From IMG/VR virus record IMGVR_UViG_3300006802_000073, positions 64,001 through 128,000 of that record: DNA of 64,000 nt. One strand, 5' to 3'. Below, piece after piece: positions 1 through 64,000 of the stretch. The notes beneath the pieces are model-generated. The model was not told the DNA's origin and did no database searches. It worked only from the letters and a program-made list of their open reading frames with translations. Positions within the stretch are counted from its first letter, which is position 1; the number at the start of each line of letters is the position of its first letter. Origin of the DNA: a virus. The position numbers were made by a program, and so were the translations under genes.

Positions 1-757
1 GTAAATGACTATAATCTGCTAATTTTTTGTGCTCATTTTCCGCCATACGCATATGAGATTCAAATTCTTTTTGATGTTCTGGTGAATAATGCGATTTTTT
101 AGAATCATAATTGGGACTAATTAAATGTACATCTGGATGTTTTGTAAAATGACTAGTATCAGCATTATATTCTGCTTTCATATCTTCTAATTTATTTCCA
201 TGATAAGCAGTATGAACAACTACACCAATCTTTGCATTCTTTATTGCTTGACCATGTTCAGAATTCTTTTTTGCTGAATATGTTATAGTATTTGGTTTAA
301 AATGATAAGAATCTCGTGATGAACTAACATCATTATCACTCTTGGAATACATAAAATCGCCCTGATAAACACCAGTATGTGGAGTAACTTTTGGTAGATG
401 TGTTAGAGCAGATTTAAGTTTTGATACTAAACCTGGTGCATGACCATGGTTCTTTTCTATATCATCTGTTGTATAATTTAACTTTGGATTCTTATTGAAA
501 GCTGATTTTGAGGCGACAAAGAATCTTTTATTCTCTGGATGATATCCGAAAACAATGCTAGGTGAACCATCATATTTAGTTGATATAGAGACTTTAGATC
601 CTTTACCTCGCAGTGCATCATGCACACCCATAAGAGTAGTTTTCGCATGATTAAATCCTGCCTCCCCCGCATTGATAGGATGATCCTCTGCATGCTCCAG
701 ATGTTTTAACTTTTCTTCTGTGGCAGCTTCTGTTAAAAAAGTTTGAAATGATAACAT
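1..757 (-). CDS. DUF6267-like conserved T4-superfamily protein (runs off window edge; missing from ORF track)
   Basis: ATG at 757 overlaps upstream TAA; reads MLSFQTFLTEAATEEKLKHLEHAEDH...STKYDGSPSIVFG...FFVASKSAFNKNPKLNYT...YQGDFMY, open to position 1. Confidence 0.75.
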   Translation of the reverse strand, partial: MLSFQTFLTEAATEEKLKHLEHAEDHPINAGEAGFNHAKTTLMGVHDALRGKGSKVSISTKYDGSPSIVFGYHPENKRFFVASKSAFNKNPKLNYTTDDIEKNHGHAPGLVSKLKSALTHLPKVTPHTGVYQGDFMYSKSDNDVSSSRDSYHFKPNTITYSAKKNSEHGQAIKNAKIGVVVHTAYHGNKLEDMKAEYNADTSHFTKHPDVHLISPNYDSKKSHYSPEHQKEFESHMRMAENEHKKLADYSHL

Positions 758-2088
758 TATTTTACCTTAAGTTCGTAATTTATTAAACCTTGTTTAGACT
801 CAATATCTGAAATTGCTGACTTACTACCAATAATGTTTATAGAAACATCTCCAGATTTTGTTAATGAATATATGATTTCACCTTCCTTCCATCTATCTAT
901 ATTTAAATTTGCCTGATAAAATTCTTTACCAGCAAGAACATCTAACATAAAGTTTACAGATTTGGAGTCAGAATTTAATTCTGACGATATTTGTCTATTG
1001 AAAAATGCAGTAATTGATTTTGGAAGATTAATTTTTATATTTGTTTCTAAATTTTTTATTGATTTTATAGCATCAACTACTGTACTACTTTCTTTAGTTA
1101 AATTTTTATCTGTCGTAGAAGTTTTTATATTAGTATACACATCATATGTATTTTTTACTTTAGTTGCAGGTATTCCTAAAATAACTCGTACTCCATACTC
1201 ATAAACTATATTTTTAGCTCCCTTGTTTCTTAAAAGATCTGCAGAGGTTATGTTTAATTTTTTAGTAATATCTGCTATTTCTTTTATAGTGGAGTTTGAG
1301 GGTAAGTATTGATACTTATCTAAGGCAATAGGAAGAAGATTACCAAAAAAAGATGCTTTGGCACCCACACCAAATTTATTAGAGATAGGGTATAATCCTG
1401 TAGTTGTTTTTATAAATGTATCAACACCTTTAAAACTGGATTCATCGGGAATAAAAAAATACTTAGGTGTGCCTTTAATTACAGGATATGAAGAAGGTGA
1501 TTTTAGAATGATATATCCTAAGAGTAATTCACCCAAATATTTACCTAATTCATTTATTTCTGGGGGTAAAACTTCAGTGTTCCAAGTAATTTTTTTAGGA
1601 TTAGAACTTTTAAAGTAATTTTCAAGCACTAAAAGTATGCCAGAATTATCTCTGTTTACCTTAGGATTTTTTCTTAAATTTGCAAGAATAGAATTAGCTA
1701 ATTGACTAGCTGTAGTAAACGAATATCCTGGTATTTTCATACCATTATACTCAAATATATCCTTTTTTCCCAAAGTTATTAGTGTATTGGACTGAATACC
1801 TAATAACTCGGTCGCCCCACCCTTTGAGATATCAATAGGTTTAGAAACAAAAGATTCGTGGATATAGCCAATAGTTTCTATGTTATTTTTTTTATATAAA
1901 ATTTTATACTTAGGGGAAAAATCTTTTACCGCGGGAACAATAATTGGAGTATTAGCATATATTGTATCAATTACGATTCCCTTCTCATTAGTTATTTTTA
2001 CTTGTTGTTTATCTTTTCCCTTGACAAAGGTAGATATCTCTTTATCTTTGAAATATTTTTCAAATTTTTCTTTACCGCGAGAAGCCAT
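757..2088 (-). CDS. hypothetical late protein, possible PD-(D/E)xK-like C-terminal domain
   Basis: 443-aa ORF behind a TATAAATA late promoter; YLGELL...IPDESSFKGVDTFI...ISNK pattern is nuclease-like (weak). Confidence 0.5.
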   Translation of the reverse strand: MASRGKEKFEKYFKDKEISTFVKGKDKQQVKITNEKGIVIDTIYANTPIIVPAVKDFSPKYKILYKKNNIETIGYIHESFVSKPIDISKGGATELLGIQSNTLITLGKKDIFEYNGMKIPGYSFTTASQLANSILANLRKNPKVNRDNSGILLVLENYFKSSNPKKITWNTEVLPPEINELGKYLGELLLGYIILKSPSSYPVIKGTPKYFFIPDESSFKGVDTFIKTTTGLYPISNKFGVGAKASFFGNLLPIALDKYQYLPSNSTIKEIADITKKLNITSADLLRNKGAKNIVYEYGVRVILGIPATKVKNTYDVYTNIKTSTTDKNLTKESSTVVDAIKSIKNLETNIKINLPKSITAFFNRQISSELNSDSKSVNFMLDVLAGKEFYQANLNIDRWKEGEIIYSLTKSGDVSINIIGSKSAISDIESKQGLINYELKVK

Positions 2089-2113
2089 CTACGTAATCCG
2101 TGGTTTATTTTAA

Positions 2114-2121
2114 TATTTATA
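2114..2121 (-). promoter_or_regulatory. T4-type late (gp55) promoter
   Basis: TATAAATA on minus strand, between the terminator and the 2088 start. Confidence 0.75.
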
Positions 2122-2125
2122 CAAT

Positions 2126-2149
2126 AAAAAAGGGCGCCAAAGCGCCCTG
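2126..2149 (-). terminator. intrinsic terminator
   Basis: AGGGCGC-TTTG-GCGCCCT followed by a T-run on minus strand. Confidence 0.85.
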
Positions 2150-2171
2150 AAAAATTTATCTACCTCTACGT

Positions 2172-2414
2172 TTACTCAAAAAATTGAGTACCCGCTAGCC
2201 TATACGCAAAACTTACCATACGTTGATTAGGACGCCCAAGACGATAACTGGTGCCCTTCTTACTAGTATTAGTGTAAATTGCCATACCAGCATCACGTAG
2301 TTCAGCAACACGTGCTGGAAGATTCTTCACTCCAAAAAGACCTCGGGCTTGGGCTTGATTCAACTTACGACCTGTCTTAAAATACGATACTAACTTCTCA
2401 TTTTGAGTTTTCAT
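2172..2414 (-). CDS. small winged-helix/HTH DNA-binding protein
   Basis: LNQAQARGLFGVKNLPARVAELRDAGMAI...YRLG HTH pattern; GGAG RBS. Confidence 0.65.
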   Translation of the reverse strand: MKTQNEKLVSYFKTGRKLNQAQARGLFGVKNLPARVAELRDAGMAIYTNTSKKGTSYRLGRPNQRMVSFAYRLAGTQFFE

Positions 2415-2432
2415 TCAAGATACTCCATAAAA

Positions 2433-2858
2433 TTATACTGCATATTGTTTGATTTCTTCAATCATTAGATCATCTTCCTCATCTTTACTAGGCTTAGATC
2501 CAATAACTACCTTGGGTTGCTTCACTGCCTTTTCCTTCTTAGAAACAGGCTGAGTCTTCTTAACAGACTTCTTGTTTTTTGTGGGTTTGGCTGACGAAAC
2601 CTTAACAGTTGTCAGACCCATCTTCTTATCATAAGTTTGATTGATAATAGCTTCGTAATCTTTGAACTTATCATTCTTTAGAAGCTTCTCGCAAATCTGC
2701 GCCTTAGTGAACTTTTCATCAAACTCTACCAACTCAATATCCGTATGCCCAGCTTTAATCATAGCCTTAATACGAGTTACCATATCACCTTGACCTACAC
2801 GGACTTTGAACTTACCCAGACGCTTAGACACACCACCAAAATTATACTTTGCATTCAT
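2433..2858 (-). CDS. hypothetical protein with Lys-rich tail (start moved to MNAKYNF)
   Basis: GAGG RBS and early promoter directly upstream of ATG at 2858. Confidence 0.65.
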   Translation of the reverse strand: MNAKYNFGGVSKRLGKFKVRVGQGDMVTRIKAMIKAGHTDIELVEFDEKFTKAQICEKLLKNDKFKDYEAIINQTYDKKMGLTTVKVSSAKPTKNKKSVKKTQPVSKKEKAVKQPKVVIGSKPSKDEEDDLMIEEIKQYAV

Positions 2859-2888
2859 AATATATGCACCTCTCAAGTTAAAAAAACA

Positions 2889-2917
2889 ATTATAACACCC
2901 TACTATACTTCTGTCAA
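2889..2917 (-). promoter_or_regulatory. sigma70-type early promoter (17-bp spacer)
   Basis: TTGACA-N17-TATAAT. Confidence 0.8.
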
Positions 2918-2986
2918 TCAATACAGAATAAAAAGAACGGGAAAAAGTACAACTGCAGTGATAAAAATTACTTTGTCCATATTCAT
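2918..2986 (-). CDS. possible 22-aa hydrophobic micropeptide
   Basis: MNMDKVIFITAVVLFPVLFILY*; only ORF between two tandem promoters. Confidence 0.35.
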   Translation of the reverse strand: MNMDKVIFITAVVLFPVLFILY

Positions 2987-3018
2987 TTTCCCGCATCCTT
3001 CTATCATCGTAAAACCAT

Positions 3019-3046
3019 ATTATACATGTTCTATACTAAATGTCAA
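3019..3046 (-). promoter_or_regulatory. sigma70-type early promoter (16-bp spacer class)
   Basis: TTGACA-TTTAGTATAGAACATG-TATAAT. Confidence 0.8.
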
Positions 3047-3091
3047 GCTTTTTTTTAAACTTTTTACATTAAAAAAACACTTTAAAATCAA

Positions 3092-3679
3092 TTATTTAGA
3101 TCTTATAGGATTGTGTGGTATCCCTAGCATCACTTTAGTATGCCACTCTCCTCCAATTTTTCTTTGGTAAAAATGATGTTTTAGTTCTGGATGTTTCTGA
3201 AGCTCGGGATCATCATGTGGTGGTTTGCGTAATTCTTCTTTTGCTAATTTAGCTGCTTGATGGCGCGGAATAGCAAAATCTCTGACATTGGGAAGATGTT
3301 TTTTTAAAAAAGATAGAGAGGGACCAGAAACTTCACCATACGATCTTTTTTGTTTGAAATCATCTTTCATCATAGATGCTAATCCACGTTTACCCGCATC
3401 TGTTCCATCTGTAGCTATAGCAACACGCTTTCTACCTTCTTTATCTTTATATAGTTGAACAGAACGAACTTTTCCACCTTCTTTATGTAATTTCCACATC
3501 GGTATTTTCTTTACCATATCTTCTTTTGATTCAAATCCCGAACCATGAATTCCACCTAAAGGCTTATATGCTGTCTGAAGCATATTCCACACATGATCAG
3601 CATGTTCATGCTTTTCTTTTTCATGTTGAGGAAGAAGATTGATGAATCTTTCTTCTAGAAAGGATTTAAACTCATTCAT
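3092..3679 (-). CDS. hypothetical protein, possible head-packaged protein
   Basis: 195-aa ORF; N-terminus MNEFKSFLEE resembles T4 internal-protein capsid-targeting sequence. Confidence 0.55.
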   Translation of the reverse strand: MNEFKSFLEERFINLLPQHEKEKHEHADHVWNMLQTAYKPLGGIHGSGFESKEDMVKKIPMWKLHKEGGKVRSVQLYKDKEGRKRVAIATDGTDAGKRGLASMMKDDFKQKRSYGEVSGPSLSFLKKHLPNVRDFAIPRHQAAKLAKEELRKPPHDDPELQKHPELKHHFYQRKIGGEWHTKVMLGIPHNPIRSK

Positions 3680-3690
3680 TTTAATTATCC

Positions 3691-4230
3691 TTAGTAATAA
3701 GTGTTGTATATTTTACGAATAATTTTATTTATTGGGTTAAAATCTTTGAAACGGTGTTTTTCTTGAGCAAAAGTATAAATTTTTGGATGAAATCTTTCAT
3801 AATACTCTAAAGTTTCTCGAGGATCTAAAACCTCATCCTGCAGACCTAAAATCAAAGTTCTATAACATACATTAGAACAGTGTTCAAGCCGCTCATTGAT
3901 AATTTTTTCATATGATAAAAAACTATCAGTATTTTCTTGATACTTTTTAAGTGATATATGTGGTTGAGTGGCTGGGTTGATTAGCACCATTCTATATGCA
4001 TATTTACATGCAAAATAATTAGCCCAAAACCCACCCAAACTAGAACCTACAATAAGAATATCATCATCTAAATGAGGGGTAAGTTGCTCCATAATTTGTT
4101 TATATGATACATCTGCATCTATAGTATCATATTGAATCAATTTCATTGGAATGCTATCAGGAATTCCCTCTTTAATCTTACCAAAAGTTTCTAATCCAGT
4201 ACTATTATAACCGTGAATATATATGATCAT
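3691..4230 (-). CDS. YqiA/YcfP-like alpha/beta-hydrolase (esterase)
   Basis: IYIHGYNS, nucleophile elbow GSSLGG, LINPA, DEVLD, HRF. Confidence 0.85.
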   Translation of the reverse strand: MIIYIHGYNSTGLETFGKIKEGIPDSIPMKLIQYDTIDADVSYKQIMEQLTPHLDDDILIVGSSLGGFWANYFACKYAYRMVLINPATQPHISLKKYQENTDSFLSYEKIINERLEHCSNVCYRTLILGLQDEVLDPRETLEYYERFHPKIYTFAQEKHRFKDFNPINKIIRKIYNTYY

Positions 4231-4379
4231 AATGTTATAAAGGTGTAAGAAAATACCATAAAGAAGAAAAAGAATCTTACTATATATGTTACAAATGTAG
4301 GTTCTTCTATCAGAAACGTAGCTAAAAAGGCTAAAGAAAAGTACAATGCTGTTGTACTCATATATGTATCAGGACTCAT
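4227..4379 (-). CDS. 50-aa hydrophobic membrane peptide (not in ORF track)
   Basis: MSPDTYMSTTALYFSLAFLATFLIEEPTFVTYIVRFFFFFMVFSYTFITL*; ATGA overlaps on both sides. Confidence 0.5.
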   Translation of the reverse strand: MSPDTYMSTTALYFSLAFLATFLIEEPTFVTYIVRFFFFFMVFSYTFITL

Positions 4380-4537
4380 CGTTTATATTCTTTTTGCATT
4401 TTAGTGCTTGTAACAATTAGATGCCATCCGCTGAAATTTTCTAAAAGTTCTTGTGCTTGTTTAAAAGTGATATTATCAAATTTAAGAGGTTTGCCGGAAT
4501 AATTGTTCAGTTTTACTGAGATTTGTGGTTGTTTCAT
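4376..4537 (-). CDS. 53-aa hypothetical protein (not in ORF track)
   Basis: MKQPQISVKLNNYSGKPLKF...; ATGA overlaps on both sides. Confidence 0.5.
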   Translation of the reverse strand: MKQPQISVKLNNYSGKPLKFDNITFKQAQELLENFSGWHLIVTSTKMQKEYKR

Positions 4538-4944
4538 TTTTTCACTCCAATCTTCTTTAGAACCGCATCATTATGTTTACAGTTTTTTCTGAACTGAAAT
4601 CCCAGGCAATCACATCTACCCCGCATTCCGTCAACAGTAACCGTATATTGTTTTTTTGAACTTTTACTAGTAATTTTGAAAATTCTTGTAACAGATTCTT
4701 CTATTTTTCTAGCCGAACCACTAAGATATTGTATCTCTGATACATTTTTCAATCTAATAATTGATTTAGGATACTTCGGATTTCCTGTTTCAATATTAAA
4801 CTCATCTCCTTGCATCCATGACTCTGGACGAATGATACGCCCAGTAAAAGTTTTGTATTCATATTCTGCATCAGAGTAGTAATATGTATTAGGAAACTTC
4901 GTCACTACTCTGACAACAGAACCTATCTCCGGCATAGATATCAT
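4534..4944 (-). CDS. SWIM zinc-finger protein
   Basis: YTVTV...CDCLGFQFRKNCKH (CxC-xn-CxH). Confidence 0.75.
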   Translation of the reverse strand: MISMPEIGSVVRVVTKFPNTYYYSDAEYEYKTFTGRIIRPESWMQGDEFNIETGNPKYPKSIIRLKNVSEIQYLSGSARKIEESVTRIFKITSKSSKKQYTVTVDGMRGRCDCLGFQFRKNCKHNDAVLKKIGVKK

Positions 4945-4973
4945 AACGATTCTTCCACTAAGTATACACCTAT

Positions 4974-5001
4974 ATTATACAGATTCTATAAAAAATGTCA
5001 A
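4974..5001 (-). promoter_or_regulatory. sigma70-type early promoter (16-bp spacer class)
   Basis: TTGACA-TTTTTTATAGAATCTG-TATAAT. Confidence 0.8.
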
Positions 5002-5022
5002 GCAGATTGTAATCTATTGATT

Positions 5023-5676
5023 TTAAAGGAATTTTTCTTTGATTAAAGGTAACCACTTGTAAGTTTTAAGTAAAAGCACGGCTTTGATATGATTCCATCT
5101 CGCCCCTTTAAATGTTGTAGAGTATAGATTCCATGTATATAACTTCTTATATTTACTCAAGTTATTTAATATAGTTTTGTAATTATCCTCAGGATAATAA
5201 TAAATAATCTCCATAGCAAGATCATGGGAATAAGCATCTATCTCTTCAACAATAGCCAAATATTCCATAGAAGATAATCCGCGTTTAGCGGATCCTTTAG
5301 AGAAGTTATATTGTGTAGTATAAAATTTTTCTTGTTTTTTAGCGTGCTGAAATTTATGTATTAATTCGTGCTGTAAAGTCTGATTCAATTGGAAGAGGAA
5401 ACTTTCTTTTCTTTTTTTTGAAAGATATATCTGTTGTTTATTCTGATTTATAAATAAAAAAATAGTTATAGGTTGTCTATTAGTAGAAAAGTCATATTCT
5501 CCACCAATAGCAAACAGTTTATTTTTAGAAAGTGATCTAAGTTCTATAATTACTTTTGCGCCAAATGGCTTAATAATAAACTCTAAATTTTCTTTAAATT
5601 GGCTAATTGTAAATTTGCCTGTTAACTTATCGGAATACTTATTCAATCTTTTCCAGATTTTTGGTCCTAGATGCAT
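5023..5676 (-). CDS. putative zinc metallopeptidase-like protein
   Basis: HELIH (HExxH) plus downstream EEIDAY; late promoter upstream. Confidence 0.55.
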   Translation of the reverse strand: MHLGPKIWKRLNKYSDKLTGKFTISQFKENLEFIIKPFGAKVIIELRSLSKNKLFAIGGEYDFSTNRQPITIFLFINQNKQQIYLSKKRKESFLFQLNQTLQHELIHKFQHAKKQEKFYTTQYNFSKGSAKRGLSSMEYLAIVEEIDAYSHDLAMEIIYYYPEDNYKTILNNLSKYKKLYTWNLYSTTFKGARWNHIKAVLLLKTYKWLPLIKEKFL

Positions 5677-5705
5677 AATGCACTCCTTAAAGTGTATACA
5701 TAGAG

Positions 5706-5713
5706 TATTTATA
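5706..5713 (-). promoter_or_regulatory. T4-type late promoter
   Basis: TATAAATA overlapping the gp41 stop. Confidence 0.65.
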
Positions 5714-7082
5714 TTTTGATATCTGAATAATTCCTTTCAAATTTTCTATTAAGATTAAAAGATTCTTCCTCGCCCGCATCAGTGATACCTTTTTGTGCAG
5801 ATTCTTCTAGATCATATAATCGCATCTTTGCTCTATCTATACCCAAAAGAAATCTTTTATTTTTAGAAGGATCACGATATCTGCTTTTAAGTTGTTTAAC
5901 CATAACCTGGCTTTGTTTTTCCAGATCTTCAGTATTAATTAACGCAAACATAAAATCTGCAGTTGCTGGTAAACCAAAACTTTCAGATGTATCTGTTAAT
6001 TCTACATCTGTATTACTATAACCCGATCTTGTAGTTTGTGTTGCTGACCAAATTGGAACATTAAATTCAACTGCCAATCCTCTCAATTCTTCAGCAATCG
6101 ATTTAATAATAATATAAGAGTTTGCTCCTGAACTAGGTTTAAACCGTGAACTAGAACAGATGTTAAGATAATCAATAAAGATGGCATCTGGTATAAAGTT
6201 TCTCTTTAACTTCAGTTCATTTAATAAAGTTTTAAAATGACCAACATGTGCTGAAGCAGTTGGATACTCTTTAATAATTAATTTACCATTAGTTTTATTT
6301 GTTATCTTTGCTACTCTATCAATGAAAATATGTTTAGGTAAATCTTTTAGTTGATCAATTTGTGTATTAAGTAAGTTTGCATCAATTCTTTCAGCAATTC
6401 TTTCTTCTGCCATCTCCAATGTAATATATAAAATATTTTTACCTTGATTTAGATAAGAAGAAGCTACATGACATAGAAATAAGCTCTTCCCCCCACCAGT
6501 GCCAGATAAAATAATATTTAAAGTTTTATTTGGAATACCATTATTTGTGATCAAATTCATATAATGTAAATCAAATGGAATTCTTGCCTCTACACGATTA
6601 TAAAACTCAAATCTACTTTCAGCATCATCTAAATAATCATGCCCTACAGAAGTATCAAAACATACACTTAATGCTTCTTGAAGCAAAGATGGAATTCCAT
6701 CTTTAGAATGTACTTTGTCTCTACCATCAATAATACTAATGGAGTTTACAATAGCATTATAAACAGCTCTATCTTTACAATATTTTTCTGTTTCGTTCAA
6801 TAACCATTCTATATTAGATTCTTTTGTTGTTAATGTATCTAGATGATTAATGAGATCAGAATAAGTATCCTCATTTAAAGTTTTATCATTATGAAAAGCA
6901 ATAGTTAAAGCATCTTTAGATGGCTGTGTATTATACTTTTCTATAAATTCTGATATATGCTTGAAAAGACTCTTTGTAGTAGATTCTGTAAAATATTCCT
7001 CCTTGAGAAAGGGGATAACCTTTCTCATATAATCTTCGTTGTGAATTAAGTTAGATAAAATTGTTTGTTCAATACTTGTCAT
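5709..7082 (-). CDS. gp41: replicative DnaB-like helicase (T4 gp41)
   Basis: Walker A SGTGGGKS, YITLEMAEERIAERIDAN, IFIDYLNIC, SATQTTRSG, SESFGLPATADF. Confidence 0.97.
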   Translation of the reverse strand: MTSIEQTILSNLIHNEDYMRKVIPFLKEEYFTESTTKSLFKHISEFIEKYNTQPSKDALTIAFHNDKTLNEDTYSDLINHLDTLTTKESNIEWLLNETEKYCKDRAVYNAIVNSISIIDGRDKVHSKDGIPSLLQEALSVCFDTSVGHDYLDDAESRFEFYNRVEARIPFDLHYMNLITNNGIPNKTLNIILSGTGGGKSLFLCHVASSYLNQGKNILYITLEMAEERIAERIDANLLNTQIDQLKDLPKHIFIDRVAKITNKTNGKLIIKEYPTASAHVGHFKTLLNELKLKRNFIPDAIFIDYLNICSSSRFKPSSGANSYIIIKSIAEELRGLAVEFNVPIWSATQTTRSGYSNTDVELTDTSESFGLPATADFMFALINTEDLEKQSQVMVKQLKSRYRDPSKNKRFLLGIDRAKMRLYDLEESAQKGITDAGEEESFNLNRKFERNYSDIKI

Positions 7083-7365
7083 CCGTGTCCTTTATAGCTC
7101 TAGCAATAAAATCAGAAATGATACATTCTATTAATTCATCAAAATCTTTTGTTTTCATTTCTTCAGTTGATATTGTATCAGGAGTATTGAGAAAATGAAA
7201 TCCTACATCTAAACTTTCATCCTTATAATCAATATTCTCAATCTCTATTACTGTATCTTTGAACTTACCCTTTAAGATTTCAAATCCCCAATGTGGAACT
7301 TTTTCTTCTTTAGTTTCTTCTAAAGAATAATCTACATTCCAAACTCTATAAACATCATTCAACAT
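7069..7365 (-). CDS. hypothetical protein at the T4 gp40 position
   Basis: between uvsX and gp41 as gp40 is in T4; GAGGAG RBS 7 nt before ATG 7365. Confidence 0.5.
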   Translation of the reverse strand: MLNDVYRVWNVDYSLEETKEEKVPHWGFEILKGKFKDTVIEIENIDYKDESLDVGFHFLNTPDTISTEEMKTKDFDELIECIISDFIARAIKDTDDKY

Positions 7366-8401
7366 TTTCATACTCCTCATCAATATCTGAATCAGAGTTC
7401 ACCATATTAGTTTGACTCATCTTATAGGTTTGTTCAATATATTGCTTAAATTCATTTGATTCTATAATAGAAGACCAAAATTCTTTTGTATAGGTATCTT
7501 TTTGTCTATATTTGGAAGTATCTCCTGCTTTTTGATACCATCCATTGCTAGGTTTAGTAACAAATCCACCTTCAAGGGCGATATCAAGTAATCCTGACCA
7601 TTTGCTAATGCCACCTTCAAATGATACCTCAACAGGAATTTTTGATTTTTCTCGCACATGACGAGATTTCTCTACATTGATAATAAACTTATAACCTGTA
7701 AGCTCAGAACCATCTTTTTCTTGTTGTCGTCCGATAATATAGATGTTATCACTACCATAATATGCACCGGTTCCTCCACCTACAATATCTTTAGGAAACA
7801 TACCAATTTCTTTATAAGTATGATTAACTACAATCATAGGGATATTTTTAATTGTCAGATGTGGAGTAACCATTCTAAATAAAGACTTTAATTGTTTTGC
7901 TCTAGACATATCAGCAACAGATTTACCTTCTAAAGCATCTTCAACCTCTTTCTTTGATGCAAGATTACCGATAGAGTCAATTACAACTATAACACGATCA
8001 TTTCTATTAATATTAGATAATTGAGACATTACATCATGTTTTAATTGCTCAATATCTGTAATCGGAGTATGTAAAACTTTATCTGTATCAATACCAAATG
8101 ATTTAAAATATGTTTGTGGAGAGCCAAATTCTGAATCATAAAACAATACAACAGCATCTTCATATTTGGTAAGATAAGATTTAGCTAACATCAAGGAGAA
8201 AGCACTTTTAAAATGTTTTGAAGGTCCTGCAAACATAGTAAGACCTGGTGCTAATCCTCCATCTAAACTACCAGATAAAGCAACATTTAAAATTGGAATT
8301 GGTGTAGGAATTAAATCCTTTTCAATGAAGAATTTCGATTCAGTGAGAATTTCTGATTCTTTAATTGTAGATGATTTTTTTAATTTTTCTAGTAATGACA
8401 T
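7355..8401 (-). CDS. uvsX: RecA-like recombinase UvsX
   Basis: AGPSKHFKS, FYDSEFG, IDSIGNLASKKE, VADMSRAK. Confidence 0.97.
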   Translation of the reverse strand: MSLLEKLKKSSTIKESEILTESKFFIEKDLIPTPIPILNVALSGSLDGGLAPGLTMFAGPSKHFKSAFSLMLAKSYLTKYEDAVVLFYDSEFGSPQTYFKSFGIDTDKVLHTPITDIEQLKHDVMSQLSNINRNDRVIVVIDSIGNLASKKEVEDALEGKSVADMSRAKQLKSLFRMVTPHLTIKNIPMIVVNHTYKEIGMFPKDIVGGGTGAYYGSDNIYIIGRQQEKDGSELTGYKFIINVEKSRHVREKSKIPVEVSFEGGISKWSGLLDIALEGGFVTKPSNGWYQKAGDTSKYRQKDTYTKEFWSSIIESNEFKQYIEQTYKMSQTNMVNSDSDIDEEYENVE

Positions 8402-8409
8402 AACATTTC

Positions 8410-10902
8410 CTATGCGAAAAGAGATTCTAAACTAGCTTGTGGTCTAGCACTCCAACCTAAGCCTTGTAAAATTGTATTAATAGGTTCGATAAAAGATTTC
8501 TCAAACATTGTATCATAATCTACATAATCCGACAATGCTAATTCATCCGGAAGTTTTGACATAAACGCAATACAGTTTTCACTAATAGGATTGGGATCTT
8601 TCAAATAAAGAAACTTAATCTTATCTCCCTCTTGTATTTGTTCATACTTTTTATCTAAACGTTTCTTCTTTAAATAAAAGTTATATAACAAAGAGCCTCT
8701 CACATGCATAGGAGTTGCCAATTTATAAATTTTAGCACTATCGGTATATTTTTCTAATCCATTTACTCCACGAGGAAAAGCAATTTCATTTGAGGGAAGC
8801 TTCTTAAAATTAACTTCCAATTCCTCAATAAATTTATGTAAATCAGATTCTGTTTTTGTTAATGCAATCTTCACTGCTTCTTTTAATGCATCACGTACAG
8901 GCTCTGGTGTAGATGAACGAACAATTTCTAAACCCATAACTTTTAATTTGGGTTCTTCATATCTTACACCCTCATTATCATAAACATTCAACGCATAACG
9001 TTTCTTTGCTACCCAGATACCTCTATCACTAATAGCCTCACGCTTAAAATAAACCTTTTTATCAAAAGCATTTGTATATGCAGCCAATTCATCACATGCT
9101 GCATTAATAACTTGTACTATTTTATCTTCGCAGATCTTATCTAAAGAATTGATAAGTTTTTCTTTTGTTAGATTAGGTAAGAACTTTTTAACAAGAGGAT
9201 CTAATGTAATATAACATGAATCTGTATCACCATAAAACGCATAATCATGCTCTTCTGTTTTACAGATTTTATTCAGATAAACATTTAATGCTCTAGCTAC
9301 TTGTTGAATGATGTATTGACCTGTAATAGTAATACCTTCAGCAATTCTATCATCATAAAGACGAAACCATTCATTAGCCATAGCTCCAAATAGAGAATTT
9401 AGTTGAATCTTTCTTGCCATCTGAAAATTGTTATATTTAGCAATATCTTTTTGATATTTTTTATCTTTTGTTTCTTCATATTTCTTTTGTGCTGAAATCA
9501 TCTCTTTCTTATAGCGTTGTCTATCATCAAATAACTTTTGGACGATCTCAGGAAATAGTCCTTGTTTGCTGTTATCATAACAATATCCATTTGCTGCCAT
9601 ACAAATATTTTTTGTGATGAGATTTGTTGTATCATATCTTTCTTCTAACATTCCTTCAACAGTGGTATCATATGTAAGATTTACCATTGTTTCTGGTGAC
9701 ATATTATATTGCATAATAATAGATGGATAAAGTGATGTTGCATCAAAAGATACAACCCAATCATATTTTCCTGGACGAGGTTCTTTTACATATGCACCAA
9801 CAATTTGTCTACCCTTCTGATTAGAATCTCTCTGATGAACAACGATATTCTTATTCCAGCAATGATTATAGAGGATACAATCCCATGTACGGACTGCAGA
9901 AAAGATATCTGTAAAATTACATTTGGCATCATATGCCATAGTGATAATTAGTTCGATAAGTTTCATCTTATCTTCCAATTCATCTACTAGTTCAACGTCA
10001 ATTACATTATAATCAGTAAATTTTTGCCAATTTTTTGTATAAAATTCTTTAAAAGTATCATATTCATCATGAGAAAGTTTTTGTTTTCCCAATTCAACTT
10101 TAGCAATATAATCTAACTTATATGATTCTCTAGCAGTATAAGTAAACTTCTTATATAGATCTAAGTAATCTAAAGTTGAGATACCGACTAATTCAAATGA
10201 TGTTATCCGTTTATCATTGCGAGTAAAAGATTTGTCTTTGATGATATTCCATGGTGACAGTTTCTTTGATGCACCTTCACCTTTTAATCTTTCAATACGA
10301 TTGATAAGATAAGGGATGTCAAATATATCGCAGTTCCATCCGGTGATAACATCAGGATATGCTGTTTCAAAGAATTCGATAAATTTAGAAAGTAATGTGT
10401 ATTCATCTTTGCAAAGAATATATCTATGGTTTGATCGAGTAATTTTATAGGGGTTACATCCAAAAGTAATTAATTCTTTAGATGTATAATCTCTTACTGT
10501 AATGAGAATAACTTTCTCAATAGGATTATCTACATCTGGAAATCCATTATCTGCTGTTGTTTCAATATCGATAGAATAGATGCGTATTTGTGAGATATCA
10601 AATTGTATCTCATTTTTATAATTCTCAGTTATATATTGATATGCAAAATTTGTATTACCGAAGATATGAAAATTATCTACATCAGAATACATCTTTATAT
10701 ATTCTTTTGTATCATTTATATCTGAAAACTTGATAGGCTCTAGAATATCTCCAAAGAGAGATTTATATTGTGAAACATTTTTTGTTTTAACGAAGAGAGT
10801 AGGTGAAAAAGAATCTTTATACATAAAAGGCATACCTCTATCTATACCACGATAGAGGATCTTATTGCCATATTGTATTACACTAGTATAAAATTTTTGC
10901 AT
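8410..10902 (-). CDS. gp43: family B DNA polymerase (T4 gp43)
   Basis: DIET and GWNCDIFD exonuclease motifs, FDATSLYPS, KIQLNSLFG, YGDTDS, KKRY. Confidence 0.98.
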   Translation of the reverse strand: MQKFYTSVIQYGNKILYRGIDRGMPFMYKDSFSPTLFVKTKNVSQYKSLFGDILEPIKFSDINDTKEYIKMYSDVDNFHIFGNTNFAYQYITENYKNEIQFDISQIRIYSIDIETTADNGFPDVDNPIEKVILITVRDYTSKELITFGCNPYKITRSNHRYILCKDEYTLLSKFIEFFETAYPDVITGWNCDIFDIPYLINRIERLKGEGASKKLSPWNIIKDKSFTRNDKRITSFELVGISTLDYLDLYKKFTYTARESYKLDYIAKVELGKQKLSHDEYDTFKEFYTKNWQKFTDYNVIDVELVDELEDKMKLIELIITMAYDAKCNFTDIFSAVRTWDCILYNHCWNKNIVVHQRDSNQKGRQIVGAYVKEPRPGKYDWVVSFDATSLYPSIIMQYNMSPETMVNLTYDTTVEGMLEERYDTTNLITKNICMAANGYCYDNSKQGLFPEIVQKLFDDRQRYKKEMISAQKKYEETKDKKYQKDIAKYNNFQMARKIQLNSLFGAMANEWFRLYDDRIAEGITITGQYIIQQVARALNVYLNKICKTEEHDYAFYGDTDSCYITLDPLVKKFLPNLTKEKLINSLDKICEDKIVQVINAACDELAAYTNAFDKKVYFKREAISDRGIWVAKKRYALNVYDNEGVRYEEPKLKVMGLEIVRSSTPEPVRDALKEAVKIALTKTESDLHKFIEELEVNFKKLPSNEIAFPRGVNGLEKYTDSAKIYKLATPMHVRGSLLYNFYLKKKRLDKKYEQIQEGDKIKFLYLKDPNPISENCIAFMSKLPDELALSDYVDYDTMFEKSFIEPINTILQGLGWSARPQASLESLFA

Positions 10903-10910
10903 ATAAAGCT

Positions 10911-11081
10911 CTATACATCTAAATCTTTTTCTTTAGTTCTCACTTTTCGTTTTGCATGGTCTTCTTCTGATAGTTGTGCACTAATTGCCAAAGATTTATA
11001 GATACTTCTATCTTGCTTCAACATTGTTGCTAATAACCTCTTAGTGGTCTTTGAAAGTTTAAATGTGGAGGTAGCTTTCAT
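10911..11081 (-). CDS. 56-aa basic hypothetical protein (not in ORF track)
   Basis: MKATSTFKLSKTTKRLLATM...; fills the cd-gp43 gap, AGGAG RBS. Confidence 0.6.
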   Translation of the reverse strand: MKATSTFKLSKTTKRLLATMLKQDRSIYKSLAISAQLSEEDHAKRKVRTKEKDLDV

Positions 11082-11084
11082 TTA

Positions 11085-11513
11085 TTACTCCTGTAAATTA
11101 AGTAAATCAACGTTTACATTTGCTTCTTTAAATAATTTTTCTGATAACTCAAAACTTGTTTTCCATCTAGGTGAATCAGAGATTAACGAACATACACGAG
11201 TTATTCCTGATTGTATCACAATAGAGGCGCATCTTGAACATGGCATAAAGGGAAAAGTATAAAGTGTACAATTTTCTAAAGATCTTTGTGCAAAAAGAAT
11301 AGCATTAATCTCTCCATGAATGATAATCTCCAACTTTTCTTCTCTATTATTATAACGAGAAGAATGATCATGAACTGCTCGTGGAAATCCGTTATAACCA
11401 GTTGAAACAATTCTACGATTAGAATCTACAATAACAGCACCTACTTTTGTAGAAGGATCTTTAGACCATGAAGAAATTTCTTTTGCTAATTTCAAAAATC
11501 TTTCATCCCACAT
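11085..11513 (-). CDS. cd: dCMP deaminase
   Basis: SKDPSTKVGAVIV, TGYNGFP, HGEINA, PCSRC. Confidence 0.92.
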   Translation of the reverse strand: MWDERFLKLAKEISSWSKDPSTKVGAVIVDSNRRIVSTGYNGFPRAVHDHSSRYNNREEKLEIIIHGEINAILFAQRSLENCTLYTFPFMPCSRCASIVIQSGITRVCSLISDSPRWKTSFELSEKLFKEANVNVDLLNLQE

Positions 11514-11515
11514 AT

Positions 11516-11860
11516 TTACCCTCTACGCATTCTAGAAATTTCTTTAGCTTCATCAGTTGAAAAAATAGGTACAGCATTACTTTTATGCAATGTACCAATT
11601 CCAATCATAGCATCACCGGTATAGATGGGAATTGGTTTTTTAAATGTATCACCGTTAGATGATGTTATCGAAGGCAAAGATTTATAAACAGATGCGTCTG
11701 TACGAATAATAGGAGATGGTTGTACTTTCAATGGAGTGAAACTTGATCTCCTTTTTTCGATAGTGCCACCAATAGTTTGTTGAGATTTAATCCAACGGTC
11801 TTTTTGCTTTTGTTTCTGTTTACGTGTAAGTTTAGAACTCTGATTAGTATAGATCAACAT
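11516..11860 (-). CDS. conserved phage hypothetical protein
   Basis: C-terminal YTGDAMIGIGTLHKSNAVPIF...ISRMRR typical of T4-superfamily small proteins. Confidence 0.65.
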   Translation of the reverse strand: MLIYTNQSSKLTRKQKQKQKDRWIKSQQTIGGTIEKRRSSFTPLKVQPSPIIRTDASVYKSLPSITSSNGDTFKKPIPIYTGDAMIGIGTLHKSNAVPIFSTDEAKEISRMRRG

Positions 11861-11863
11861 ATA

Positions 11864-12070
11864 TCACCAATATCCATCACCAGCAGATGCAACATATTGA
11901 TAAACCTTCACAGGATTTTCTTCCCATGCTTCAGCTGGTGTTTTACCTAAAAAATGAGAATTTTTTCTTTGCCACCATTCTTCAACATTTCTATCTCCAA
12001 GAAGAGCAACTAAATACGCATTGGTTTCACGCAACATTCTTTTCTTTTCAAGCTTATCTCGATCTAACAT
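11864..12070 (-). CDS. stand-alone MbcA/ParS/Xre antitoxin-like C-terminal domain
   Basis: LLGDRNVEEWWQRKNSHFLGKTPAE...VYQYV fits W-x3-N-x2-(L/F)-GxTP pattern. Confidence 0.55.
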   Translation of the reverse strand: MLDRDKLEKKRMLRETNAYLVALLGDRNVEEWWQRKNSHFLGKTPAEAWEENPVKVYQYVASAGDGYW

Positions 12071-12080
12071 AATGATCTCC

Positions 12081-12088
12081 TATAAATA
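12081..12088 (+). promoter_or_regulatory. T4-type late promoter for plus-strand HNH gene
   Basis: TATAAATA 44 nt upstream of ATG 12133. Confidence 0.7.
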
Positions 12089-12090
12089 CA

Positions 12091-12119
12091 ATTATAATAA
12101 AATAATTTGTTTATGTCAA
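12091..12119 (-). promoter_or_regulatory. sigma70-type early promoter (17-bp spacer)
   Basis: TTGACA-N17-TATAAT. Confidence 0.8.
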
Positions 12120-12132
12120 GTGGAATTTATAT

Positions 12133-12405
12133 ATGAAAAAGGAACGTATAACTAAAAATTTACGTAGAATGGTTATAGAGCGTGATGGACAAAGATGTGT
12201 CTTTTGTGGAGTTGATTTAGAGATCAATGAGATACAATTGGATCATGTTATACCGGAAAGCCAAGGAGGATCAACATCGTTTGGTAATCTTCAAGTAACA
12301 TGTAAAAAATGTAATACAGAAAAAGGTGTTCTAACTGAAGAACAGTTTCTTAACAAATTAAGAACACGAGCAATTAATATTCTCAATCGTATTGGTTATA
12401 CTTAA
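12133..12405 (+). CDS. small HNH endonuclease
   Basis: RDGQRCVFCG...LDHVIPESQGG...NLQVTCKKCN. Confidence 0.9.
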   Translation: MKKERITKNLRRMVIERDGQRCVFCGVDLEINEIQLDHVIPESQGGSTSFGNLQVTCKKCNTEKGVLTEEQFLNKLRTRAINILNRIGYT

Positions 12406-12407
12406 AT

Positions 12408-12719
12408 CTAAGTATGCTCTATAATCTTAATACCAGCAGCTTTAAGCGCACTCTGACAGATTAGACATGGTTTAGCTAACATTGGATTCCCCTTTTTATC
12501 CCATCGACTCACAAAAATTTTATATGCTCTATGTAATTGTTTACACCGTACTATAGAATGAATCTCTGCATGTAGAAACATCTTTTCATGTAGACCAACT
12601 TCATTAGCATATTTTGCTTGCATTGGATGTGTCTTAAGGTATTGGTTTTTGCCTACTGACAACACTCTACCACGTTTATCATAAATTATAGCAGTGATAT
12701 TTTGCTTAGTTTTCGACAT
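12408..12719 (-). CDS. cytidine-deaminase-superfamily Zn protein
   Basis: HAEIH...AKPCLIC. Confidence 0.75.
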   Translation of the reverse strand: MSKTKQNITAIIYDKRGRVLSVGKNQYLKTHPMQAKYANEVGLHEKMFLHAEIHSIVRCKQLHRAYKIFVSRWDKKGNPMLAKPCLICQSALKAAGIKIIEHT

Positions 12720-12855
12720 TCTTTTTCAACGACCTTTCCTTAATCAATGCAATGACTGCAAAAACGCACGAAAGAAGAAAATAATTCGTGTTACCTGTTG
12801 CTAGAAATGTAAGTGTAAGAATTATAATGATAGTATAAAGAATGATAAGCCCCAT
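12706..12855 (-). CDS. 49-aa two-TM membrane peptide (not in ORF track)
   Basis: MGLIILYTIIIILTLTFLATGNTNYFLLSCVFAVIALIKERS...; AGGAG RBS. Confidence 0.5.
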   Translation of the reverse strand: MGLIILYTIIIILTLTFLATGNTNYFLLSCVFAVIALIKERSLKKNVEN

Positions 12856-12858
12856 GAA

Positions 12859-13119
12859 TTAACTCCTTTCAGGAAAAAGTGTATCAAACACATATTGTGG
12901 TCCATATGTACTGAAGATTTTTGCCATTTCACTACCCTTATACGACCAAATTCCACAGTTCAATCCATCAGCAAGAAACCCCCAACTATGACTAACCTTA
13001 TCAGGATCATCTTCTACATTAGGGGGAAACCCTAAGATATTTTCAATCTCATCTGCACTATAACCTCTAATAGTGCCAGTACGATATGGGCCAGTGATAT
13101 TTACGGGCATAATATTCAT
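12859..13119 (-). CDS. hypothetical early protein
   Basis: AAGGAG RBS, directly after promoter 13153-13180. Confidence 0.7.
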   Translation of the reverse strand: MNIMPVNITGPYRTGTIRGYSADEIENILGFPPNVEDDPDKVSHSWGFLADGLNCGIWSYKGSEMAKIFSTYGPQYVFDTLFPERS

Positions 13120-13152
13120 TGTCTAGCTCCTTGTCATCAACAGTATACCGTC

Positions 13153-13180
13153 ATTATACAGAAATCTAACTAAATGTCAA
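13153..13180 (-). promoter_or_regulatory. sigma70-type early promoter (16-bp spacer class)
   Basis: TTGACA-TTTAGTTAGATTTCTG-TATAAT; promoter and leader nearly duplicated at ~14495-14550. Confidence 0.85.
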
Positions 13181-13189
13181 GCAGAATTT

Positions 13190-13315
13190 TTACCCAGACA
13201 CAGACCTAGACCTAGACCTAGACCTAGACCAAGACCCAGACACAGACCTAGACCCAGACCTAGACCTAGACTCAGACCTAGACCTAGAGTATTTTTGTAA
13301 TCTAGAACGAATCAT
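13190..13315 (-). CDS. 41-aa Ser-X (RS-like) repeat microprotein (not in ORF track)
   Basis: MIRSRLQKYSRSRSESRSRSGSRSVSGSWSRSRSRSRSVSG*; ATG overlaps TGA of the upstream Sm-like gene; TAA immediately after the last repeat. Confidence 0.65.
   Translation of the reverse strand: MIRSRLQKYSRSRSESRSRSGSRSVSGSWSRSRSRSRSVSG
13193..13288 (-). repeat. tandem array of 16 hexamers TCT-NNG
   Basis: TCT invariant; second triplet AGG (9x), GGG (3x), GTG (2x), GAG, TGG. Confidence 0.95.
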
Positions 13316-13575
13316 TTTAGAATACCAAAACTTTCAATAGTTGAAATTTGCACATACCAGTCATTGGGTAATTTTTGTGCATCTCTCCAATTCTTTTCAG
13401 AAAAAGAACCGGTTTCGTAAACGATTGCTGCATCTTCTAATAGAACACAAGAATCGTTCACACCTACGAGTTTGCCTGTGTAGATATAATTCATACAGAA
13501 TAATGTTACACGCTCACCCATTAGCTTAACAAGACCTTCGCCTGCAACTTCAGTCACATTTACAATCTTTTTCAT
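13312..13575 (-). CDS. Sm/LSm-fold protein
   Basis: Sm1-like LMGERVTLFCMNYIYTGKLVGVNDSCVLLEDA and Sm2-like WYVQISTIESF; AGGAG RBS. Confidence 0.65.
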   Translation of the reverse strand: MKKIVNVTEVAGEGLVKLMGERVTLFCMNYIYTGKLVGVNDSCVLLEDAAIVYETGSFSEKNWRDAQKLPNDWYVQISTIESFGILK

Positions 13576-13590
13576 AATATATCTCCTAAA

Positions 13591-13794
13591 TTAATATCGA
13601 GTACCAAACCGCCTATTATAAGCAGAATAAAAATTAATAATAAAGTCCTCTACATCAGAGGTTTTTAGATCGGATGTATTGGTCATCCAATCCATTCTCC
13701 CCAAAAAGAATGCATAAGCTGACCTCGGTCCACCACCAGGACCATCATGTATAATCTGCAAATAATCCAGTGTCTGATCATCAAACTCAATCAT
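13591..13794 (-). CDS. hypothetical protein
   Basis: ORF in tightly packed early cluster, GGAG RBS. Confidence 0.6.
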   Translation of the reverse strand: MIEFDDQTLDYLQIIHDGPGGGPRSAYAFFLGRMDWMTNTSDLKTSDVEDFIINFYSAYNRRFGTRY

Positions 13795-13964
13795 TATTGA
13801 TTCTCCAATATATCGGCAGTATAATCACCGTAAAGATAACTCAAAGTTTTCCAGACTGAATCCTTGACAGAATTATATTCTCGATGATTAGTGTAGATCC
13901 ACTTGAAGAACGCATCGTCACCTCGTTCCTCTGCATACTTTTCTGCACGAATCAAAAAGTCCAT
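13794..13964 (-). CDS. 56-aa hypothetical protein (not in ORF track)
   Basis: MDFLIRAEKYAEERGDDAFFKWIY...; TAATG overlap with next gene. Confidence 0.55.
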   Translation of the reverse strand: MDFLIRAEKYAEERGDDAFFKWIYTNHREYNSVKDSVWKTLSYLYGDYTADILENQ

Positions 13965-13966
13965 TA

Positions 13967-14200
13967 TTAGATAGCCCCCTTAAGAATTTTCTCAACCAAC
14001 TTTTGCTCTATTTCTTGAGCAGACTTGAGCATGCTCTCAATCAACTCTTTCTGATTCTTCTTAGACAGCTTAGGTAAAAGATGAATAATGACGCTTTCCA
14101 GATATCCTGCCTCAAACCCATATGATTTGTAATACCTACTAGCAGAATCGCTAAAACATTTAAGAACATTATTCAACGTTTCTTGATTTTCAGTGTACAT
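13967..14200 (-). CDS. hypothetical early protein
   Basis: GAGGAG RBS after promoter 14231. Confidence 0.7.
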   Translation of the reverse strand: MYTENQETLNNVLKCFSDSASRYYKSYGFEAGYLESVIIHLLPKLSKKNQKELIESMLKSAQEIEQKLVEKILKGAI

Positions 14201-14230
14201 TCAGAACTCCTCATCAACGATTCAGACTTA

Positions 14231-14258
14231 ATTATACATGAATCTAACTAAATGTCAA
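14231..14258 (-). promoter_or_regulatory. sigma70-type early promoter (16-bp spacer class)
   Basis: TTGACA-TTTAGTTAGATTCATG-TATAAT. Confidence 0.85.
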
Positions 14259-14279
14259 GCGTTTTTTGCATCAGCTAAC

Positions 14280-14486
14280 TCATTGATTTTCCGAAGTAAT
14301 TTCAGTTTCATCAATGAGAACACGCACTGTGGGTTCGCTCCTCCAACGTAATTGGACGGGGTTGTCTAAGTTAACAGTATATTGTACCTTGCCACCATAT
14401 TTTACACGGCTTGACTCAATGACACCAGAAACCATTACACCCAGATAATTGGCAGTAATGTGCTTACCATCTTTAATCCAGCCCAT
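14280..14486 (-). CDS. small beta-rich hypothetical protein
   Basis: own promoter and AAGGA RBS. Confidence 0.7.
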   Translation of the reverse strand: MGWIKDGKHITANYLGVMVSGVIESSRVKYGGKVQYTVNLDNPVQLRWRSEPTVRVLIDETEITSENQ

Positions 14487-14518
14487 TTACTTTTCCTTGT
14501 CATCAACAGTATACCGTT

Positions 14519-14546
14519 ATTATACATGGATCTAACTATCTGTCAA
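14519..14546 (-). promoter_or_regulatory. sigma70-type early promoter (16-bp spacer class)
   Basis: TTGACA-GATAGTTAGATCCATG-TATAAT. Confidence 0.85.
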
Positions 14547-14589
14547 GCAGTTTCTTACACCAGCTAACTCATTGATTTACAAGTATTTT

Positions 14590-15252
14590 TCAATCCCACA
14601 AGCTCTGATAGTATTTTCCGAACAATCTTAAACCGTTATCGATTCTATCTTGATGCTTTTTTGTACCTTCCCAATCACATTCACCTTTTACCTTCCAACG
14701 AATTGGTATAGTTTCTTTTCCTTCATCCTCTGGATAATCTTCAAGATCTAATTCAGGTTTTACTAACCAATATTGATCTGCCCAATCAATATTAAGTTGT
14801 TCAAATGCCCAAATCATCTCTTCTAAAACCCAATCCCAACGATCATGAACATCACATTGAATATTTTGTTTGCATAGATCTGGATCATTGTAGAAATCAA
14901 ATGTTTCTTGGCATTCATAGTTTTCTGTTGTAGTAAATCGCATTTTTTCTGGAACATCATCTAGATCAACGATACCTGAACCATGTTTAGTATCTTTTAA
15001 TTGTTTCAGCATTGGAAGAATAATTAATGCTAGAGTAGAATCCATACCCCACGTATCGTATTTGTGTATATTAATTTTAATTTTTCTTTTCTTCTTACTA
15101 TAAATCCAAGTAAAGACTTTATTCACCCATGTTTTGGATAACCAGTCACCTACTGTATTGCAACGATCTTCACTTACACCGACTTTTTGTAAAAGATCTG
15201 CAAGTTGATAGGGACCAAAATAATCTTTGTAAGGTCCAATATATACTTTCAT
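14590..15252 (-). CDS. conserved phage hypothetical protein
   Basis: DTWGMDSTLALIILPMLKQLK...WDWVLEEMIWAF...GLRLFGKYYQSLWD. Confidence 0.75.
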   Translation of the reverse strand: MKVYIGPYKDYFGPYQLADLLQKVGVSEDRCNTVGDWLSKTWVNKVFTWIYSKKKRKIKINIHKYDTWGMDSTLALIILPMLKQLKDTKHGSGIVDLDDVPEKMRFTTTENYECQETFDFYNDPDLCKQNIQCDVHDRWDWVLEEMIWAFEQLNIDWADQYWLVKPELDLEDYPEDEGKETIPIRWKVKGECDWEGTKKHQDRIDNGLRLFGKYYQSLWD

Positions 15253-15371
15253 TTAATTATAATCCATGTAATATATGATATTGTTACAAATATCACAATC
15301 CATTCTATAACAGTAAATTTTTCTGTTAGTTTAAAATAGAAATTAGCAATCTTAATTTGCCACGGTTTCAT
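15249..15371 (-). CDS. 40-aa membrane peptide (not in ORF track)
   Basis: MKPWQIKIANFYFKLTEKFTVIEWIVIFVTISYITWIIIK*; ATGA overlaps on both sides. Confidence 0.45.
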   Translation of the reverse strand: MKPWQIKIANFYFKLTEKFTVIEWIVIFVTISYITWIIIK

Positions 15372-15556
15372 GTGTTTATGTCAATTTTATTTTCATAATT
15401 CTCTTCAATTATACCTTTTGAATTGTAGAGAATATAGTTAATAAAATGTTTAGGTGAATTGTTATTAACGGAAATAAACTTATGTATTTCAGTTTCTTTA
15501 TCAGTTGTTCTTGTATAATTTGAAATAATTGTTATTGGTGTAATCGGATCAATCAT
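15368..15556 (-). CDS. hypothetical protein
   Basis: overlapping ORF chain. Confidence 0.5.
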   Translation of the reverse strand: MIDPITPITIISNYTRTTDKETEIHKFISVNNNSPKHFINYILYNSKGIIEENYENKIDINT

Positions 15557-15818
15557 TTTCTTCTTTTTTTATAGTTGTAGTAAATCGATCATTCCATTTA
15601 TTTTTAAGATTCCAATAATCTTTACAATGATCCTCAAACATTTCAAAAAGTTTTTCAAATTTCAAATTATAAAGACGTTCTATACCTAAAAGAATATTAG
15701 AAATTTCATCAACACTTAGATCACGCTCCAACACAGCTTCATTGAGCATTTTTAAATCTTCAACAATATTCCAACAATGCATTATACTTTGTTCTAGATC
15801 AAAAATATCTTTCTTCAT
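15549..15818 (-). CDS. hypothetical protein
   Basis: DIFDLEQSIMHCWNIVEDL...NILLGI..LY..KFEKLF. Confidence 0.65.
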   Translation of the reverse strand: MKKDIFDLEQSIMHCWNIVEDLKMLNEAVLERDLSVDEISNILLGIERLYNLKFEKLFEMFEDHCKDYWNLKNKWNDRFTTTIKKEEND

Positions 15819-16374
15819 TTTTTTCTCCCTCTAAATCGTTTATATAATCAGCAACAGATTGTTCTCCATACAGTTCTTTGCCATGTTCTACACAAAGTGT
15901 ACGCATCCAACCCATATTGAACACATGAACATCTTTTGTTGTACCACATTGTTCACATACTGAATAACTAATACTTTCTACAATAGCAATCGTTTGATGT
16001 TGTTCATCAGTTGCAGATTGAACATAAAAACGTAGCCCACCATACTTTTCTTTAACTTGTAAGGCTACAGGAATATGACACTCATCTAATTCTTGTTTGC
16101 GTTTTTCTAGGTTTTCCTGAGTATATTTTTGATGATGCCATTCACGCCAAGCAGATTTATCTTTTACTTCGAGCATTTGTTTATAATGATCATAATCTTG
16201 CTTAGCTAGAGTATAATCACGCATTAGTTGCTGACAAAGAAAACGAATGATACTATACCAACCGTCACCAATATCAAAGCCCCAACACATTGCTGTAGAG
16301 CGTTTATCTGCATAGCGATTTTTGAAAATTTCAGGAAATTCTTTACACAGCTTTTGATCTAGATTAGGACTCAT
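15799..16374 (-). CDS. conserved phage hypothetical protein with Zn-ribbon
   Basis: GFDIGDGW, QVKEKYGGLRFY, CEQCG, GWMRTLC. Confidence 0.7.
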   Translation of the reverse strand: MSPNLDQKLCKEFPEIFKNRYADKRSTAMCWGFDIGDGWYSIIRFLCQQLMRDYTLAKQDYDHYKQMLEVKDKSAWREWHHQKYTQENLEKRKQELDECHIPVALQVKEKYGGLRFYVQSATDEQHQTIAIVESISYSVCEQCGTTKDVHVFNMGWMRTLCVEHGKELYGEQSVADYINDLEGEKNEERYF

Positions 16375-16525
16375 TTTTCTTTCTTAAAGAGAACGAACCA
16401 TCGTTATTGTTAATCCATTCTATAGTATCGCCTATATTCCATCCTAAGGTTTCGCATATCTCATCGCCTAGTGGAAGTATCAGATCACCATTTTCATCTT
16501 GTTCTAGTTGAATTATTTTTTTCAT
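16364..16525 (-). CDS. AbrB/MazE/SpoVT-like 53-aa protein (not in ORF track)
   Basis: DENGDLILPLGDEICETLGWNIGDTIEW...GSFSLRK swapped-hairpin pattern. Confidence 0.65.
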   Translation of the reverse strand: MKKIIQLEQDENGDLILPLGDEICETLGWNIGDTIEWINNNDGSFSLRKKNES

Positions 16526-16728
16526 CATTCGGCTCCAAAATCTCGTTTGATCATAAACTTCACATAATCGATATCGCCCGAATCATCGATGTATGATAAA
16601 CATTGTTTCAAAATCAACTCGGCAAACTTTATCGTTTCTTTTTCACTCAAACGCCATTCTCCTTCACCATCATACGATAGCATGCCATTGGCGGCTTGAT
16701 AAGCAAGTTCTCTAATTCGTTCGTTCAT
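16525..16728 (-). CDS. MNERI-family paralog 1
   Basis: MNERIREL...KFAELILKQC...DFGAE. Confidence 0.75.
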   Translation of the reverse strand: MNERIRELAYQAANGMLSYDGEGEWRLSEKETIKFAELILKQCLSYIDDSGDIDYVKFMIKRDFGAE

Positions 16729-16994
16729 TTTTCTCTCATTATTAGTCGGTCTTGGTTTTTTTCAAGGCATGTGTCGCAGACAAAAATATTCAAAGTAGAT
16801 CCATCCATTGGATCAAAATAAGTAGAACCATAATGGCCCAAGCTCGAAAAGTGAACAGCACCACTGGGCTGTAGATTTTCATCAAACACTTTTTCTAACT
16901 TTTTATTACAACAAATACAAAACATTTCGCTCTCATCGTGAATTTCATGAAATGTTTTTGATACACTTTCCAAAGAATCTACTAAATCGTTCAT
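16725..16994 (-). CDS. chimeric hypothetical protein (duplicated N-terminus plus Cys-rich domain)
   Basis: first 21 aa identical to ORF 17565-17939; CICC and CDTC motifs. Confidence 0.6.
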   Translation of the reverse strand: MNDLVDSLESVSKTFHEIHDESEMFCICCNKKLEKVFDENLQPSGAVHFSSLGHYGSTYFDPMDGSTLNIFVCDTCLEKNQDRLIMREK

Positions 16995-16999
16995 CTGTT
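16931..16999. repeat. exact 69-bp direct repeat, copy 1
   Basis: identical to 17876-17944. Confidence 0.95.
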
Positions 17000-17039
17000 C
17001 AAATTACATCAACGACCACATCATAGTCTTTTTCATCAT

Positions 17040-17306
17040 TCATTCTTCAACTCCGAAATCAGAAAGAATACCAAAATGATGGCGAATCAGATCGCCAGTG
17101 TCGGGGAGAACAAGACCTCCGAGTGCCTCGGCAAAAAAAACATACCGATCACGATTTGAGTCCGCAATTGAGGCACACTGCTCTACAATCTCCTCAACAA
17201 ACCGAAGAAGCTCACTCTCGGAGAACTCATAATACTGACAAGCCTGTCGTGCAATCTTTCGGCGACTCTGGTTGATCACCATGGGTAGGATCAGATCTTT
17301 ATCCAT
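17040..17306 (-). CDS. divergent MNERI-family paralog 2
   Basis: RFVEEIVEQCA resembles KFAELIVRECA; double ending HHFG...DFGVEE; visibly more GC-rich. Confidence 0.6.
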   Translation of the reverse strand: MDKDLILPMVINQSRRKIARQACQYYEFSESELLRFVEEIVEQCASIADSNRDRYVFFAEALGGLVLPDTGDLIRHHFGILSDFGVEE

Positions 17307-17352
17307 TACCACCACGTCCTGTGATTTTCCACCACATAATAATTAGTGCCCA

Positions 17353-17568
17353 TCAATTACTCTCCCACGCCCAATTAACAATAACCCAATCGTCGATGCA
17401 GTCCTGTATAGTATAGTTAGCATCAACATGCTCTTTGCCAAACTTTTTACACATCTCGTTATACCAATAAGGCCAATATTCTTTTCTGATATCTTCTTCT
17501 GATTTTGTTTCTACATAATCATCAATACCTGGTTCAGTTATATACTCATTATAAGAATAATATTTCAT
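17353..17568 (-). CDS. hypothetical protein
   Basis: MKYYSYNEY start with ATGA overlap. Confidence 0.65.
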   Translation of the reverse strand: MKYYSYNEYITEPGIDDYVETKSEEDIRKEYWPYWYNEMCKKFGKEHVDANYTIQDCIDDWVIVNWAWESN

Positions 17569-17939
17569 AGATTCAACTTCCAAAATTCCATTATCTTAGT
17601 TTCTATATCGTCTATTTTATTCTGTTTACAGAATTGAGTCAACAAGTGAGTATCATGATCTTCGGACATTATTGAATTATGAATTGTCAAATATCCAGCC
17701 ATTTGTGCTTGTGCATATGCTTCTGGTCCAAATTCAAAAACACTATATAATGTACCACGATAACTTCTTTGTTCTTCTATTTCCGCTTTGTAGATTCTTC
17801 GACTTACTGCACAAAAGACTTTTAACTGATCTTCTTTGGAAAGTGAATTCCAATATTGTTCTGATTCCTTTTCGATCTCATCGTGAATTTCATGAAATGT
17901 TTTTGATACACTTTCCAAAGAATCTACTAAATCGTTCAT
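17565..17939 (-). CDS. hypothetical protein
   Basis: 124-aa ORF, AGGAG RBS. Confidence 0.7.
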   Translation of the reverse strand: MNDLVDSLESVSKTFHEIHDEIEKESEQYWNSLSKEDQLKVFCAVSRRIYKAEIEEQRSYRGTLYSVFEFGPEAYAQAQMAGYLTIHNSIMSEDHDTHLLTQFCKQNKIDDIETKIMEFWKLNL

Positions 17940-17944
17940 CTGTT
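17876..17944. repeat. exact 69-bp direct repeat, copy 2
   Basis: identical to 16931-16999. Confidence 0.95.
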
Positions 17945-17956
17945 ATGTTTCTCCTT

Positions 17957-18220
17957 TCAACAAGTCACTTTCGTGGGACACTTTGGATTGTTACACACAT
18001 ATCCATTGACACCACTAATACCACAGACAGGACAACTACCATCCCATTTGAAAGGATTTTGTGGAATCACTGGCTGATTGATAGTCGGATCATTCAAATA
18101 ATCACGAACATCCATTAGCAGACGCATCACCTCTTGATGATCCATCAACTCAGGGTTGAACAAACCACCATTGGCAAGATACTCTGTAATACGATTCAAT
18201 AATTCATAACGATTGATCAT
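17957..18220 (-). CDS. hypothetical protein with C-terminal Cys cluster
   Basis: GGLFNPELMDH; CPVCG...CNNPKCP. Confidence 0.65.
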   Translation of the reverse strand: MINRYELLNRITEYLANGGLFNPELMDHQEVMRLLMDVRDYLNDPTINQPVIPQNPFKWDGSCPVCGISGVNGYVCNNPKCPTKVTC

Positions 18221-18438
18221 ACTTCAACTCCGAAATGTTTCTTAATTAAATCAAAAGCCTGACCACGACTGACCATATCACGCAACATAGGGCTTAATGC
18301 TACCCCACATTCCCGAACAATCAACTCGGCGAACTTGTGTATATGATCCATGTGGTGCCCAGGATTCAATTCGTTGGGGTTAGTTTTATACTTGAAACTA
18401 AAAACTTCTAACGCAAGTTCTTTAATTCGTTCGTTCAT
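18217..18438 (-). CDS. MNERI-family paralog 3
   Basis: MNERIKEL...KFAELIVREC...HFGVEV. Confidence 0.8.
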   Translation of the reverse strand: MNERIKELALEVFSFKYKTNPNELNPGHHMDHIHKFAELIVRECGVALSPMLRDMVSRGQAFDLIKKHFGVEV

Positions 18439-18716
18439 TTCTCAATCCAATTATAAAAGTTTACAACTTCATCTACACTATTCGCCCAACGATCAAACTC
18501 TTTCAATGGGCAACTTACATCTACATAAAACTCACCAATAGCACCCCACCAACGAAAACGGTATGCCCGCCCTTTATAATGGCTTACAGAACCATACTTG
18601 AAGAAATCACGACCAATATTATGTCCACGCTTCTTCAGAAAGGTCTTGAACTGACTTGGGCTCATTCCCCATAACTGATCACGAGAGGGACGCTTGGCTT
18701 TGTATTTGAATTTCAT
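18435..18716 (-). CDS. basic hypothetical protein
   Basis: start codon lies inside the 3' constant block of paralog 4. Confidence 0.65.
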   Translation of the reverse strand: MKFKYKAKRPSRDQLWGMSPSQFKTFLKKRGHNIGRDFFKYGSVSHYKGRAYRFRWWGAIGEFYVDVSCPLKEFDRWANSVDEVVNFYNWIEK

Positions 18717-18952
18717 TCTTCAACTCCGAAATATTCTTTTACCTTCAGTGATGCGTGTTTATAGTAGTTGTGGCGTCCGTAGTCTGGAAACTCGTCGAGC
18801 ATTTTGGCGCATTCCCGAACAATCAACTCAGCGAACTTTTCTAAACATTCTTCATCAGCATGACCGGATAAGAAATAGTGTCGTGGTGTTTCATGTTCCA
18901 CATAGTTCAGCATACCCGAGTCTAACCCAAGTTTAAGAATTCGTTTGTTCAT
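18713..18952 (-). CDS. MNERI-family paralog 4
   Basis: MNKRILKL...KFAELIVRECA...YFGVEE. Confidence 0.8.
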   Translation of the reverse strand: MNKRILKLGLDSGMLNYVEHETPRHYFLSGHADEECLEKFAELIVRECAKMLDEFPDYGRHNYYKHASLKVKEYFGVEE

Positions 18953-19140
18953 TCTTCAACTCCAAAGTGTTCTAATAGTTCCCTGGCGTGAAATTCGCCA
19001 TCCTTAAATGGCGAGTTGTAATTAACTTTGGCGCATTCCCGAACAATCAACTCGGCGAACTCTTGCTTATCTTCTTCGGTCCAAAGTAGACCGCGAAACC
19101 CATTTTGGGTCTGAATCAGTTCAAAAATTCGTTCGTTCAT
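18949..19140 (-). CDS. MNERI-family paralog 5
   Basis: MNERIFEL...EFAELIVRECA...HFGVEE; first gene after promoter 19167. Confidence 0.8.
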   Translation of the reverse strand: MNERIFELIQTQNGFRGLLWTEEDKQEFAELIVRECAKVNYNSPFKDGEFHARELLEHFGVEE

Positions 19141-19166
19141 AACAATTCCTTATTCAATATATTAAT

Positions 19167-19195
19167 ATTATACAAGCATTTTACTTAAATGTCAA
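19167..19195 (-). promoter_or_regulatory. sigma70-type early promoter (17-bp spacer)
   Basis: TTGACA-N17-TATAAT. Confidence 0.8.
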
Positions 19196-19389
19196 GTCTT
19201 AAATAATGGAAGTGCTTTTTCATAAAACTCATTAACATTCAATTCTGGAAACTTCATTAAAGCATTATTCCATCTCCATTGTATGGTATCCCAATGTTCT
19301 AATACTCTATCTCTATTAATTCTAAAAACACCTAAATTTGTGTTGAAATGAACATGCTGAACTAAACACATAAAATTGATCTCTACCAT
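19192..19389 (-). CDS. hypothetical protein
   Basis: overlapping ORF chain. Confidence 0.55.
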   Translation of the reverse strand: MVEINFMCLVQHVHFNTNLGVFRINRDRVLEHWDTIQWRWNNALMKFPELNVNEFYEKALPLFKT

Positions 19390-19577
19390 TCGTTTGTTCC
19401 TACAACATTCGTAGTCACAGTCACAAGCTCATCCTTAATTCTATAAGGAAATTCAATATCGAGAGTGTAAGCTATACCACTTGTATCATGTTTGATGATT
19501 GTAAAACTGTCTACTTCATATTTGTCCAGTTTTTCCACCAAACATCTAATATCATTTCTATTAAGAATCATTCTCAT
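19383..19577 (-). CDS. hypothetical protein
   Basis: GAGGA RBS. Confidence 0.6.
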   Translation of the reverse strand: MRMILNRNDIRCLVEKLDKYEVDSFTIIKHDTSGIAYTLDIEFPYRIKDELVTVTTNVVGTNEW

Positions 19578-19594
19578 TTTAATTCCTCACATAA

Positions 19595-19672
19595 TGGCAC
19601 GGCTGGAGGGACTCGAACCCCCGACCCCGAGCTTAGAAGGCTCGTGCTACTTTCCAACTGAGCTACAGCCGT
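19595..19672 (-). tRNA. tRNA-Arg(UCU)
   Basis: cloverleaf; CGAGC-CTTCTAA-GCTCG anticodon arm, TTCGAGT T-loop, encoded CCA. Confidence 0.9.
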
Positions 19673-19683
19673 ATTATATCCAA

Positions 19684-19712
19684 ATAGTAACATATTTTGA
19701 CGGTGGTGTCAA
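19684..19712 (-). promoter_or_regulatory. sigma70-type promoter for tRNA-Arg
   Basis: TTGACA-N17-TACTAT. Confidence 0.65.
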
Positions 19713-19719
19713 GAAATTT

Positions 19720-20481
19720 TTAAACTTTTCTTTCTATATCTTCTTCTATACAATCTTCACCAAATTGAATTTCTATAACTTTAAGTGGAATATCTTGTGA
19801 TGTATTACGAAGTTTATGCCATGTCCCCACCGCAATATTAATAAAAGAATGTGGATAAAGATATACAGATTTAAAATTATTTTCTGTCTCTAAATCTACA
19901 CAACCAACACCTGAAACAATATGCCAATATTCACTACGTTTAAAATGCCTTTGCATAGATAGTGAACATTGAGGATTCACTACTAATTCTTTTGTCTTGG
20001 TTCCTGGCTGAGAATCTAATACACGATAATAACCCCAATCTCTAAATGTTTTTGGATTTTTCCATTCTTCTAGAATCCAGCTCGAGGAATTTCGTTTGTT
20101 TTCTCCTCCAACTCCAAAAACAAATTCTAAGTTATTATCCTGTATATCCATTTCCGGAATATTATCTTTTGTACGATCTCCTCCATTTACAAAAATGATT
20201 TTATCTTGTGGATAAGATTGTCTTACCATATGAATTACATTTTTCGCTGAGTTATCAGAATCATCAAATCCAATAACATAACCGGTACAACTTAAACCTT
20301 TAAGAACTGCCTGTCGTTCTAAAAACGGCATAAAAGAACGACCTTTTTTTCTAGTTAACCAAGCATCAGAATTTAAACCGATGATTAATCTGTCACCTAG
20401 TTGTCTTGCAGCTTCAAGATATTTTATATGACCAGAATGTAAAGGATCAAATCCACCAGTTGCAATTACAATAGTATTCAT
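19720..20481 (-). CDS. cytidylyltransferase-like domain fused to cupin (type II PMI-like)
   Basis: TGGFDPLHSGH, NGGDR; RDWGYYRVL, LSMQRHFKRSEYW, IEIQFGEDCIEEDIER. Confidence 0.85.
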   Translation of the reverse strand: MNTIVIATGGFDPLHSGHIKYLEAARQLGDRLIIGLNSDAWLTRKKGRSFMPFLERQAVLKGLSCTGYVIGFDDSDNSAKNVIHMVRQSYPQDKIIFVNGGDRTKDNIPEMDIQDNNLEFVFGVGGENKRNSSSWILEEWKNPKTFRDWGYYRVLDSQPGTKTKELVVNPQCSLSMQRHFKRSEYWHIVSGVGCVDLETENNFKSVYLYPHSFINIAVGTWHKLRNTSQDIPLKVIEIQFGEDCIEEDIERKV

Positions 20482-20482
20482 A

Positions 20483-20767
20483 CTAAGATCCTTTCTTCTT
20501 TTTTGTTATTTTTTTAGATGCTTGTTTTCTTTTAATTACAGGTTTCTTAGTTTCTACAGGTAGTACAGGTTTAATGATTGGATGTAGTTGGTTTTTAATT
20601 TGAGTTTCTACGTTAGCGATTTCTTGTACTGAAATTTTATTTTTAAACAGTAAAAAGTGATATTTTACTTTCATTAAACGTAAATATTGAATCTCCTCAA
20701 TCATTTCTTCTAATGTAAGAGAGAACCCATAATCATCAGTCCATAAGATTTCTTTATTTTTCTTCAT
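20483..20767 (-). CDS. hypothetical protein
   Basis: ORF overlapping upstream gene. Confidence 0.5.
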   Translation of the reverse strand: MKKNKEILWTDDYGFSLTLEEMIEEIQYLRLMKVKYHFLLFKNKISVQEIANVETQIKNQLHPIIKPVLPVETKKPVIKRKQASKKITKKKKGS

Positions 20768-20939
20768 CGTTAATTAAACACTCTTCTGTTGATAATATAT
20801 CTTGATACTCGTTTTTTAGTATTTGTTCTTCATATGTTGTTTCTTTTTTGCGAAAGATTCTATCATAATTGTTTCTATATGCATCAGTTACTGTTTTTGT
20901 TTTTATTTCATCGCCAGTTATATCATTTTTTGTTGCCAT
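20754..20939 (-). CDS. conserved small phage protein (start MATKNDITGD)
   Basis: NDITGDEIKTK...YRNNYDRIF; the longer track ORF overlaps tRNA-Leu. Confidence 0.65.
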   Translation of the reverse strand: MATKNDITGDEIKTKTVTDAYRNNYDRIFRKKETTYEEQILKNEYQDILSTEECLINDEEK

Positions 20940-20957
20940 ATACTGACCTTTTAAATT

Positions 20958-21042
20958 TGGTGCGCGGAGCGGGATTCGAACCCGCAAGGCCTTAAGCCGT
21001 CAGATTTTAAGTCTGATGTGTAAACCGTTCCACCACCCGCGC
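20958..21042 (-). tRNA. tRNA-Leu(UAA)
   Basis: TCAGA-CTTAAAA-TCTGA, long variable arm, TTCGAAT, CCA. Confidence 0.93.
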
Positions 21043-21073
21043 TTGTAAAAAATTATTTATTTTTACCTCTTTT

Positions 21074-21149
21074 TGGTCTCTCTGCCTGGATTTGAACCAG
21101 GACCTCTACGTCCCAAACGTAGAACGCTACCGGATTACGCCACAGAGAG
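21074..21149 (-). tRNA. tRNA-Pro(UGG)
   Basis: CTACG-TTTGGGA-CGTAG, TTCAAAT, CCA. Confidence 0.92.
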
Positions 21150-21167
21150 TTTTCTGAGTTATCGAGT

Positions 21168-21428
21168 ATAAGTGCTTCTTTCCCGCGGCGGTAACTATAG
21201 CGCATCAGAAACCGCGTAGTCGCAATCCCATCACGCACGCCCCATCCGCTTCACGACCGGGAAAGATTTTCGCATTGCCAGCGTCAGTTAGGTTGGACTG
21301 CGGTTTTCACCGGAGCAGATTCTCCATTCCCATTACTAGGAGTAGGCACTTGCTCAAACCACCCGTAGGTATCATCCTACTTCTCATCGTGCGGGTCACA
21401 CTAGCTGTTGATTAGACAGCACGTTCGT
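21168..21428 (-). ncRNA. candidate structured ncRNA (~260 nt, family unknown)
   Basis: GC-rich, no credible ORF, many helices including GNRA-capped hairpins and a 9-bp long-range helix (21177-21185 with 21258-21266). Confidence 0.65.
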
Positions 21429-21439
21429 CTATAACAATT

Positions 21440-21562
21440 CTATTTCCAAAAGAATCCTATAATAAATCCTGTTATTTTTAATAACTTTCTTTTAATCTTA
21501 CGTCTAAATAATGATCCTAAATCTCTACTACGTTGAAATTCTTTTCTTAATAAACTATTCAT
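21440..21562 (-). CDS. possible 40-aa basic peptide
   Basis: MNSLLRKEFQRSRDLGSLFRRKIKRKLLKITGFIIGFFWK*; no clear RBS. Confidence 0.3.
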   Translation of the reverse strand: MNSLLRKEFQRSRDLGSLFRRKIKRKLLKITGFIIGFFWK

Positions 21563-21579
21563 ATATTCAAATAAAATTT

Positions 21580-21622
21580 TGGTGGGTTCACTTGGGATTG
21601 AACCAGTGACCCAGTTGAACCT
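21580..21622 (-). pseudogene. tRNA remnant (acceptor stem plus T-loop plus CCA only)
   Basis: GGTTCA...GGTTCAATCC...TGAACCCACCA; no D or anticodon arm. Confidence 0.55.
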
Positions 21623-21629
21623 TCTTTAC

Positions 21630-21706
21630 TGGTGCCCCGTCAGAGACTTGAACTCTGCCTTATCCGTTATGAGCGGATTACTCTCGACCAGGTGAGTTAC
21701 CAGGGC
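21630..21706 (-). tRNA. tRNA-Met or Ile2 (CAU)
   Basis: ATCCG-CTCATAA-CGGAT, TTCAAGT, CCA. Confidence 0.85.
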
Positions 21707-21718
21707 ATTATTTTTAAT

Positions 21719-21755
21719 TCTTGAGTCCGCTGCTTTACCATTAAGCTATAGACCC
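21719..21755 (-). pseudogene. tRNA 5'-half remnant
   Basis: GGGTCTA-TA-GCTT-AATGGTA-AAGC-A-GCGGA-CTCA, then breaks off. Confidence 0.65.
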
Positions 21756-21765
21756 GATAAATCTA

Positions 21766-22101
21766 TTATAACAGAATTTTCTTAGCTTTGTCAAGTGTTA
21801 TCTTTAAGTTATAATCTTTTACAAGATACTTTGCAAAAAGAGTTCTTCTATTAGCAGGGCAATGTTTTAATTGTTCTTTATATGCTTCTACTTCACAATT
21901 AAGTCTATACTTTTCACTAAAAAGATACATAATACCATGAAAAAGAGGATTTTTCCACCATTGCTTAACATGAATCTTTTCATGCTCTAATAGTCCAATG
22001 TCATCTTTATATTCTGGACGAATGAAGATAAAAGGTCCTCTTGTAGTACCAGCAGAATTTTTCAAAACAAATAAATTTGTGTAAAAAACTTTATAAAACA
22101 C
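21766..22101 (-). CDS. HExxH-containing hypothetical protein
   Basis: GPFIFIR...LLEHEKIHVKQW...EVEAY. Confidence 0.65.
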   Translation of the reverse strand: MFYKVFYTNLFVLKNSAGTTRGPFIFIRPEYKDDIGLLEHEKIHVKQWWKNPLFHGIMYLFSEKYRLNCEVEAYKEQLKHCPANRRTLFAKYLVKDYNLKITLDKAKKILL

Positions 22102-22116
22102 AATTAATCTCCTTGT

Positions 22117-22680
22117 TTAAAATAATGTTTCTTCTCTATTAAAAAATGTTGGTGAACGTACAAATTTAAATGTTTCTACAGATTCACTAAATTCAAAAGA
22201 TCTATGCCCCCTCATTGCAGTATGAAATTCTCCTGCTCTATTAGCATGGAATGTTCCAACATCATGAATTTTATTCAATCCTGGAAATCCGTCTTTTCTT
22301 GTTCCATGCAACTTTGCGTTTAAATCTGTTGATGATTTATGAAGAATGGAATCTTGATTATAATGTTTTCCATGTTTTTTCAAAAAAGACAATAACTCCC
22401 CTTTATCATCACCTTTCTTACCGATAACTAGAAAAGAATCTTCATCTACTGCTTTTGCATTTTTGGTGCCATGGTTCTCTATGTATCGACCTTTTACTTT
22501 AATAAAACCATAACCTGCTGTTTTTATATGATTTTCCAATTCTTTGTTATTAGATTGATTTTCTTTAGAAGTATTCTCACCTCTATGTGCAGTTATCATA
22601 CCTATATTTCTGTTTTTAACATGAGAATTTACACGAGATAAACTCGATTCATGTAAAAGATCTGCTACTTTTTTAGTCAT
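22117..22680 (-). CDS. conserved T4-superfamily hypothetical protein
   Basis: ESSLSRV...IGMITAHRG...GRYIEN...YNQDSIL. Confidence 0.7.
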   Translation of the reverse strand: MTKKVADLLHESSLSRVNSHVKNRNIGMITAHRGENTSKENQSNNKELENHIKTAGYGFIKVKGRYIENHGTKNAKAVDEDSFLVIGKKGDDKGELLSFLKKHGKHYNQDSILHKSSTDLNAKLHGTRKDGFPGLNKIHDVGTFHANRAGEFHTAMRGHRSFEFSESVETFKFVRSPTFFNREETLF

Positions 22681-22696
22681 TTAAATTCCTTTAAAA

Positions 22697-22771
22697 TGGT
22701 GCTCCCAGACCGACTTGCACGATCCTCACTGGGTTACAAATCCAGGTCAGCGCTTTCTCTGAGTTAGGAGC
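22697..22771 (-). tRNA. atypical tRNA-Thr(UGU)
   Basis: GCTCCTA/TGGGAGC acceptor, loop TTTGTAA, CCA; non-canonical D-loop and T-loop (TGCAAGT). Confidence 0.65.
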
Positions 22772-22778
22772 TATATAT

Positions 22779-23204
22779 CTATATATATTCGTAATTAACT
22801 GTTGTCTCATTATCTTTTAATAAAATAGCACCATTTCTTAAATGAAATCTCTTCGCCAGCTCAGTTTTTGGACTCAAAGTTACAAATCTATTCACCGATG
22901 GAAATTGTTCATGTATAAAGTTTATAGTTTCAAATAATAATTTCCTCGCAGCTCCCGGTACATAACTCCATATAGTATAAAATACTGCTGTAGTTTCTTC
23001 TTCATCCGCCTCTAATTCTTCTACAGTCACAGGAACATGATTCAATAAACTCACACATACTATAGCAGATGGGGTTTCTTCACCCAATACACATACAAAT
23101 CTATGTTTACTTACTCTAAAATCTTTTGAAATTTCTGGGCGAACAGGATCATCTTTTATATATTCCATAAAAGGGTTTTCTATATTTTTAATAATAGTAA
23201 TCAT
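22779..23204 (-). CDS. GNAT-like hypothetical protein
   Basis: AVFYTIWSY..GAARKLL...FVTLSP...AKRFHLRNGA. Confidence 0.6.
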   Translation of the reverse strand: MITIIKNIENPFMEYIKDDPVRPEISKDFRVSKHRFVCVLGEETPSAIVCVSLLNHVPVTVEELEADEEETTAVFYTIWSYVPGAARKLLFETINFIHEQFPSVNRFVTLSPKTELAKRFHLRNGAILLKDNETTVNYEYI

Positions 23205-23209
23205 ACTAT

Positions 23210-23217
23210 TATTTATA
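23210..23217 (-). promoter_or_regulatory. T4-type late promoter (transcript would be near-leaderless)
   Basis: TATAAATA 5 nt before ATG 23204. Confidence 0.55.
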
Positions 23218-23221
23218 TTTT

Positions 23222-23788
23222 TTACGTACTTTTTTGTTTAGATCTTGAATAATCTGGTAAAAAATCTGAAAGAAATTTCATCTGATCATGCAATATACTT
23301 CTATTCTGTAATATTAATCCTTCAGCTCTATCAGGAGTATATGGTATATATAATAATTGCATATTGCATTCTTCTAATAACATATCATCTTTATAAGAAT
23401 TGCATCGAGTACATGCAGTAACACAATTTGTCCAAGTATTAAGTCCACCTCTTGAAACCGGAACAATATGATCTTTTGTTAATCTGTTATCAGAATACTT
23501 TTTTCCGCAATAAGCACACAGATAAAGATCTCTTCTAAAAAGATTTCTATTACTTAATGTAGGAGTTCTACCTTTATAATAAAAATTAGTTTTAAGTGCA
23601 ATGATAGATGATATCTCAATTTTTGATTGAAGACCTGTTATTCTAGAAATTCCACCTCTAAACATAAAGTCTTTATCACCATATTCCCATGCAATCAAAC
23701 CTTTACATTTTAAAATAACTGCATCTTGCCATGGTAACCATGTATGAGGATATCCTCCTTTATTCAAAGCTAAAATGAGATTTTGCAT
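23222..23788 (-). CDS. HNH endonuclease (McrA-like)
   Basis: NLFRRDLYLCAYCG...TKDHIVPVSRGG...WTNCVTACTRCN. Confidence 0.9.
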   Translation of the reverse strand: MQNLILALNKGGYPHTWLPWQDAVILKCKGLIAWEYGDKDFMFRGGISRITGLQSKIEISSIIALKTNFYYKGRTPTLSNRNLFRRDLYLCAYCGKKYSDNRLTKDHIVPVSRGGLNTWTNCVTACTRCNSYKDDMLLEECNMQLLYIPYTPDRAEGLILQNRSILHDQMKFLSDFLPDYSRSKQKST

Positions 23789-23806
23789 CTTCTTTTTCTA
23801 TAAAAT

Positions 23807-23901
23807 TGGTCCTCCCAGTAGGATTCGAACCTACGACCTCACGCCTATCTAGCGCTAATACTGGGTATAAACCAGCTGCTCTACCGCTGAGCTATAGGAG
23901 G
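23807..23901 (-). tRNA. tRNA-Ile(UAU) with extra arm
   Basis: GCTGG-TTTATAC-CCAGT, 25-nt variable region, TTCGAAT, CCA. Confidence 0.8.
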
Positions 23902-23920
23902 GATTAATTAATTCTCTATC

Positions 23921-23948
23921 ATTATATATGATCTAGCAAAAATGTCAA
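23921..23948 (-). promoter_or_regulatory. sigma70-type promoter for tRNA region (16-bp spacer)
   Basis: TTGACA-TTTTTGCTAGATCATA-TATAAT. Confidence 0.8.
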
Positions 23949-23966
23949 GAACAAATTTAACTTTTT

Positions 23967-23989
23967 AAAACCCCCCTTTGCAGGGGGTT
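23967..23989 (-). terminator. intrinsic terminator after hsp20
   Basis: AACCCCCT-GCAA-AGGGGGGTTTT. Confidence 0.8.
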
Positions 23990-23996
23990 CTAGAAA

Positions 23997-24449
23997 TTAT
24001 TCAGTTAAAAATTCTTTTACATTTTCCTGTTTTCCGATTGAAACTGTTCTACGTTTCTTTGTTTCGGGGAGTTTACGAAAGAGTTTAATTTCTAAAATAC
24101 CATTTACAATATCTGCAGATTCAATCTCAACATAATCTGCTAATGTAAATTCTCGAGTGAAGTTTCTATTAGCAATACCTTTATAAACAAAGTTAGCTTC
24201 TTCTTGTTTACCGGTTCCGTTGACTGTTAACTTATTTTCGATAACTGTAATCTCAAGATCTTGAGAAGAAAATCCAGCACATGCGATCTCGATTACAAAT
24301 GTATCTTCATTAAGTTTTTTGATATTGTATGGAGGATAAGATGAATTTTTTGAAAATTCTTCAGAAATTTTTGTTGCTGTATTCAGAATATCATCAAAAC
24401 CCACAAAATGTCGTGGAAAGATTGTTTCAAATTTCATTTCTTTAAACAT
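23997..24449 (-). CDS. hsp20: small heat-shock protein Hsp20/IbpA
   Basis: SYPPYNIKK, IEIACAGF, YKGIANRNFTREFTL, NGILEI. Confidence 0.95.
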   Translation of the reverse strand: MFKEMKFETIFPRHFVGFDDILNTATKISEEFSKNSSYPPYNIKKLNEDTFVIEIACAGFSSQDLEITVIENKLTVNGTGKQEEANFVYKGIANRNFTREFTLADYVEIESADIVNGILEIKLFRKLPETKKRRTVSIGKQENVKEFLTE

Positions 24450-24477
24450 ATATGCTCTCCTTGTTATAAGCAAGATT

Positions 24478-24510
24478 TAAAAAAGTACCTACCCCGAAGG
24501 CATAGGTACT
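24478..24510 (-). terminator. hairpin/terminator between regA and hsp20
   Basis: AGTACCTA..CC-TTCG-GG..TAGGTACT followed by a T-run. Confidence 0.6.
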
Positions 24511-24531
24511 ATTATTTATGACACAGAAATG

Positions 24532-24966
24532 TTATTTTTGTTTTACTTTTTTACCAAGATTGTACTTTTGGACACAATTCCATTCATTTTTTTCTTTAAA
24601 TGAAAGAATTTTGATTTGAGCCAATGGTGCCACATCATTATAATCATCGGGATTAGTAATAGATAATAAAGCCCAATCTTGTAGTAATTTTGCTATTGTA
24701 TTTCTTCTTTGTAAATCATTCTCTGAGATATCAGAGAATTTTCCATCTAAAGCGAATAGTTCCTTAAAATGTACTAAAAAGTATCTGCCCTGTTTATGTA
24801 AAATATGAACTGATTGATATAATGTTTTATCTTTCTTTGATGCCACACCGATTCTAGATAAAGTCTCTTTTACTTTTAAAAAATCATCAGGCTGTGCCAG
24901 TTTAATCTCTAGAGGCTTATATCCAGGTAGTTTGACGTTAAATGAAATATTAGTTGCTTCATTCAT
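24532..24966 (-). CDS. regA: translational repressor RegA
   Basis: DDFLKVKETLSRIGVAS...ILHKQGRYFLVHFKELFALDG. Confidence 0.96.
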   Translation of the reverse strand: MNEATNISFNVKLPGYKPLEIKLAQPDDFLKVKETLSRIGVASKKDKTLYQSVHILHKQGRYFLVHFKELFALDGKFSDISENDLQRRNTIAKLLQDWALLSITNPDDYNDVAPLAQIKILSFKEKNEWNCVQKYNLGKKVKQK

Positions 24967-25369
24967 TTTTTAATCCACCTTTTCTAAGTCGTTCCTTCAT
25001 TAGTTTAATACAATCTGGCGAAAGAATAGAGCAAACCTGATGAGCCTTTTCAGTACTATACCCATAGTATGCTTTTATTACTTCAATCGCTTCTACTTTT
25101 TCACCCTTTAGCCATTTATTATAACGCTTCTTGGGCTTAATTATATTTATAAGAAAATCATATTGAAGTTTTTTTGGCAAATGTGGTCTAGAATTCATTT
25201 CATTACAACATATAACAGTATCAGCACCAAAACTTAAAGCTTTGTTAACAATAAATGGATTGTATTGTTTCTCGGCCCATTCATCAATCATAAGATCTTC
25301 TTTAGAATGATGAATACTATTCACAAAATCAAAAGGTGATATAGAAGGGAGTTTATATTCCTCAGTCAT
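24959..25369 (-). CDS. gp62: clamp loader small subunit
   Basis: YNPFIVNKALS, NEMN, LQYDFL, YYGYS; synteny. Confidence 0.93.
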   Translation of the reverse strand: MTEEYKLPSISPFDFVNSIHHSKEDLMIDEWAEKQYNPFIVNKALSFGADTVICCNEMNSRPHLPKKLQYDFLINIIKPKKRYNKWLKGEKVEAIEVIKAYYGYSTEKAHQVCSILSPDCIKLMKERLRKGGLKNE

Positions 25370-26319
25370 ACAGAACTCTTAACAGAACAAGAAGCCATAA
25401 TCTCGGTTAAACATGCAACTAAATTGATCTCTTGATCAGCACAGAAAGCAGATTTATAACTATAATCAGCAATAATAAGAACCAGTTGTGGTACTTTATC
25501 CACTTTACTAACAAGCTCATCATAAAGTTTTCTAAAAATACCTTGAGGATCGTTATCAATATTATTGACAACCCAGCTTCGCATCTTCTTCCAATCTTTT
25601 TCTTGCAAAGAACTAATAAGCTCCTTTGTATTCTGCTCTCCTACCTTGGATAAAATACCCTCATCTATATTACCCGAGACAGAATATCTTTGTAATTCAT
25701 TAATGATTCTTCGATAATCTGGAAAATATTTCATTAAAAGAGAAGCAAGAACTTTTTGATCAAACGGAATTTGTTCATTATCTAAAATGAACTTTAACCG
25801 TTTCATGAACTGAGCTGCAATTCTCGGCTTATCATCTTTTGTAAGTTTAAATTCAAAAACTGCTGTTCTTGAATGTAAAGGTTGAATGATACGATTTTTG
25901 AAATTACATGTAAAGATAAATCTACAATTTTGTGAAAATTCCTCCATAAAAGCTCTAAGTGCGGGTTGTGTGGAATTGGGATTTAAATAGTCTGCTTCAT
26001 CTAAAATAATGACTTTTGTCTTACCTGAAAATGAAACTGTAGAGGCAAATTGTTTAATCTTTGTTCGTAGAACATCAATACCAGATTCTTCTGAACCATT
26101 GATAATAATATAATCTGTTTCAAGTTCCTCACAAAGTGCTCTTGCAACTGTGGTTTTACCCATACCCGCTCCACCACAGAGCAACATATTTGGAATCTCA
26201 CCCTTCTCAATAAAATTGGAGAAAGTATCAACCAATGCAGTAGGAAGAATACAATCTTTTAGAATTCTTGGACGATACTTCTCCACCCACAAAAACTGCT
26301 CATCACGAATTTCATGCAT
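25366..26319 (-). CDS. gp44: clamp loader large subunit
   Basis: LWVEKYRP, GGAGMGKTT, ILDEAD, PLHSR. Confidence 0.96.
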   Translation of the reverse strand: MHEIRDEQFLWVEKYRPRILKDCILPTALVDTFSNFIEKGEIPNMLLCGGAGMGKTTVARALCEELETDYIIINGSEESGIDVLRTKIKQFASTVSFSGKTKVIILDEADYLNPNSTQPALRAFMEEFSQNCRFIFTCNFKNRIIQPLHSRTAVFEFKLTKDDKPRIAAQFMKRLKFILDNEQIPFDQKVLASLLMKYFPDYRRIINELQRYSVSGNIDEGILSKVGEQNTKELISSLQEKDWKKMRSWVVNNIDNDPQGIFRKLYDELVSKVDKVPQLVLIIADYSYKSAFCADQEINLVACLTEIMASCSVKSSV

Positions 26320-26336
26320 AAAATAAATCCTCCAAA

Positions 26337-26990
26337 TTACATCTTTGATGTAGGTTCTAGAGCAATCAAATATACCATACTAGTATTCTTACTTGTAAAC
26401 TCACTTGCGAGTTTCTTTGAAAGTTTAACTTCATAATCGTCGGGAATTAGTTTTAAATTTTCAGTAGCAATATCTGCACTAAATTCTTGATCAAATTCAC
26501 CAATAATTCTATGAAAAGAATTTGATGTATCTACCTTCTTATCACCAATCTTCATTGTAACCTTTCCATTCTTTGAAACAATAGAAAGATTTGGTGCTGC
26601 GAGAAGTCCAGCAACTTTAGTAATCGATTGAATATCTTTTGATGTTAATGTAAAAGTAAATAAAGGTTCAAGTTTTACTTCTTTATCTGGAGGAGATGCG
26701 ATTGCAATGGAACAATAAAAATATTCAAACGATCCCATATCATTACTAATTGTAAGACTTTTATCTCCAAATTCAATTTCTTGATTCTCCGAAAACGAAA
26801 GAATCTGTAAAAGAGAATTAAGTTCATAGATAGAGAATTCTTTAGGAATTGTCTCTGCGATTTTAACTTTTGCTAGAATAGACTTTGCCGCATTCATAGT
26901 AGCAAGTGTATTCCCTTCTTTAAAAACAATATTTGGATTGATTGTAGCAAAATTCTTTAAAATTTGGATAGTTTCATTACTAAATTTCAT
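26337..26990 (-). CDS. gp45: sliding clamp
   Basis: MKFSNETIQILKNFATIN...YLIALE; synteny. Confidence 0.93.
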   Translation of the reverse strand: MKFSNETIQILKNFATINPNIVFKEGNTLATMNAAKSILAKVKIAETIPKEFSIYELNSLLQILSFSENQEIEFGDKSLTISNDMGSFEYFYCSIAIASPPDKEVKLEPLFTFTLTSKDIQSITKVAGLLAAPNLSIVSKNGKVTMKIGDKKVDTSNSFHRIIGEFDQEFSADIATENLKLIPDDYEVKLSKKLASEFTSKNTSMVYLIALEPTSKM

Positions 26991-27289
26991 TGTGTAGTAC
27001 CTTTCTCTTTTTTCAGTTCAACATCATGAGCATATAACAGTATAACAGCATAGTGGATAACTTTCAATATATCTTTACGATTTTTTCCTTCCTTCTTTCC
27101 ATATCTTTGAGCATATTTAATAATATTGCCGATAGTAAAACCTACTCCATGTCCATTGTCAATAATGAATTCTGTGGTCTGGATATTACCTTGTGCATAA
27201 TGCTCAGTGTAAGTTTTATCAATATAGTCTTTAATCTCTTTTAAAAGTTCTCCTTCATTATATTTGTAATCAATTTCAAGTTCAAACAT
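26987..27289 (-). CDS. DUF3310-like protein
   Basis: HY...IQTTEFI...GFTIGNIIKYAQRYGKKEG..DILKVIHY. Confidence 0.75.
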   Translation of the reverse strand: MFELEIDYKYNEGELLKEIKDYIDKTYTEHYAQGNIQTTEFIIDNGHGVGFTIGNIIKYAQRYGKKEGKNRKDILKVIHYAVILLYAHDVELKKEKGTTQ

Positions 27290-28007
27290 ATTTTCTCCAG
27301 GGAAAAGTTTCGCCATATTTTGCTTTCATTTGTTTATTACCATCTAAAAAGAAGGCGGATTGAACTGAATCCGCTCTATTACCTGCACGATAATTGACAG
27401 TATAAAGTCCTGTTACATTACACTCAATTTTATTATTTCTAAGCATGAATGTCAATAGGCGATCTACCTCTGGTTGCTCTTGTGGATGCCTCGCTCTTCT
27501 ATACCATAAAGGTGCTAACTGAATAGCAAGTATCTTAGGTAAAAAATAACAATTAACATCTACAAAATAATCACCAATGACTGATTCCCAGTTACCCAAA
27601 CTCTCACAATCATCATTACAGATGAAATTGCCTTCCATATCCGTAATCTTTCTAAGAGAACATGACCAAGTATTAGGTTTAGTACATTCAATCAAACTTT
27701 CTACATGGTTAGGTTCTAACCAATTATCCTCATCTAAATAGATAATATAATCACCCTTTGCAAGAAAAGTCCCTGCAGCATACATTCGATGACCATTATA
27801 ATTATCTGTACCTGTTGCATAAGGTAAAATGATTACATCTTGCGTTAGATCTAGATCAAAATCTGCTTTTGTTACATGATGTTTACCATCTATAAAGATA
27901 AGATGTTGGATATTTTTATATGTTTGATTTTGAACTGATTCTAAGTTCTGTTTAAGATACTGAGAGCAAGTTGTTGCTGTAATGATAGTTACTTGTGGAT
28001 TAGTCAT
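27282..28007 (-). CDS. GT2-family glycosyltransferase
   Basis: LESVQNQTY, YLDEDNW. Confidence 0.8.
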   Translation of the reverse strand: MTNPQVTIITATTCSQYLKQNLESVQNQTYKNIQHLIFIDGKHHVTKADFDLDLTQDVIILPYATGTDNYNGHRMYAAGTFLAKGDYIIYLDEDNWLEPNHVESLIECTKPNTWSCSLRKITDMEGNFICNDDCESLGNWESVIGDYFVDVNCYFLPKILAIQLAPLWYRRARHPQEQPEVDRLLTFMLRNNKIECNVTGLYTVNYRAGNRADSVQSAFFLDGNKQMKAKYGETFPWRKYV

Positions 28008-28815
28008 AATAAATCATCAATAGTTTCAAATAAAGTTTTAGAGGGAACAAAACCTAAAGATTTAAGTTTTGTTGTATCCATATACATAGATTTAACTTGT
28101 ACCTTGGCATGAAATTCTTTTTGTGGAATATGTTTCACTATGGAGGTACTTTTAGTTTTATCTATCACATAATCAATTAACTCTTTAAAGAGATATGGTT
28201 CACCTGTTCCAATATTGTAAATCTCGTTCAAATTTCCTCTTTCGATTACTATATGTATTGCTCTTGCAATATCACTAACATCCATATAATCTCGATAAAA
28301 TCTTCCATAATCATAAAGTTCTATACTTCTATTATTCTTTAATTCTTCAATAAGATATTGGAATGCGTTTTTTTGTATAGACACTTTATTATCATTTTTA
28401 CCTAAAACATTACAAAGTCTCATTATTCTATACTTAATAGAAAATGTATTACAATAAGATTGTAATAGATCTTCCGCTGCTTTTTTAGTTATTGAATAAA
28501 TCCTCGAGGATGACATTCACTATTTTCAGTAGCAGGTAAATCTGTATTACCATAAACAAACCAAGAACTTATAAAGTTTATAGTAAAATCACTACCATAT
28601 TTTTTTCTTCCATTCTCTAATACATCTATTAACACATTTAAATTTGTATTTATATCTAAATGTGGATCAGTGAATACATTGTAATTATGTATTGTACTAA
28701 TCATATAAAGAATATCACTAGATCTAGGTATTAGATCATCTCTATCATTGATCGATACTTGATATCTATTTGCATATTCTTTTCCGATAAAGCCATTACC
28801 AAATAAGTTTATCAT
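28004..28815 (-). pseudogene. NAD-dependent epimerase/dehydratase split by a 1-nt deletion
   Basis: GNGFIG in the 5' part; one extra T at 28498-28500 restores HPRGFYSITK (YxxxK). Confidence 0.8.
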
Positions 28816-28819
28816 AAGA

Positions 28820-29764
28820 TCACCAAACAAAATTGTGTTTATAAAAATCTATTAACTCTTTTAGTTTTTCGTCAAAATTTGCTTCAGGTTTCCAACCCAA
28901 TTTCTTTAACTTATTATCATTAATAGAATATCGTACATCTTGACCTGGACGATTAACTGAAAAATCTAGATATTGTTTTATATCACCTGGTAGATCCATA
29001 TATTGAATTATTTTTTGAGCTACAACTAGATTCATCTCTTCATAATTGCCAGAGATGTTATAAATTTCATTAGTTTCTCCGCTTTCAATAATTGTAATTA
29101 TAGCTGCTGCTGTATCACTAGCATGTAACCATGTTCTACGAGGATATCCATTATCATGTAAAGGTGCTTGTTTTCCCAATGCTAAGCACTTGATGGTATG
29201 GGGGATGAATTTTTCAGTATATTGACCAATTCCATAATTATTAGTTGGACGTACAATTACATAAGGGATATTAAAAGTTCTGGACCAAGCACTGATTAAC
29301 ATATCAGCAGCTGCTTTTGTTGCTGAATATGGATTACTAGGATTTAAGGGATCAGTTTCTACATGTGAACCTTGATGTATATCTCCATAAACTTCATCAG
29401 TGCTGAAGTGCAAGAATATAGGAATTTTAAATTTAGGTTGTTGTGTTATCAATTTTAATAGATGATGAACACCATTAACATTACTATTTAGAAATACATC
29501 ACTATTCATGATACTATTATCTACATGTGTTTCTGCCGCAGTGTTAATCACATAATCGCATTCATAGAGATAATTTAAATCATTAATATCCTTTTTCTCA
29601 TAAACAAACTGTTTATATTTATATAAAACATCAAGAAAATTATAATTAGCCGCATAGGTACCTGAATCAATACCTCTCACAAACCATCCTTTTTCTAGGC
29701 ATGTTTTAGTAATATGATAACCTATAAAACCTAAACATCCTGTAACATAAACTATCTTTTTCAT
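28820..29764 (-). CDS. rmlB: NDP-glucose 4,6-dehydratase (RmlB/RfbB-like)
   Basis: VTGCLGFIG, AAETHVD, STDEVYG, PSNPYSATK, NNYG, RPGQDVRY. Confidence 0.9.
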   Translation of the reverse strand: MKKIVYVTGCLGFIGYHITKTCLEKGWFVRGIDSGTYAANYNFLDVLYKYKQFVYEKKDINDLNYLYECDYVINTAAETHVDNSIMNSDVFLNSNVNGVHHLLKLITQQPKFKIPIFLHFSTDEVYGDIHQGSHVETDPLNPSNPYSATKAAADMLISAWSRTFNIPYVIVRPTNNYGIGQYTEKFIPHTIKCLALGKQAPLHDNGYPRRTWLHASDTAAAIITIIESGETNEIYNISGNYEEMNLVVAQKIIQYMDLPGDIKQYLDFSVNRPGQDVRYSINDNKLKKLGWKPEANFDEKLKELIDFYKHNFVW

Positions 29765-31083
29765 ATTAGTTTTCTAAAAAAACAATCAATATTTTCACCG
29801 ATATAATCTATTTGTTCTTCTGTTAGAACTGGACTTGTTCCATGAAAAAATGTATCACACATAACTTTTGTTGCAACAGGGAATTCGGTTTTTGCAGTGG
29901 TTGTATCCATTAAATGACTATATGCTGGCTGCAATAATAGATTACCCGCAAAATAAGGTCTCGTTTGAATAAGATTATCTTCTAGATATTCAACAAATTT
30001 TGTTCTTGTAAATGGTGCATTGTCTCTTATTGTAAGAGGAAATGCAAACCAACTTGGATCACTGTTTTGTTGTGCTCTTGGTAAATGGAAGAATTCTTCA
30101 TATTTTGAATAAATATCAAATAGAAGTTTATAATTTTTCTTTCTTAATTCAATGATCTTATCAATCTTCTTTAATTGAGCCAATCCAAATGCACTTTGTA
30201 TTTCTATAGGTTTTAAATTATATCCTATTTCATCATATACGTATTTATGATCAAAAATTTGATCTGGCATAGATGGAACCCAATAAGAAAACCTTTGATT
30301 ACATGTTCCACATTTTAAAGCATTCGCTTTAGCACCTACACAATAACAACCTCTTCCCCATTCACGCAATGATCTGAGTACAACTTCAGTTTCATAATCT
30401 TTACATGCAACAAATCCACCCTCTCCCATTGTAATATGATGAGCAGGATAAAAAGAACAAGATGCCATAATACCAAAAGACCCTAGTTTCTTTCCCTCAT
30501 ATGTACTACCTAAAGCATCACAGCAATCCTCAAGCAATAGAAGATTATACTTTTTAACTAGATCCATAACATCATTCATATTAGGTGGATTGCCCAATAC
30601 ATGAGCAAAAGTAATAACCTTTATATCATGTTTCTTTATTAAATCTTCTGCCTTTGTTAAATCAAGATTTAATGTCTCGATTTCTATATCAAGAAATATA
30701 GGTTCAAACCCTACCTGTAGAGTAGGGTTTAGAGTAGTAGGGAATCCTGCTACGGGCATTAATACTTTAGTACCTTTAGGTAAATTATATTTTCTTTTTG
30801 ATGTTAGAGAGGACATCATTAAAAGATTAGCACTTGAACCTGAATTAGTTAGTATACCATATTTTTTATCAAAATGTTTGGGAAACAAATTCTCAAATCT
30901 AAGAGATTTATTACCCATTGCAAGCCATCCATCAAGTAAAGAATCTAGTGCTTCTTCATATTCTGTAGTATCAAAATAAGGACCAGCATAATTAACAATA
31001 TCTTTACCTGCAATCCAAGTTTTGTTTGATTGTTTTTCTTTAATATAATCTGACACAATGCTTATAATATCTTGTTTTTCCAT
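29761..31083 (-). CDS. rfbH: NDP-4-keto-6-deoxyglucose 3-dehydrase (RfbH/E1-like)
   Basis: SFYPAHHITMGEGG (His in place of Lys); GRGCYC...C..C Fe-S motif; DHKYVYDEIGYNLK. Confidence 0.88.
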   Translation of the reverse strand: MEKQDIISIVSDYIKEKQSNKTWIAGKDIVNYAGPYFDTTEYEEALDSLLDGWLAMGNKSLRFENLFPKHFDKKYGILTNSGSSANLLMMSSLTSKRKYNLPKGTKVLMPVAGFPTTLNPTLQVGFEPIFLDIEIETLNLDLTKAEDLIKKHDIKVITFAHVLGNPPNMNDVMDLVKKYNLLLLEDCCDALGSTYEGKKLGSFGIMASCSFYPAHHITMGEGGFVACKDYETEVVLRSLREWGRGCYCVGAKANALKCGTCNQRFSYWVPSMPDQIFDHKYVYDEIGYNLKPIEIQSAFGLAQLKKIDKIIELRKKNYKLLFDIYSKYEEFFHLPRAQQNSDPSWFAFPLTIRDNAPFTRTKFVEYLEDNLIQTRPYFAGNLLLQPAYSHLMDTTTAKTEFPVATKVMCDTFFHGTSPVLTEEQIDYIGENIDCFFRKLI

Positions 31084-31158
31084 ATTTCACCAATATGCAA
31101 TATTTGTTTCTAAGCCTCTAAAATCTTCTTGTTTTTGTAGTTTTATAACAGATATCTA

Positions 31159-32523
31159 TCATTTGTGATTGTCTAGAAAGAATTGTAGATCTTCGGGTGT
31201 GCCCAGTCCCCACATTTTAGTTACAGGAAAAGTTTTTACACGTTTCTCATCTGCAATAGCCTCATTGAAAACGGGGCATACATAAAACTCATTATTAACC
31301 CGAATGTTTTTGCTAATCATTTGCTCTGCATATTTTATATAATCTTTACCGTGTTTCCAATAGTAAATACCGCAAGTTGCATCATCACTAATAACTTCTT
31401 TTTCAGCTACCCTCTCAACATATCCGTTTTTACTAAGTTTAGCATAAGACCACTTAGAATGAGAAGATTTGAAAGTCAATATACCTGCATCAACTTTATC
31501 TGTTACAGCCCTATACATGATATCTTTTGGAGACCATTCAACAAACTGATCACTGTTAGCAATAAGAAGAGGGTTATTATTATCTAGGAGTCCTTTTGCA
31601 AGTAAAGTGGTGCGTGCGGCTCCGTCTGTTATCGTATCAACTAAAATAACTTGGTTATTTGGTGTCATTATGTTGAAAAGGTACTTCAAGTTAAACTTCT
31701 CATAATGCTCCCGCTGAATAATAAAAATATAGTTTGCTTTTATGTTTAGATTCTCTACAACTAGTTGAATCATAGGTTTCCCCTTTACATCAATAAGGGG
31801 TTTGGGTAAGGAGTATCCTGCAGAAACAAATCTACTACCTAGCCCTGCCATGGGAATAAGAACATTTAGAGTTTCGTCAACCCAAGGTTCAGTATCTTGC
31901 ACATTATTAATTTTATTCAGAGAATGCTGTATACGCTCTAAAGTTACATCATTAGTATCATTGACTTCACATACATGAGCTCCGCTATTCCTTGCCCCCT
32001 CTCTACCTACAGGGCTATCCTCAACTATGAGTGTATTTTTAGGGATACAGCCAGTCAAAGTCATGCATCTCCAATACATTTCAGGATGAGGTTTTGGTTT
32101 TGAAACATCTTGATTTGTGACAAACACATCTACATATTCCATGATTCCTAAGCGAAGTAATATTATCTTTGTTGTTTGACGAATACTATTAGTCGCTACT
32201 GCAATTTTGAAGTCCTGCGCTTTCAACCATTTGCAGATTTCAATTATCTTAACATCAGATAGCAGGCTGCTAAATGACTCAGATGTTAAATGCTGCTTCA
32301 GTTCCCATATTTGAGAATGAAGAGCCTTAGGCAACTGCTTTCGCTCTGAAAGTAAATCTAATTTTGTCTGAGTAGTTAGCCCGTCATAATATTTTAGATG
32401 TTCTTCTCTCTCAATGATATAGGAGGGATTAAACTGCCCAAGCGCAGTATTTAGTGTTCTATAATGAATTTCTTTACTGTCTATCAGAACACCATCTAAA
32501 TCAAAAATAACCAATTTATTCAT
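31159..32523 (-). CDS. HAD phosphatase fused to nucleotidyltransferase
   Basis: FDLDGVL, KPHPE, VEDS; IPMAGLGSRF...PKPLI, WGLGTPEDL. Confidence 0.88.
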   Translation of the reverse strand: MNKLVIFDLDGVLIDSKEIHYRTLNTALGQFNPSYIIEREEHLKYYDGLTTQTKLDLLSERKQLPKALHSQIWELKQHLTSESFSSLLSDVKIIEICKWLKAQDFKIAVATNSIRQTTKIILLRLGIMEYVDVFVTNQDVSKPKPHPEMYWRCMTLTGCIPKNTLIVEDSPVGREGARNSGAHVCEVNDTNDVTLERIQHSLNKINNVQDTEPWVDETLNVLIPMAGLGSRFVSAGYSLPKPLIDVKGKPMIQLVVENLNIKANYIFIIQREHYEKFNLKYLFNIMTPNNQVILVDTITDGAARTTLLAKGLLDNNNPLLIANSDQFVEWSPKDIMYRAVTDKVDAGILTFKSSHSKWSYAKLSKNGYVERVAEKEVISDDATCGIYYWKHGKDYIKYAEQMISKNIRVNNEFYVCPVFNEAIADEKRVKTFPVTKMWGLGTPEDLQFFLDNHK

Positions 32524-32615
32524 ATACCACCTGTTTGATATGTTTTAACGTTAGTTTTTATTGTGTAACCCAATTTAGTTCAAAGTAATGGATGTTAAAA
32601 TCTTAACATATCTAC

Positions 32616-33590
32616 CTATCTTTTATCTTTCCAATAAGCCTCTTCCTCATTCCAAAACCTTCTATAGATATCATCGCATTCGACTGGAATGCAGGGTTTC
32701 TTTTCAACCGGAGCATGATTTAGTATTTGTTGATAGTATGCTTCAAAACATCTTTTAGGTGTGTGATATTCATTGTATTCATCACGAAGCATTCTTGCAA
32801 CATACTCATATCTATTTTCTGCTAGATAATATGTTAGGATATCCTTAAGGTCATGCATATCTTCATTATACTTAACATAATTTTTGAGAGGCATATGTTT
32901 ATCAGACAATGATAATAGGTTGTTTGGAGGCATCAATAAACAAGTGTTTGCGCTAGCTAGTTCCCAAATTCTGATACTATCTTGTGAATTCCCAGGGAAG
33001 TGCAAACATATTTTAGATTGATTAGTTATCCTAACAAACTCACCATGGTTTCGGCAGTTACCATTGTCAATAAACCAATTAAAATGTCTAAGGTCATTTT
33101 TTGAAAGATGCATGATATAATTAATGAAGGTTTCTCTTCTCGGATTAGTTTGTCTTCCGATGAATGATATATCGATGTCTTTTTTTTGTAATTCTACATT
33201 GTAAATTGATGGGAATGAAAAATGCATCGGCTCTAGTGCAGCATCAAAAGGAGAATTACTTTCAGTTGTTAATTCACGCTGAATAACAAGTTGTGGTCTT
33301 TTAGAATAATATACTTGAACATGCTCAAAGTCACTATCATCATGCTGTACCATAAAAGTTTTAGATAGATGAGGATGTCTCAATATTCTATTCACATGAG
33401 ATACATAAGGATGTTCATGTAAATAACATATTACTACTTTATATTCATTGTTGGGGACAAATTCATGCACATATTTTTCAGTCACAAAGTCACATGAATA
33501 CCCGCAATTTTCAATGCTTCTAAAAAAAAACTCTGGTCCGGGCAGATGGGAAAAGTAAATAAACAAAAAATCTTTCACTGCAGCCTCCAA
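32616..33590 (-). CDS. putative GT-B glycosyltransferase
   Basis: DISFIG...R, SKICLHFPG, SIRIWE. Confidence 0.6.
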   Translation of the reverse strand: MEAAVKDFLFIYFSHLPGPEFFFRSIENCGYSCDFVTEKYVHEFVPNNEYKVVICYLHEHPYVSHVNRILRHPHLSKTFMVQHDDSDFEHVQVYYSKRPQLVIQRELTTESNSPFDAALEPMHFSFPSIYNVELQKKDIDISFIGRQTNPRRETFINYIMHLSKNDLRHFNWFIDNGNCRNHGEFVRITNQSKICLHFPGNSQDSIRIWELASANTCLLMPPNNLLSLSDKHMPLKNYVKYNEDMHDLKDILTYYLAENRYEYVARMLRDEYNEYHTPKRCFEAYYQQILNHAPVEKKPCIPVECDDIYRRFWNEEEAYWKDKR

Positions 33591-34018
33591 TCATGTGCAT
33601 AGTCTGTGCATACTGCACAACACTCAATATTTTTTTGAGGAATAATATTTGCTATTTCAGGAATAACCAATACAAAGTTTTGGGTAAATTGCTGTCCCGG
33701 ATATGTCCAAATATAACCTAAGCTTGTTATAGTATAAGGATCATCAATATGATAAAAATAATTAAAGTCTGTGGCTGATAACAAACTTAAAGCATTAAAA
33801 TTTTTACAATGAATCCACAACCTATTCTTACGTTCTGTAAGCCAAGCCATATCAACTTTATAGATACCACTATCATGACCCAGAAGAAGAGTTTCTTGAT
33901 CTACATGAATATCAACTTCAACATCATAACCTAAAGAGATGGCTCTGTCAATATGTTCGGGGCGGTTTTCATCTCTACTGGGACCGAATATATTTCCTCT
34001 ATGTGCGATGATTTTCAT
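33575..34018 (-). CDS. GDPD/PLC-like phosphodiesterase
   Basis: IIAHRGN, EN, DVEVD, LGHD, WIHCKN, CTDY. Confidence 0.8.
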   Translation of the reverse strand: MKIIAHRGNIFGPSRDENRPEHIDRAISLGYDVEVDIHVDQETLLLGHDSGIYKVDMAWLTERKNRLWIHCKNFNALSLLSATDFNYFYHIDDPYTITSLGYIWTYPGQQFTQNFVLVIPEIANIIPQKNIECCAVCTDYAHDWRLQ

Positions 34019-34638
34019 CTAATTCTCTTTTGAAAAATAGCACTTAAGATATTTCTTTGCTCACCTTTTCTGATAGTATCCTCTATATGTGAAAAAGACA
34101 AAAGATCAAACTTATGTTCCGACATAAACTTAACTAATGAATTTTCATTGAAATGAAAGAGATGTTCATTCGGACGTCTGTGTTTCCAGTTCTCAAACCA
34201 ACTGTCATTATAATAGTGACACCAAGGTACGCTAATAACTAAATAGTTACACTTCAGCTCACCTACAATGCTTATATCCTCAAAGTGTTCAAGAGAATCA
34301 AAAAATGTTATAACATCAAAATGTTTTGAAGTAATTTCTGAAATGAATGAGCAAGAGGGGGGCAGATTATATCCACTTACATCGTTTCCGTAGCATTCTG
34401 ATATTATGTTCGTGCATACCTTTAGAAAGGCGCCATTTCCATATCCCACATCAAGAATCGATTCTGGTATACGTCCCAAAGCCCCGACAATATATCCTAG
34501 TCTAAGATAACCCATATAGTTAGATAACTCTCCATATGAATCGTATCTATCTATAACATAGGTTTTGTCATATTTGGTTGGAACCTTGGTTTGTTGAAAG
34601 ATAACCCCGTTGTTATCACAGTTATAGTTTGGAAGCAT
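34015..34638 (-). CDS. class I SAM methyltransferase
   Basis: ILDVGYGNG, FDSLEH, EHLFHF. Confidence 0.85.
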   Translation of the reverse strand: MLPNYNCDNNGVIFQQTKVPTKYDKTYVIDRYDSYGELSNYMGYLRLGYIVGALGRIPESILDVGYGNGAFLKVCTNIISECYGNDVSGYNLPPSCSFISEITSKHFDVITFFDSLEHFEDISIVGELKCNYLVISVPWCHYYNDSWFENWKHRRPNEHLFHFNENSLVKFMSEHKFDLLSFSHIEDTIRKGEQRNILSAIFQKRIR

Positions 34639-35326
34639 AAGATATTACATTCCAACAGTTATTATTAAACTCGTTATTTGGATTTAGAAGGGTACCCTTT
34701 CTAATATCATGATAAAACAACTTACCCTCGAGAGTAGACGCTATACTATCAACTAAGCAGTAAAAGCTGCTAGGAACACAGTGAATCTGAGAAGCACCCT
34801 TTATTAGATCAATCCAATTCAACATATTTTGAGAAACTCTAAGATCAACATCAATTACAGGCAAATGTGTGTCTATATTTATATTATATTTAGATTCGCT
34901 CGATTGACGATGTGCCAGTACATATTCTTGCCCATGTGATAGCTGTTGATATAGTTTAGATGCCTTTTGATTAACTTTAGGCAATCTAAACATTGTATAT
35001 CTATACTCGAAAGGCATTTCAACTGACTCATAAAAATTTCTATCAAAATGTGTATGTTCTATGTTTTGAAATCCTATTCTTATTAAGTCTTTCTGTAGAA
35101 CTTTTTGAATATGAGATACCTGTTCAAATTCACCAAAGTAGCTATCGTTATATAGAGGTATTAATTTTACATTGAAATTATCTGTATATAGATAACTAAC
35201 AGTTTCATAATAATTTTCTTTGCAGACTAGATAAATTTTCACCTGTTTTGAAAGGGCATTGACTATACCATTACATATAAAATGATCACCTAGTCCCAAA
35301 TGATGATGAACTATAACTTTAGTCAT
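34622..35326 (-). CDS. putative GT-B-like protein
   Basis: HHHLGLGDHFICNG, IHCVPSSF. Confidence 0.5.
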   Translation of the reverse strand: MTKVIVHHHLGLGDHFICNGIVNALSKQVKIYLVCKENYYETVSYLYTDNFNVKLIPLYNDSYFGEFEQVSHIQKVLQKDLIRIGFQNIEHTHFDRNFYESVEMPFEYRYTMFRLPKVNQKASKLYQQLSHGQEYVLAHRQSSESKYNINIDTHLPVIDVDLRVSQNMLNWIDLIKGASQIHCVPSSFYCLVDSIASTLEGKLFYHDIRKGTLLNPNNEFNNNCWNVISYASKL

Positions 35327-36017
35327 TTAGTTGCCCAAAATCAAACCTATACTGTGTTTGTACATTTTTTGGGTTAAACCCAACACATTCCTTTAGTGTT
35401 GGAGCATACAAAGGCATGTCATGCTCATCATATCCGTTTCCACAAAAAGAAAAGCGATTCTTTAACTTTGCTCTTGTTTCACCGAACCAACCTTCATTCA
35501 TACTATGAATAAGCGTATCACTTTCAACATCTTTCCAAACAAAGTCGCGCAGAAAAATTTGATCACTTAAATATTCTTTTTGTTTTAGCATAAAGTCAAT
35601 CATCACCTCTCTTAGAGAGATAGGTAATCCACCCTTACATGCAAACATCCCCCCCATGATTGGAAATTGAAAATGTGCTTCGTGATCTCGAATAACATGA
35701 AATCGTTTACCACTCTCAACAAACTCTTTCATAGCTTTGCATTCTCTGAATGAAAACCTACTATCTGAGTCCCTACTCGCTATAATGTCATAAGTATCTT
35801 CAAATAAAGGAAAGAATCTCCAAAATAATCCTGGTGAACCATCTTCACATCTTACTAACTCAACATACTGATATTTCTTAAAGTTTGAATAATTATCAGT
35901 ATAAATTCTAATATTCCAATCAGGAAAATACTTATTAGCAAGTTCAATTTGACGATGTGCTCCCACCACATAACGAGGATTATTTCCCCACACAGAAAAG
36001 GATAATAGTTTTTTCAT
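35319..36017 (-). CDS. putative GT-A-like protein
   Basis: SFSVWG..PRY, WRFFP, SRDSDSR, IRDH, DQIFL. Confidence 0.55.
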   Translation of the reverse strand: MKKLLSFSVWGNNPRYVVGAHRQIELANKYFPDWNIRIYTDNYSNFKKYQYVELVRCEDGSPGLFWRFFPLFEDTYDIIASRDSDSRFSFRECKAMKEFVESGKRFHVIRDHEAHFQFPIMGGMFACKGGLPISLREVMIDFMLKQKEYLSDQIFLRDFVWKDVESDTLIHSMNEGWFGETRAKLKNRFSFCGNGYDEHDMPLYAPTLKECVGFNPKNVQTQYRFDFGQLND

Positions 36018-36019
36018 AT

Positions 36020-36736
36020 CTATTTTTTGAACATTTGTAAAATTTGTTGACGATCACCTTTAATCAAACTAAACATAACTTTTAGATCATTGGGGAGAGA
36101 ATTGAAAAGCTGCTGCATCTCAACTTCAGCTTGGTTCTTATTATAGTTGGTTCCCGGAGGATGCTCTATCGTATGATTATAGTCTCTAATGACCAATCTA
36201 CTCTTCAGAAAACTTATTCCTGGAAAAATAATATCCCAACCCCACCCCATTTTATATGGACTCATATCAATCTGTCTATTATTAAACTCTTCTATTATAT
36301 CTTTATGTATAAACCAACAGGTACAATCAGGACAAGATATTAATCTCAAATTGGCATCATCTCTAAACTTTACTTGAGAAATATCTGTTCTCGTAGAATC
36401 ATACCATGTATAGTCTACATTAGGTGCATATATCCCCCATTTATACTTTTCATAATATATCTTTGCATCTTCAATCAATTTATTCCAATTATCATAAGAT
36501 GCATCTGCCTGAATATGGAATAAAATATCACCATCAAATAATTTTAACGCCATTAAAAATTGAGATGTAAAATAAGAACATTCTCCTATATTGATCCAAT
36601 CAACCTCTTGTGCAGTTACTGTATCATCACTATTAATAACAGTAACTTTTAATCCAAGATCTTTTAATTGTTTTTCTTTATATTTGGCTTTTTCATATTG
36701 ACCTCGCCAATTAAAAATAAATGAGTGTATTTGCAT
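36020..36736 (-). CDS. putative GT2-like glycosyltransferase
   Basis: VINSD, IQADA, GWGWD. Confidence 0.55.
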   Translation of the reverse strand: MQIHSFIFNWRGQYEKAKYKEKQLKDLGLKVTVINSDDTVTAQEVDWINIGECSYFTSQFLMALKLFDGDILFHIQADASYDNWNKLIEDAKIYYEKYKWGIYAPNVDYTWYDSTRTDISQVKFRDDANLRLISCPDCTCWFIHKDIIEEFNNRQIDMSPYKMGWGWDIIFPGISFLKSRLVIRDYNHTIEHPPGTNYNKNQAEVEMQQLFNSLPNDLKVMFSLIKGDRQQILQMFKK

Positions 36737-37607
36737 CTCTCGATTCAATCTTTCTATAAACAATAGCATCAAACCAATTTAAAAAATTATCATAAAGATA
36801 ATAAGAAGGAGGAATGTTAAAAGGAAACTTTGGTTGAGTCAAAATTCTATTATACAGTTCATCATCATTATATATAGCCATAATTGTTTCAATACAATGG
36901 TTTATATCTTTATAACTGTGAACATTGATAAAAGCATTTGGATTGAAGTCAAGTGATACTGTAGGACTACCCCAATAGATTGGCACTGTACCAGCATAAA
37001 AAGCATGAAGAATCTTTTCTGTTACATAACCAGGATGAGATCCGCTTTCAAAGCAAATATTAAACTTATGTTTAGCTAAGTAGTTGATCTTATCTACTTC
37101 AGTATCTAATTGTACATCAACATTCTTTAAATGTCTACCTGCACTATGAACTAGTTTTCTTTCATTTAATTTTTGAAAAAAATCATTTCTCTCCTTACAT
37201 CCACCATTACTTACAACAAAAGAACAGAAATCTGTCTTAGGTTGAATATGATTCTCTAGAATATAGTCCTGGGGATAAGGTGCTTTATGTATATTCTCTA
37301 AAGACCAAATATAGATCATAAACAGAGGCAACCGATAATGCCATGGATTAAAGTTATGATCAAAAGTTATTGCATAATGGCAATCATAATTTTCTGGTCT
37401 ACGATTTTCACCAGTGTAAAAAATTTTAATACAATCCAGCTTTGAAAAGTTTTTGTTATTTGTACCAAAATTTTCATCACCAAAGATGAGAAACTCTGGT
37501 TTCTCATTATCAATCTCAATATCATATCTTTTAGAGAGAATGTGATAAAAGAATGATGCTAGATGGTCATGTGTATCAGTAAATCCTAGTTTCAGTTTTT
37601 GTTTCAT
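36711..37607 (-). CDS. GT10 (alpha-1,3-fucosyltransferase-like)
   Basis: FYTGEN, FCSFVVSN, KFNICFES..PGYVTEKI, VPIYWG. Confidence 0.88.
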   Translation of the reverse strand: MKQKLKLGFTDTHDHLASFFYHILSKRYDIEIDNEKPEFLIFGDENFGTNNKNFSKLDCIKIFYTGENRRPENYDCHYAITFDHNFNPWHYRLPLFMIYIWSLENIHKAPYPQDYILENHIQPKTDFCSFVVSNGGCKERNDFFQKLNERKLVHSAGRHLKNVDVQLDTEVDKINYLAKHKFNICFESGSHPGYVTEKILHAFYAGTVPIYWGSPTVSLDFNPNAFINVHSYKDINHCIETIMAIYNDDELYNRILTQPKFPFNIPPSYYLYDNFLNWFDAIVYRKIESRDANTLIYF

Positions 37608-38524
37608 AATTTATTCAACTCTCTTTCAATAATGTACTTTATATTGTCAGGTGAATGATCTGTAACTAAATGGTAATCACACTTCTTATCTATTCCGTTA
37701 GACATCGATTCTCTTTCACCACGACTAAACGAGATAATCTTTTTTGTGGAATCCATCAGATTATTATAGGTTTCACAGAAAACGAATGGACCTGAGTTCT
37801 TCCCTATAATCATATCACATTTTGTACTCAAATACGATATCTCGTTTAGATCACAATTGTTTAAACTTCTATCATTCCATGGAGTCTTATAAGTGTATTC
37901 TTCTTTATCAGCAATAATTTCATCTGTGAAACATATATTAGGAATACTACAATTAAACTTTTTAGTACAAATGAAATCTATATCTTTATACTTAAGGGCA
38001 AACTCTTGAATCTCAGCCTCCATTGAGGATTGAAAAGATTGACCCGACATTGGTATACCATTACAGATTAGCACCTTTTTTTGTGATGATCTTTGCTTCA
38101 AGTATACTTCAATAGATTCTAAATTGAAAAAAGAGTAATTAACTGTGGGAAGATACTTAGTAATGTCGTTGTAAGTAACCAGATTAACATTAAATAAACT
38201 ATTAATGGTCTCATATATTGTTGTCCAACTTCTAGATAACGATTGTAGATTTACTCCTCCACATTCATTAAAAATCTGTGAATGCACACCAATCCAAGTA
38301 TTAATCAGAAGAGTATCTTCATGTCTATAAAATAAATGATTTTTGGGTACTTTAGGAACACCAGTCAATGGAATTTGTAGATCAAGATTAACTTTAGGAT
38401 GGTTAAAATGCCAATACTCATAGTCCACATTTTTTAATGATTTTTTTATCTCACGAACGAACTCTTTATGAGTAAAAAGATCACCACGGTGAAAGTGATT
38501 GAAGAATACTATTCTGTTAAACAC
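37604..38524 (-). CDS. putative GT-B-like protein (GTG start)
   Basis: FNHFHRGDL, IIGKNSGP. Confidence 0.5.
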   Translation of the reverse strand: MFNRIVFFNHFHRGDLFTHKEFVREIKKSLKNVDYEYWHFNHPKVNLDLQIPLTGVPKVPKNHLFYRHEDTLLINTWIGVHSQIFNECGGVNLQSLSRSWTTIYETINSLFNVNLVTYNDITKYLPTVNYSFFNLESIEVYLKQRSSQKKVLICNGIPMSGQSFQSSMEAEIQEFALKYKDIDFICTKKFNCSIPNICFTDEIIADKEEYTYKTPWNDRSLNNCDLNEISYLSTKCDMIIGKNSGPFVFCETYNNLMDSTKKIISFSRGERESMSNGIDKKCDYHLVTDHSPDNIKYIIERELNKL

Positions 38525-38861
38525 TATCGATACCTTTATAAAGTTTAACTGAATCTTCAACTAAACTTTTGTTTCTTACAATACAATCATCGATCATTAG
38601 ATTAATAGCTTGAACAAATTTTGGTCTTTTTACTTTAAAGCAAATATCTATTTTGCGCTTTAGCTCTGCAATCTCAGCATCAGTCTTTGCTCCTTGAATT
38701 GCATCCTCTAACATCCAAGTACGAATGTGAAGAATTACTAACTTCTCTATAACCTCACCCAAATTGTCTGTAGCAACATATTCAGTATCGGGTAGAGTTC
38801 TTTGTGTTAGAGTTTTCTCTACTGCTTGCTTAATTGTTTCCTCTATTGAAACACCTATCAT
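38517..38861 (-). CDS. DUF4254-like helical protein
   Basis: LGEVIEKLVILHIRTWMLED...R. Confidence 0.5.
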   Translation of the reverse strand: MIGVSIEETIKQAVEKTLTQRTLPDTEYVATDNLGEVIEKLVILHIRTWMLEDAIQGAKTDAEIAELKRKIDICFKVKRPKFVQAINLMIDDCIVRNKSLVEDSVKLYKGIDSV

Positions 38862-40024
38862 AATACTTCTCCAATAATTTTGTGAAGAAACTGCATATCT
38901 TTATCTTTGACAAAGTGATTGTTACCAATATACACACCTTTTTTCTGAATAATATCAAGATTGGTAATCTTCTTTGTAGTTGTTAATGAATAAGATTTTA
39001 AGAAAGGTTGTTCCAAAAGATTGCCACTCACAATTGGTCTATACTCAATACCGTTCTTAATGAATACTTGTTTAAGTTTCTTCATTGTATCTTCTTTTCT
39101 ACAAATGAAGGGAAAGCAAAAACTACTAGCATAAAAATCTCTCTGGTGTGGATAGAATAATCTATCATAATACTTAATTATTTCACAATAATTTTTATAA
39201 TTTCTTTCACGTTGTTCATTCATGCGATCTAAACGTTTAAGTTGTTCAATACCTAAAACAGCACAGATCTCATGATTTCTAAAGTTATAACCATCCGTCA
39301 TAAAAAGAAACTGTTTGTCGATATGTGGATAAGCATTAGCATAAACATCGTACCAAGTTGATTCACGCGCTAATCCATGGCTACGTTTCATTCTCATGAG
39401 ATCATAAAGATCTTCATTATTTGTGCATACCATTCCACCTTCAATTGTGGACATATGATGACCAAAATAAAAACTAAATGTGGCACCTAAACTTTTTGAT
39501 CCAACTTTTTCTGGAAAATTACTACGTATAATACACCCATGTGATTCACATATATCTTCTAGTATAAGAGCTTTTGGAAAAATAGTTCTTAATACAGAGC
39601 AATCACTAGGAAAACCTAGTAAATGTGTGGTAAAAATTAGTTTAATATCTCGATGAACTTTTTCTATTGCACAAACTTCGTTATAATCAAAACTAAAATC
39701 TTGTAAATTGATATCACAAAAGATAGGTTGTAACCCCAATTGAATAATTGGTGCGACATTAGTCATCCAAGTACATCCGGGTAGCAAAACTTTATCACCG
39801 GGCTGTAACTTAAAATGTTCTTTTACTGCAGCAATGAGAAGAAAGTTTGCTGTACTACCACTTGAAACAAAAAGTGAATGTTTACACCCTAACCACTCAC
39901 TCCATTGTTTTTCAAAATCATATACTTTTTTACCATTAGTAAATCTTTTGGTAGTAAGTACGAACTTAGCCATCTTGACTCTATCCATAAAGGTAATTGT
40001 TTCACCCATCAAAGGCCATCTCAT
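38858..40024 (-). CDS. colD: ColD-like GDP-4-keto-6-deoxymannose 3-dehydratase (DegT family)
   Basis: VSSGSTAN, EDICESHG, FSFYFGHHMSTIEGG (His at Lys site), no Fe-S Cys motif, next to gmd/fcl. Confidence 0.75.
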   Translation of the reverse strand: MRWPLMGETITFMDRVKMAKFVLTTKRFTNGKKVYDFEKQWSEWLGCKHSLFVSSGSTANFLLIAAVKEHFKLQPGDKVLLPGCTWMTNVAPIIQLGLQPIFCDINLQDFSFDYNEVCAIEKVHRDIKLIFTTHLLGFPSDCSVLRTIFPKALILEDICESHGCIIRSNFPEKVGSKSLGATFSFYFGHHMSTIEGGMVCTNNEDLYDLMRMKRSHGLARESTWYDVYANAYPHIDKQFLFMTDGYNFRNHEICAVLGIEQLKRLDRMNEQRERNYKNYCEIIKYYDRLFYPHQRDFYASSFCFPFICRKEDTMKKLKQVFIKNGIEYRPIVSGNLLEQPFLKSYSLTTTKKITNLDIIQKKGVYIGNNHFVKDKDMQFLHKIIGEVL

Positions 40025-40958
40025 AGAAATCTATCCTTATTAGCAATAAACCAATTTACAGATCTCTCTAATCCTTCTTCAAATGACACTTTTGGTCTCC
40101 ACCCAAGAGAAAATAACTTTTCATTGTCAATTTTACGACGAGGAGTACCATTAGGTTTATTGATGTTCCAAAAGATTTCACCTTCATAACCAATCTTCTT
40201 TTTAATGATATCAGAAAGATCTTTGATAGTAATTTCAACATCACTACCAATGTTAATATGATCGGGTGAATCATAATAATTCATAAGAAAAATACAAGCA
40301 TCTGCTAAATCATCTACATACAAAAATTCTCGCGTAGGTGTTCCATCTCCCCATGCCTCAACTTGTGGTAGATTGTTTACTTTAGCATTGTAAAACTTGT
40401 TAATCATACCAGGAATTACGTGGCATCTATCAGGGTGAAAATTATCATTAATACATACAGATTAGCAGGCATAACACTGATAGCATTGAAACCAAATTGT
40501 TTATGATACGCCTGACACATGCGTAGACCTGCAATCTTTGCTAGTGCGTATGGTTCATTAGTAGGTTCTAATGGTGCAGTGAGTAAATACTCTTCTTTAA
40601 TAGGTTGTGGTGTGACTTTAGGATAGATACATGCACTACCTAAAAATAATAACTTTTTACAATTTACATGCCAAGCTGCATTGATTACATTGTTCTGTAT
40701 AGCAAGATTATCGAAGATAAAATCAGCTGGATGAGTGGCATTGTAGTTAATGCCACCTACTTTAGCTGCAGCTAAGAAAACATAATCGGGTTTTTCTTTT
40801 TCAAAAAATTGATTAACTGCTGTTTGGAATCTAAGATCTACTTTTTCTTTATCCACCACTAGTATATTACTATAACCTAGTTCAGTTAGACGTCTAACTA
40901 ATGAAGATCCAACTAAACCTCTATGTCCTGCAACAAAAATTTTCTCATGTTTATTCAT
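40021..40958 (-). pseudogene. fcl: GDP-fucose/colitose synthase (Fcl/ColC) split by a 1-nt deletion
   Basis: [23 protein letters not shown]; one extra G at 40454 restores PANLYGINDNF...HVIPG, joining WGDGTPTREFL. Confidence 0.85.
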
Positions 40959-41955
40959 TGCACATCTCATTCACTAATTTTTCAAATGTATATTCAGGTT
41001 TCCATCCCAATACATCTCTTGCTTTTGTGGCATCACCTAATAAAGAATCTACTTCTGATGGTCGAAAATATCTCGGATCAACTCTAATTACTGGTTGACC
41101 AGTAAAACGATCATAACCCACTTCGTTTTCACTCTCGCCCTCCCAATATATACTCATTTTGAAATGAGGAGCACACTCTTCAATAAATTCTTTAACTGAA
41201 TACTGCTCCCCTGTTGCAATAACATAATCATCAGGTGTTTCTTGTTGCATCATTAACCACATTGCTCTAGCATAGTCTTTTGCATGTCCCCAATCACGCT
41301 TTGCATTTAAATTGCCCAAATATAATACATCTTGTTTACCCTTACAGATATTTCTTAATCCATCTACAATCTTCTTAGTCACAAAATTATGTCCACGGCG
41401 AGGTGACTCATGGTTGAAAAGTATACCAGTACAAGCAAACATATTATATGCTTCTCGGTAATTTTTTACTATCCAATATCCATATAGTTTCGCCACTCCA
41501 TAGGGGGAACGAGGATAGAACGGAGTAGTTTCTTTTTGAGGAGTCTCTTGCACCAATCCATATAGTTCAGATGTCGATGCTTGATAAATTTTTGTTACTT
41601 TTTCTAATTTTAGAAATCTAACTGCTTCTAATATTCTCAATGTCCCTACAGCATCAACTTGAGCTGTATATTCAGGTATCTCAAAGGAGACTTTAACATG
41701 ACTCTGAGCCGCTAAATTGTATATCTCATTAGGACATACTTTTTGAATAATAGAAGTTAGAGAAAGAGAATCAGTAACATCACCATAATGTAATTTTAGA
41801 TTTGGATGCTCATATACATGATCAATTCTACTTGTATTAATAGAAGAACTACGGCGAATTATACCATGTACTTCATAATTTTTTTCAAGTAAAAGTTCTG
41901 CTAGATAAGATCCATCTTGACCTGTAATACCTGTAATTAAAGCAACTTTCTTCAT
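40951..41955 (-). CDS. gmd: GDP-mannose 4,6-dehydratase
   Basis: [42 protein letters not shown]. Confidence 0.97.
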
Positions 41956-41982
41956 TATATTTTCCACATTGTTTTTATATAA

Positions 41983-42014
41983 TAAAGGAAGCGGGCTTAA
42001 GCCCGCTTCCTTTA
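41983..42014. terminator. 32-bp perfect palindrome, probable terminator
   Basis: TAAAGGAAGCGGGCTT/AAGCCCGCTTCCTTTA. Confidence 0.75.
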
Positions 42015-42027
42015 ACTTCCTTGTTAT

Positions 42028-43194
42028 TTATACTGCAGTATTTTCAGGTGTTACTTCTTGTTGTGGTTGTTCTTGAATAGGTTGTGTTTCAGTATCAATT
42101 TTAGAATAAAGATCTAAAAAAGCACCTTTAGTTTCTTCATCGAACCTATTGATACAAAGTTGAATTGCTTTCTGTTTATCTTTAAACATGCTATAGGCTT
42201 TAACAATATGAACTAGACGACGAGTAGAAATGAGTTCATCGATAGCACCTTCTTGGAAGGTTTTGCGAATGATATCTGCCCATGTTACCAGTTTATCTGC
42301 AAAACTTTCATCTGTGCAATTATGTACATCCATATTATTAATAATAATCTTTTTTTCTACTGATGAAGAAGGATATTCTTGTTCAATTGTAATGGGAAAC
42401 CGTTCTAGAAATGCTTCATCGAGAATCTGAGCAGCAATAAACTTTCCATCTTCAGTACCTCGTCCTTTAGTATTTGCTGTTGCAATTACATTAAAGCCCC
42501 TAGCTGCATGTACAACCTCACCTGTCTTTTTATTGAAATATGGTTTACCTTCTAGAATAGCTTGCAAGCACATTAGTTTATTAGATCCACGATCAATTTC
42601 ATCTAGAATGACTACAGCACCACGTTTCATTGCAGTTAGAAATGGTCCTTCACGATAAACGATATTGCCATCTACAAGAGTATTTCCACCAATTAGATCA
42701 TCTTCATCTGTCTCAATTGATACATTGATACGAATACATTCCCTCTTAATACGAGCACAGATTTGCTCAACCATTGTTGTCTTACCGTTACCAGAAAGTC
42801 CAGTGATAAACACGGGATAGAATTCATATGAACGAATAATCGATTCTAGATCCTTGAAAAATCCAAAAGGAACATATGTCGAATCTTTTTCAGGAACAAG
42901 ATTGTCTACTTCTGTATGCATACGTTTCTGCCGTAGAGGAACTACTGCCATTGCGGGTTCAGTTTCAATAACTTTTTCTTCACTCTTGGCCACAGGTGCA
43001 TTGACGATAAAATTATACAATCCATGACCACTTTTATATGTACCAAAATTAAAGATGAAGAATGGAAAGGGATATTTGTTTTCTTCAATAAAAGAAAGAA
43101 TCTGTTTCCTAGTAACAATTGGACCAAACTTCTCAACTAGTTGAGAAATAACTTTCTTTTGTTGCTCAGGAGTATAAAAACTAGTGCGTGCCAT
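42028..43194 (-). CDS. MoxR-like AAA+ ATPase (phage CobS-like)
   Basis: GLSGNGKT, ETDEDDLIGG, ILDEID, ATANTKGRG, AFLERF, ISTRRL. Confidence 0.92.
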   Translation of the reverse strand: MARTSFYTPEQQKKVISQLVEKFGPIVTRKQILSFIEENKYPFPFFIFNFGTYKSGHGLYNFIVNAPVAKSEEKVIETEPAMAVVPLRQKRMHTEVDNLVPEKDSTYVPFGFFKDLESIIRSYEFYPVFITGLSGNGKTTMVEQICARIKRECIRINVSIETDEDDLIGGNTLVDGNIVYREGPFLTAMKRGAVVILDEIDRGSNKLMCLQAILEGKPYFNKKTGEVVHAARGFNVIATANTKGRGTEDGKFIAAQILDEAFLERFPITIEQEYPSSSVEKKIIINNMDVHNCTDESFADKLVTWADIIRKTFQEGAIDELISTRRLVHIVKAYSMFKDKQKAIQLCINRFDEETKGAFLDLYSKIDTETQPIQEQPQQEVTPENTAV

Positions 43195-43226
43195 AATGTA
43201 TATCCCTTCTTCAATGTTAAAAATAT

Positions 43227-43255
43227 ATTATAATATAACTAGAATCAGATGTCAA
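43227..43255 (-). promoter_or_regulatory. sigma70-type early promoter (17-bp spacer)
   Basis: TTGACA-N17-TATAAT. Confidence 0.8.
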
Positions 43256-43263
43256 GCAAAATC

Positions 43264-45327
43264 TTAGGAGATAATCTCAGCAAATCTGTTAAGAAACATA
43301 CGATTAAAATTCTTTTTATTTCTGTTGAGAATAAATGCCTTTTTCAATTCATTCTTAGATGCTTTTTCAGATACCTCTATACCATCATCATTAATTTCTA
43401 GATCCTTTCCACCTGTAAGAATAAAGAAACTATCATAACCTCCACCATTGATCTCATAATATTTTTGTTTTCTAAATTTCTTAAAATTTTCTTCTGTAAG
43501 AAGTTTAGAACTATAAATTGAGATATATTTATGGATCTTAGATCTTGTATTACCTGCCAAGAAGAATCCAACAACATTAGAATCGGTTAACTGTTTAAAT
43601 AGTTGAAGTAAAGCACACGTAAGAGGTTGCTTACTATGTGATAGCCCTTGTAGTTTAGTTTCTGGATCAGTGATTATACGAGTTGAAGAATATCTAGGCA
43701 GATATGTTGCCCCGTTATTGTTTATAACATTATATGATGTGCAACCATCAGACTCTCCATCTGAAAGAAAGATAGTATTCACAATATCAAGTTTATTAAC
43801 TTTTTTAAATTCTTTTACCAGAGGAATAGCGGCGATAATAGCTTCATCCAAAGGAGTAGAATTTAGTTTTTCTGAATAAGGCATTACAAATTTATTGTTA
43901 TATGTATAGGATTCAGCAATAAGTAGAAGAACTTTCAACGCATGTTTAAATTCACGGCTAGACATTCTTGAATTAATATACTCACGTAGTCTAAATCCTC
44001 GTTCTGGGAAGATAGGATTACCATCTTCTACATTAGGGAATAATGGAATTTTTTGTTCTTCTGCTACTGTGGGGATTTCCTTATATAGGTCTGCGGCATT
44101 AGTAAACGAGTAAACATGAAAGGGGATATTAATTTTTCTGCAGAACATTGCTAATAGAATAGTTTGTTCTATTGTTGCCTTAAAATGATCATGCATTGAC
44201 ATAGAAAAATCAATAAACATAATCAACCCATGATTTTTACCATTAGGGATGATAGTCATGCGTTTAAAGAGATCATCAGCAATTTTATATGAAAAAAGTT
44301 TCTTGGTATCAAGCTCACCTGTCTTTGATACTGCTGCTCTTGCAAATTGCTGAGCATTTTTCCTCAACTCAAATTCCTTGACCATATAAGCAACATATTT
44401 CTCATTTTTCTTTTTAAACTCTGAAAATAGTTTGTTTCTTTCTACTTCGATATCGGAAAGAATTGCGAGATCATAGTTTTTGTAGACATCATAATAACTT
44501 TGAGCAATATTCTTATATACTGTTTTATAGCCAATAATTCGAGGTCTCCAATTCATCTTAGGTAAAGTAAGATAAATAGTATCTTCAGAAGATTCTTCTC
44601 TCAGATCACTCTCACGATTTCTAAATTCTTGATCCGTGATAGATATAGGATCTATTTCTTCATCTACTTCTTCATCTACTTCTTCATAATAATCTGAATC
44701 AGCATCTTCTCCATCCTGATCCATCATCTCATCCATGATATCAAAGTGGAGAAGATTAGATTCAGTCTTTTTCGCATAATCATATATCTCAGTAGATACT
44801 TTCTCTACATCACTCCACGTCTGACAAGTATCAACCTTATCTACATAATATTGTTCTGCTGTATTGAATTTTAGATTGAGAATAGAACCAAGTTTAAAAT
44901 GAAGATTGATTCTATCAATCAAAGGCAACTTCTCTACATCTAGATTATATTTTTTCACTCCAAAGAAATCATTATCAAATAGAATTCTATATGCGGAGTA
45001 AAAGGATTTACGAAGCCCAGGAAATTTTCCTCTAATCATCCTCTCAATTCGAGCATCCTCAACTACATTTAGATAGGTTTTAAATCCCTTTGAATTCTTC
45101 TTATCAATGGCATTATGCCACCCTTCAGCAGGAGTAAAGAGAGCATGTCCGACTTCATGCCCCATTAGAAGATCATATACATCTGCAGTCATGTCTTTCC
45201 ATATAGGGCAGACAAGTGTTCTATTCTTCAACTCAAAGTAGGCAGTTGAGACATTCTTATGTTGCACATTAATATCTTCTTCAGCAAGAAGCTTTGCTAG
45301 AATTGACTTTGATTGGGATAAAATCAC
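43264..45327 (-). CDS. metallopeptidase-like plus vWA protein (phage CobT-like)
   Basis: HEVGH, NVVEDARIE, MIDAS-like DFSMSM, STPL, LSDGE. Confidence 0.88.
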   Translation of the reverse strand: MILSQSKSILAKLLAEEDINVQHKNVSTAYFELKNRTLVCPIWKDMTADVYDLLMGHEVGHALFTPAEGWHNAIDKKNSKGFKTYLNVVEDARIERMIRGKFPGLRKSFYSAYRILFDNDFFGVKKYNLDVEKLPLIDRINLHFKLGSILNLKFNTAEQYYVDKVDTCQTWSDVEKVSTEIYDYAKKTESNLLHFDIMDEMMDQDGEDADSDYYEEVDEEVDEEIDPISITDQEFRNRESDLREESSEDTIYLTLPKMNWRPRIIGYKTVYKNIAQSYYDVYKNYDLAILSDIEVERNKLFSEFKKKNEKYVAYMVKEFELRKNAQQFARAAVSKTGELDTKKLFSYKIADDLFKRMTIIPNGKNHGLIMFIDFSMSMHDHFKATIEQTILLAMFCRKINIPFHVYSFTNAADLYKEIPTVAEEQKIPLFPNVEDGNPIFPERGFRLREYINSRMSSREFKHALKVLLLIAESYTYNNKFVMPYSEKLNSTPLDEAIIAAIPLVKEFKKVNKLDIVNTIFLSDGESDGCTSYNVINNNGATYLPRYSSTRIITDPETKLQGLSHSKQPLTCALLQLFKQLTDSNVVGFFLAGNTRSKIHKYISIYSSKLLTEENFKKFRKQKYYEINGGGYDSFFILTGGKDLEINDDGIEVSEKASKNELKKAFILNRNKKNFNRMFLNRFAEIIS

Positions 45328-45352
45328 TCTTAACTCCTTAACAATTTTTTAT

Positions 45353-45381
45353 ATTATAAATGCTACAAGAGAAGATGTCAA
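45353..45381 (-). promoter_or_regulatory. sigma70-type early promoter (17-bp spacer)
   Basis: TTGACA-N17-TATAAT. Confidence 0.8.
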
Positions 45382-45389
45382 GCAGCATT

Positions 45390-45593
45390 TTAAACTTTTC
45401 CTGTTACATGAGTTCTCTGAAAACAAGCTGGGCATTCGATATAGTATACTATATCACCGCGCAAATCGAAGTCATATTCTCTATATTCATGTACATCTTC
45501 AGATGTATATTCTAGAGTGTTATTACAACAATGGCATATAGTTTCTTTAACTAGATTTTTTTGTAACTTACGCTCAATTACTTTTATTACCAT
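45390..45593 (-). CDS. small Zn-ribbon protein
   Basis: CHCC...LEY...YIECPAC; AGGAG RBS. Confidence 0.65.
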   Translation of the reverse strand: MVIKVIERKLQKNLVKETICHCCNNTLEYTSEDVHEYREYDFDLRGDIVYYIECPACFQRTHVTGKV

Positions 45594-45597
45594 TACA

Positions 45598-46509
45598 TTA
45601 AGCTCCTTGGGTGAGAATATATTTTGCAAGAGACTTCCAATCTCCACCCCGCGAACGAATTTTAACTGTCGCAATCAACGACCGCAGAGACAAATTGCTA
45701 ATCTCTTTGAGACACATCTTGATGAATGCGATAGATTCAATCTTTTGTTCCATCGAATATTCTGGCAGAAACTCCTTGTCCTCGATGATCTTCTCCATCC
45801 GCTCAACCTTCTGCTCTTCTGTCATCGATACATCCACGCAAAGAGCGCGGGAACGAACTGCCTGATCGATTGAGTCCAGATCCATATTAGAGATAAAGAT
45901 AACAGAGCCCGTGAACTTGAATGAACGAGGAAGATCTTCATCTCGAATGTCAGCATTCCAGCTGATATAACGCTCCGAGTAAGAATCAAGAGCACCCTTA
46001 AGCAAATTCAATGCAACAGGATCCTTAAGAACACTGTCGCAATCATCAAACACCAGCACCATACCGTTACCCTCAAACAGGGTTCGATACAAACCTTTAG
46101 CAGTCGAAAATCCCTTGATGATGCGATAGGAATTTGACGATTGAACCTTGGCACCGACCTCGAACGATGCGAGTTCAGTCACGTTCTGCATACCAGACTC
46201 TTCGAGAGCCTTCAGCACCGAATGCGTCTTACCCAAACCACCTTGACCTGTAATTACGGCAGAGGCGATGGTCTTGCTTGATACCATATCGACCATTTTA
46301 CCAACAAAGTCGAACCGCTTATTAATGCCAAATTCATCTGCTTTCTTCTGCTGCTCTGCTATCGAAGGTGCAGATGCGAGAGTGTAACCCATCGAAGCAA
46401 TACGCATGACCAGATAGTCCTGATTCCTCGACTTTGCAATGATCTTAGAACCGACAATAGCAGTATACTTGTTCAGTGACTTGCTAAAAACGATCTTCGC
46501 TGCTTGCAT
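45598..46509 (-). CDS. AAA-type P-loop ATPase
   Basis: GQGGLGKT, LVFDDCD, NLLKGALDS, IFISN, AVRSR. Confidence 0.85.
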   Translation of the reverse strand: MQAAKIVFSKSLNKYTAIVGSKIIAKSRNQDYLVMRIASMGYTLASAPSIAEQQKKADEFGINKRFDFVGKMVDMVSSKTIASAVITGQGGLGKTHSVLKALEESGMQNVTELASFEVGAKVQSSNSYRIIKGFSTAKGLYRTLFEGNGMVLVFDDCDSVLKDPVALNLLKGALDSYSERYISWNADIRDEDLPRSFKFTGSVIFISNMDLDSIDQAVRSRALCVDVSMTEEQKVERMEKIIEDKEFLPEYSMEQKIESIAFIKMCLKEISNLSLRSLIATVKIRSRGGDWKSLAKYILTQGA

Positions 46510-46543
46510 ATTTTCCCTCATCAATTAATCAACGTATACTGAG

Positions 46544-46571
46544 ATTATACAGAGTCTGAACTAATTGTCAA
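46544..46571 (-). promoter_or_regulatory. sigma70-type early promoter (16-bp spacer class)
   Basis: TTGACA-ATTAGTTCAGACTCTG-TATAAT. Confidence 0.8.
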
Positions 46572-46576
46572 GCAGT

Positions 46577-46837
46577 TTAAAGAAGATTTAATGCCTCTTG
46601 TAACTCATTGAAATCTTTAAAGATTTTATTACCATGAAGATTTGTTCGTAGAATCATGAAGTTACGATTGTAAATTTCTACTGTAGCATCAAGGGTTCTT
46701 GCACGTCCGAATGTAACACTAAGATATTGTTTACCTTTTTTATTTGTATGCTTACCCATCAGAACACCATATGGGGCAGTGAAATCTTGAGTCATTGCCC
46801 AATCGTAAATAACTTGTTGAATTTCAACACTTTTCAT
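46577..46837 (-). CDS. hypothetical protein
   Basis: start MKSVEIQ avoids overlap with upstream gene. Confidence 0.6.
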   Translation of the reverse strand: MKSVEIQQVIYDWAMTQDFTAPYGVLMGKHTNKKGKQYLSVTFGRARTLDATVEIYNRNFMILRTNLHGNKIFKDFNELQEALNLL

Positions 46838-46859
46838 AATATACTTTATAATCAATGAG

Positions 46860-47189
46860 TTATCGTTGATAGCAAATTCGTTCGCGGGAAACATTACCAT
46901 CTTGATCGATTTTTTCTATCCAAGAATCACAAACTACTTGATTTTCCGGTACTTTTTCCACGTATATAGTGGAAGGTTGTATATACTGTCTCTGAGTATA
47001 CACTACCGCACCACCGATTATAGCACCAGCAACCATAGGACCTATCCATTTGTAATGATGACCATGATGATGACCATGATGATGACCATGATGATGACCA
47101 TGGTTATATCTATGATAATTATGTCCTCGATGTTGTGCGTTTACAACACCTGCTGCCAACATCAATGCAACAAAAAGAGTCTTTTTCAT
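46860..47189 (-). CDS. secreted/membrane His-rich protein
   Basis: signal peptide MKKTLFVALMLAAGVVNA, (HGHH)4, Gly-zipper-like helix. Confidence 0.7.
   Translation of the reverse strand: MKKTLFVALMLAAGVVNAQHRGHNYHRYNHGHHHGHHHGHHHGHHYKWIGPMVAGAIIGGAVVYTQRQYIQPSTIYVEKVPENQVVCDSWIEKIDQDGNVSRERICYQR
47055..47102. repeat. 4 x 12-bp perfect tandem repeat
   Basis: (ATGATGACCATG)4 encoding HGHH. Confidence 0.95.
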
Positions 47190-47215
47190 GTACATCTCCT
47201 AACGAGTGAACGAAT

Positions 47216-47243
47216 ATTATACATGTATTAAGAGGAATGTCAA
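47216..47243 (-). promoter_or_regulatory. sigma70-type early promoter (16-bp spacer)
   Basis: TTGACA-TTCCTCTTAATACATG-TATAAT. Confidence 0.75.
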
Positions 47244-48964
47244 GCACTTCTAACTACTGAGAAGTTATTGTGTTTCTCGAATCTGATTACAGAACGAAAC
47301 TTGTCGTAGAGTGCATCTGGTTTATGGCTGATTACAAAAAGATTTGTCTCTTCACCCAAAGTATTCAAAAGAGACATAAGAAAATCTGTACCATTATTGT
47401 CTAATGAACTATCGAAGATTTCATCAAGTATTAAAATATTTGTACTTACTGAATTCTTCATTTTAGCTATTGTTCTCCATGTAAATAAAAGTGATAGATC
47501 TATACGTTGTTTTTCACCCTCACTAAATGATGCATAACTAAATTCATCTCTATGACGGGATTTTATCACTTCATTGAAGGCTTCATCTAATTCAAAATGA
47601 ACAAAGAAATCCATCAATGTTAAATATTTATTTACTAATTTGTTAATGATAGGAAGATATTGTCGTATTACTTTTGTCTTAATTCCTGTATCTTTCAACA
47701 ATAGAGTGCAGATATTGTAATATTCTTGTTCTTCTTTTAAAGATGTTTTTTCATTGGATAAATTGAGTACTTCTTTAGCGAGTTCCTTTAACTTCTTCTT
47801 CTCCTGATCTAAATTATTTACTATATCATCTGTTGGTTGAGTTTCTTGTTTTCGTAATTTGGTTAAGTATCGTTCACTCGCAAGAATGATACTATTGTGC
47901 TCATGGATCTTTTTGTTTAGTTCATCAATTTCATCATTAAGATGATCAATAGTATCTATACTTCTTGTTATCTTTTTCAAATCTTTATTTAATTTTTTAA
48001 TTGCTTCTTCTACTTCTTTATATTTAGTTTGTTTTTGTTGAATGATATCTTCTTTGTATTCCTGTGTAATAGATTGTTTGCATGTTGGACATTCATCATT
48101 ATTTTTATAGAAAACAATTTCAGTTGATAACTTTACATTACATGTGTCTAGTTTCTGCTGCATTGTTTTTACTTTAACTAGTTTACTTTCTAATGTATCT
48201 TTTCTGTCAGTTTTCTTTCTTTTTTCAGTAACATCATTCATTAATAGATCGATGGTTTTTTGAGCAGTTTCTATTTCTGTAGTAGTTTTTTCTATCTCAT
48301 TACGAACTTCTTCTGCTTTTTTATCTCTTGTATCTTCGATCTTTTTAATAAAATCTTTTTGCATCTTCGCTTTTTGTTTCTGTAATTCTATTTTACTATC
48401 AAGATCCCGAATAGTATCTTTATTAAATGATAATTTTTCTTTAAGTAAAGTATTCATTACAGAGAAGATCTGAATATCAAGAATATCTTCAATAACTTCT
48501 CTACGATGTGCTAAAGGCAACTGCATAAAAGGAGTAAAAGATGCACTACCGAGAATACCTATCTGTGTAAATGCTTTATAATTAAATTTTAAAATTTGCT
48601 CCTCAAGTACTTTTTGATAATCTTTAGATGCAGCATCTTGATTAACTAATACCCCATTACAAAATATAGTGAAGATATTAGGTTTAATTCCTCTTGTTAC
48701 AATATATTTCTTCTTATTAGTTATAAACTCTACTTCAACAATCAATTCTTTTTGATTAATAGAATTGATCAATTGTGGTTTATTGATATTGCGAAATGCT
48801 TTACCAAAAAGGGCAAAACAAATGGCATCGAGAATAGTACTTTTGCCTGCACCATTTTCGCCAAGAATTAATGTAGTTGTGCTTCTATTTAATTGAATCT
48901 CTGTAAAAGAGTTACCTGTAGATAAAAAGTTACGCCATCTAATTTTTTCAAAATTTACACTCAT
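47240..48964 (-). CDS. gp46: Rad50/SbcC-like recombination ATPase
   Basis: GENGAGKST, CPTC hook, FSEGEKQRID, ILDEIFDSSLD, VISH. Confidence 0.97.
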   Translation of the reverse strand: MSVNFEKIRWRNFLSTGNSFTEIQLNRSTTTLILGENGAGKSTILDAICFALFGKAFRNINKPQLINSINQKELIVEVEFITNKKKYIVTRGIKPNIFTIFCNGVLVNQDAASKDYQKVLEEQILKFNYKAFTQIGILGSASFTPFMQLPLAHRREVIEDILDIQIFSVMNTLLKEKLSFNKDTIRDLDSKIELQKQKAKMQKDFIKKIEDTRDKKAEEVRNEIEKTTTEIETAQKTIDLLMNDVTEKRKKTDRKDTLESKLVKVKTMQQKLDTCNVKLSTEIVFYKNNDECPTCKQSITQEYKEDIIQQKQTKYKEVEEAIKKLNKDLKKITRSIDTIDHLNDEIDELNKKIHEHNSIILASERYLTKLRKQETQPTDDIVNNLDQEKKKLKELAKEVLNLSNEKTSLKEEQEYYNICTLLLKDTGIKTKVIRQYLPIINKLVNKYLTLMDFFVHFELDEAFNEVIKSRHRDEFSYASFSEGEKQRIDLSLLFTWRTIAKMKNSVSTNILILDEIFDSSLDNNGTDFLMSLLNTLGEETNLFVISHKPDALYDKFRSVIRFEKHNNFSVVRSA

Positions 48965-50013
48965 TCGTTTAACACCTGTGCTTCCACATAAAGACTTTTT
49001 AAAATTGTTTTTATTTTATCTTTATTCATAGGAGTTTCCACTGCATCAACATATGAAGAAAGTAAAGACATCGTATCCTCTATACTAACAGATTCATTAT
49101 CCTCTGTCGATTCAAAATCAGAAAAATCTTCAACAATCTTTAAATCTAATGGTATAGAAGAATACAAAGAATCAATAAACTTATCAAACATATAAAAATC
49201 TGTTTTCTTTTCTACAATAAGTTTTACATTTTTATTTGAATACTTATTCACTGATACTTTGCTATAATCGGTGTTTTCATCATTATAATAAATCTTTTCA
49301 AAAATTGTATTAGGGTTTAGTACAAATTCAAGTTGCAAAGTATCAGTATCAAGAATATTAAATCCTCTTTGATCACCATGATCTTGCCAAGTAAATTCAT
49401 ATGGATTGCCTAAATAAACTATATTCTTATTAGCTGATCTATGATGATAATGTCCTGAACAAACCAATTTATAATCCGCAAGAAGAGAAGGATCCATTCC
49501 ATCTTCACTTACTTGTCCTCTATACATAGGGAATCCAGAGAACTCAAAATGTCCTAGACATACCGAAGCTGCACCTTCTTTTATTATTTGTATAGATTCA
49601 TCATGTGTTGCTGCACAGATCCATGGCATCATAAGAATATCGATTCCACCTATTCTAACTACTTCAGGTTTAGCATAAGTAATAATATTAGAATAACCCA
49701 TTAAAAGAATATCTGGTGAATTAATCTCATTTGAATTTTTATATGTTGTATCATGGTTACCTGTAAGTACATGTGCTGTAATACCTCTAGATTCTAGTTC
49801 ATCAAAGAAGTATCGTTTACAGGATCTAAGAGTAACATAATTGATATATTTTCTTCTATCAAAAACGTCGCCTAGATGAATGATAGTATCTATTTCTCGT
49901 TTTTCAAGTTCGGGGAAGAAAACCTCTGTATAGAATTTTTCAAAAAACTTATCGTATATTATAGAATCGGAACGTGCTCCGAAGTGCGTATCGGTAACTA
50001 ATGCTATTTGCAT
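48961..50013 (-). CDS. gp47: Mre11/SbcD-like nuclease
   Basis: TDTHFG, LGDVFDRRK, GNHD, SGHYH. Confidence 0.97.
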   Translation of the reverse strand: MQIALVTDTHFGARSDSIIYDKFFEKFYTEVFFPELEKREIDTIIHLGDVFDRRKYINYVTLRSCKRYFFDELESRGITAHVLTGNHDTTYKNSNEINSPDILLMGYSNIITYAKPEVVRIGGIDILMMPWICAATHDESIQIIKEGAASVCLGHFEFSGFPMYRGQVSEDGMDPSLLADYKLVCSGHYHHRSANKNIVYLGNPYEFTWQDHGDQRGFNILDTDTLQLEFVLNPNTIFEKIYYNDENTDYSKVSVNKYSNKNVKLIVEKKTDFYMFDKFIDSLYSSIPLDLKIVEDFSDFESTEDNESVSIEDTMSLLSSYVDAVETPMNKDKIKTILKSLYVEAQVLNE

Positions 50014-50471
50014 TATTCATTAATCCACATTGCCGAATTTGAAGGAGTTTCCATTACTTTAACCATTCTTAATTTAACACGACCATCATTATAACCATTT
50101 TCTTCCATCCAAATATCTTGGATATAATCTGCAAGAAACTTTGCTAATCCTTCACATCCAGTTTTTTCAACAACAACCATTTTGCATAGTTTCTTTTCAT
50201 GTAACATTTCAAAGGTTTTGAATTCGGGATCATCTTCTGCTACTAATAAAGTATGATCAAACCAATCATCTAATTTTTCTTTTAGAGATTTGAATCCTCC
50301 GAAGTCAACGCACCAATTTCTATTATCTAGTTCAGTACATTCAAATTCAAAATGAAAAGCCAAAGCATAACCATGAATTTTATTACAATGAGTATCTGCT
50401 CTCCATTGGCGATATGCTACGGCATAACCTCTTTCATGTCCATAGGTTTTTGTTGAAATATATTTACTCAT
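50013..50471 (-). CDS. queD: 6-carboxytetrahydropterin synthase
   Basis: CNKIHGY, DFGG, FDH, ETPSNSA. Confidence 0.88.
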   Translation of the reverse strand: MSKYISTKTYGHERGYAVAYRQWRADTHCNKIHGYALAFHFEFECTELDNRNWCVDFGGFKSLKEKLDDWFDHTLLVAEDDPEFKTFEMLHEKKLCKMVVVEKTGCEGLAKFLADYIQDIWMEENGYNDGRVKLRMVKVMETPSNSAMWINE

Positions 50472-50472
50472 A

Positions 50473-51528
50473 TCAATCCTTTAAAAGTTTATTAATCATA
50501 ATTGTAGGAGTTAAATAATTATCAATTAGATCTTTTCTTTGTTCCTCCATACTTTGATATAGATTATCATAATTGTTTATAAGATTGTTTATAAAATTGA
50601 TTAGATTCTTTTTATATTTTTTATAATTATCAAATGATGAAGTCCATTCTGATGGATATTTAAATATATCGAGGTACATTTCTTGATATGAACATCTATT
50701 AGGAACAATAGGTATAGCACCTGCTAATGTTCCCTCCATCATACTGATACCAAGATTTTCATGCAAAGAACAACTAAATACAGCTTTAACTTCACTTAAG
50801 TTCTTATAATAAAGTTCTTTGGAGAGATGTTTTTCTTGAGTAATGAGAATATCGAAATCTGTTTTTAAATCTGTAACTATCTCGGGTTGTTTATCTTCAT
50901 TTAATCTATGTGGAAACATGATAACATTTTTTCGTTCTTTGTTATCTTTATAACAAACTAATTCTTCAATAATAGGAGTATGTGGTTGCCCTGATCTATA
51001 TGCTTTTAAAGCACCTACACATAAATTTTCACAAAACATATCTTTATGAAAATTTGTGGCAAAGTAATTATAATCACTTGCATAATACCATGCTCGCTCT
51101 TGATTAGATGCCCAACCTGTTGTCATCTTCATACCAAGAATATCTGAAGGATCATAATTGCCGGCATGCCAAATTGAATGAATTTCTACAGGTATATTTA
51201 GTAATTCACTCATATATTTGATAGAAGTTATTACAAAATTCCATGCATCAGTGACAAGAAACTTATCTCCTGGTTTAACTTGTCCAAAACTAAATAGTGA
51301 AGAAATTCTTTCTACTTGAGATGCTTTATAAAGGTTTGTAGAGCCAAAATCTAAGAAAGCACCTTTTGTAGTGCTAGAAGAAATTAAAGTGCCATCTATA
51401 TTCTCAATTCTAATTTGTAATTTATTTTTTTTGATTTCTTTTTCTAAGATCTTAGGTATATTATCATACCATTGTTTAGTATAACGTTGTTCTATAGGTT
51501 CTATAGGTACAATATAAATAGTTTTCAT
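50473..51528 (-). CDS. GT-B glycosyltransferase inside the deazaguanine cluster
   Basis: FPHRLNEDKQP, HENLGISMMEG, PNRCSYQEMY (E-x7-E motif). Confidence 0.75.
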   Translation of the reverse strand: MKTIYIVPIEPIEQRYTKQWYDNIPKILEKEIKKNKLQIRIENIDGTLISSSTTKGAFLDFGSTNLYKASQVERISSLFSFGQVKPGDKFLVTDAWNFVITSIKYMSELLNIPVEIHSIWHAGNYDPSDILGMKMTTGWASNQERAWYYASDYNYFATNFHKDMFCENLCVGALKAYRSGQPHTPIIEELVCYKDNKERKNVIMFPHRLNEDKQPEIVTDLKTDFDILITQEKHLSKELYYKNLSEVKAVFSCSLHENLGISMMEGTLAGAIPIVPNRCSYQEMYLDIFKYPSEWTSSFDNYKKYKKNLINFINNLINNYDNLYQSMEEQRKDLIDNYLTPTIMINKLLKD

Positions 51529-51929
51529 GGTTTAAACTCTAAAATGGCTCCATTTTCATCATCTTCATAAACTTTAATAACTGTTTTTCTATTACTATAA
51601 ACGGGATGAGTTTGTATTTGATTATATAAATCTTCAGCTAACATCTCACAAGATTTAAAATCTATATATTGAGTACCTACTCTATATAAATTTTCCAACC
51701 ATCTCTTAAATTGTATAAATTCAACTTCTCTATCATTATGTGTTACTTCAAGTGATACATAAAAATGAAAGATGTGTCTATGAGCATTAGCTAAAAAAGA
51801 TACATCTAAATAATCACCAGTCTTTAAATTGGAATCTATAGCAGCGGCTGGATAACTATGTACTCCCTCTTTTGTAAACTTAACTTCAATTCGTCTTTTA
51901 ACCATCTTATTCTCCAAATAATGCTTCAA
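51525..51929 (-). CDS. QueD-like T-fold protein (DpdL-like)
   Basis: LANAHRHIF, DREVEFI, SCEMLA, VYEDDENG. Confidence 0.65.
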   Translation of the reverse strand: MKHYLENKMVKRRIEVKFTKEGVHSYPAAAIDSNLKTGDYLDVSFLANAHRHIFHFYVSLEVTHNDREVEFIQFKRWLENLYRVGTQYIDFKSCEMLAEDLYNQIQTHPVYSNRKTVIKVYEDDENGAILEFKP

Positions 51930-53172
51930 GTGCTGGAGTAGGATTATAAATCCCTAACGCATCACTGTCAATATATTTACCAACAGAACTTAACCATTTA
52001 TTGAAATCTTCTAAAGTTTGTACTTCTTTTAAAGATCTAAATGCACTTTGATAAATCGGAGATAAAAGTTTTAACATATCTTCTTCATTATTAACCATAT
52101 GATCTACACATTTAGCAAAATTTTTAATAGCGGATGAAATATATGCAACTGCTGTTTCTATAGAAGGATCTGTTGAACCATATTTCTTTGCTATAACAGA
52201 TGGTGGATTATTTAAACATTCATGCAAGAGATGCACATCGTGGTTAAAAACATTAGGAAAATTACTATTTATATCTTTATGAATAGTCTCATAATCTAAA
52301 TTAAGATATCTAGGATAATTTAACATTTTTGTTTTATAAAAATATAATCCTCTTGTTATAGAAGCAGTATGTGTGGTTGAATCATAACTGATAACCATAT
52401 TTTTATATAGTTCATTTTGAACAAATACTAAAGTAGGAATCATTCTAGGAAATGCACCTACACCTAAAAGATGCATATGATTATGTTCTAATTCAATGGG
52501 TAATTGAGTAAAGTAAAATGCTCGTTTAATATCTTCTAATGTTCCTTTACCTAAAGCAGCGGCTCCCATAGCAATTCCACCAATATACTTTACATGATTA
52601 GATGGAATTTCTTTTAACATTAATTCAACCCATTTCATATAAGAATCATAACAATTACCTTGAGCAATTAGAAAAGGTTTAGTTTTAGATTTTTGATCTA
52701 AGAAATATTGTATTTGTTTTTCTAAATTTTTACCAGATTCTTTAGCACATGACTCTAATGATTCTGGATCAAATTTTCTTGTAGTAGTATCTAATCTTAC
52801 AGATCGATCACCTAAAACTTTTACTGGAATCATATCAAAAGACATAGCAACATCACTATATTTTGCTTGATTAGCATAAATATCCATCTTAAGTTGTTCA
52901 GTAATAGTTTTACCTAAAGTAATCATCTGCAATCCACCCGAATCAGCATGAATTTGATGAACTAAAGGTCTTACAGTATCTTGAAACATCTCACCATGAG
53001 CAGTTTCAACAAAGGCATTATAAAGTAATGAAACTTTATGATTGTGTTTATCGTTTATAGATGCATATGTTTTTTTGAAAAAATCTAGAATATTTGGAGT
53101 TAATCCATTCTTCTTATTGATTCTAAAATAACTAAAACCTGAGGCAACATATTCAAATTTAACATTTTGCAT
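51907..53172 (-). CDS. TGT-fold DNA/base transglycosylase-like protein (DpdA/DpdA3-like)
   Basis: ADSGGLQ, MSFD, IAQG, GGIAMG, HLLGVG, SYDSTT. Confidence 0.75.
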   Translation of the reverse strand: MQNVKFEYVASGFSYFRINKKNGLTPNILDFFKKTYASINDKHNHKVSLLYNAFVETAHGEMFQDTVRPLVHQIHADSGGLQMITLGKTITEQLKMDIYANQAKYSDVAMSFDMIPVKVLGDRSVRLDTTTRKFDPESLESCAKESGKNLEKQIQYFLDQKSKTKPFLIAQGNCYDSYMKWVELMLKEIPSNHVKYIGGIAMGAAALGKGTLEDIKRAFYFTQLPIELEHNHMHLLGVGAFPRMIPTLVFVQNELYKNMVISYDSTTHTASITRGLYFYKTKMLNYPRYLNLDYETIHKDINSNFPNVFNHDVHLLHECLNNPPSVIAKKYGSTDPSIETAVAYISSAIKNFAKCVDHMVNNEEDMLKLLSPIYQSAFRSLKEVQTLEDFNKWLSSVGKYIDSDALGIYNPTPALEALFGE

Positions 53173-53174
53173 AA

Positions 53175-53843
53175 TTACTTTTGCCTCAGATTTAAAATTT
53201 GATAAAATTCTTCTTTAATGCTTTTATCTTCTAAAAAACAACCACGCATAACTGCAGTGGTCATATCTGACTCATGTTCTCTAACTCCTCTATGAGTCAT
53301 ACAATGATGCTCTGCTTTAATAACAACAGCAATATCAGGTGTCTCCGCGAATTTTACAAGAGCGTCAGCAATTTGAGTAGTCATCTCCTCTTGAATCTGT
53401 GGTCTTTCAGCAATATGATGTACAATTCGATTAAACTTTGACAAACCAATAACTTTTTCATTAGGTAAAACTCCTACCCAACAACTTCCAACAATATTTT
53501 GAAAATGATGAGCACATGTACTACGAATAGAAATAGGTCCACAAGTATATAAATTTTTATAACCTATATTTGGAAAACTTGTTACATCGGGTGCAGGATC
53601 ATATCTACCACCAAATACTTCATTAATCCACATCTTCGCTACTCTATGAGCAGTTTCTTTCGTATTATGATCGTTATCAATATCGATAACAAGAGATTGT
53701 AAGATACCGCGCATCTTCTTTTCAATCTCTTCAATTAATTTTTCTTTTTCACCAGGTTTCAAATATTCTGAAATATTATCATTAGAAACAAATGATGCAC
53801 CTGCTTCATTGATACGAGCACGAATTTTATCAGAAATTGCCAT
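53175..53843 (-). CDS. folE: GTP cyclohydrolase I
   Basis: STCAHH, IGLSKFNR, RPQIQEE, HHCMTHRGV. Confidence 0.95.
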   Translation of the reverse strand: MAISDKIRARINEAGASFVSNDNISEYLKPGEKEKLIEEIEKKMRGILQSLVIDIDNDHNTKETAHRVAKMWINEVFGGRYDPAPDVTSFPNIGYKNLYTCGPISIRSTCAHHFQNIVGSCWVGVLPNEKVIGLSKFNRIVHHIAERPQIQEEMTTQIADALVKFAETPDIAVVIKAEHHCMTHRGVREHESDMTTAVMRGCFLEDKSIKEEFYQILNLRQK

Positions 53844-54355
53844 TATGACCTCATTATTTTAAGTAAATGTTTTGTTTGATGGATTGCATCATCTAAAGCA
53901 TTATGATAAACACCTTCTCTTTCATCTTCAGGAAGAACAATAATATTTTTAATTGTTCTATAACATCTATCATCCCACCAATTCCATGGACGTATATTTC
54001 CTATAGCAAAATAAGCATTTTCCATAATTACATTATCAAATCCAGCACCATTACCCCATGTAAATAAACTTTTTTCACCATACCATTCTTTAAACTTTGT
54101 TAAAGCATCATCTAAAGATATACAATCTATAGTCAATGCTTTAAGTGCTTCTTTATTTTGCTTCATCCACCATTCAATTGTATCTTTTGAAAAGTGCAAT
54201 CCATAATTCTTACATGATTGAGCCTCTATTGTACAATAGAATGTGTCTATAATGCCACTCTCAATTGTAAATTTTACTGCACCAATAGAACAAATTGCAG
54301 CATTAGATCTAGTTGACATAGTTTCTAAGTCAATCATCACATTCTGTTTATTCAT
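53843..54355 (-). CDS. DEDD 3'-5' exonuclease (Rv2179c/exonuclease VIII-like)
   Basis: MIDLET, WGNGAGFD, HNALDDA. Confidence 0.9.
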   Translation of the reverse strand: MNKQNVMIDLETMSTRSNAAICSIGAVKFTIESGIIDTFYCTIEAQSCKNYGLHFSKDTIEWWMKQNKEALKALTIDCISLDDALTKFKEWYGEKSLFTWGNGAGFDNVIMENAYFAIGNIRPWNWWDDRCYRTIKNIIVLPEDEREGVYHNALDDAIHQTKHLLKIMRS

Positions 54356-54767
54356 TTTCCCACCAAAAAGTAATCCAACTAGGATCTAATGTCTTGTCAA
54401 TTGTTCTACCATAAAAATCTGGTTCACCTAATATCTGACCTCTATTATAAATCAATGAGGTATATTTGCAATTAGGAAAAAGTTTTTTAACTTTTAAAAA
54501 AGTATCACCCGTATCAACAATATCATCCACAACGAGAACTTCTAAATTGTACTTGTTTATTACTCTAAATATGGGATTGAGTTTTAAATCATCATTAAAA
54601 TTTAAAGCCTCAACATTCTTAATATTAAGAGCATGTGCTAACATTGTAGCAGGGATCAATCCACCTCGTGTAATCCCTATTACTGTAAATGGCTCAAACT
54701 TATCTTCTTTAATTTGTTTAACAATATTGTTTATATCATCACTAAACATGTCAAAGGTATAATTCAT
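54348..54767 (-). CDS. type I phosphoribosyltransferase (Gpt-like)
   Basis: ITRGGLIPA, LVVDDIVDTGDT, ITFWWE. Confidence 0.9.
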   Translation of the reverse strand: MNYTFDMFSDDINNIVKQIKEDKFEPFTVIGITRGGLIPATMLAHALNIKNVEALNFNDDLKLNPIFRVINKYNLEVLVVDDIVDTGDTFLKVKKLFPNCKYTSLIYNRGQILGEPDFYGRTIDKTLDPSWITFWWENE

Positions 54768-55607
54768 CTAGGTTCCCCATTCATTTTTAAATAAAGGAAC
54801 TTGCAATCTATCTGAATATCTCCATCCTCGTTTCATTGCCATCTCTGCAACTTTACGATTATTTAGCGAATATACTTCCTCTGTTCCTCCAACGGGCATC
54901 AAATACACTGGACCCCCAAATCCTGCTTTAACATATTCACTTACAGCTTGTTCTACTTCTTCAAGACTTTCTTCTCTTGAGATAACAAACTTTAAATAAG
55001 TATAACCAATACTTTGATATTCTACAACAATATCAGGAATAACTGCTTCAGACCATTTTTCACCTGATTCAGATAATTTAGGTGAGACTGAAAATGTAAT
55101 ATTATCTGGAGTTGCCCAATTACAAAGATAATCGTATAGATCCTCATGTAAAGACTGTGTTCCATTTGTTTCAAAAGTCAATTCGGCAAGATCATACATC
55201 ATTTCATGTGATAAAAGATCTTTATATGCTCTTTGCCATCCAAGTAATGGTTCTCCGCCTGTAATTACCAGATGTTCCTCCCTCCACATACCATGTGGTA
55301 AGAGCCCCATAATGGTGTTAACAATAGTATCGATACTAAGAACAGGGCTAAGATGCTTAAAAGCAGGATCCCAAGAAGCATAACTATCACAGCCAGTACT
55401 AACAAGAGGAAGATCCCTATAAGTTGCGTAAGTCTTTCCATTAGCTGCGATTTTAAGTCGTTCTGCACTTAATTCTCCTTTGGGCATTCCAAATCCACCA
55501 CAACTAAAATTACATCCAAAAGTACGAAGAAAGATACTTGGTACTCCCATATATCTACCTTCACCTTGTATTGAATAGAATAATTCTGAAACTTTAATTT
55601 TACTCAT
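54768..55607 (-). CDS. queE: 7-carboxy-7-deazaguanine synthase (radical SAM)
   Basis: ELFYSIQGEG, FLRTFGCNFSC...CDS, ITGGEP, ETNG, SVSPK. Confidence 0.92.
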   Translation of the reverse strand: MSKIKVSELFYSIQGEGRYMGVPSIFLRTFGCNFSCGGFGMPKGELSAERLKIAANGKTYATYRDLPLVSTGCDSYASWDPAFKHLSPVLSIDTIVNTIMGLLPHGMWREEHLVITGGEPLLGWQRAYKDLLSHEMMYDLAELTFETNGTQSLHEDLYDYLCNWATPDNITFSVSPKLSESGEKWSEAVIPDIVVEYQSIGYTYLKFVISREESLEEVEQAVSEYVKAGFGGPVYLMPVGGTEEVYSLNNRKVAEMAMKRGWRYSDRLQVPLFKNEWGT

Positions 55608-55618
55608 AGAAGTTCATC

Positions 55619-56161
55619 TCACAGTTCGTCAAAATTTAAAGAAGTTTTTTTCACCTCAGGTACTTTTTGTTTTCTATCTACATTATGTTTCTTTTCTATA
55701 TCTAAATATTCCATTTGCTTTCTAATATTATCTAAAATTTGACTATCAAAATCACCAAAATCTTGTTCCTGAGTAATGATTTCTTCTAGATCAAAATTTT
55801 CCATCATCTTGTATTTAGTAACTTGTTGACGTTTTTCTTTTTGTATTCGTCTAACAAAAGCATAGAAAACTATTTGTGTAAAATATGCGAATGGGTTTTC
55901 AGATTTAGTTGGATCAAATTTTCTAACTGCAACTAAACAATTTTCTATGCCATCAGAAATCATATCATCTTTAAAAGTATAATTAATAAAGTTCATCTTA
56001 TAACTTAGATGAGTTGAGATCTTTATAAAGCATTCACCCAAATATTCTGTAACTATAGGAGTATCTTTGTTAGATTCTTCTGCTATTTTACATGTTTCTT
56101 TATAATCAATCAATGCTTGTAAAAACTTTTTATTATCTATATAATTTGCTTCTTTTTTCAT
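55619..56161 (-). CDS. gp55: late sigma factor
   Basis: NFINYTFKDDMISDGIENC, NPFAYFTQI, RIQKEK. Confidence 0.95.
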   Translation of the reverse strand: MKKEANYIDNKKFLQALIDYKETCKIAEESNKDTPIVTEYLGECFIKISTHLSYKMNFINYTFKDDMISDGIENCLVAVRKFDPTKSENPFAYFTQIVFYAFVRRIQKEKRQQVTKYKMMENFDLEEIITQEQDFGDFDSQILDNIRKQMEYLDIEKKHNVDRKQKVPEVKKTSLNFDEL

Positions 56162-56574
56162 CAATGTAACCATTTCTTAGTTTCTGTTATTTCTCTTTGT
56201 AACATCTCATCTATTTCATCAAAATCTTCATCATCTTCTTCAGAATTCATAAAATCTTCATTGGGTGTTGTCTTTAAATATTCCAAATATCTTTCTTTAA
56301 ACATATTTGAAAGCTCACCAATAAAAAGTATATTTTTATGTGGAATCTGTATAATATTTGCATCACAAAAAGGTATCCATTTTTGCATAATATAACGTTC
56401 CATAATAACACCATTAATTGGCATTTTGAATGAAACTACTTCTATGGGTTCTATTGCCTCTAAGAAAGGATAATCTGTTTTAGTTATTTTTTTTGATGCA
56501 CAAAGAAGATTTTCTCCATTAACAAGTTTAACAAAAAGGAATTCTATTTCTTCTGTATCTGTTTCGTTATTCAT
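56161..56574 (-). CDS. conserved hypothetical protein between uvsW and gp55
   Basis: VKLVNGENLLC...WIPF, acidic tail; synteny. Confidence 0.7.
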   Translation of the reverse strand: MNNETDTEEIEFLFVKLVNGENLLCASKKITKTDYPFLEAIEPIEVVSFKMPINGVIMERYIMQKWIPFCDANIIQIPHKNILFIGELSNMFKERYLEYLKTTPNEDFMNSEEDDEDFDEIDEMLQREITETKKWLH

Positions 56575-58060
56575 TTAATTTTACCTCTATTAACTTGTAA
56601 TTGAAAGATTCACTTGTATAGATTTTAACACGTTCAACCAAATGTTGTAATGTAAAATTTTTTCTTCTTTTCCAACTAAGATCATCACCTATATCATATA
56701 AATTACATTCGGTTTTTGTATCTGATATACGTAATCCTCTACCAATTGATTGTAAATTTCTTATACGAGATTTAGAGGGGCTAGCAAAAATAATATTATG
56801 AAGATTTTTAATATTTACTCCTGCCGAAAATGTACCATAAGATGCTACAATAATAGAATCAAGTTCTTTTTCAGTTATAGCTCTAATAGATTCACGTTGC
56901 TCAGCTTCTGTTCCACCATGTATAAAGAAAATTTTTCTACTCTCTTCACCTTTTTCTTTAATCATTTCATAAAGAACTTTTCCATGCTTCTCTACATATT
57001 GAAATAACACTAACGTATTACCTTTACGAGAAAGAGCTAAATTCTTTATAAAGGTATTTCTTTTTGAATTAGTTACTAAAAAATCTATTTCAGTTTGATA
57101 ATCCGCTTTAGATAATAGCTTTCTTGTATTATCATCATAACTTAATGTAATACAATAGATTCTTAACTCGGCTAACTGTTTATTTGTCATTAACTCTTTC
57201 GTAGTAGTAACTTTATAAACAGAACCAAAAAGACCTTCTAGTACTAATTTATGTGTTTGTGTACCATCTAATGTTCCTGTTGTTCCAATTTTATAAGGAG
57301 TTTTAATACATTTTGTAATTATACCTGATAGAGATTTTGCTTTATATTGATGGCATTCATCTCCATAAACACAATCAAACTGTTCAAAGAAACTTTTTGG
57401 TAATCTTTGTAAAGATTGCCATGTTGATATTGTTACATCATGATCTGCAGTTTTTTCCGATCCACCATAAATTTTATAACAGTATTCATCTGTATTCCAT
57501 TTATTTTCATATGAATAATCTTTGAAATCTGTAAACATCTGTTCCACTAATGATGTAGTGGGTACTATAACAAGTTGTTTTCTATTTCTAAGATGATGCC
57601 AACGAATTAAACTATATATTATAAGAGATTTCCCTGAACCTGTAGGTGATAATAATAATTTTCGTCCTTCTTTTATACCTTGATAAATAGCATCAAGTTG
57701 ATAATCTCTATAATCAATTCTTTTTTCATTAGATGTTGGTACAAGGGAATTACAAAATTCTTTTACTTCTTCATATGTTACAATATCTGCTATAGGTATA
57801 TATGCGGTTTGATCAAAACTATAGTCATTATTTTCAGCAAATTTTTGCAGATAATCTTTTAATCCGATATATAGTTCTCGTGTAAAAGGAGTAATGAGGC
57901 GAACTTTTCCATCCCACATTTTATTTCTATATAGTGGATGGAATTTTGCTCCAGGTACATCAAAAGTAAAATACTCTTGTAGTTCCTGTAAAATTGAAGG
58001 CGAAGCATCTACTTTTAGATGGACTTCATCCTTTTTATGTATCTTTATTATATCGGTCAT
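56567..58060 (-). CDS. uvsW: SF2 helicase UvsW
   Basis: WDGKVRL, SPTGSGKS, DECH, TTGT, LQSIGRGLR. Confidence 0.97.
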   Translation of the reverse strand: MTDIIKIHKKDEVHLKVDASPSILQELQEYFTFDVPGAKFHPLYRNKMWDGKVRLITPFTRELYIGLKDYLQKFAENNDYSFDQTAYIPIADIVTYEEVKEFCNSLVPTSNEKRIDYRDYQLDAIYQGIKEGRKLLLSPTGSGKSLIIYSLIRWHHLRNRKQLVIVPTTSLVEQMFTDFKDYSYENKWNTDEYCYKIYGGSEKTADHDVTISTWQSLQRLPKSFFEQFDCVYGDECHQYKAKSLSGIITKCIKTPYKIGTTGTLDGTQTHKLVLEGLFGSVYKVTTTKELMTNKQLAELRIYCITLSYDDNTRKLLSKADYQTEIDFLVTNSKRNTFIKNLALSRKGNTLVLFQYVEKHGKVLYEMIKEKGEESRKIFFIHGGTEAEQRESIRAITEKELDSIIVASYGTFSAGVNIKNLHNIIFASPSKSRIRNLQSIGRGLRISDTKTECNLYDIGDDLSWKRRKNFTLQHLVERVKIYTSESFNYKLIEVKLNE

Positions 58061-58500
58061 TAAAATGAACCATTAGTCCACTTAAGCCATTCTATATGGT
58101 TTTTAATATCCCATGTTCTTGAATTAAGTGATCTAATGATTTGCTCCAGATGATAGATGACAGTTTTAAAATATTCTACTTTATCTTGTAGCTCTACAAG
58201 ATCTTGATCATGGGAAAGAAACTCATCCATTTCATTTTTCAATGGTTTAGTTCCTTGCCATTGTTCCCATTCTTCAGAAAGTAATTCTGCCTGTGTCATC
58301 TCACCACGATAATATCTAAATTTCTTTCTTCGCATAAAAAAGTAATTTGATTCTGCTTTTCTTAAACTAAGTTTTGCAGAAGAAAGAAAATTTAAATATT
58401 TGGCATGTAATGTGGGAATCCTTGTTGCTTCTTTACCTAAATTTGTTTCATCAATCTTTGAGTCTTTTTCCCAAAGATTTTGAAGCTCTGTTAATTTCAT
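58060..58500 (-). CDS. uvsY: recombination mediator UvsY
   Basis: WEKDSKID, LHAKYL, YYRG, RTWDIKNHIEW. Confidence 0.92.
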   Translation of the reverse strand: MKLTELQNLWEKDSKIDETNLGKEATRIPTLHAKYLNFLSSAKLSLRKAESNYFFMRRKKFRYYRGEMTQAELLSEEWEQWQGTKPLKNEMDEFLSHDQDLVELQDKVEYFKTVIYHLEQIIRSLNSRTWDIKNHIEWLKWTNGSF

Positions 58501-58502
58501 AA

Positions 58503-59321
58503 TTAAGAAATTTTTGTTTTTTCAAAAATAACAAAAGGATTACCTCTAAAGGGAATTGTACCAAAATGATTCAATGAAACATTTGGATCAAGCCAAATGT
58601 CACCACCAAGTTTTTGCCATCGCCGGCAGAATGTATAATCCTCTGACAAATACCGCTTCGATTCTTCTTCGATAATAGTATCAAATAATGCATATGTATA
58701 TTTATCTAATTCTTTATCAACATTGATATCATTATTATATTGAAGTTCGGGATATGCTTCAGTCATTTTTTGTATAACTTCACGCTTAATCATCATAAAT
58801 CCAGTTCCCGCATCTTTTAAAGACATTAAGCCATTAGTAATGGCAACTGTTCTATCTTCTAAAGATGAGAAATTAAAATTGATAGCATATTCACTACCCG
58901 CACAAGCAAGAACATCATCAGTTACTTCTGGATCACGTAAAACACTTTCTTTTACTGCAGTCCAATTAATACCCTTTTTGGGATATGCTCCAACAGCAAC
59001 ATCTTTATCAGCTGCAAGTAAACGGATTACATCGTCTACCTTAAATTCAATATCAGCATCAATAAAAAATAAATGTGTACAATCAGATTTTAAAAAGAAA
59101 GCAGTTAATGTATTTCGTGCTCTAGGAACTAGACTTTCATTTGCAATAGTTCCAAACTGCAAAGGAATATTATGTTTATCACAAAAGAAAACTAAACGTA
59201 AAATACTTTTAAAATATGGTTCTGTTAATGCTCCACCATAACAAGGTGTGGCAATAAAAAGTTTATTTTTTTGTAATTCTGCTACAGAGATTGATTTTTG
59301 TTCAACACGAGTTTCAGACAT
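58503..59321 (-). CDS. GT-A-fold putative glycosyltransferase
   Basis: IATPCYGG, ESLVPRARN, FFIDADI, YLSEDYTFC. Confidence 0.7.
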   Translation of the reverse strand: MSETRVEQKSISVAELQKNKLFIATPCYGGALTEPYFKSILRLVFFCDKHNIPLQFGTIANESLVPRARNTLTAFFLKSDCTHLFFIDADIEFKVDDVIRLLAADKDVAVGAYPKKGINWTAVKESVLRDPEVTDDVLACAGSEYAINFNFSSLEDRTVAITNGLMSLKDAGTGFMMIKREVIQKMTEAYPELQYNNDINVDKELDKYTYALFDTIIEEESKRYLSEDYTFCRRWQKLGGDIWLDPNVSLNHFGTIPFRGNPFVIFEKTKIS

Positions 59322-59338
59322 AATTTACCTCAATATTA

Positions 59339-59923
59339 TTAAAGTGGTTCTACCTCAAACATTCTAAATTTAAAAGATGCTCTACAAGTAAAATATTGTA
59401 TATTGGTTACTGTAGTATCGAAAGTTAAAGGACTTAAATCCACAGGAAAAGCATCCGTGAATTTTATATTTATATTTGCATTATACGATGAATTAAGAAT
59501 TACTAAAGTAGCATCACTATATTTTACATGATCATTATCTTTTTTGTCAATAGAAGAAGGCGTTATTCTATTTTTTCTGTTTTCTATAAACTCTTGTATC
59601 TTAGAGTAATCTTTAAAATCACCTAAAGCAGTCATCCAATTATATAACTCTATATAATTACTCATATCTTCTGATACAATAAAGTTTATATCAAGATCAC
59701 CAAAAGAAACTTTTTCACCTACTATCGGATAGTCTATAAAAGGGGTTGAATGTACTCCTGAACCCAATCCAATAGAAGGAAGAGTAACAGATTGGCATGT
59801 ATAAGAAACTTGGGGATAATTTTCTAAGACAAATCTAAATCCATTGGGTTTTAAGAAATCATATGTAGATGGTCTATTATCTAAATATGATGTTGAAGCA
59901 ACGAAAGAGTTTCCTGTATACAT
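59339..59923 (-). CDS. gp3: tail completion/sheath stabilizer
   Basis: FLKPNGFRF, FIVSEDMSNYIELYNW, YSDATL, DAFP. Confidence 0.9.
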   Translation of the reverse strand: MYTGNSFVASTSYLDNRPSTYDFLKPNGFRFVLENYPQVSYTCQSVTLPSIGLGSGVHSTPFIDYPIVGEKVSFGDLDINFIVSEDMSNYIELYNWMTALGDFKDYSKIQEFIENRKNRITPSSIDKKDNDHVKYSDATLVILNSSYNANINIKFTDAFPVDLSPLTFDTTVTNIQYFTCRASFKFRMFEVEPL

Positions 59924-59925
59924 TT

Positions 59926-61329
59926 TTAATCTCTATTTACAATAAGAAGAAATTTAGCATTTCCTGCATCATGGACTTTATAATATTTATTCGCCTCCAT
60001 AATTTGTTTCTCTGTTTTATTTATATCATAATGTGGCATGTTTGTTAGTTTATGTTTTTGAAACTTTACTCGAGAATACATTTTACCGCTTTTACACCAA
60101 TAGTAATTGGGTTCGGTAATGGAAATGAACTTAAAGCCATTTTTCATATATTGATTCTGTTCATGATCTGACCAAAATAAATCTGCAAATGTTTCTATAG
60201 AGATTAGATTCAAAGTTTCAATTGCATATTTAAGTAATCTAGTAAATCCTCCTACCACATGAATCGAGGAGGCATATCTTTCAATTTTATTCTTTTGTAT
60301 TGATATTGCAGCTACTATAGTATTATTATATCTTAAAACAAAATTATTTTTACAAGGTTTATAACCTTGAATATGATTTTCATTATAGAAAGTTCTTAAG
60401 TCTCCACTTCTTATAGACTGAATAGAACATTTTCTTGCAAAAATCTTTTCCGTTCTAGCACCCAAAATATGACAAAGTTTCTTTTTTATTAGATCCTTCT
60501 TTTCATTCCAATCTACATCCCAAAACTGTATTAACCGAATACCATCTTCTCGGCACATTATATATTTGTCGAAATGATACGATCTAGTATATCTTGAATG
60601 CCAATATACTCCATTAAATTCTATACCAATCTTTAACTCCGGAATGAAGATATCAATTTCATATCTTTTTGTTTTATGTTTTTTTACAGTAAATCCTAAT
60701 GTTTTTATATAATCTGTTACCTCTTGCTCACCTGTAGAAGTAAATGATGGGGAAACATATAAACCATAAGAATGTATCTTTTGCAAAACCAAAGATGGCG
60801 AAACATTAATTGATTGTGCTATTTTTTCTGCAGACCAACCCTCTTTTAGTTTTTTCTTTAAACTTTCTTCAGTTAGATATAAATCATGTGTTTCTTGTGG
60901 AACTTGATCAAACTTTGTAGATATACCATATAATATACACAGGAAGTTTAAATTATTATACGATATATTTGAATTCTTAGCCAATTCTTTTAGTGGCTTA
61001 TTACTATTTTTATGTTGTAGTATTTCTTCCTTAGACGGCGCTGTAGTATACTTTTGATAAAATTTGATGAGCTCTTTCTCAATAAATTTATCTCTACCTA
61101 TGACTGCTTCAAATTCTCCACCCGTTATAATACTTCTAACTATAGAATAATGATTACTGTTATACTTTTTGGCAGCATGTGTTAAAGGCAATACTTCTCC
61201 ATTAACTCGAACAAATTTAGTTTGTGTTTCTTCATTTCTTTTTAACAGATCAGATTTGTAACAATCAAAGTTACAATATTTGGAATTAGAACTCGGTATA
61301 GGATTACTGCAAGTAATACATGTATTCAT
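59926..61329 (-). mobile_element. free-standing homing endonuclease (Hef/Vsr-like)
   Basis: Zn-finger N-terminus, HTH repeats, EIDIFIPELKIGIEFNGVYWHS, FARKC, NHIQG, VVGGFTRL, DAGN. Confidence 0.8.
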
Positions 61330-61358
61330 TATATTTAAATTAGATTTAAGATATATGT

Positions 61359-61387
61359 ATTATATATTACAAACAAAACTTTGTAAA
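61359..61387 (-). promoter_or_regulatory. sigma70-type promoter of homing endonuclease
   Basis: TTTACA-N17-TATAAT. Confidence 0.6.
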
Positions 61388-61395
61388 TATATACC

Positions 61396-61425
61396 AAAAA
61401 AATAGGGACCCGAAGGTCCCTATTT
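61396..61425 (-). terminator. intrinsic terminator after gp23
   Basis: ATAGGGACC-TTCG-GGTCCCTAT followed by a T-run. Confidence 0.92.
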
Positions 61426-61447
61426 CTCTCGAACAGGATACTACAAA

Positions 61448-62749
61448 TTACATAATATTTAGAACTGCGGTTCTTCTGTAGTATTGATTGCGATTAGCTG
61501 TGAATGTTGATCCATCAGCATCACTTAAGCTAGAAGAACTTGTAACGTATGGGTTTGCAATCATCCCATAACGTGTCTTGAAACCAACCTTAGGTTGGAA
61601 AGTATTAGGATCGACAGCACGAACCATTTGTAGAGGAACATATGGGCAGTAGAAAAGACCTGCGTCATATGGGCTTGTGCCTTTGTATCCTACGACATAG
61701 AACTGATACTGAGCGCCTAGATTTGCAGAATAAGGATCGATATAAACGCGGAAGCGACCATTTAGAACGCCTGCAAAGGTATTGCTAGTATCATCGACAT
61801 TTAGGCTAGTTGATAATGCGGGGGCATAATCAAGAACACCAGCCATTGCTAGAGCTGAAGCAACGTCTGCTGAGCAAACGATGAAGTTACCTTTTCCTCT
61901 ACGTGTATCTTGTGCAATGTGATTAGCATCGCGTTCGATATTGAATAGAAGACCCTTGAAACGCTCTACTGACCAACGACCATTGGAGTCGATATCTAGG
62001 TCAAAAGTACCGGGTGTTGCTGTTGCTTGAGAACCTGTCTTAGCAACTTTATAAATGGTACGAATAACTTCACGATTAATTTCAAACATAATTTCTTGTG
62101 AAAGAATATTTGAAAGTTCTGACTCGGCATCAAGACCATGAACTGCCTTAAGATCTTGAGCGAGTTCGATGGTGTATTCTGCCTTTAGAGCACGTGACTT
62201 AGCGGTAACTGTTGTCTTATCGATTGCAAAAGACATTTCGCCAAAGTCATAACCGGTTGAACCTAGTTGTTCTGCCCATGCTGTAACGTTAGCTGTACCT
62301 GTGGTATAAGTACCATTTACTGGATTTGAACCAGCATGTACAGGAGAAGCTGCACCTGAGAAATCGGTATCAGCTTCATTAAATAGTGCTTCTATACGGG
62401 TTGAGGTGTTTGCACGCTCTGTACCGTAAATAGAACGCATTGCAAAGATAAGACCTGTTGGGCCTGTCATTGGTTGAACGCCACAAACATCATATGCCAT
62501 TAGATTAGGCATAGCGCGACGAACGAGACCAATAAGAATTGGATCGTACTTATCGATGCCGCTTGTTGCAGCGATGTTATTAGCTGGGGCGGTTTCAAAA
62601 AGTGCAGCTCTTTCTTCTCTTAGAGCCTTTTCTTGGTTCTCGAGTAGAACGGAGGTAACTGCACGCTTATAAGTATCCTTAATTTCAGGAAGATCGGGGT
62701 GCTCTAGAATAGCTCCCCATTTTTGTTGTAGTCCTTCTGTCATTAACAT
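61448..62749 (-). CDS. gp23: major capsid protein
   Basis: VRRAMPNL, GVQPMTGPTGLIFAMR, AKSRALKAEYTIELAQDLKAVHGLDAE, FQPKVGFKTRYG. Confidence 0.98.
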   Translation of the reverse strand: MLMTEGLQQKWGAILEHPDLPEIKDTYKRAVTSVLLENQEKALREERAALFETAPANNIAATSGIDKYDPILIGLVRRAMPNLMAYDVCGVQPMTGPTGLIFAMRSIYGTERANTSTRIEALFNEADTDFSGAASPVHAGSNPVNGTYTTGTANVTAWAEQLGSTGYDFGEMSFAIDKTTVTAKSRALKAEYTIELAQDLKAVHGLDAESELSNILSQEIMFEINREVIRTIYKVAKTGSQATATPGTFDLDIDSNGRWSVERFKGLLFNIERDANHIAQDTRRGKGNFIVCSADVASALAMAGVLDYAPALSTSLNVDDTSNTFAGVLNGRFRVYIDPYSANLGAQYQFYVVGYKGTSPYDAGLFYCPYVPLQMVRAVDPNTFQPKVGFKTRYGMIANPYVTSSSSLSDADGSTFTANRNQYYRRTAVLNIM

Positions 62750-62788
62750 CTTTTTGTTACTCCTTAATGGAAAAATAAATTGTTTAAT

Positions 62789-62796
62789 TATTTATA
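62789..62796 (-). promoter_or_regulatory. T4-type late promoter
   Basis: TATAAATA upstream of gp23. Confidence 0.85.
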
Positions 62797-62798
62797 AA

Positions 62799-63896
62799 TT
62801 ATCGTGCCTTAACAGCTCTTGATAAAGCCTGAGCATAGCGTGCAATTGTATCATTTGATGTATCGAGTGGTGCTTCTTCACTTAGAATTTGTTCTTCGGG
62901 AGAAGCTGTTTGAATCTTGGGGAAATAGTTTTCCTTAACGACTTTAACCTTCTCTCTAAACAATTCATCTGACTCATAGCTAATACCTTCAAGAAGTTTT
63001 GAAAGTTTTTCTGTTTCTGTATCAGCTAAATCGCCAGACATTTCACTAAGAATCTTATCTTTCTTAAGTTCTGATGATTCTTTTACTAGCTCAATATTTT
63101 TTTCTACTATAGTATTTAATTGTTCTTCAAGTGATGCAACTTTATCATTTAACTGCTCTAACACATTGTATTTCTCTTCTGGTACTTCGATATAATGCTC
63201 TTGGAAGAGATTCTTTAGACCGCCAATAAAATCTTCGGCGATTTCAGTTCTTAATCCATTCTCAACTGCTAGCTCATTTTCTTGCATCCATTGTTCGACG
63301 ACATAGTTGAGGAATGAATCAATTTTTTCAACAAGTGCTTCTTTAAGCTCTGTTACTTCAGCTTCTTTTTGCTCTTGTAGTTGTTCACTAATTTTTTCCA
63401 TTTCAGAGTTTACGCGAGCGATTACTGCTGCTTCAAAAATTGATGTTGCTTTATTACGAAAATCTTCAGATAAATCTTCACCAAAAATTGCATTAAGTTC
63501 TGATTTAACATCTACTGATGGCTGTTCAGAAATTTGGTCTTCTTCTGTTTCTGTTTCTTCTTTAGCAACATTTCCAGAAGATGCTTGCATATTGACTACA
63601 GATGTTGCATCTGCGACTGTTGTATAGTTAGGAGCTTGTCCAGCACCTTGAGCTTGTAAATTATTAGGTTTAATAGAAGCAGCTGCCTTGGCACCTTGGT
63701 TCTCTTCATCTTCTTCTCTTTCATCATAAGAAGCTTCTTGTGATGAACCTTGTTTAGGCATGCTTGTATCACCCGCAACAGCAGTTTTTACAGATGTATC
63801 TTTCTTTACAGAAGCTGCTCCCATTTCCTCAGCCTCATCAATTTGTTGAGCACCTGAACGTGCTAACAAATCTTTAATTTTCTGTTCAACAGACAT
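62799..63896 (-). CDS. gp22: prohead scaffolding protein
   Basis: LSEDFRNKATSIFEAAV, YVVEQWMQEN, LFQEHYIEVPEEK. Confidence 0.95.
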   Translation of the reverse strand: MSVEQKIKDLLARSGAQQIDEAEEMGAASVKKDTSVKTAVAGDTSMPKQGSSQEASYDEREEDEENQGAKAAASIKPNNLQAQGAGQAPNYTTVADATSVVNMQASSGNVAKEETETEEDQISEQPSVDVKSELNAIFGEDLSEDFRNKATSIFEAAVIARVNSEMEKISEQLQEQKEAEVTELKEALVEKIDSFLNYVVEQWMQENELAVENGLRTEIAEDFIGGLKNLFQEHYIEVPEEKYNVLEQLNDKVASLEEQLNTIVEKNIELVKESSELKKDKILSEMSGDLADTETEKLSKLLEGISYESDELFREKVKVVKENYFPKIQTASPEEQILSEEAPLDTSNDTIARYAQALSRAVKAR

Positions 63897-63926
63897 AGAA
63901 ATTCTCCTAATTGAATTGACAAATAT

Positions 63927-63934
63927 TATTTATA
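63927..63934 (-). promoter_or_regulatory. T4-type late promoter
   Basis: TATAAATA upstream of gp22. Confidence 0.85.
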
Positions 63935-63938
63935 AAAA

Positions 63939-64000
63939 TTAATTTTTAGAGATTAAAGTAATAAATTTACTGAATAATTGTAATTTCTTTTCTTCAGTTA
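63939..64000 (-). CDS. gp21: 3' end of probable prohead protease
   Basis: ...TEEKKLQLFSKFITLISKN*; position upstream of gp22. Confidence 0.6.
   Translation of the reverse strand, partial: TEEKKLQLFSKFITLISKN

Follow-up and report, generated by a model that had tools for sequence, protein, structure and literature searches.

In eukaryotes, SmD1, SmD3, SmB and LSm4 join a small Sm barrel to a basic, disordered segment of Gly/Arg-rich dipeptide repeats. The Hfq protein of Acinetobacter carries a Gly-rich repeat tail. Bacterial Hfq consists of an Sm-type core and a disordered C-terminal domain that tunes nucleic-acid binding in an interplay of charges (PMC5606850). Among phages, GoF, MotB.1 as well as Frd.2 of T4 are early proteins for which an LSm-like beta-barrel is predicted and a post-transcriptional role suspected; the barrel forms the N-terminal half of a two-domain protein, and MotB.1 has a mass of 13.8 kDa (PMC12152347). 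No repeat-peptide partner has been reported for this T4 family. With regard to the peptide, SR/RS splicing factors carry a basic, disordered tract of alternating Ser and Arg, and the staphylococcal Clf/Sdr proteins carry Ser-Asp dipeptides that are encoded by short DNA repeats and vary in length by strain.

A pair of phage genes that shares features with each of these systems was examined in the window, i.e. the 64,000-nt stretch of viral DNA corresponding to positions 64,001 to 128,000 of IMG/VR record IMGVR_UViG_3300006802_000073. The first gene encodes an 87-aa protein with a predicted Sm/LSm barrel, and the second encodes a microprotein built of X-Ser dipeptides. In contrast to SmD1, SmD3, SmB and LSm4, the tail of the phage pair is a separate, coupled gene that is never fused to the barrel, its repeat is X-Ser, always with Trp, rather than Arg-Gly, and its acidic barrel falls short of the LSM sequence profile; the setting is that of phages and bacteria, and ring formation and RNA binding are putative. 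The barrel is nearer to Sm/LSm proteins than to Hfq (Z of 10 vs about 7) and matches no Hfq profile, and the polarity of Hfq is reversed, with an acidic core and a basic arm that is a separate, hypervariable gene. Unlike the T4 proteins, the window protein is a single 87-aa domain, and it has no detectable sequence relationship to them. Compared with SR/RS proteins, Arg makes up only about 14% of the phage arrays and Gly and Trp recur equally regularly, while the peptide is free-standing (20-90 aa), without an RRM or other Pfam domain and without visible kinase context. The Clf/Sdr repeats are acidic and form glycosylated stalks inside large secreted adhesins that have no Sm-like partner, whereas the phage microprotein stands free.

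Keyword searches of the literature for Sm-like or Hfq-like proteins of phages, and for repeats of dipeptides or hexanucleotides, yielded nothing that matched the pair, and no paper was found with peptide strings such as SWSGSWS. An earlier note on this DNA had listed the locus as a candidate undescribed two-part module. This assessment stands, as the pairing of an Sm-like gene with a repeat microprotein is undescribed in the publications, family libraries and cultured phage records searched.

The features of the locus are collected in Table 1. The same note had described the two ORFs, their ATGA overlap, the 16 TCT-NNG hexamers and the terminal stop, and its description was exact to the base. 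From the layout of the two frames, the overlap is predicted to couple translation of the Sm-like and microprotein genes. The array codes for Ser, TCT throughout, alternating with nine Arg (AGG), three Gly (GGG), two Val (GTG), one Glu (GAG) and one Trp (TGG), all X codons ending in G, and TAA directly follows the last hexamer. Tandem Repeats Finder returned a period of 6 with 14.5 copies (score 125) and an alternative period of 18 (score 145). With at most one mismatch allowed, the three-unit pattern GGTCTNGGTCTNGGTCT was matched 13 times in the window, always within the array, against 0.00 matches expected from 100 shuffles. The whole 149-kb virus record contains a single such array and a single such gene. 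Four perfect sigma-70-type promoters were found within 5 kb on the minus strand; among them, the one at 14231..14258 is probably the start of an early operon that ends with the module, an assignment drawn from gene order, according to which the pair is the final unit of the operon. The perfect sigma-70 promoters that bracket the unit point to early expression by the host polymerase.

Table 1. Features of the Sm-like gene, the repeat microprotein gene and their flanks, in coordinates of the window.
Feature	Position	Strand	Basis or remark
Promoter, sigma-70 type, perfect (TTGACA-N16-TATAAT, 12/12 matches)	14231..14258	minus	upstream of module
Ribosome-binding site of Sm-like gene, AGGAG	13583..13587	minus	read in sequence; 7 nt 5' of ATG at 13575
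Sm-like gene, 87 aa	13312..13575	minus	ORF list; family 1 barrel
ATGA overlap, TGA of Sm-like gene within microprotein start	13312..13315	minus	read in sequence
Microprotein gene, 41 aa, unannotated; basic leader + (Ser-X)16, net charge +11	13190..13315	minus	ORF list
Leader, 9 codons, M-I-R-S-R-L-Q-K-Y	13289..13315	minus	sequence and homologs; variant of family consensus M-R-G-L-K-Q-K-Y
Array, 16 hexamers TCT-NNG	13193..13288	minus	sequence; Tandem Repeats Finder
Next promoter, sigma-70 type, perfect	13153..13180	minus	10 nt past microprotein stop; end mark of the module's transcription unit

An Sm/LSm fold had been proposed for the upstream protein from its sequence pattern, and AlphaFold2, Foldseek and VIA-align bore this out. 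The AlphaFold2 model of the family to which it belongs (family 1), computed from an alignment of 65 homologs, reached a pLDDT of 95.2 and a pTM of 0.82, and it displays the short N-terminal helix and strongly bent five-stranded antiparallel beta-sheet by which the fold was judged. All 17 Foldseek matches of this model in the PDB at E <= 1e-3 were Sm/LSm proteins. VIA-align, an aligner independent of Foldseek, superimposed it on yeast SmF (1n9r) with a Z of 10.0 and an rmsd of 1.6 over 64 aa, on archaeal SmAP1 with a Z of 9.9 and on Hfq with a Z of about 7. On the strength of these models, the 87-aa protein is predicted to have an Sm/LSm barrel fold.

Membership in the superfamily is supported by the fold and unsupported at the level of sequence profiles. 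The window protein had no Pfam match at E <= 1, a sequence-profile search of the PDB with it gave nothing below E 1, no Hfq or Phage_Hfq profile matched the Sm-like family, and neither barrel nor peptide had a significant match in PHROG, NCBIfam or PADLOC. The LSM profile (PF01423) was touched by just two of 65 family 1 members, at E 0.04, and by none of a second barrel family (family 2, see below). A structural search of BFVD gave a best match at E 3.8e-4 that belongs to a different family, and the ESM Atlas returned unnamed viral clusters only, in which weak leads to LSM, Gemin7 and Phage_Hfq stood at 0.80-0.84. The RNA pocket of Sm proteins is marked in Sm1 and Sm2 by an Asn or aromatic residue of loop 3 and an Arg-Gly of loop 5. 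By eye, in the alignment of 65 homologs, G34-x-L36-x-G38-V-N40 resembles Sm1, and no Arg-Gly Sm2 was seen. The window protein has a net charge of -2 and a pI of 5.0, and an acidic barrel of this kind appears unusual for an RNA-binding Sm core. Given this acidity, the few marginal LSM matches (2/65 at E 0.04) and the absence of a visible Arg-Gly Sm2, the barrel may not bind RNA at all.

Family 1 comprises 3690 homolog clusters at 90% identity, almost all of 85-89 aa and all unnamed, from phages of about 35 kb to over 300 kb (one contig of 307 kb) with a GC content of 0.32-0.69. Linkage of the two genes was assessed in a sample of 80 viral contigs that encode family 1 relatives (60-88% identity, GC 0.32-0.69). 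A repeat ORF lay directly downstream of the Sm-like gene in 78 of the 81 assessable loci; two of the remaining three had no array and one had a 13-aa vestige, and one further contig ended too early. The earlier note had asked whether a Ser-X repeat ORF follows the homologs, and in these 78 loci one does, in frame and with a conserved start and leader. Its proposal had been made to depend on an Sm fold in the upstream protein, a repeat adjacent to the homologs (78/81) and a repeat kept in frame, and all three were found. No conserved phage gene neighbourhood was detected around the pair, the best neighbouring cluster being common to 6 loci. The pair, which usually sits among small early-type genes, is a self-contained module in that its neighbouring genes differ between loci, and no published description of it was found. 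Twelve longer homologs were inspected as possible fused barrel-peptide forms, and all 12 proved to be N-terminal mis-starts or chimeras.

Family 2 proteins, of about 111 aa, are homologous to family 1 (hhalign 97%, E 1e-10, about 21% identity), and their model (pLDDT 82.7) consists of a helix at residues 8-21 and an Sm barrel with a Z of 9.1 to Lsm. Genes of family 2 are likewise trailed by micro-ORFs of the same type, with a different leader (M-N-A-A-V-M-R-x-G-F-D type), leader type thus tracking barrel family. Since both of these very divergent barrel families carry the partner, the pair appears to predate their split. Neither family was found in cultured phages, each matching only a Manatee Spring metagenome phage, and tblastn of family 1 against 50,697 phage records returned one metagenome-assembled phage and nothing else.

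Across phages, the constant pentamer of the array takes the form GGTCT, GGTCG, GGTCA or GGAGC, and the Ser that it encodes is common to all. Ser codons in the phage arrays totaled 670 TCG, 414 TCT, 174 TCA and 160 AGC. On the barrel tree, the AGY type of Ser is accounted for by five changes, and at least two switches from TCN to AGY are forced by branches with good support. All arrays share their frame with a start codon and with a basic leader that is conserved (consensus M-R-G-L-K-Q-K-Y), NGG falling as a codon, and the leader residues are kept despite synonymous change (five codons for Arg, four for Gly and four for Leu). The 4-nt overlap, as ATGA or GTGA, was present in 43 of 77 related loci, and micro-ORFs that start 9-10 nt beyond the barrel stop are preceded by AAGGAG. 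Between one and five micro-ORFs follow a barrel gene; in a phage closely related to that of the window, five stand in tandem behind a single one, and the junctions of tandem micro-ORFs read AGGTGATCAAATG, which combines stop, ribosome-binding site and start. The peptides are free-standing and range from 20 to 90 aa across the family. Their arrays are composed of 45% S, 19% G, about 14% R and 14% W, and Trp is present in 60 of the 60 distinct complete peptides. In the sense of SR proteins, the label "RS-like" that had been given to the peptide is therefore a misnomer, as with so little Arg and a Trp in every peptide it is a (Gly/Arg/Trp)-Ser repeat.

Other products of the same DNA were considered. 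Frame +1 gives a product that varies by phage (Gly-Leu, Gly-Arg, Gly-Gln/His or Gly-Ala), TCA-type arrays close the antisense Pro-X frame with TGA, and the long antisense ORFs of GC-rich loci are spurious; a constant product comes from the X-Ser frame alone, and the others were rejected for this reason. A programmed -1 frameshift at A-AAA-TGA, which would fuse barrel and tail, could occur in the window, but its slippery context is unconserved (e.g. G-AAA-TGA in locus L001), and the many loci with a gap and a separate ribosome-binding site also disfavour it.

A version of the cassette free of the DNA repeat is found in bacterial chromosomes. A single chromosomal copy of the Sm-like gene was detected in 10 of 120 Nitrospinota species genomes. 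In the 8 loci examined it overlaps a non-repetitive partner ORF of 49-51 aa, which uses all Ser, Gly and Arg codons and retains a basic leader and motifs of the S-W-S-G type. A divergent XRE/DicA-like HTH regulator adjoins the cassette in 8/8 loci, and convergent DUF971 and ApbC genes come next in 7/8, a conserved synteny. Among the four closest copies, the peptide gene had dN/dS values of 0.09-0.17 at dS of 0.6-1.4. These ratios indicate that the Nitrospinota peptide is under purifying selection without a DNA repeat, which was graded as the strongest evidence for selection on the peptide. Comparative sequence evidence thus identifies the peptide as the selected entity and indicates that both genes are real, protein-coding, under selection and travel together.

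Within the phage arrays a puzzle of codon use remains, in that Ser is kept across two codon families, yet Gly, Arg and Trp are written as NGG and a single base per hexamer is hypervariable. Position 1 of the hexamer carries 1.54 bits of within-array variability and the other five 0.17-0.31 bits, both synonymous positions included. Gly is GGG in 95% of cases in phage arrays and Arg is AGG or CGG in 96%, as opposed to about 7% each in the window's own genes, in which AGG (4%) and CGG (3%) are the rarest Arg codons and GGG (7%) is the rarest Gly codon. The earlier note had taken codon invariance to favour a constraint at the nucleotide level. This was sustained in part: family-wide, it is the amino acids that are kept (Ser as TCN or AGC, and Nitrospinota copies without the repeat), but the strict use of NGG in phage arrays is genuine, and its explanation is partial.

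Along the arrays, R, G and W succeed one another at random or with slight over-dispersion. Slippage by single units is not the explanation, because identical neighbours are not in excess (lag-1 identity 0.307 vs 0.330). Adenine-templated mutagenesis by a DGR was likewise rejected, as TCA- and AGC-type arrays never vary at the A of their Ser codon and position 1 takes all four bases. Of 12 contig pairs whose Sm genes are identical and whose flanks are nearly so (identical in most), 6 differed by blocks of 1 to 21 whole hexamers, differences that could partly be assembly artefacts. Block-wise turnover of the array would homogenise the unit while selection would maintain the mix of R, G and W, and the single codon of Trp, TGG, would fix hexamer positions 2 and 3 and thereby hold the NGG pattern. 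As expected from turnover combined with Trp, non-G third positions become fewer as arrays become richer in Trp (rho -0.35, p 0.005). We infer that rapid turnover in blocks best explains the perfect DNA repeat of phages, which would then be a by-product and not a functional nucleic-acid element. Turnover and Trp explain the exclusive use of NGG for Gly, Arg and Trp in part, and a phage-specific constraint at the nucleotide level may act on the arrays as well.

With regard to function, the barrels were acidic in 78 of 78 cases (pI about 5; median net charge -3 in family 1 and -4 in family 2), and the peptides were basic in 60 of 60 (pI 12; net charge +3 to +17, median +10.5). This charge complementarity, together with the early-operon position, favours a two-protein phage module in which an acidic Sm-fold barrel and a basic repeat peptide act together, with RNA as the likely target, a reading to which we give about an even chance. 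The first gene would provide a small acidic Sm/LSm-fold protein from an early operon of the host-RNA-polymerase type. The second, coupled gene would provide a strongly basic, probably disordered microprotein, with a leader of Lys, Arg and aromatic residues followed by Ser alternating with Gly, Arg or Trp. The barrel could serve as an oligomeric scaffold or carrier of the peptide, and the peptide as a multivalent cationic and aromatic arm contacting nucleic acid, most likely RNA, early in infection. As a whole, the module would correspond to an Sm core and an Arg-rich low-complexity tail split into two proteins.

The main rival to this two-protein RNA module, unlikely in our estimation, is a toxin-antidote-like or host-takeover pair, in which the Arg/Trp-rich peptide is harmful alone, for example by attacking membranes or coating nucleic acid, and the acidic barrel, made first from the shared mRNA, neutralises, chaperones or delivers it, with no handling of RNA by an Sm ring. 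Type II toxin-antitoxin operons have a similar gene order and 4-nt overlap, sequences rich in Arg and Trp are classic among antimicrobial peptides, and the strict charge complementarity (pI about 5 vs pI 12), the early operon, the apparent lack of sequence-level Sm motifs in the barrel and the XRE/DicA-like HTH regulator that is always beside the Nitrospinota cassette would all fit such a pair. Neither product, however, matches the toxin or antitoxin models of PADLOC or NCBIfam, and the defence, toxin and antitoxin models of these libraries matched only the neighbouring Nitrospinota HTH regulators (XRE/DicA-like). Ser at every second residue and about 19% Gly would make a weak membrane peptide, the barrel is conserved far beyond typical antitoxins (60-88% identity across GC 0.32-0.69), and up to five peptide genes accompany a single barrel gene.

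A bolder and quite improbable extension of the two-protein RNA module is a split ribonucleoprotein-granule-like system, encoded by phages and by one lineage of bacteria. Its acidic ring of Sm-fold subunits would carry or release hypervariable peptides of the sticker-and-spacer kind, in which Arg and Trp act as cation-pi stickers while Ser and Gly space them. Early in infection, the peptides would condense or sequester either RNA or a conserved host protein of RNA binding or defence. The variability of one base per hexamer would then reshuffle the R/W/G code in an arms race.

It was also considered, as a very unlikely alternative, that the repeat acts as nucleic acid and the ORF is incidental, the (UCUNNG)n RNA being a periodic ligand of the Sm ring, or the early transcript being stabilised or terminated by a 3' hairpin. 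RNA of the window array, which stands at the 3' end of its operon, is predicted to form a quasi-palindromic hairpin of -35.6 kcal/mol (z -4.2), and TCT-type arrays in general form long G.U-containing hairpins with z of -4.2 to -6.7, folding well because GGUC self-pairs through G.U. The near-invariance of five of the six hexamer positions within arrays, synonymous ones included, and the preference for rare NGG codons that the phage's own genes avoid are also what such a role would produce. On the other hand, AGC-type arrays (z -1.3, 0.0 and +1.2) and one TCA-type array (z +1.7) have no excess structure, by which a conserved RNA hairpin is ruled out family-wide, and the sequence after the window hairpin has no run of T. 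The constant pentamer differs between phages that share only the Ser, the start, leader and ribosome-binding site are kept in the sole frame that gives X-Ser, and the Nitrospinota peptide is under purifying selection in copies free of the repeat.

Still more improbable is a translational device with a functionless peptide, in which the NGG run at the end of the operon stalls or titrates ribosomes or tRNAs, or SD-like GGU/GGAG words bind the anti-SD, and expression or mRNA decay is tuned. Rarity of AGG, CGG and GGG in the window phage (4%, 3% and 7%), its tRNA-Arg(UCU) gene and the AGGU or GGAG words within hexamers are in keeping with this proposal, but CGG and GGG are common in GC-rich phages and the rule still holds there. 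Retention of Ser across two codon families, Trp in every peptide (60/60) and the use of all synonymous codons by the Nitrospinota peptides are equally at odds with it. Finally, a neutral hexanucleotide microsatellite in the 3' untranslated region with an ORF by chance, to which the variable array length of otherwise identical contigs and the failure of gene callers to call the ORF might point, is scarcely credible in view of an array kept behind two Sm-like families sharing about 21% identity, a conserved frame, start and leader, a Ser codon family that switches while the amino acid stays constant, a dN/dS of about 0.1 in non-repeat copies and 13 pattern matches in the window against 0 expected.

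If its two products work together, no earlier Sm-type system of bacterial viruses would have a detachable arm of low complexity, and the pair would be a compact natural model for the action of Arg/Trp/Ser/Gly sequences on nucleic acids, for which the non-repetitive Nitrospinota copies offer a stable version to study. With 3690 clusters in family 1 alone the module is abundant, yet it is invisible to current annotation, as the peptide genes are skipped by gene callers and assemblies break within them. A reverse scan for (GGTCTN)6 yielded 118 loci, in some of which the tract is unrelated and consists purely of (RS)n, (WS)n or (GS)n; of the arrays that mix R, G and W, most sit behind a family 1 or family 2 gene, and about a third had no Sm-like gene that could be recognised directly upstream. 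At the array, gene callers leave 0.5-1.1 kb empty and the micro-ORF uncalled, and the array itself interrupts assembly, with 12 contigs ending inside it.

In the window, minus-strand positions 12091-14546 hold four promoters of the form TTGACA-N16/17-TATAAT, and a short run of small genes lies downstream of each. The series resembles T4-type early promoters. The vicinity of the module comprising the Sm-like gene and its coupled micro-ORF (11085-12719) also contains two deaminase-type ORFs, the longer of which looks dCMP-deaminase-like, together with a small HNH-like ORF.

Promoters, ORFs near the module and tRNA genes of the window
Feature	Position	Strand	Basis
Perfect promoter	14546-14519	minus	12/12 match
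Perfect promoter	14258-14231	minus	12/12 match
Perfect promoter	13180-13153	minus	12/12 match
Perfect promoter	12119-12091	minus	12/12 match
dCMP-deaminase-like ORF, 142 aa	11513-11085		putative, from sequence only
Cytidine-deaminase-like ORF, 103 aa, related to the 142-aa ORF	12719-12408		putative, from sequence only
HNH-like ORF, 90 aa	12133-12405	plus	putative, from sequence only
tRNA genes Arg(UCU), Leu(UAA), Pro(UGG), Met(CAU), Ile(UAU)	within 19595-23901	minus	ARAGORN

As RNA, the hexamer array (13193-13288, minus strand) can adopt a quasi-palindromic hairpin of 96 nt, since GGUC self-pairs via G.U (-35.6 kcal/mol, z -4.2). The hairpin would lie at the extreme 3' end of the early operon, the minus-strand transcription unit that ends with the module, and it is not followed by a U tract. 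The Arg(UCU) tRNA, one of five called in the window, can decode AGA; it may also decode AGG, the sole Arg codon of the array.

Contig L203 (8255-9197), like L204 and L205, has a single Sm-like gene with five X-Ser micro-ORFs (52-75 aa each) in tandem behind it and a constant junction between copies (AGGTGATCAAATGAAAATG), whereas sister contigs encoding an identical Sm-like protein carry only three copies. In L219 (~1855-2000), a contig binned as Patescibacteria, a tRNA-like sequence rather than a repeat ORF follows the Sm-like gene. Micro-ORFs of the mixed R/G/W-Ser type whose leaders differ (M-V-T-K-R-T-K-Y and M-I-K-K-S-I-Y-K) were present in L120, L142 and L199 and in L108, L123 and L157, where the gene directly upstream is not Sm-like but encodes a 528-aa primase-like or an unrelated 112-aa protein.

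Ten of the 120 species genomes from Nitrospinota carried a chromosomal Sm-like cassette, seen at L218 and L224-L230 on MAG contigs of up to 3.36 Mb. In the eight loci examined, its order was a divergent XRE/DicA-like HTH gene, the Sm-like gene and a non-repetitive partner ORF of 49-51 aa, with convergent DUF971 and ApbC/Mrp genes downstream in seven. This cassette may represent a domesticated phage module.

Follow-up and report, generated by a model that had tools for sequence, protein, structure and literature searches.

Phage tRNA clusters have long been known for stable RNAs without a worked-out function, among them species 1 and 2 of T4 and, later, ROOL and GOLLD. ROOL RNAs are several hundred nt in length. 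Both ROOL and GOLLD are orphan, pseudoknotted RNAs of phages and prophages that are often found in or beside tRNA islands and have no known protein partner, and GOLLD members are often longer than 800 nt (PMC12286853), compared with about 200 to 260 nt for the element described here. The element too is a highly structured, pseudoknotted phage RNA of tRNA islands, but it gives no match to the ROOL or GOLLD covariance models, and its helices and conserved motifs are unrelated to theirs. It also resembles T4 species 1 and 2 (rnaC and rnaD), which are non-tRNA stable RNAs inside a T4-type tRNA cluster, on the same strand as the tRNAs and abutting them, and which are presumably released by the same tRNA processing. 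The two T4 RNAs measure 139 and 119 nt, however, and rnaC ends in a tRNA-like T-arm, which the element lacks; a search for homology to rnaC and rnaD (T4 69500-74500, nhmmer --max) returned no match at E<=100. Compared with tRNAs and tmRNA, the element is placed like a tRNA gene in strand and spacing and fills a slot of tRNA size in the array, but it lacks an acceptor stem, a T-arm, a CCA and a tag ORF. No description of the RNA family was found in the literature searched, and PMC10690425 reports 8,495 unnamed candidate RNAs from IMG/VR, a set which may include it. The family is absent from Rfam 15, has a fold of its own and is kin in kind to the orphan RNAs of phage tRNA islands.

The window analysed, a stretch of 64,000 nt from a 149-kb IMG/VR record with 32% GC (IMGVR_UViG_3300006802_000073, positions 64,001 to 128,000), belongs to a T4-like marine myovirus whose regA (24532-24966, minus strand) is closest to those of Pelagibacter phage Mosig and cyanomyophages. 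The element lies in a minus-strand cluster with the order promoter, split tRNA-like sequence, tRNA-Met, 40-aa ORF, element, tRNA-Pro and tRNA-Leu(UAA), the last identified by both ARAGORN and Rfam (coordinates in Table 1). It has the orientation of the tRNA cluster and lies downstream of a consensus promoter without an intervening terminator, no terminator-like site having been found between 20800 and 22200. The tRNA-Met gene is 202 nt upstream on the same strand, separated from the element by the 40-aa ORF, and tRNA processing therefore does not account for the 5' end of the window copy. The sequence ahead of tRNA-Met(CAU) is an odd, split tRNA-like sequence, and a permuted two-piece tmRNA is present elsewhere in the phage genome.

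A sequence-only reading of the window had singled out a GC-rich stretch in an AT-rich genome as a candidate multi-junction non-coding RNA, and its composition is indeed distinctive: the element region has a GC content of 52 to 55% (0.53-0.545 over 21100-21399) against 32% for the genome and about 0.27-0.33 in the flanks. The family profile described below has a single nhmmer match in its own 149-kb genome (E 5.9e-42, profile positions 2-201; 85173-85426 of the record, or 21173-21426 of the window), and the element is thus present there in one copy. The ORF list of the window contains no ORF of more than 46 aa wholly within the element, and a 61-aa ORF (21053-21238) enters its 3' part only, coming from the tRNA-Pro gene. 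ARAGORN made no tRNA or tmRNA call on the element. The same reading had recognised no tmRNA, RNase P or group I intron core, and the Rfam comparison that it recommended bears this out: none of the 4227 models of Rfam 15, which include ROOL, GOLLD, raiA, OLE, HEARO, RNase P, tmRNA, T-box, 6S, SRP, group I and II introns and all self-cleaving ribozymes, matched over the element in the window at the gathering threshold or at E<=10 with relaxed filters. At ten homologous loci (E<=1), Rfam returned tRNA-type and weak tRNA-derived matches alone, none of which overlaps the element. Single-sequence folding energies are unremarkable (z = -1.15 for the minus strand and -0.77 for the plus strand), and the case for the element therefore rests on comparative data. 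On these data we are all but certain that it is a real conserved structured RNA, and it belongs to a large family of structured non-coding RNAs specific to phages.

Table 1. Positions in the window of the RNA gene, its parts and the neighbouring features of the cluster.
Feature	Position	Strand	Remarks
Sigma-70-type promoter, TTGACA - 18 nt - TG-TATAAT	21765..21794	(-)	Head of tRNA/RNA cluster; 12/12 hexamer matches
tRNA-Met(CAU)	21630..21706	(-)	ARAGORN and Rfam; upstream, same transcription unit
Whole RNA gene, ~256 nt	21171..21426	(-)	5' GAACGU to 3' AGCACU tail; ends set by family alignments
P1 hairpin, GCUGU/ACAGC	21404..21420; 21416-21420 with 21404-21408	(-)	5/5 pairs with compensatory changes
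P2 hairpin, GUGUG/CGCAC, ACC triloop 21394-21396	21389..21401	(-)	Strong covariation
P2-P3 junction GAUGAGAAG, purine-rich, near-invariant	21380..21388	(-)	Column conservation, 118-sequence alignment
P3 hairpin, UAGG/CCUA, loop AUGAUA	21366..21379	(-)	4/4 pairs with compensatory changes; kisses P1 loop
Hub strand GGGUGGU	21358..21364	(-)	GGU 21361-21363 with P2 loop; GGU 21358-21360 with P4-loop ACC 21291-21293
Optional insert domain between hub and P4, 57 nt	21301..21357	(-)	Three-way junction, two GNRA-capped hairpins
Insert helix GAGCA/UGCUC	21351-21355 with 21313-21317	(-)	
Insert hairpin UCCUA-GUAA-UGGGA	21328-21341	(-)	
Insert hairpin CGGU-GAAA-ACCG	21301-21312	(-)	
P4 hairpin, CAGU/ACUG, loop CCAACCUA with ACC	21285..21300	(-)	Four stem-proximal pairs covary in family
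P5 hairpin, CGC/GCG, 7-nt loop UGGCAAU	21271..21283	(-)	
3' arm	21177..21266	(-)	
P6 helix UCUUUCCCG/CGGGAAAGA	21258-21266 with 21177-21185	(-)	8/8 family pairs covary; perfect 9-bp in window
Conserved bulge GUCGUGAA of 3' arm	21250-21257	(-)	
P6a	21246-21249 with 21188-21191	(-)	Pair C-G 94, U-A 15, A-U 8
Conserved internal loop and variable hairpin P7	about 21200-21240	(-)	5/6 P7 pairs covary
tRNA-Pro(UGG)	21074..21149	(-)	ARAGORN and Rfam; 21 nt downstream of RNA

Homologues were not recovered by blastn against isolated phages, by an exact 16-mer or by synteny via tRNA-Pro and the adjacent protein. The last of these, via a tRNA-Pro motif and via the neighbouring 111-aa protein, gave 7 loci, 0 of which have the element, and the exact-motif scan with CCGGTGAAAACCGCAG was rejected as every one of its 8 loci is a chance match. 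Synteny linked to regA was productive, in that nhmmer on the 80 loci fetched identified one homologue (L018) with 67% identity, the pairwise alignment of which to the window copy contains compensatory changes and long invariant blocks. Two close relatives with complete arrays of 23-26 tRNAs (L020 and L024) are without the element, and the distribution of the family is therefore patchy. One invariant 16-mer found 67 viral contigs in IMG/VR, with about 45 true homologues, and a gapped 3'-domain pattern independent of this 16-mer found at least 119 loci, a full-length copy being present at 107 of the 110 new ones. From these two motif scans of IMG/VR, each of which builds part of the family's sequence invariance into its result, the family comprises at least 143 full-length copies, at least 118 of them unique. 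Among the matches listed, the median copy measures 204 nt, pairwise identity averages 0.73 with a minimum of 0.47, and there are 63 clusters at 90% identity. The carrier contigs are those of T4-like phages and range up to contigs of 200-347 kb.

The family has so far been seen in uncultured viral contigs only. Five family members used as blastn ('distant') queries against 50,697 records of isolated phages revealed no homologue, the lone match being 26 nt at E 0.6 and due to chance. When the gapped 3'-domain pattern was applied to prokaryote genomes, nhmmer identified no homologue among the 120 matches listed; about 270 chance matches of this pattern are expected in 596 Gb of prokaryote DNA, and the scan argues against common cellular copies without proving their absence.

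The secondary structure model was drawn from RNAalifold on 31 sequences, mutual information on 118 and inspection, and its 49 proposed pairs were tested on a structure-blind MAFFT alignment (A3) of 118 unique sequences against 500 shuffles. In this alignment 97.0% of cells are paired, compared with 80.7% in shuffles, and the covariation score is 0.469, slid registers giving 0.06-0.09 and shuffles 0.173. Compensatory double changes occur at 38 of the 49 pairs (834 cells), and none of the 500 shuffles reached any of the observed measures. The homologue and covariation checks proposed by the sequence-only reading thus both returned what its multi-junction RNA predicted, namely a family of at least 143 copies and compensatory change at most pairs. 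The comparative data support a predicted fold of eight nested helices, a kissing-loop interaction between P1 and P3, and a GGUGGU hub that pairs with two ACC hairpin loops. Long, near-invariant, purine-rich junctions are left unpaired in the model, and approximately half of the nucleotides are conserved outside Watson-Crick helices.

By profile position, the family model places P1 at 8-12/20-24, P2 at 27-31/35-39, P3 at 49-52/59-62 and the hub GGGUGGU at 64-70, with a consensus 5' tail GAACGU, P3 loop GUGAYA, P5 loop UGGCAAU and 3' tail AGAGCAU. The 3' arm of the family runs from P6 through a conserved bulge of 8 nt, P6a and an internal loop that is likewise conserved (7x8) to P7, a variable hairpin. 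Three tertiary contacts are modelled: the kiss between the P1 and P3 loops, hub positions 65-67 with the P2 triloop, and hub positions 68-70 with the ACC of the P4 loop. A further contact of 3 bp, joining the 5' tail to the GAUGAG junction (91% of cells paired, one pair with 5 double changes), is tentative. A hammerhead-like reading of GAUGAG...GAA was discarded, as the element order is wrong and there is no model match.

The kissing interaction joins A21412, U21411 and C21410 of the P1 loop to the P3 loop, its first pair being G-C in 63 and A-U in 39 of the 118 sequences, and the contact has been swapped whole, to AACG/CGUU in one subclass and to GUUAC/GUAAC in a variant class. In P2, the closing pair is C-G in 61, G-C in 52 and U-A in 4 copies, and another pair is G-C in 96, C-G in 14 and A-U in 7. 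The ACC triloop of P2 pairs with G21363, G21362 and U21361 of the hub, a contact that is near-invariant but has each of its three pairs rescued in rare variants: loop AUC occurs with hub GGAUGGU (L211/L203), loop ACA with hub GUGUGGU (L217) and loop GUC with hub GAC (L166/L180), where the second hub contact also has its strands swapped. Support for this second contact, between hub and P4 loop, is weaker (G-C 114, C-G 2, plus wobble changes). The invariance of the junction between P2 and P3 stems partly from the first search pattern, yet it holds also in the set found by the 3'-domain pattern. The inner pair of P5 is C-G in 95 copies and U-A in 23, and a lone pair between U21274, the last base of the P5 loop, and A21267 in the P5/P6 junction is U-A in 107, C-G in 10 and U-G in 1, and thus 100% paired.

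The window copy has the features of the family, with P1 to P7, the P1/P3 kissing loops and a GGUGGU hub paired to two ACC loops. For each pair of the consensus the window has complementary bases, once alignment offsets at P4, P6 and P7 are resolved by eye; the P4 coordinates were read straight from the sequence because MAFFT misplaces the 5' strand in insert-bearing copies. The window differs from the family in three ways: it carries the insert, its P6 is a perfect 9-bp helix, and its internal loop, which reads AUGGGG / UAUAGUUA, has been shortened and changed. The first of these explains its length, as the optional domain adds about 55-57 nt to a core of about 200 nt to give about 256 nt; the RNA of about 260 nt originally proposed thus includes an optional domain beyond the conserved core. 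A full or shorter insert is found in 13 of the 118 unique copies among the matches listed, and compensatory changes are seen at 9 of the 16 pairs predicted for the long form when 8 such copies are aligned.

Most of the helices that had been read from the window sequence by itself recur in the comparative model. All five pairs of GCUGU/ACAGC covary (P1), the 9-bp UCUUUCCCG/CGGGAAAGA helix is the covarying P6, and the GAGCA/UGCUC, UCCUA-GUAA-UGGGA and CGGU-GAAA-ACCG helices are those of the insert, with compensatory changes in the 8-copy alignment. The proposed GUAGG-AUGAUA-CCUAC hairpin corresponds to P3 in its four inner pairs (21376-21379/21366-21369), but its outermost pair, G21380-C21365, is not conserved (G-C in 88 of 118, G-A in 26). 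An ACCCG/CGGGU helix drawn around this hairpin retains A21396-U21361, C21395-G21362 and C21394-G21363, as a tertiary contact, while C21393 and G21392 belong to P2. A possible long-range AAGUGC/GCACUU pairing is unsupported, because most members are without the AAGUGC-bearing insert and those that have it do not keep the complementarity.

Genomic context is highly consistent across the family, which occupies a 'tRNA slot' in the array. Among the matches listed, at least one tRNA lies no more than 3 kb away from 138 of the 143 copies and at least five do so for 121, and all 1755 of these tRNAs are co-oriented with the RNA. At all loci the elements fall between ARAGORN tRNA calls. An upstream tRNA with encoded CCA ends no more than 3 nt from the first G of the RNA in 89 of the 143 copies listed (62%), the next tRNA starts within 10 nt of the RNA end in 50, and both ends abut in 38. 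The identities of the adjacent tRNAs vary, including Tyr, Ser, Asp, Met, Pro and others upstream and Cys, Ala, Lys, Thr, Ile and others downstream. Some copies directly follow a promoter-like box rather than a tRNA, with TATAAA(A)G in several loci; the box of L018 is TTGACG-17-TAGAAT, and a further box, ATAGAATTG, is shared with the window. Both routes, tRNA 3' end and promoter, therefore seem to place the 5' end of the RNA at one and the same nucleotide. No tightly linked protein family was found near the element at 142 loci, where the commonest neighbours, a metallophosphoesterase (42 loci) and an RNase H-like PF04308 protein (39 loci), are at a median distance of about 2 kb and look lineage-related rather than partner-like. 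A variant class sits about 30 nt upstream of a 124-aa ORF, and at 14 loci an antisense ORF of 70 aa or more crosses the element.

As the sequence-only reading had proposed, we consider it probable that the element is released from a tRNA precursor as a discrete RNA. Family context backs this strongly, in that the tRNAs are all co-oriented, an upstream tRNA abuts 89 of the 143 copies and the next tRNA lies no more than 10 nt away in 50. Host tRNA-maturation enzymes would cut the RNA out of a polycistronic precursor, RNase P cleavage at the 5' end of the next tRNA (tRNA-Pro in the window) setting its 3' end, and cleavage or trimming at the CCA of the upstream tRNA or, in some copies, its own promoter setting its 5' end. 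The RNA would accumulate as a stable trans-acting species and bind, via its conserved junctions, a partner conserved across bacteria, such as a tRNA, a tRNA-processing or tRNA-targeting enzyme, or the ribosome. A partner universal in bacteria is most likely given the invariant unpaired and tertiary nucleotides, the lack of a linked protein and the diverse phage lineages, and the single copy, patchy distribution, unrelated lineages, pseudoknotted core and non-helical conservation are together what leads us to a trans-acting RNA with a tRNA or translation partner, 'tRNA or translation related' being based on genomic association. That the RNA acts in trans on such a partner we regard as evenly balanced. 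For the statement as a whole, a phage family RNA cut from a tRNA precursor and acting in trans on a tRNA- or translation-related partner, our confidence is slightly better than even, being set by its weakest link.

A more specific proposal is that the RNA docks onto tRNAs in the manner of RNase P, a T-box or the L1 stalk, its 3'-arm internal loop and GGU/ACC motifs recognising the elbow and/or CCA, whether as an aid to array maturation, a sensor of tRNA status or a decoy for host tRNA nucleases. The family is exclusively tied to tRNA arrays, and CCA ends are bound by RNase P and T-boxes through the same GGU-ACC chemistry, but the rare-variant rescues indicate that GGU and ACC are paired with each other inside this RNA. 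The RNase P S-domain, T-box Stem I and L1 stalk are possible analogues in function only, having like the element a conserved purine-rich internal loop between two helices. The double T-loop module by which they (RNase P J11/12-J12/13, T-box Stem I apex, L1 stalk) contact the tRNA elbow is an invariant AGNNA...UGNNA pentaloop pair (PMC3664808); the consensus loop UGGAA of the family fits the UGNNA half, but the AGNNA half is absent on sequence inspection, the facing strand reading UAUAAUUA, and the window has AUGGGG instead of GUGGAAG. There is no Rfam RNase P or T-box match in the window (E<=10), a P4/CR-I/CR-V core is not seen by eye, and the element has neither specifier nor antiterminator, the next gene being a tRNA 21 nt away with no terminator or other expression platform downstream. 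Tentatively in favour is that tRNA-targeting defences are a known pressure on phages (PMC12851939). Docking of this kind we judge unlikely. The RNA might instead be a ribozyme that self-cleaves at its own 5' boundary to free the 3' end of the upstream tRNA, or is otherwise catalytic, which would account for the 62% of copies (among the matches listed) that start 0-3 nt past a tRNA CCA, a junction that RNase P cannot cut, and its core, compact and pseudoknotted and with many unpaired purines that do not vary, is of the kind typically seen in ribozymes. We consider this distinctly unlikely, as no Rfam ribozyme family matched, many copies including that of the window have no preceding tRNA and some start at a promoter-like box, and ordinary self-cleavage leaves on the tRNA a 2',3'-cyclic phosphate that blocks charging.

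By analogy with ROOL and GOLLD, phage RNAs near tRNA islands that form cages (PMC12286853), the element could be a smaller RNA-only homo-oligomer assembled through self-complementary single-stranded motifs, and RNAs of less than 200 nt are able to form cages (bioRxiv 10.64898/2026.07.01.735769). Conserved unpaired palindromes are present, ACGU in the 5' tail and UAAUUA in the internal loop, but UAGUUA replaces the latter in the window, one subclass is without the 5' ACGU and short palindromes are frequent by chance, making such an assembly very unlikely. It is more improbable still that the element is no stable RNA in itself but acts in cis, either by directing the processing or stability of the tRNAs beside it or as a leader resembling a riboswitch: although it is always within a tRNA transcription unit and the related variant class precedes its 124-aa ORF at short distance, the flanking tRNAs change from phage to phage, no expression platform or terminator lies downstream, and its size and tertiary complexity are beyond the needs of a processing signal. 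Finally, the GC island differs sharply from the genome, as captured foreign DNA would, and the antisense ORFs at 14 loci could be taken as indicative of opposite-strand coding or a decayed protein gene. Yet the window element has no long internal ORF, its boundaries match tRNA ends across the family, and substitutions are compensatory in helices and loop-loop contacts, a pattern that coding constraint does not give. The coding alternative, which the sequence-only reading had itself raised, therefore fails, and given the covariation test the view that this is not an RNA gene is effectively refuted, with a negligible probability.

Judged on comparative sequence data, the element represents a real, widespread and so far uncatalogued class of structured RNA with a well-supported predicted fold, and a role in tRNA or translation biology during infection is suggested by how conserved the RNA is and by its knotted fold. 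With at least 143 copies, the family adds an abundant member to the orphan RNAs of tRNA clusters. Its core of about 200 nt is compact enough for biochemistry and structure work, the pairing map is well supported and the ends are predictable from the flanking tRNAs. The family occurs in T4-like and >300-kb phages and in 0 of 50,697 isolated-phage genomes, and its biology is therefore invisible in present model systems. It could represent a new functional class, a pseudoknotted RNA from a tRNA precursor that engages tRNAs or tRNA-cutting enzymes, either as a catalytic or docking RNA maturing the phage's tRNA array or as a decoy shielding tRNAs, although we hold this to be rather unlikely. If this reading were true, the RNA would be the first virus-borne, RNA-based, tRNA-directed counter-defence or processing factor. 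Should tRNAs, their processing or the immunity directed at them be what the RNA acts on, a layer of the contest between phage and host over translation would be opened at the RNA level; even if they are not, the element is well suited to serve as the founder of a new Rfam family and as a subject for structural work.

We identified a variant RNA class in viral contigs L100, L101, L113, L115, L122 and L127, which has helices P1-P5 in common with the family (the element and its homologues in IMG/VR viral contigs), makes its kissing contact through a 5-bp GUUAC/GUAAC pairing, and differs from the family in its 3' domain. The variant is preceded by a promoter-like box (TATAAAG), and a 124-aa ORF (MSSQVIEG...) begins ~30 nt downstream of it in L101, L113, L115 and L127. 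The tRNA arrays of element-bearing loci (e.g. L118, L128, L172, L195 and L209) contain several further conserved non-tRNA spacers of 90-430 nt, which group into families of 6-35 members each and probably represent additional unassigned RNAs or overlooked tRNAs.

Coordinates of RNA and protein-coding features in the window, elsewhere in the phage genome (G000) and on comparison contigs (L-numbers)
Feature	Location	Strand
tRNA-like 5' half (GGGUCUAUAGCUUAAUGGUAAAGCAGCGGACUCA...), tRNA-Met(CAU), tRNA-like 3' half	window 21580-21755	minus
Intact tRNA-Met(CAU)	window 21630-21706	minus
40-aa ORF (MNSLLRKEF...ITGFIIGFFWK)	window 21440-21562	minus
HNH endonuclease gene	window 23222-23788	minus
tRNA-Ile(UAU) with ~20-nt extra arm	window 23807-23901	minus
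Permuted (two-piece) tmRNA, tag ANDAFYTEEYALAA	G000:C1:28891-29274	minus
Permuted tmRNA	L012 7844-8286	
tRNA-like sequence, weak tmRNA score	L128 412-503	
tRNA-like sequence, weak tmRNA score	L152 6224-6304	
Variant RNA example	L101 around 6650-6930	minus

Upstream of the element in the window, an intact tRNA-Met(CAU) sits between two tRNA-like halves, the 3' half terminating in CCA, an arrangement that looks like one tRNA nested within, or splitting, a second tRNA. The 40-aa ORF, immediately upstream of the element, encodes a peptide that is basic at its N-terminus and has a hydrophobic tail, and no homologue of it was found among the fetched loci. Elsewhere in the window, the HNH endonuclease gene lies directly downstream of tRNA-Ile(UAU).

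A permuted tmRNA is present on L012, a tRNA-rich viral contig without the element that was obtained via the tRNA-Pro motif of the synteny search, and the weakly scoring tRNA-like sequences of L128 and L152 each lie ~200 nt upstream of a copy of the element. The phage genome itself encodes a two-piece tmRNA beyond the window. Since tmRNAs of this type are typical of alphaproteobacteria, a SAR11-type host for this phage is consistent with its tmRNA.
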